Source of the DNA: Andalucia godoyi And28
Lineage: Eukaryota > Protista > Jakobida
Reading direction: 5' to 3'
DNA: 8,986 nt
Assembly: GCA_009859145.1 (NCBI GenBank)
Contig: VRVR01000021.1
Location: 329,480-338,465, forward strand
Shown piece after piece: positions 1 to 8,986 of the stretch. The stretch's first letter is position 1. Every line of letters starts with the position of its first letter. The position numbers and the translations under genes were made by a program. A model generated the notes under the pieces. It was given only the letters and a program-made list of their open reading frames with translations, did not search any database and was not told where the DNA came from.

Positions 1-13
1 GAAAGAAAGAAAA

Positions 14-35
14 GACAGACAGACAGACAGACAGA

Positions 36-74
<39 letters not shown>

Positions 75-80
75 GGAGAG
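14..80. repeat. Compound microsatellite (GACA)6-(CA)8-(GA)10 followed by an A/G-rich tract
   Basis: Read directly: GACA x6 at 14-37, CA x8 at 38-53, GA x10 at 54-73. Confidence 0.97.
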
Positions 81-194
81 AAAAGAAAAAGAAAAATGAA
101 AAATGAAAGAAACGAAGGAACATGATTGGATTGCGACAACGTGTGATGGTGGAGAGACGGCGAGAAGGAAGTGAACGACGACAACAACATGTAA

Positions 195-200
195 TTTAAT
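195..200 (-). terminator. Candidate polyadenylation signal (ATTAAA) for the gamma-CA gene
   Basis: TTTAAT on + is ATTAAA on -, about 190 nt downstream of the stop in AT-rich 3' sequence. The poly(A) signal of this organism is unknown. Confidence 0.25.
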
Positions 201-391
201 ATGATGATGGACGCATGGTTTTTGCGTGTACTTTAAAACTTTAAGAGGAAACAAAAACAGAAGAGAAAAACAACAACAAAAACTACAAACAAACACAGTT
301 TCTGCCTCCTCCACGAATACAAATGTGTTCAATGGGTAGGAGATGGCGACGACGATTCATGATGATGATGACACCGCATGCGCCTAGGTGT

Positions 392-1189
392 TTACAAGTC
401 CTGGATGCCGAGTTCTTTGCGGATGGTCTGCGCCTGTTTCCAGAGCGACGCTTCCCCGGCGTCCGTGTTTTCCCTGTGCTTGATGGCGAGTTTCCAGTAC
501 TCCTCTGCACTCTTCATAAAGTACTCCTGTTCGGTCTCCTTGGTGGCTCGCAGTCTCCTTGCAGGAACTCCACCCCACACTTCTCCTTCCTTGACCACGA
601 CTCCAGCGCCTACAACGGCGCCTGCCGCGACAATCGAGCGTGGCTCCACGACAGAGCCAGGCATCAAAACGGCCCCCATTCCAATCAACGACTCATCGCC
701 AACCTTGGTCGAGTGCAGCTGCGCTCCATGGCCAATGGTCACAAACGATCCAATGACAGTCGCCCCAGTCACAATCGCTCCATCTTGCACATTCGAGCCG
801 TATCCAACATGCAGCACAGACGCTCCATCCACAGCCGCCGATGTGCTAGAAGCCGCCGATGAATTGGAAGGAGAAGAGGAAGAAGACGAAGCGGTGGAAG
901 ACGGTTCGGAGCGAACAATAGCATCCGGCCACACCGACACCCGATCGGCAATCTGCACGTGGCCCGCAACCAGCGCTGATTCAGCAATATAAGATTCGGC
1001 AGACACGCTTGGGGCAGCTGAGCCAAGCCGCAGAATGGAGCGATGCGAAGAATAAGGTTCATAGAAACCGCGGAAGAGCGATCGCAGTGCTTGCAAAGGC
1101 GAGGAAGGCGCCGCGGGGCCTGAAGCACCCAGTGACGGGGTAACACCGGTTGACGAATACCGGACGAGACGCAATGCAGAACGCTTCAT
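392..1189 (-). CDS. Mitochondrial gamma carbonic anhydrase / CA-like protein (hexapeptide-repeat left-handed beta-helix), probable accessory subunit of respiratory complex I; 265 aa
   Basis: Hexapeptide repeats and family motifs SVW..A.VR, GSNVQD, VTIGH.A.LH, IGMGAVL and GEVWGG.PAR, plus a C-terminal helix. The N-terminus MKRSALRLVRYSS is Arg-rich and acid-free like a mitochondrial presequence. The track start at 1225 is GTG; the first ATG is at 1189. Confidence 0.92.
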   Translation of the reverse strand: MKRSALRLVRYSSTGVTPSLGASGPAAPSSPLQALRSLFRGFYEPYSSHRSILRLGSAAPSVSAESYIAESALVAGHVQIADRVSVWPDAIVRSEPSSTASSSSSSPSNSSAASSTSAAVDGASVLHVGYGSNVQDGAIVTGATVIGSFVTIGHGAQLHSTKVGDESLIGMGAVLMPGSVVEPRSIVAAGAVVGAGVVVKEGEVWGGVPARRLRATKETEQEYFMKSAEEYWKLAIKHRENTDAGEASLWKQAQTIRKELGIQDL

Positions 1190-1209
1190 GGGAGAAAAAT
1201 ACGAAACTT

Positions 1210-1232
1210 CACACACCTCACACACCTCACAC
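1210..1232. repeat. Tandem 9-mer (CACACACCT) x2.5 in a CA-rich stretch
   Basis: Units at 1210-1218 and 1219-1227, partial unit at 1228-1232. Confidence 0.85.
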
Positions 1233-1530
1233 TCTCTCTAGCTACCACACAGCCACACACGAACCAATAAACACACGTCACACTCTCGAATGCAATTGAA
1301 TGGGGAACGGCCTTTGCGAATGCGAAAAGAGTAGAAGAAGGAAAAGGAAAGACGCGCAACAATTCCCTTTCTTTGCGTGGGAACTTGATGCGTTGATACT
1401 GGATGCAGGACGCATGGTCGGGGGGTTTTCCGATTGGACAACACGTTGGCGGACGTTGGGAAGCATTCGATACTCCTTGTAATCCTCCGACATTCTGCGA
1501 GTCCTAGTTCGCACTTCGCACACCGAGTAC

Positions 1531-1558
1531 ATGCATGGATGTATGGATGCATGGATAT
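1531..1558. repeat. Degenerate tetranucleotide repeat: ATGC ATGG ATGT ATGG ATGC ATGG ATAT
   Basis: Read directly. It runs into the TATAAA at 1556-1561. Confidence 0.8.
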
Positions 1559-1561
1559 AAA
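1556..1561 (+). promoter_or_regulatory. Candidate TATA box for the + strand small gene
   Basis: TATAAA ends 48 nt upstream of ATG 1609. The position is plausible but there is no transcript evidence. Confidence 0.35.
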
Positions 1562-1608
1562 CAGAGAATTGAAAGTCGTAGCACAAAGAAAGGACGGGAA
1601 AAGAGCAG

Positions 1609-1959
1609 ATGGCGACGACAACAAAGAAGAATTTCAATATGAGCGGAAACGACATTGCGTCGACGCTTCATGATATGGGAGCTACGTCGCTGACGGATCT
1701 GAACTCGTCGCAGGCGATTTCATGCAACTTGTGGAAGCGTGTGAATCCTCTTTGGCTTCCAGAGCCTGTTGCGCCACACTCTGTTTTCAAACAAGATATG
1801 GAGGATGCCCTGAACTCGGGATTCAAGGAAAAACACGACTTTACCCATCATCGTCGAAGAGATGGCTTCACGCATTTTGTCGAGGCCAACGCGCGTTTCA
1901 CAGCCATGAACAAACTGCAAGCGACACAAGGTGGTGCTGCTTCTCCGAAAAAGTCGTGA
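1609..1959 (+). CDS. Hypothetical small soluble protein, 116 aa (106 aa if ATG 1639 is used)
   Basis: The only ORF filling the gap between a divergent promoter and a convergent 3' end. It has coding-like GC content, natural amino-acid composition and an ATG start. No family recognised. Confidence 0.75.
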   Translation: MATTTKKNFNMSGNDIASTLHDMGATSLTDLNSSQAISCNLWKRVNPLWLPEPVAPHSVFKQDMEDALNSGFKEKHDFTHHRRRDGFTHFVEANARFTAMNKLQATQGGAASPKKS

Positions 1960-2090
1960 TTTCTTATCGCTTTTTGAGCAAGCAGGATTTCAGGAAGAGT
2001 TGGTGATTCAACAGGGTCAGAAGCAGTGTTGGGGAAACGAAGAAATGAGAAAGAGAGAGAGATGCGCTGCTTTCGCTGATCACGGTGGCG

Positions 2091-2110
2091 ATCATGATAA
2101 TCATGATAAT
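2091..2110. repeat. Tandem 9-mer (ATCATGATA) x2 containing palindromic ATCATGAT, in the convergent 3' spacer
   Basis: Units at 2091-2099 and 2100-2108; a short (GA)n run lies at about 2052-2062. Confidence 0.75.
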
Positions 2111-2163
2111 GTGTATTATACAGTAAACTTGTGTTATTATAGGATATGATGATGAGCGACACG

Positions 2164-5100
2164 TCAGGTTGAAATGGACAGGGTGGATACTGCTTCTGTG
2201 GGCACTAAACCGAGAGAAACCAAGGACGAAGGCTGCACTTTGACATGAGCATGCGCGGAGGCAGGAAAAGCAGACAAGCTGGAGTGTCCCGTTGGATGGT
2301 GGTGACTCGCATGGTGGACCTTCCGAGCCACTTCCAGGGACGTGGAGATCGGACGCAGCATCGCACGCGGAGCCACAACGTCGCCAGAACATAGAGGGAT
2401 TGCAGAAAATTGGAATGAAAAGGGCGTTGTCGCGGCCCACTCCACCATCGTCACAGTATTTCCAACAAGCAGCCATGTGGAGTCTTCCGCAAACAACTCG
2501 ATCACGCTTGGCACAGCACGGTCAGTCGACAAATCGGAGGCGATTAGATCGCACGCGACTTCGAACGTCACGAGGTCCGCATATCGAATGTTCGAAGAAA
2601 GGCATGTCACCGTCAGGAAACAAGAGGTAGTCGCAGTGGTCGACGTCGCCGTCCGCGGACACTCCGACATGTCCGGGTCCATGGGAATATCCAGAACAGA
2701 AGGGACAGACAGACTGGACGGTTGACATCCGCCATCCGTGAAATGCAGCCGCATACTGATCGAGCGCTCTGTGAACGGCAAGAGCGCTTCCACCGTCTTT
2801 GCATCCACGAGCAAGATCTCAAAAAGTGTTTCCGAAGGGCGAACGGCAGCAGGGCCCGCATTGCAGATGCTCGTGGAAATCTCAGAGACTTGCAGACCGG
2901 TCGCAGTGTCGTGGACCAGACATTCACATTTGGAAACGCAAAACACGCTGTCCGAATCATTGATGATGGAGCATTGCAGGAGATTGGCATCACCGTCGGA
3001 GGCGTGCGAAACAATAAACCGTCCTCGCGCGCGGAATGGAGACCGAAACGAAAGAGAAAACTCCTGGGAGGTGGAAAACCGCTGTCCACTGGACGATCGG
3101 TAGTCCACCTGAACAGAAACGGAGTGCAGCACCGTGGAAGGAACCGCACACGATTGAACGACCAGCGGGTACAAAAGCGAGGATGGAGGATCCGAGGGAA
3201 GCTTGGTGAAGGACTTTTGCCAGGAGTCGGTCGATAATTTCTCCGCGACATCCAGTGCGTCTGAACAAAACTGCAGTCCTGTCGAAGAAGTCACTGAGAT
3301 GCGTCCTTCGACGACATCATCCAACATGCCGTGAAGACGCAGTTGGATTTCTTGAGGCCAATTCGGCACCAGACACGACGGATGATCCAAAGAAGCAGAC
3401 ACCGTAAGCGGAGACTGCTTTACAGGAATGTCCAGAGCAGCGCCTGCTAGGCTTGTCCAGTTGTAGATCCCGAAATCATCCAAGAAAAAAACGAGGCGAT
3501 CTGTTTCATACCAGCCAAGCGGACAGCAGAGCAAGGCAAATTGCAATTCACATTTGCAAAAAGGATGCAACGTGACTGACTCGTGATGAAATTCGACAAC
3601 TTCGTCAAATGGATCTGCATTCTTTGGTGAGAAAGGGGAGGAACCGGGATCCAACACTCGGCGCCGCACAGAGCGTTGGTTGAGAGGTGATCGTGTGCAA
3701 GACAGCGTGACGGAGGACACGGAAACCGGCATCGGGAAATGAGATGTAATCGAGACAGTGACGACAGGAGAGTGCGGAGACTTTGCCAAGGAACTGGATA
3801 CCTTTGCAGTCACAAAAATCACATTGCGAAGGGATACGGCAAGCATTCCCGCAGCAGACGGATTTATCGATGCATTCTGCAACCGGGGTTTCTGCTGAGA
3901 CCGATACGAGTCCAAGATAGCAAGAGCTTTCAAGAACAGCTGCTTCCGAACATCCTCACTCCAACTTTCCAAAGCACACATTTCGAGAAGAGATATCAGA
4001 CACTCATCCAGATGGCCCAGTTTTTCCTGGCAGTACGCAAGCAATGGCAAGCATCGGGCTAGTAGATCAACCCAGCTGTCGGACCGCAGCAAGAATGATT
4101 CCTGCTTAAGGATCAGGTACGATTCATCAAAGTCAGATCGACACATGCGCACATACGCCAGATCGTCGTTCACTTCAGCAACCCATCGCGGTCGTGCTCG
4201 GATTTGAAAAGCTGTGATAATCTGTGCGCTCGTGGACATCAGCAGAGTATCAAATGCTTGCACAGAGAGCAGTGCATTGAACAAGTCACGATATCGTATC
4301 TCCGCAATGTCTCCGTCGGTAATCGACAAATCGGGGTCTCGATACTGATGAAATCGGTCACAGGAAACAATGTCAAACAAGGACAGCTCCGGAAGGAAGC
4401 CACGTGCAGCTCCCAGACGAAGAAGCTCCGTTCGAGACAAGTTTAGAATTTCAGTTGCCGCATCAAAGAGGGGGTGCCCTTCCGGCAGACCGCGTCCCTC
4501 AATCCACACACGAATGATCTCTGCAAGTGATGAAAACGCACAAAATCCCCATACGTGCGATCGAAGTAACATCTGCGGATCATCATGCCAGGCCGCGAGA
4601 TAGTACCTAATGAACTTCTTTCCTGTGTTGGCAGCCTCCAGCCAATCCAGAGAAAAGTTGAGCACTGCGATCTGCCTTGAGACGATGTACTCATGAACTT
4701 CAAACGCCGTGATCTCCCTTGATTCAATCATGTCACGATACGGCTTTTGGAGAACATCAAAGATGCGGGTCGATATGCTCTCCAAACTCAGCTGGGACGG
4801 GGACTTGAATATGGATTTGTGCGTCTCCACAAACTTGAACAAGTCCGCATACATCTTGTTTGCGTGGACAAAGAGGCGAAACTGGGTGTACGAAATCGCG
4901 AGTGCGTCGACCACTAAAATGTATCGAAACACATCTATACCACCTCCCACAGTGTTGCTGGAGACAAGCGATTTGGTAGCTTCGATCTCCAGTGACTGGA
5001 TGCGCTCCGCAAAAGACTGTGCAAGACTGGAGCGCATGACGGCGATCAACGACGGGATGTCATCGAGTCTGGAGATTTTCGTTCCCACGGGCAAATCGGC

Positions 5101-5514
5101 TTTCAGCTTGTCAAAGATCTTCCTCTGATCCTTCTCCTTTTCCTTGTCATCAATCTCTGGCACAAACACAAAGATATGACTCCGTTGAGCGACCTTCAGT
5201 GCTTCTGCAAGGTCGGTCAGCCTCTTTCGAACGCCGCCGTCCTTGTACGCCTTTGAATTGGGGCACTTGAATAGCACAGCATACACGTATGGATCATTCC
5301 ACGGAGACACAGAGCCATATGCAGAGTTGGAAGGAAGAGGGAGAGTCTTTGAAACCGTGTACTCGATGGACACCGACGAGCGTTCCGCAATTTTCGAAGA
5401 ATCGACAAACTGTATGTCATCTAGATGCGGCACATTTTCAAGAAACACCGGTCGAACATCGTTCCACTGAACGTTCTCAGGAAATATCCGGACGGTTGCA
5501 CGCGAAGTGTCCAT
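2164..5514 (-). CDS. TRAPPC10: Trafficking protein particle complex II subunit 10 (Trs130), 1116 aa
   Basis: Motifs match plant/animal TRS130 as I recall it: PYVYAVLFKC, RKIFDKLKADL, FRYILVVDALA..Y, FEVHEYIVSRQ..L, SWVDLLARCLP.LA.CQ.KLG and C-terminal WLLVG...IPL.SG.V..P. Length is typical and the ORF is uninterrupted. Confidence 0.9.
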   Translation of the reverse strand: MDTSRATVRIFPENVQWNDVRPVFLENVPHLDDIQFVDSSKIAERSSVSIEYTVSKTLPLPSNSAYGSVSPWNDPYVYAVLFKCPNSKAYKDGGVRKRLTDLAEALKVAQRSHIFVFVPEIDDKEKEKDQRKIFDKLKADLPVGTKISRLDDIPSLIAVMRSSLAQSFAERIQSLEIEATKSLVSSNTVGGGIDVFRYILVVDALAISYTQFRLFVHANKMYADLFKFVETHKSIFKSPSQLSLESISTRIFDVLQKPYRDMIESREITAFEVHEYIVSRQIAVLNFSLDWLEAANTGKKFIRYYLAAWHDDPQMLLRSHVWGFCAFSSLAEIIRVWIEGRGLPEGHPLFDAATEILNLSRTELLRLGAARGFLPELSLFDIVSCDRFHQYRDPDLSITDGDIAEIRYRDLFNALLSVQAFDTLLMSTSAQIITAFQIRARPRWVAEVNDDLAYVRMCRSDFDESYLILKQESFLLRSDSWVDLLARCLPLLAYCQEKLGHLDECLISLLEMCALESWSEDVRKQLFLKALAILDSYRSQQKPRLQNASINPSAAGMLAVSLRNVIFVTAKVSSSLAKSPHSPVVTVSITSHFPMPVSVSSVTLSCTRSPLNQRSVRRRVLDPGSSPFSPKNADPFDEVVEFHHESVTLHPFCKCELQFALLCCPLGWYETDRLVFFLDDFGIYNWTSLAGAALDIPVKQSPLTVSASLDHPSCLVPNWPQEIQLRLHGMLDDVVEGRISVTSSTGLQFCSDALDVAEKLSTDSWQKSFTKLPSDPPSSLLYPLVVQSCAVPSTVLHSVSVQVDYRSSSGQRFSTSQEFSLSFRSPFRARGRFIVSHASDGDANLLQCSIINDSDSVFCVSKCECLVHDTATGLQVSEISTSICNAGPAAVRPSETLFEILLVDAKTVEALLPFTERSISMRLHFTDGGCQPSSLSVPSVLDIPMDPDMSECPRTATSTTATTSCFLTVTCLSSNIRYADLVTFEVACDLIASDLSTDRAVPSVIELFAEDSTWLLVGNTVTMVEWAATTPFSFQFSAIPLCSGDVVAPRAMLRPISTSLEVARKVHHASHHHPTGHSSLSAFPASAHAHVKVQPSSLVSLGLVPTEAVSTLSIST

Positions 5515-5558
5515 ATGTTCGCGTCGCGACCAGTCGTTTGATAAAGCGCAAAAAGCTG

Positions 5559-5633
5559 ACGAAGAAGATGCAGAAGACGAAGAAGAAGGAAGGAAAATAA
5601 AAAGAAAAAAGAAAAAAGAAAAAGAAAAAGAAG
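5559..5633 (-). other. About 75-nt polypyrimidine tract (on -) upstream of TRAPPC10, ending in TCGTCAG
   Basis: A/G-rich run on +. The CAG (- strand 5558-5556) lies 41 nt before the ATG. Confidence 0.8.
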
Positions 5634-5812
5634 CCTCTCACACTTATACAGCAGGAACACGATTTTCAAAGTGCATCAGCTGAAGTGAGGGAAGTCCAAG
5701 CGAGCAGAACTGCAGGAGACGATCAGGAATACATAGCTATCTGCAGGCGAAAAGAGGTTCCGAAACAAAAAGTTCACGTCGACGACGCAGATGTGCAGTT
5801 ACATTTCAGCAG

Positions 5813-5880
5813 TATTAAAATAATATAATTGTTTTAATTTAAATTTAAAAAAGGAAAAAAGAAAAAAGAAATGAAAAAGA
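5813..5880 (-). terminator. AT-rich 3' end region of the urea-channel gene with candidate ATTAAA (5833-5838) and a T-rich tract
   Basis: Nearly pure A/T sequence starting just after the stop at 5897; the same hexamer follows the gamma-CA gene. Confidence 0.4.
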
Positions 5881-5896
5881 TGTACATTCCATTTGC

Positions 5897-8563
5897 TTAC
5901 TGCACTTGAGAAAGCAAGTCTGCGATGTCGTGCTTTGCAAGAGATCGCGCATAGTCGAGCGGACTGTGGCCGAAAACATCCACTTGAAGCGGAGACACGC
6001 CTGCTTGCAACAACACCTGAACAGCATCCGTATTTCCAGCAGCAACCGCAAGATGCAGAGGGGATCTTCGTTGAAAATCAAGGATGCTGGACGACACGAT
6101 ACCAGTTGAGAAGAACGACGACAGCACCGTTGCGTCCCCGTCCACAGCGTGTCGACAGACAGTCCACAGCCTTGCATAGGTCTTCACAACAGCTGCGCCA
6201 GAATATTCCCTCAGCGGGACATTCGCGGAATGCAGCTTCCACGTCGGGCGCAAAGAGTTCATTTCCCGGAGGAAAAAATGAGCAACCTCGCAATTCCGGT
6301 TTTCCAACGCAATCTGGAGCGGCAGCATTCCAAGGCAGTCGGCAAGAAAGGGATCCGCATTTCGTTGCACTAGAAAATGTGCTGCATGAACGGAATTATG
6401 TGCGGCTGCCACGTGAAGAAGAGTTCTCTCTCCGTTGAAACAGCGGCAACAAAACAGTTCAGAGCTAGAAATTGTGACCGATAGTTCACGCAATCGATCG
6501 ACATCGTCAGCGGCAACTGCATTTGTAACGGATACTACTTCTAGCCCAACGGAAGGGCAAAAGGGCGACACACTGCACGTATCGCTACTTCCATACCGCA
6601 TCGGTGCAGATATCCTTTTCAAGTCCTGCTGAGCTCCTGCTGAGCGGTGGAGCGTTTCAAGAAACTCGACGACACGCTGATGACCATGCGACTCCGCAAA
6701 GGACAGAGCGTCTTGGGAAAACGAGTCCGTCACGCTGATTCGCGCACCGCAATCCTCCACGAGATACCGAACAACTTCTAAATGACCTGCTGTTACCGCA
6801 ACACCAAGGCACGTTCGACCAGCATAGTCGGCTGCGTCCACAAGGCACCCAGCGTCCACAAACAGTTGGAGAGTATTCAGATCCCCTTCAGCTGTTGCAC
6901 AACACATGAGGAACGCGAGGTCCACATCCCGATATTCCGATCGCAGAGACCATTGTCTCGCTGAAAAGCGTGCTGCGATACCTGGCTTTTGGAGAAGCAC
7001 AGCATAGAGCAGCGGCGTGAAGCCTGCAGCGTCGTATGACACGCCGTTCACCATGCTCGAGGCACGCATGAGAAGATCTACCGACTCACTGGATGTTCCC
7101 AGTGCAGCAGCATGGAGAGCGGACTGAAAAAACGCTCCCGCTTTGCAGACATTCAACTGCAGGTCAATAAGATATGCTAGCGATGCTGGCTCGTTGAACA
7201 TCAGAAAATGAGCAGCAAGCGTCGGCACAAGGTGGTCCTCTACCTTCTTCACAGTCGCTAGCGTCAATCGCTTCCCCAAACTGACAACGGAATCAAATTC
7301 GAGAGGAAGCAGGCGGAACACCGACTGCGAGCGGTGATAGCGGTCCAACACTTCTTCGGGGATACTGGCGGCAGCAAGCTCCACAGTAGCAACATCCTGG
7401 AGCGATTGACAGCTCAGCGCAACAACCCAGCAAATGGCAGTAAACGGAAATGTTAACGTCGGGAGTCCGAAGGGCAGAAGAAACGAGCCAACAGCCCCAT
7501 GAACAATGGTGGTCGCAAGAACTGCAAACACCCACAGGCCAAAAAATTTGCGGCCACGAGCAACAAGAAACAACCCTCCGAGTGCGATGCCAGATAAACA
7601 CGGATTATATCCCCACAACCCCATGTAAATGGATTTTGCGGGAATCCCGAGTGCCATTGCAAACAGTACGCCAAAGACGGATCCGATCAAACATGAAAAT
7701 GCCATAATCCGCGAAGCCACTGCCAAACCGAGCAGACAAATCGCTCCGGAAATTGGATTCTCCAAAAAGAAAACTTGTGAGATGGAGGTAAGGAATGAGC
7801 GGAAGATTTCAGAAACCGAGTAGGAAACGGGCGAAATGTCACTGGGAAATGCAAGGGGATTGGACTTCAGAGAAGGGCTGAGCACGCCGCCGTTCACAAA
7901 AAAGTACAGGGATGACTGCGATGCGAGCAACCAAGACCATGTGGCGAGATGAAACGGAAACGTAAAAGTTGGAATGCCGAGCTGCTTTCCGCAAACGGAG
8001 CCGATGAATACAGAGAACAGGACAGAGAGCGAGCTCATGAGGACCATGAAAATGAGCATATATGGCATAGGAAACGGAGACGAGGGGCCTCCAAACGTGA
8101 AGTACCCCATGGCCATCGCAGTCAGGCATCCTGCGTACCCCATCAGCCCACCTTGCACTGCCACACGATCGACGCCGAAAAGGATGGAAAATCCCGTCGC
8201 GGAAACCGTTCCGATGAGGCAGCAGACACCAAGATACCAATTGTCCACGAAGATTGCGATGAGAAACATGACTGCTGTCAATGGGTTATTTGCGAAAAAC
8301 ACCTGGCTGATCCCTCTCAAAGTCGCATCCACAAAACTGCAGAAGTCGCGGTGCACCAGCATTTCTTGAAGGGCTTTTGCTTCTCCGAGAAGATCCTTCC
8401 ATCGAGCCCCAGACGGAGATGCACTGGATTGGGGGCTCTGCCGTCGACCGTCCTTCATGGCAAGATGCAGCGGTCGGTCATTCTGCAGCGGCATAACCGC
8501 GGTCGACGCCACACTCGTCTGCGATATACTTCGATCCGACCATCCGTGTTTTCTATTCAGCAT
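5897..8563 (-). CDS. Urea transporter (UT/SLC14 family channel) fused to a C-terminal ankyrin-repeat region; 888 aa from the first ATG
   Basis: Both UT half-repeats are present: LRGISQVFFANNP / GLMGY / LGIPTFTFPF and SISQVFFLENP / GLWGYN / GLPTLTFPF. A C-terminal PEE motif follows, as in animal UTs (UT domain about nt 7400-8400). Multiple ankyrin repeats follow (SALHAAA, GFTPLLYAV, GRTCLGVAVTAGH, RTLLHVAA, RSPLHLAVAAGN, GHSPLDYA). The track start at 8605 is GTG; first ATG 8563, alternatives 8494 and 8458. Confidence 0.92.
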   Translation of the reverse strand: MLNRKHGWSDRSISQTSVASTAVMPLQNDRPLHLAMKDGRRQSPQSSASPSGARWKDLLGEAKALQEMLVHRDFCSFVDATLRGISQVFFANNPLTAVMFLIAIFVDNWYLGVCCLIGTVSATGFSILFGVDRVAVQGGLMGYAGCLTAMAMGYFTFGGPSSPFPMPYMLIFMVLMSSLSVLFSVFIGSVCGKQLGIPTFTFPFHLATWSWLLASQSSLYFFVNGGVLSPSLKSNPLAFPSDISPVSYSVSEIFRSFLTSISQVFFLENPISGAICLLGLAVASRIMAFSCLIGSVFGVLFAMALGIPAKSIYMGLWGYNPCLSGIALGGLFLVARGRKFFGLWVFAVLATTIVHGAVGSFLLPFGLPTLTFPFTAICWVVALSCQSLQDVATVELAAASIPEEVLDRYHRSQSVFRLLPLEFDSVVSLGKRLTLATVKKVEDHLVPTLAAHFLMFNEPASLAYLIDLQLNVCKAGAFFQSALHAAALGTSSESVDLLMRASSMVNGVSYDAAGFTPLLYAVLLQKPGIAARFSARQWSLRSEYRDVDLAFLMCCATAEGDLNTLQLFVDAGCLVDAADYAGRTCLGVAVTAGHLEVVRYLVEDCGARISVTDSFSQDALSFAESHGHQRVVEFLETLHRSAGAQQDLKRISAPMRYGSSDTCSVSPFCPSVGLEVVSVTNAVAADDVDRLRELSVTISSSELFCCRCFNGERTLLHVAAAHNSVHAAHFLVQRNADPFLADCLGMLPLQIALENRNCEVAHFFLREMNSLRPTWKLHSANVPLREYSGAAVVKTYARLWTVCRHAVDGDATVLSSFFSTGIVSSSILDFQRRSPLHLAVAAGNTDAVQVLLQAGVSPLQVDVFGHSPLDYARSLAKHDIADLLSQVQ

Positions 8564-8614
8564 TTTTGTTCCATTAAAGAAGTATTTAAAAAAGGGAGGC
8601 AACACTCGTTGTGG

Positions 8615-8690
8615 GAAGAAAAAAGAAAGATGGGAGAATTAAAAAAAAAAACAACAACAACAAAACAATCCCCAAATAAAAATAAGAAAC
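8615..8690. repeat. Low-complexity A-rich tract with an A11 run and (CAA)n; T-rich on - strand upstream of the urea channel
   Basis: Read directly. Confidence 0.8.
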
Positions 8691-8949
8691 AGCAAACGGA
8701 CAGAACCAGCACAAACGGATTAATAAAACAAGTACATAAACACTCGGCGACGAACTAACTCTATCAGGCGGTAGAGATTGCAACACTGTTGATCGAGAAA
8801 TGCTTATTGGTTGTGCAATTCTACAGATTGCAGCCGAGCGTGGTTTGACAGTTCGGAACTCCAAAGCGTGGCGGACGACCATGGCGACAAAGGAGGGGGG
8901 GAGTGAGGGAGAGATTACGATCGGCTTCGTCCAAGAGTTTTTGCCCGAT

Positions 8950-8954
<5 letters not shown>

Positions 8955-8986
<32 letters not shown>
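8955..8986. repeat. (AT)16 microsatellite running off the window end
   Basis: Read directly. Confidence 0.98.

What the first reader, a model, noticed from the sequence alone, without database searches (positions are those of the whole stretch)
5897..8563. Urea channel (UT/SLC14) fused to a large cytosolic ankyrin-repeat tail
Seen: one uninterrupted ORF joins a complete two-repeat UT domain to about 440 aa of ankyrin repeats. Established: characterised UTs (mammalian UT-A/UT-B, bacterial UTs such as dvUT) are trimeric channels with short tails and no ankyrin domain. Ankyrin tails are typical of regulated channels such as TRP and plant Shaker K+ channels. Inference: a gated or scaffolded urea/ammonia-type channel whose activity or location is set through the tail, i.e. 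a possible nitrogen-sensing or regulated osmolyte-transport system. I know of no characterised example but cannot exclude unstudied database entries.
Basis: partly seen in the sequence, partly recalled or inferred. Interest (0 to 1): 0.75.

Follow-up and report, generated by a model that had tools for sequence, protein, structure and literature searches.

The report
Urea channel with ankyrin-repeat tail
This is a real, single gene of the protist Andalucia godoyi that joins a complete urea-channel domain to twelve ankyrin repeats. The same design is found in many other eukaryotes and was described in a 2026 survey, so it is a new member of a known but functionally untested class.

Summary
On the minus strand, 8563..5897 is one uninterrupted 888-codon ORF. 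It holds a full-length UT (PF03253) domain at aa 78-383, with both pore signature motifs and both selectivity-filter threonines. About 450 aa of ankyrin repeats follow: 12 repeats in two blocks of six.

The window is Andalucia godoyi (Jakobida) contig VRVR01000021.1, from a compact, intron-poor genome, so the fusion is not an assembly or gene-model artefact.

The novelty claim does not hold. I found 47 collinear UT-Ank proteins, 32 of them representatives of separate 50%-identity clusters. They include a second A. godoyi paralog, Capsaspora, Chromosphaera, a choanoflagellate, a hemimastigote and bdelloid rotifers. Their UT domains form one clade (NJ bootstrap 90/100). Cagliani et al. 2026 (PMC12998343) already reported UT+ankyrin in rotifers, arthropods and protists and made the same TRP analogy. 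I found no functional study of any member.

New here:
- The tail is four tandem copies of a 3-repeat module.
- The window copy has a typical UT domain but the most diverged tail of the family.

Most likely function: a passive trimeric urea (perhaps also NH3 and water) channel whose cytosolic tail is a protein-interaction platform. Gating is not excluded.

Interest is low to moderate.

The parts
5897..8563 (-). Complete intronless CDS of the UT-ankyrin protein (888 aa plus TAA stop at 5897-5899)
   Evidence: ORF list; sequence of both ends; identical 888-aa protein in the collection
8333..8563 (-). N-terminal cytosolic segment, aa 1-77. Residues 1-53 are predicted disordered and poorly conserved, Ser/Arg-rich, with an RRQS motif
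   Evidence: AF2 pLDDT below 50 for 1-53; mean conservation 0.31
7415..8332 (-). UT (SLC14-type) channel domain, aa 78-383, made of two homologous halves
   Evidence: PF03253 E 2e-74; PDB UT-A/UT-B/dvUT hits 1e-36 to 1e-63; model superposes on human UT-B with TM 0.94, rmsd 1.9 A; internal repeat seen as HSP 240-387 against the first half of the paralog
7952..7978 (-). First pore signature motif GIPTFTFPF (aa 196-204), with Sm-site Thr201
   Evidence: Alignment; aligns with 'LPVFTLPF' of human UT-A1; role of the Thr in PMC12171576
7442..7468 (-). Second pore signature motif GLPTLTFPF (aa 366-374), with Sm-site Thr371
7262..7414 (-). Juxtamembrane connector, aa 384-434. It holds the family-wide 'IPE(D/E)H..R(Y/F)' motif (aa 401-409) and an amphipathic helix at 402-418
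   Evidence: Alignment; near-invariant P402, E403, H405, R408; AF2 helices with pLDDT about 76-86
6632..7261 (-). Ankyrin block 1, aa 435-644: six repeats, i.e. two A-B-C triplets
   Evidence: Pfam Ank_2/Ank_4; AF2 helix pairs; period-3 repeat similarity
6557..6631 (-). Disordered, unconserved linker between the two ankyrin blocks, aa 645-669
   Evidence: pLDDT below 50 for 644-670; conservation 0.24
5900..6556 (-). Ankyrin block 2, aa 670-888: six repeats, i.e. two A-B-C triplets, with a disordered loop at 773-789
   Evidence: Pfam Ank/Ank_3/Ank_5 at 829-872; AF2

Best explanation
This is a genuine single-exon nuclear gene of the jakobid flagellate Andalucia godoyi. It belongs to an old, eukaryote-wide subfamily of urea-transporter (UT/SLC14-type) channels that carry a C-terminal tail of twelve ankyrin repeats. 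Shown: the UT domain is complete, keeps both LPxxTxPF pore motifs and both selectivity-filter threonines, and models onto UT-B at TM 0.94. Shown: the tail is collinear in relatives from Discoba, Holozoa and Hemimastigophora. Inferred: like solved UTs, the protein forms a homotrimer of independent, passive pores for urea, and possibly for NH3 and water. Inferred: the three cytosolic tails hang below the membrane as protein-interaction platforms that place or regulate the channel by partner binding or anchoring, rather than supplying energy or a new substrate path. Inferred: because the named carriers are heterotrophs, the likely physiological role is controlled release or equilibration of urea as waste or osmolyte. 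Shown: the window copy is the derived one of two A. godoyi paralogs, with a UT domain of average conservation and the least conserved tail in the family.
For: Of 80 positions identical in dvUT and both halves of human UT-A1, 51 are kept, including all motif residues except a W-to-F change. The fold match is TM 0.94, on a model with mean pLDDT 77 and pTM 0.67. All 47 collinear proteins hit both UT and Ank Pfam families, and their tails are 460-610 aa long with 0.8-1.0 occupancy of both blocks. Genomic neighbours of three metagenomic relatives are eukaryotic. The UT domains of UT-Ank proteins form one bipartition against 37 other UT domains (NJ bootstrap 90/100). Identity is 44-50% to UT-Ank members but 33% or less to any stand-alone UT in the sampled set. 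The architecture is already published. Tail divergence of the window copy: 47 of 81 conserved columns kept, the lowest of 45 members, against 83 of 99 in the UT domain.
Against: There is no functional, expression or localisation data for any UT-Ank protein. Trimer formation, substrate and tail function are inferred only from homology. The NJ trees are simple distance trees with limited outgroup sampling. An earlier run with 9 outgroups gave only 123/200 for UT-Ank monophyly. Whether A. godoyi makes or uses urea could not be checked. The weak conservation of the window copy's tail could mean that this particular tail is losing its ancestral role.
Confidence: 0.6

Rival explanations
1. Directly gated channel. 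The ankyrin tail, rigidly coupled through the conserved juxtamembrane helix, opens or plugs the cytosolic mouth of the pore in response to force, osmotic swelling, a ligand or phosphorylation, in the manner of TRP/NOMPC channels. This would be the first gated UT.
For: The connector between the last TM helix and the first ankyrin repeat is conserved family-wide (P402, E403, H405, R408). It is modelled with fair confidence, including a small beta bridge between 392-394 and 432-433. Tail length and repeat number are held constant across very distant lineages, as expected if geometry matters.
Against: No UT is known to be gated by a domain of its own. The model has a low-confidence break at 424-427 and a disordered linker at 644-670, and no inter-domain contact data were available. 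The PE..R motif also occurs in UT-EF-hand and UT-M23 proteins and the PE in dvUT, so it may simply be the end of the UT fold. In the window copy the conserved hairpin residues of the tail are largely lost.
Confidence: 0.15
2. Transceptor or sensor. The UT domain mainly senses urea or ammonia, and the ankyrin tail relays the signal to partners, with transport being secondary.
For: Fusions of UT with other signalling-type modules exist, such as EF-hands (PMC12998343). Two paralogs in one small genome allow specialisation.
Against: The pore is fully conserved, which is what a working channel needs and a pure sensor does not. UT channels show no known conformational cycle that could report occupancy (established knowledge of dvUT and UT-B structures). 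The named carriers are phagotrophic or osmotrophic heterotrophs for which urea is not an obvious nutrient signal (my knowledge of these taxa).
Confidence: 0.07
3. Artefact. Two neighbouring genes (a UT and an ankyrin protein) were merged by mis-assembly or read-through annotation, or the sequence is bacterial contamination.
For: None found. The only initial ground was that the architecture is unusual among characterised UTs.
Against: The frame is continuous with no stop for 888 codons. The junction region itself is conserved in 47 proteins from independent genomes and transcriptomes. The gene sits on a 361-kb A. godoyi contig between eukaryotic genes, including a TRAPPC10-like gene. The genome is intron-poor and its gene models were checked against RNA-seq by its authors.
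Confidence: 0.02
4. Decaying tail. After duplication the window copy kept the channel but is losing the ancestral tail function, so the ankyrin region is now only a folded spacer or stability element.
For: The tail keeps only 58% of family-conserved columns, the lowest of 45 members. The paralog ANDGO_06711 keeps 86%, and the window's UT domain is at the family median. The DYDGRT and DRWG hairpin motifs are mostly replaced.
Against: All 12 repeats are still intact and in frame, and are modelled at pLDDT 80-90. No repeat has been deleted, which argues for continued selection on the fold.
Confidence: 0.16

Closest known systems
UT-ankyrin fusion proteins reported by Cagliani et al. 2026 (Biol Direct 21:32, PMC12998343; example UniProt A0A814UYH3, a rotifer protein)
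   Same: Same order of domains (UT, then C-terminal ankyrin repeats). They are collinear over 91-99% of the window protein at 27-30% identity. The same clade of UT domains. The paper proposes the same TRP-like regulation idea.
   Different: The window protein comes from a jakobid (Discoba). Its UT domain is only 42-45% identical to rotifer members, and its tail is the most diverged of the family. The paper gives no repeat anatomy, phylogeny of the fusion class or experiments.
ANDGO_06711 (P0002), the second UT-Ank gene of Andalucia godoyi
   Same: Same genome and same architecture. It is 35% identical over 842 aa, and 50-51% identical in the UT domain.
   Different: The two are not exclusive sisters in the NJ tree (19/200). 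ANDGO_06711 keeps 86% of family-conserved tail residues against 58% for the window copy.
Capsaspora owczarzaki CAOG_00074 (XP_004364945.2), Chromosphaera perkinsii, Diaphanoeca grandis and Spironema sp. BW2 UT-Ank proteins
   Same: UT plus a collinear two-block ankyrin tail.
   Different: They have longer N-terminal extensions (498 aa in Capsaspora, 288 aa in Chromosphaera). They are only 23-27% identical to the window in the tail and fall in a different sub-clade.
Characterised UT channels: Desulfovibrio vulgaris dvUT (3K3F), bovine and human UT-B (4EZC, 6QD5), human UT-A (8BLO, 8XD7)
   Same: Same fold (TM 0.91-0.94). Same two signature motifs and Sm threonines. Presumably the same trimeric passive-pore mechanism.
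   Different: They are 26-30% identical. They have no ankyrin tail and only short termini. UT-A1 is instead a tandem of two UT domains.
Other UT fusions: UT-EF-hand (for example Microcoleus, Enhygromyxa; P0023, P0366, P0401) and UT-M23 peptidase (P0028, P0029, P0032)
   Same: A C-terminal accessory domain after the same 'PE..R' end of the UT domain.
   Different: Different accessory domains, mostly bacterial, and outside the UT-Ank clade.
Ankyrin-bearing channels: TRPA/TRPV/NOMPC and plant Shaker K+ channels (AKT1, GORK)
   Same: A membrane pore with a cytosolic ankyrin domain. Plant Shaker ankyrin domains are also C-terminal, and GORK gives a hit (E 5e-14) to the last triplet of the window tail.
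   Different: The pore folds are unrelated and tetrameric rather than trimeric, and TRP ankyrin domains are N-terminal. The similarity is at the level of generic ankyrin repeats, so this is an analogy and not membership.

Membership tests
Urea transporter family (UT / SLC14; Pfam PF03253) | Full-length match to the UT profile above the curated threshold | tested here: met
   250.9 bits against a cut-off of 25, profile positions 1-289 of 292
Urea transporter family (UT / SLC14; Pfam PF03253) | Two homologous halves (internal duplication), each with five TM helices and a pore helix | tested here: met
   aa 240-387 align to the first half of the paralog (E 5e-11). Helix sets in the AF2 model are symmetric, at 73-217 and 250-387
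Urea transporter family (UT / SLC14; Pfam PF03253) | LPxxTxPF-type signature in each half, carrying the Sm-site threonines (bovine UT-B T172 and T334) | tested here: met
   GIPTFT201FPF and GLPTLT371FPF. They align to FTLPF and CTWPF of human UT-A1. The role of the threonines is described in PMC12171576
Urea transporter family (UT / SLC14; Pfam PF03253) | UT three-dimensional fold | tested here: met
   The predicted model against human UT-B 8xdf gives TMt 0.94 and rmsd 1.9 A, and against dvUT 0.93. This uses a predicted structure, not a solved one
Urea transporter family (UT / SLC14; Pfam PF03253) | Homotrimeric assembly | not testable with these tools
   Only monomer prediction was available
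Urea transporter family (UT / SLC14; Pfam PF03253) | Passive, phloretin-sensitive urea permeation | not testable with these tools
   Needs a flux assay
Ankyrin repeat proteins (Pfam Ank clan) | Tandem 33-residue helix-turn-helix repeats matching the Ank profiles | tested here: met
   Ank_2 107 bits, Ank 76, Ank_3 73, Ank_4 72 and Ank_5 61, all above their cut-offs. The AF2 model has 12 helix pairs
UT-ankyrin fusion subfamily (architecture reported in PMC12998343) | UT domain followed by C-terminal ankyrin repeats in one polypeptide | tested here: met
   All 47 aligned relatives share it
UT-ankyrin fusion subfamily (architecture reported in PMC12998343) | UT domain groups with those of other UT-Ank proteins rather than with stand-alone UTs | tested here: met
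   NJ bipartition 90/100 with 37 outgroups, but 123/200 with 9 outgroups. Identity is 44-50% to UT-Ank members against 33% or less to the stand-alone UTs sampled
UT-ankyrin fusion subfamily (architecture reported in PMC12998343) | Collinear tail of two six-repeat blocks (four A-B-C triplets) | tested here: met
   Occupancy of the window's block columns is 0.8-1.0 in nearly all full-length members. Period-3 similarity is shown
UT-ankyrin fusion subfamily (architecture reported in PMC12998343) | Family-conserved tail residues, including the DYDGRT and DRWG hairpin motifs. This is a conserved feature I observed, not a published defining one | tested here: inconclusive
   Only 47 of 81 conserved columns are kept, the lowest of 45 members. 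The motifs are mostly substituted
TRP / NOMPC ankyrin-bearing cation channels | Six-TM tetrameric cation-channel core with an N-terminal ankyrin domain | tested here: not met
   The only membrane domain is UT, and the ankyrin region is C-terminal. This is a functional analogy only
Plant Shaker K+ channels with a C-terminal ankyrin domain (AKT1/GORK) | Voltage-gated K+ channel core plus a cyclic-nucleotide-binding-like domain before the ankyrin domain | tested here: not met
   No such Pfam domains were found. There is only generic ankyrin similarity to GORK

The most novel reading that the evidence does not exclude
UT-Ank proteins are an ancient class of regulated urea/ammonia channels. Their twelve-repeat, four-triplet ankyrin tail, rigidly joined to the last pore helix by the conserved PE(D/E)H..R connector, gates the pore or couples it to the cytoskeleton or osmotic state. 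The two A. godoyi paralogs would then have split this role, one keeping the ancestral partner surface and the window copy acquiring a new one. This would be the first UT channel with built-in gating and a tractable model for how passive solute pores acquire regulation.
Probability: 0.15. Interest if true: 0.65.

Novelty: new member of a known kind. Interest (0 to 1): 0.3.

Why it matters
UT channels are textbook constitutive pores, regulated in mammals only by trafficking and phosphorylation. A whole eukaryote-wide subfamily with a large, length-conserved ankyrin tail suggests a mode of regulation or anchoring that nobody has tested. Because members exist in tractable organisms such as Capsaspora, and the protein should express in oocytes or yeast, the question is directly testable. 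For this particular window, however, the architecture is neither unique nor unreported. Its main value is as a diverged paralog that could help separate channel function from tail function.

Tried and rejected
- **Kinetoplastid origin.** My first guess, from same-strand genes and T-rich spacers, was rejected. The gamma-carbonic-anhydrase-like neighbour has no close kinetoplastid relatives, and its contig is A. godoyi VRVR01000021.1.
- **Exact look-up of the UT-Ank protein on contigs.** It found nothing. The neighbour gene had to be used instead.
- **Supplements.** Those of PMC12998343 are not held, so its Table S3 list of protists could not be checked. The supplements of the A. godoyi genome paper mention no urea, urease, arginase or ankyrin, so the organism's urea metabolism remains unknown.
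- **Profile search of 1.84 billion representatives.** It was swamped by giant ankyrin proteins. Only the 32 full-length UT+Ank hits in the top 150 are usable, so the family size is a lower bound.
- **UT-domain-only homolog search.** It returned only stand-alone (mostly bacterial) UTs and UT-EF proteins, and not the UT-Ank family, because of the word-candidate limit. It was useful only for outgroups.
- **First tree script.** It timed out and was redone with fast distances.
- **Sister group of the UT-Ank clade.** It is unresolved: vertebrate UT 12/100, UT-EF 0/100.
- **PDB searches with the tail and with a triplet profile.** They are dominated by DARPins and ankyrins and cannot test my remembered resemblance of the A-B-C triplet to glutaminase and AKT1 ankyrin domains. 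That remains an untested lead.
- **RNA genes and neighbours.** No tRNA or Rfam family lies in the window. Neighbouring genes (TRAPPC10-like, hexapeptide/gamma-CA-like, and six ORFs without Pfam hits) give no functional context.
- **N-terminus docking.** The model gives no support for the N-terminus docking onto the tail, because residues 1-53 have pLDDT below 50.
Full report
**Observation**

The window holds a single long open frame on the minus strand, 5897..8605. The first ATG is at 8563 and has an A at -3. The frame ends at TAA 5899-5897 and encodes 888 aa.

Pfam finds a full-length urea-transporter domain. PF03253 covers aa 78-383 and profile positions 1-289 of 292 (E 2e-74). Five ankyrin families score above threshold in the C-terminal half. 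PDB sequence search gives human UT-A1, dvUT, UT-B and zebrafish UT at E 1e-63 to 1e-30 for aa ~57-411, and DARPins, ankyrin-1 and NOMPC for aa ~480-886.

The strand is minus.

**Source organism and gene integrity**

The neighbouring hexapeptide/gamma-carbonic-anhydrase-like gene (392..1225, minus strand) is recorded on NCBI GCA_009859145.1, contig VRVR01000021.1 (361,630 bp). The reverse complement of the window is contained in that locus. VRVR00000000 is the Andalucia godoyi nuclear genome. It is about 20 Mb and compact, and 'the vast majority of genes [are] not interrupted by introns' (PMC7050145; taxonomy: Discoba, Jakobida).

The other neighbour (2164..5514, minus strand) is a TRAPPC10-like protein. 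An identical 888-aa protein is already in the protein collection (P0001).

A fused gene model or mis-assembly is excluded by three points:
- the continuous frame;
- the eukaryotic context;
- above all, conservation of the junction region itself in 46 other proteins (see 'Distribution' below).

**Anatomy**

The AlphaFold2 model was built on a 22-sequence family alignment. It has mean pLDDT 77.3 and pTM 0.67.

| Region (aa) | Feature |
|---|---|
| 1-53 | disordered |
| 73-217 and 250-387 | two symmetric helix bundles, separated by a disordered loop at 223-240 that I take to be extracellular |
| 402-418 | juxtamembrane helix |
| 435-644 | six ankyrin helix pairs (block 1) |
| 644-670 | disordered linker |
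| 670-887 | six more helix pairs (block 2), with a disordered loop at 773-789 |

The UT part superposes on human UT-B (8xdf) with TM 0.94 and rmsd 1.9 A, and on dvUT with TM 0.93.

Both UT signature motifs are intact: GIPTFT201FPF and GLPTLT371FPF. They align with the FTLPF and CTWPF motifs of human UT-A1. Their threonines are the Sm-site residues whose mutation blocks urea, water and NH3 flux in mammalian UTs (PMC12171576).

Of 80 positions identical in dvUT and both halves of UT-A1, the window protein keeps 51, and most of the changes are conservative. The second half of the UT domain aligns to the first half of the paralog (E 5e-11), which shows the internal duplication typical of UTs.

UT C-termini are cytoplasmic (established from the dvUT and UT-B structures), so the tail is cytosolic.

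**Distribution: the architecture is neither unique nor undescribed**

The first homolog search returned 21 further proteins with UT+Ank. They include ANDGO_06711 of A. godoyi itself (35% identity over 91% of the query, i.e. a paralog), bdelloid rotifer proteins (Rotaria, Adineta) and metagenomic proteins. Contigs carrying three metagenomic members have eukaryotic neighbours, such as F-box/WD40, DSS1, Autophagy_act_C and Nodulin-like genes.

A profile search of 1.84 billion representatives was swamped by giant ankyrin proteins. Even so, its top 150 contained 32 representatives of 50%-identity clusters that matched across both the UT and ankyrin regions. All 47 proteins assembled hit both UT and Ank Pfam families.

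Named members add:
- Capsaspora owczarzaki CAOG_00074;
- Chromosphaera perkinsii;
- the choanoflagellate Diaphanoeca grandis;
- Spironema sp. BW2;
- an MMETSP transcript.

One 'Methanobacteriota archaeon' MAG protein, on a 2.6-kb contig, nests among the Andalucia-like sequences and is probably a misbinned eukaryote.

The literature search found one directly relevant paper, Cagliani et al. 2026 (PMC12998343). [quoted passage not shown] No paper mentions any experiment on such a protein.

**Evolution**

In neighbour-joining trees of the UT domain, the 46 UT-Ank sequences form one bipartition against 37 other UT domains (dvUT, both halves of human UT-A1, bacterial UTs, UT-EF-hand, UT-M23). Bootstrap support is 90/100. 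It was 123/200 with only nine outgroups.

The window protein falls in an 'Andalucia-like' clade with ANDGO_06711, four metagenomic proteins and no others (97/100). The two A. godoyi genes are not exclusive sisters (19/200).

The window UT domain is 44-50% identical to its closest UT-Ank members, but 33% or less to any stand-alone UT sampled. The sister group of the clade is unresolved.

The tail is collinear throughout the family. It is 460-610 aa long after the PE motif, and occupancy of both ankyrin blocks is 0.8-1.0 in nearly all full-length members, from Andalucia to Capsaspora, choanoflagellate, hemimastigote and rotifers.

The simplest reading is a single old fusion, followed by vertical descent and perhaps some horizontal transfer.

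**New details found here**

1. The twelve repeats are four tandem copies of a three-repeat module:
   - A: 'LLPxLLCxAAxxGD';
   - B: 'DYDGRTPLHxAAxxGH';
   - C: 'D(R)(W/F)GxTPLxDA'.

   Similarity between family-consensus repeats averages about 40 at offsets 3, 6 and 9, and about 15 at all other offsets.
2. The residues conserved in B and C include hairpin positions that are variable in generic ankyrin repeats (my knowledge of DARPin design). This hints at a constrained surface.
3. The window copy has an ordinary UT domain, keeping 83 of 99 family-conserved columns, which is the family median. It keeps only 47 of 81 conserved tail columns, the lowest of 45 members. ANDGO_06711 keeps 86%. The window gene is thus the derived paralog with respect to the tail, although all twelve repeats remain folded in the model (pLDDT 80-90).

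**Mechanism**

Shown: the UT pore looks competent, the tail is a cytosolic ankyrin solenoid, and a conserved connector ('IPE(D/E)H..R(Y/F)', aa 401-409) joins them.

Inferred: the protein forms a homotrimer of independent passive pores for urea and possibly NH3 and water, as in solved UTs. The three tails act as protein-binding platforms that localise or regulate the channel.

I rank partner-mediated anchoring or regulation above direct TRP-like gating, for three reasons:
- no UT is known to gate;
- the model has flexible breaks at 424-427 and 644-670;
- the PE..R motif is shared with UT-EF and UT-M23 fusions and partly with dvUT.

All named carriers are heterotrophs (my knowledge). Controlled release or equilibration of urea therefore seems more likely than nitrogen scavenging or sensing. 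Whether A. godoyi has urease or arginase could not be checked.

**Comparison and verdict**

Membership in the UT family is met on every sequence and fold criterion that could be tested. Trimerisation and flux are untestable here.

Membership in the UT-Ank subfamily is met on architecture, phylogeny and collinearity, with an unusually diverged tail. TRP and plant Shaker channels are analogies only.

The finding is a real feature and a new member of a known, published but functionally uncharacterised kind.

Noticed in passing
window 5900-7261 (-), and alignment A2 of 47 relatives: The 12 ankyrin repeats are four tandem copies of a 3-repeat A-B-C module. Consensus-repeat similarity is about 40 at offsets 3, 6 and 9 and about 15 elsewhere. 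From memory the same triplet pattern occurs in the glutaminase (KGA) C-terminus and in plant AKT1/GORK ankyrin domains. That resemblance was not tested.
   Followed up: partly
window 5900-7261 (-) compared with P0002 (ANDGO_06711): The window copy keeps only 58% of family-conserved tail residues, the lowest of 45 members, while its UT domain is at the family median. The paralog keeps 86%. This suggests relaxed or changed selection on this tail after duplication.
   Followed up: yes
window 2164-5514 (-): A 1116-aa ORF with a TRAPPC10 N-terminal domain (PF23036, E 2.7e-11) and a weak Foie-gras_1 hit. It is probably the TRAPPII-specific subunit of A. godoyi.
   Followed up: partly
window 392-1225 (-): A hexapeptide-repeat / gamma-carbonic-anhydrase-like protein (the recorded product is 265 aa, from an internal ATG) with a Ser-rich insertion. 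Its nearest relatives are only about 35-40% identical over full-length matches (up to 57% over shorter aligned stretches), and those with names are from diatoms and bacteria. It may be a mitochondrial complex I gamma-CA subunit.
   Followed up: partly
window 13-81, 5583-5632, 8951-8986: There are microsatellites (AGAC)n/(AG)n and (TA)n at the window ends. A purine-rich tract on the plus strand (T/C-rich on the coding strand) lies in the spacer between the UT-Ank and TRAPPC10-like genes, and there is a similar T-rich tract upstream of the UT-Ank start (about 8610-8690). All three genes are on the minus strand.
   Followed up: no
P0011 (Rotaria socialis) and P0021 (metagenome), alignment A1 at window aa 366-374: These rotifer-type paralogs have the second pore motif changed to P(A/P)(L/M)MLPS, which loses the Sm-site threonine. 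They may be non-conducting UT-Ank copies.
   Followed up: no
P0181 = RYE99210.1 (2,567-bp contig): It is annotated as 'MAG: Methanobacteriota archaeon' but nests inside the Andalucia-like eukaryotic UT-Ank clade next to P0004. It is probably a misbinned eukaryotic contig.
   Followed up: partly
P0010 (Adineta ricciae), P0214 (Capsaspora), P0210 (Chromosphaera): Some UT-Ank proteins carry extra N-terminal parts: a PF00756 esterase domain in Adineta (possibly a gene-model fusion), and 498-aa and 288-aa extensions in Capsaspora and Chromosphaera.
   Followed up: no
L001 1-2200 and 11000-20798 (A. godoyi contig flanks outside the window): Six further ORFs of 218-963 aa have no Pfam match at E 0.001 or better.
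   Followed up: no
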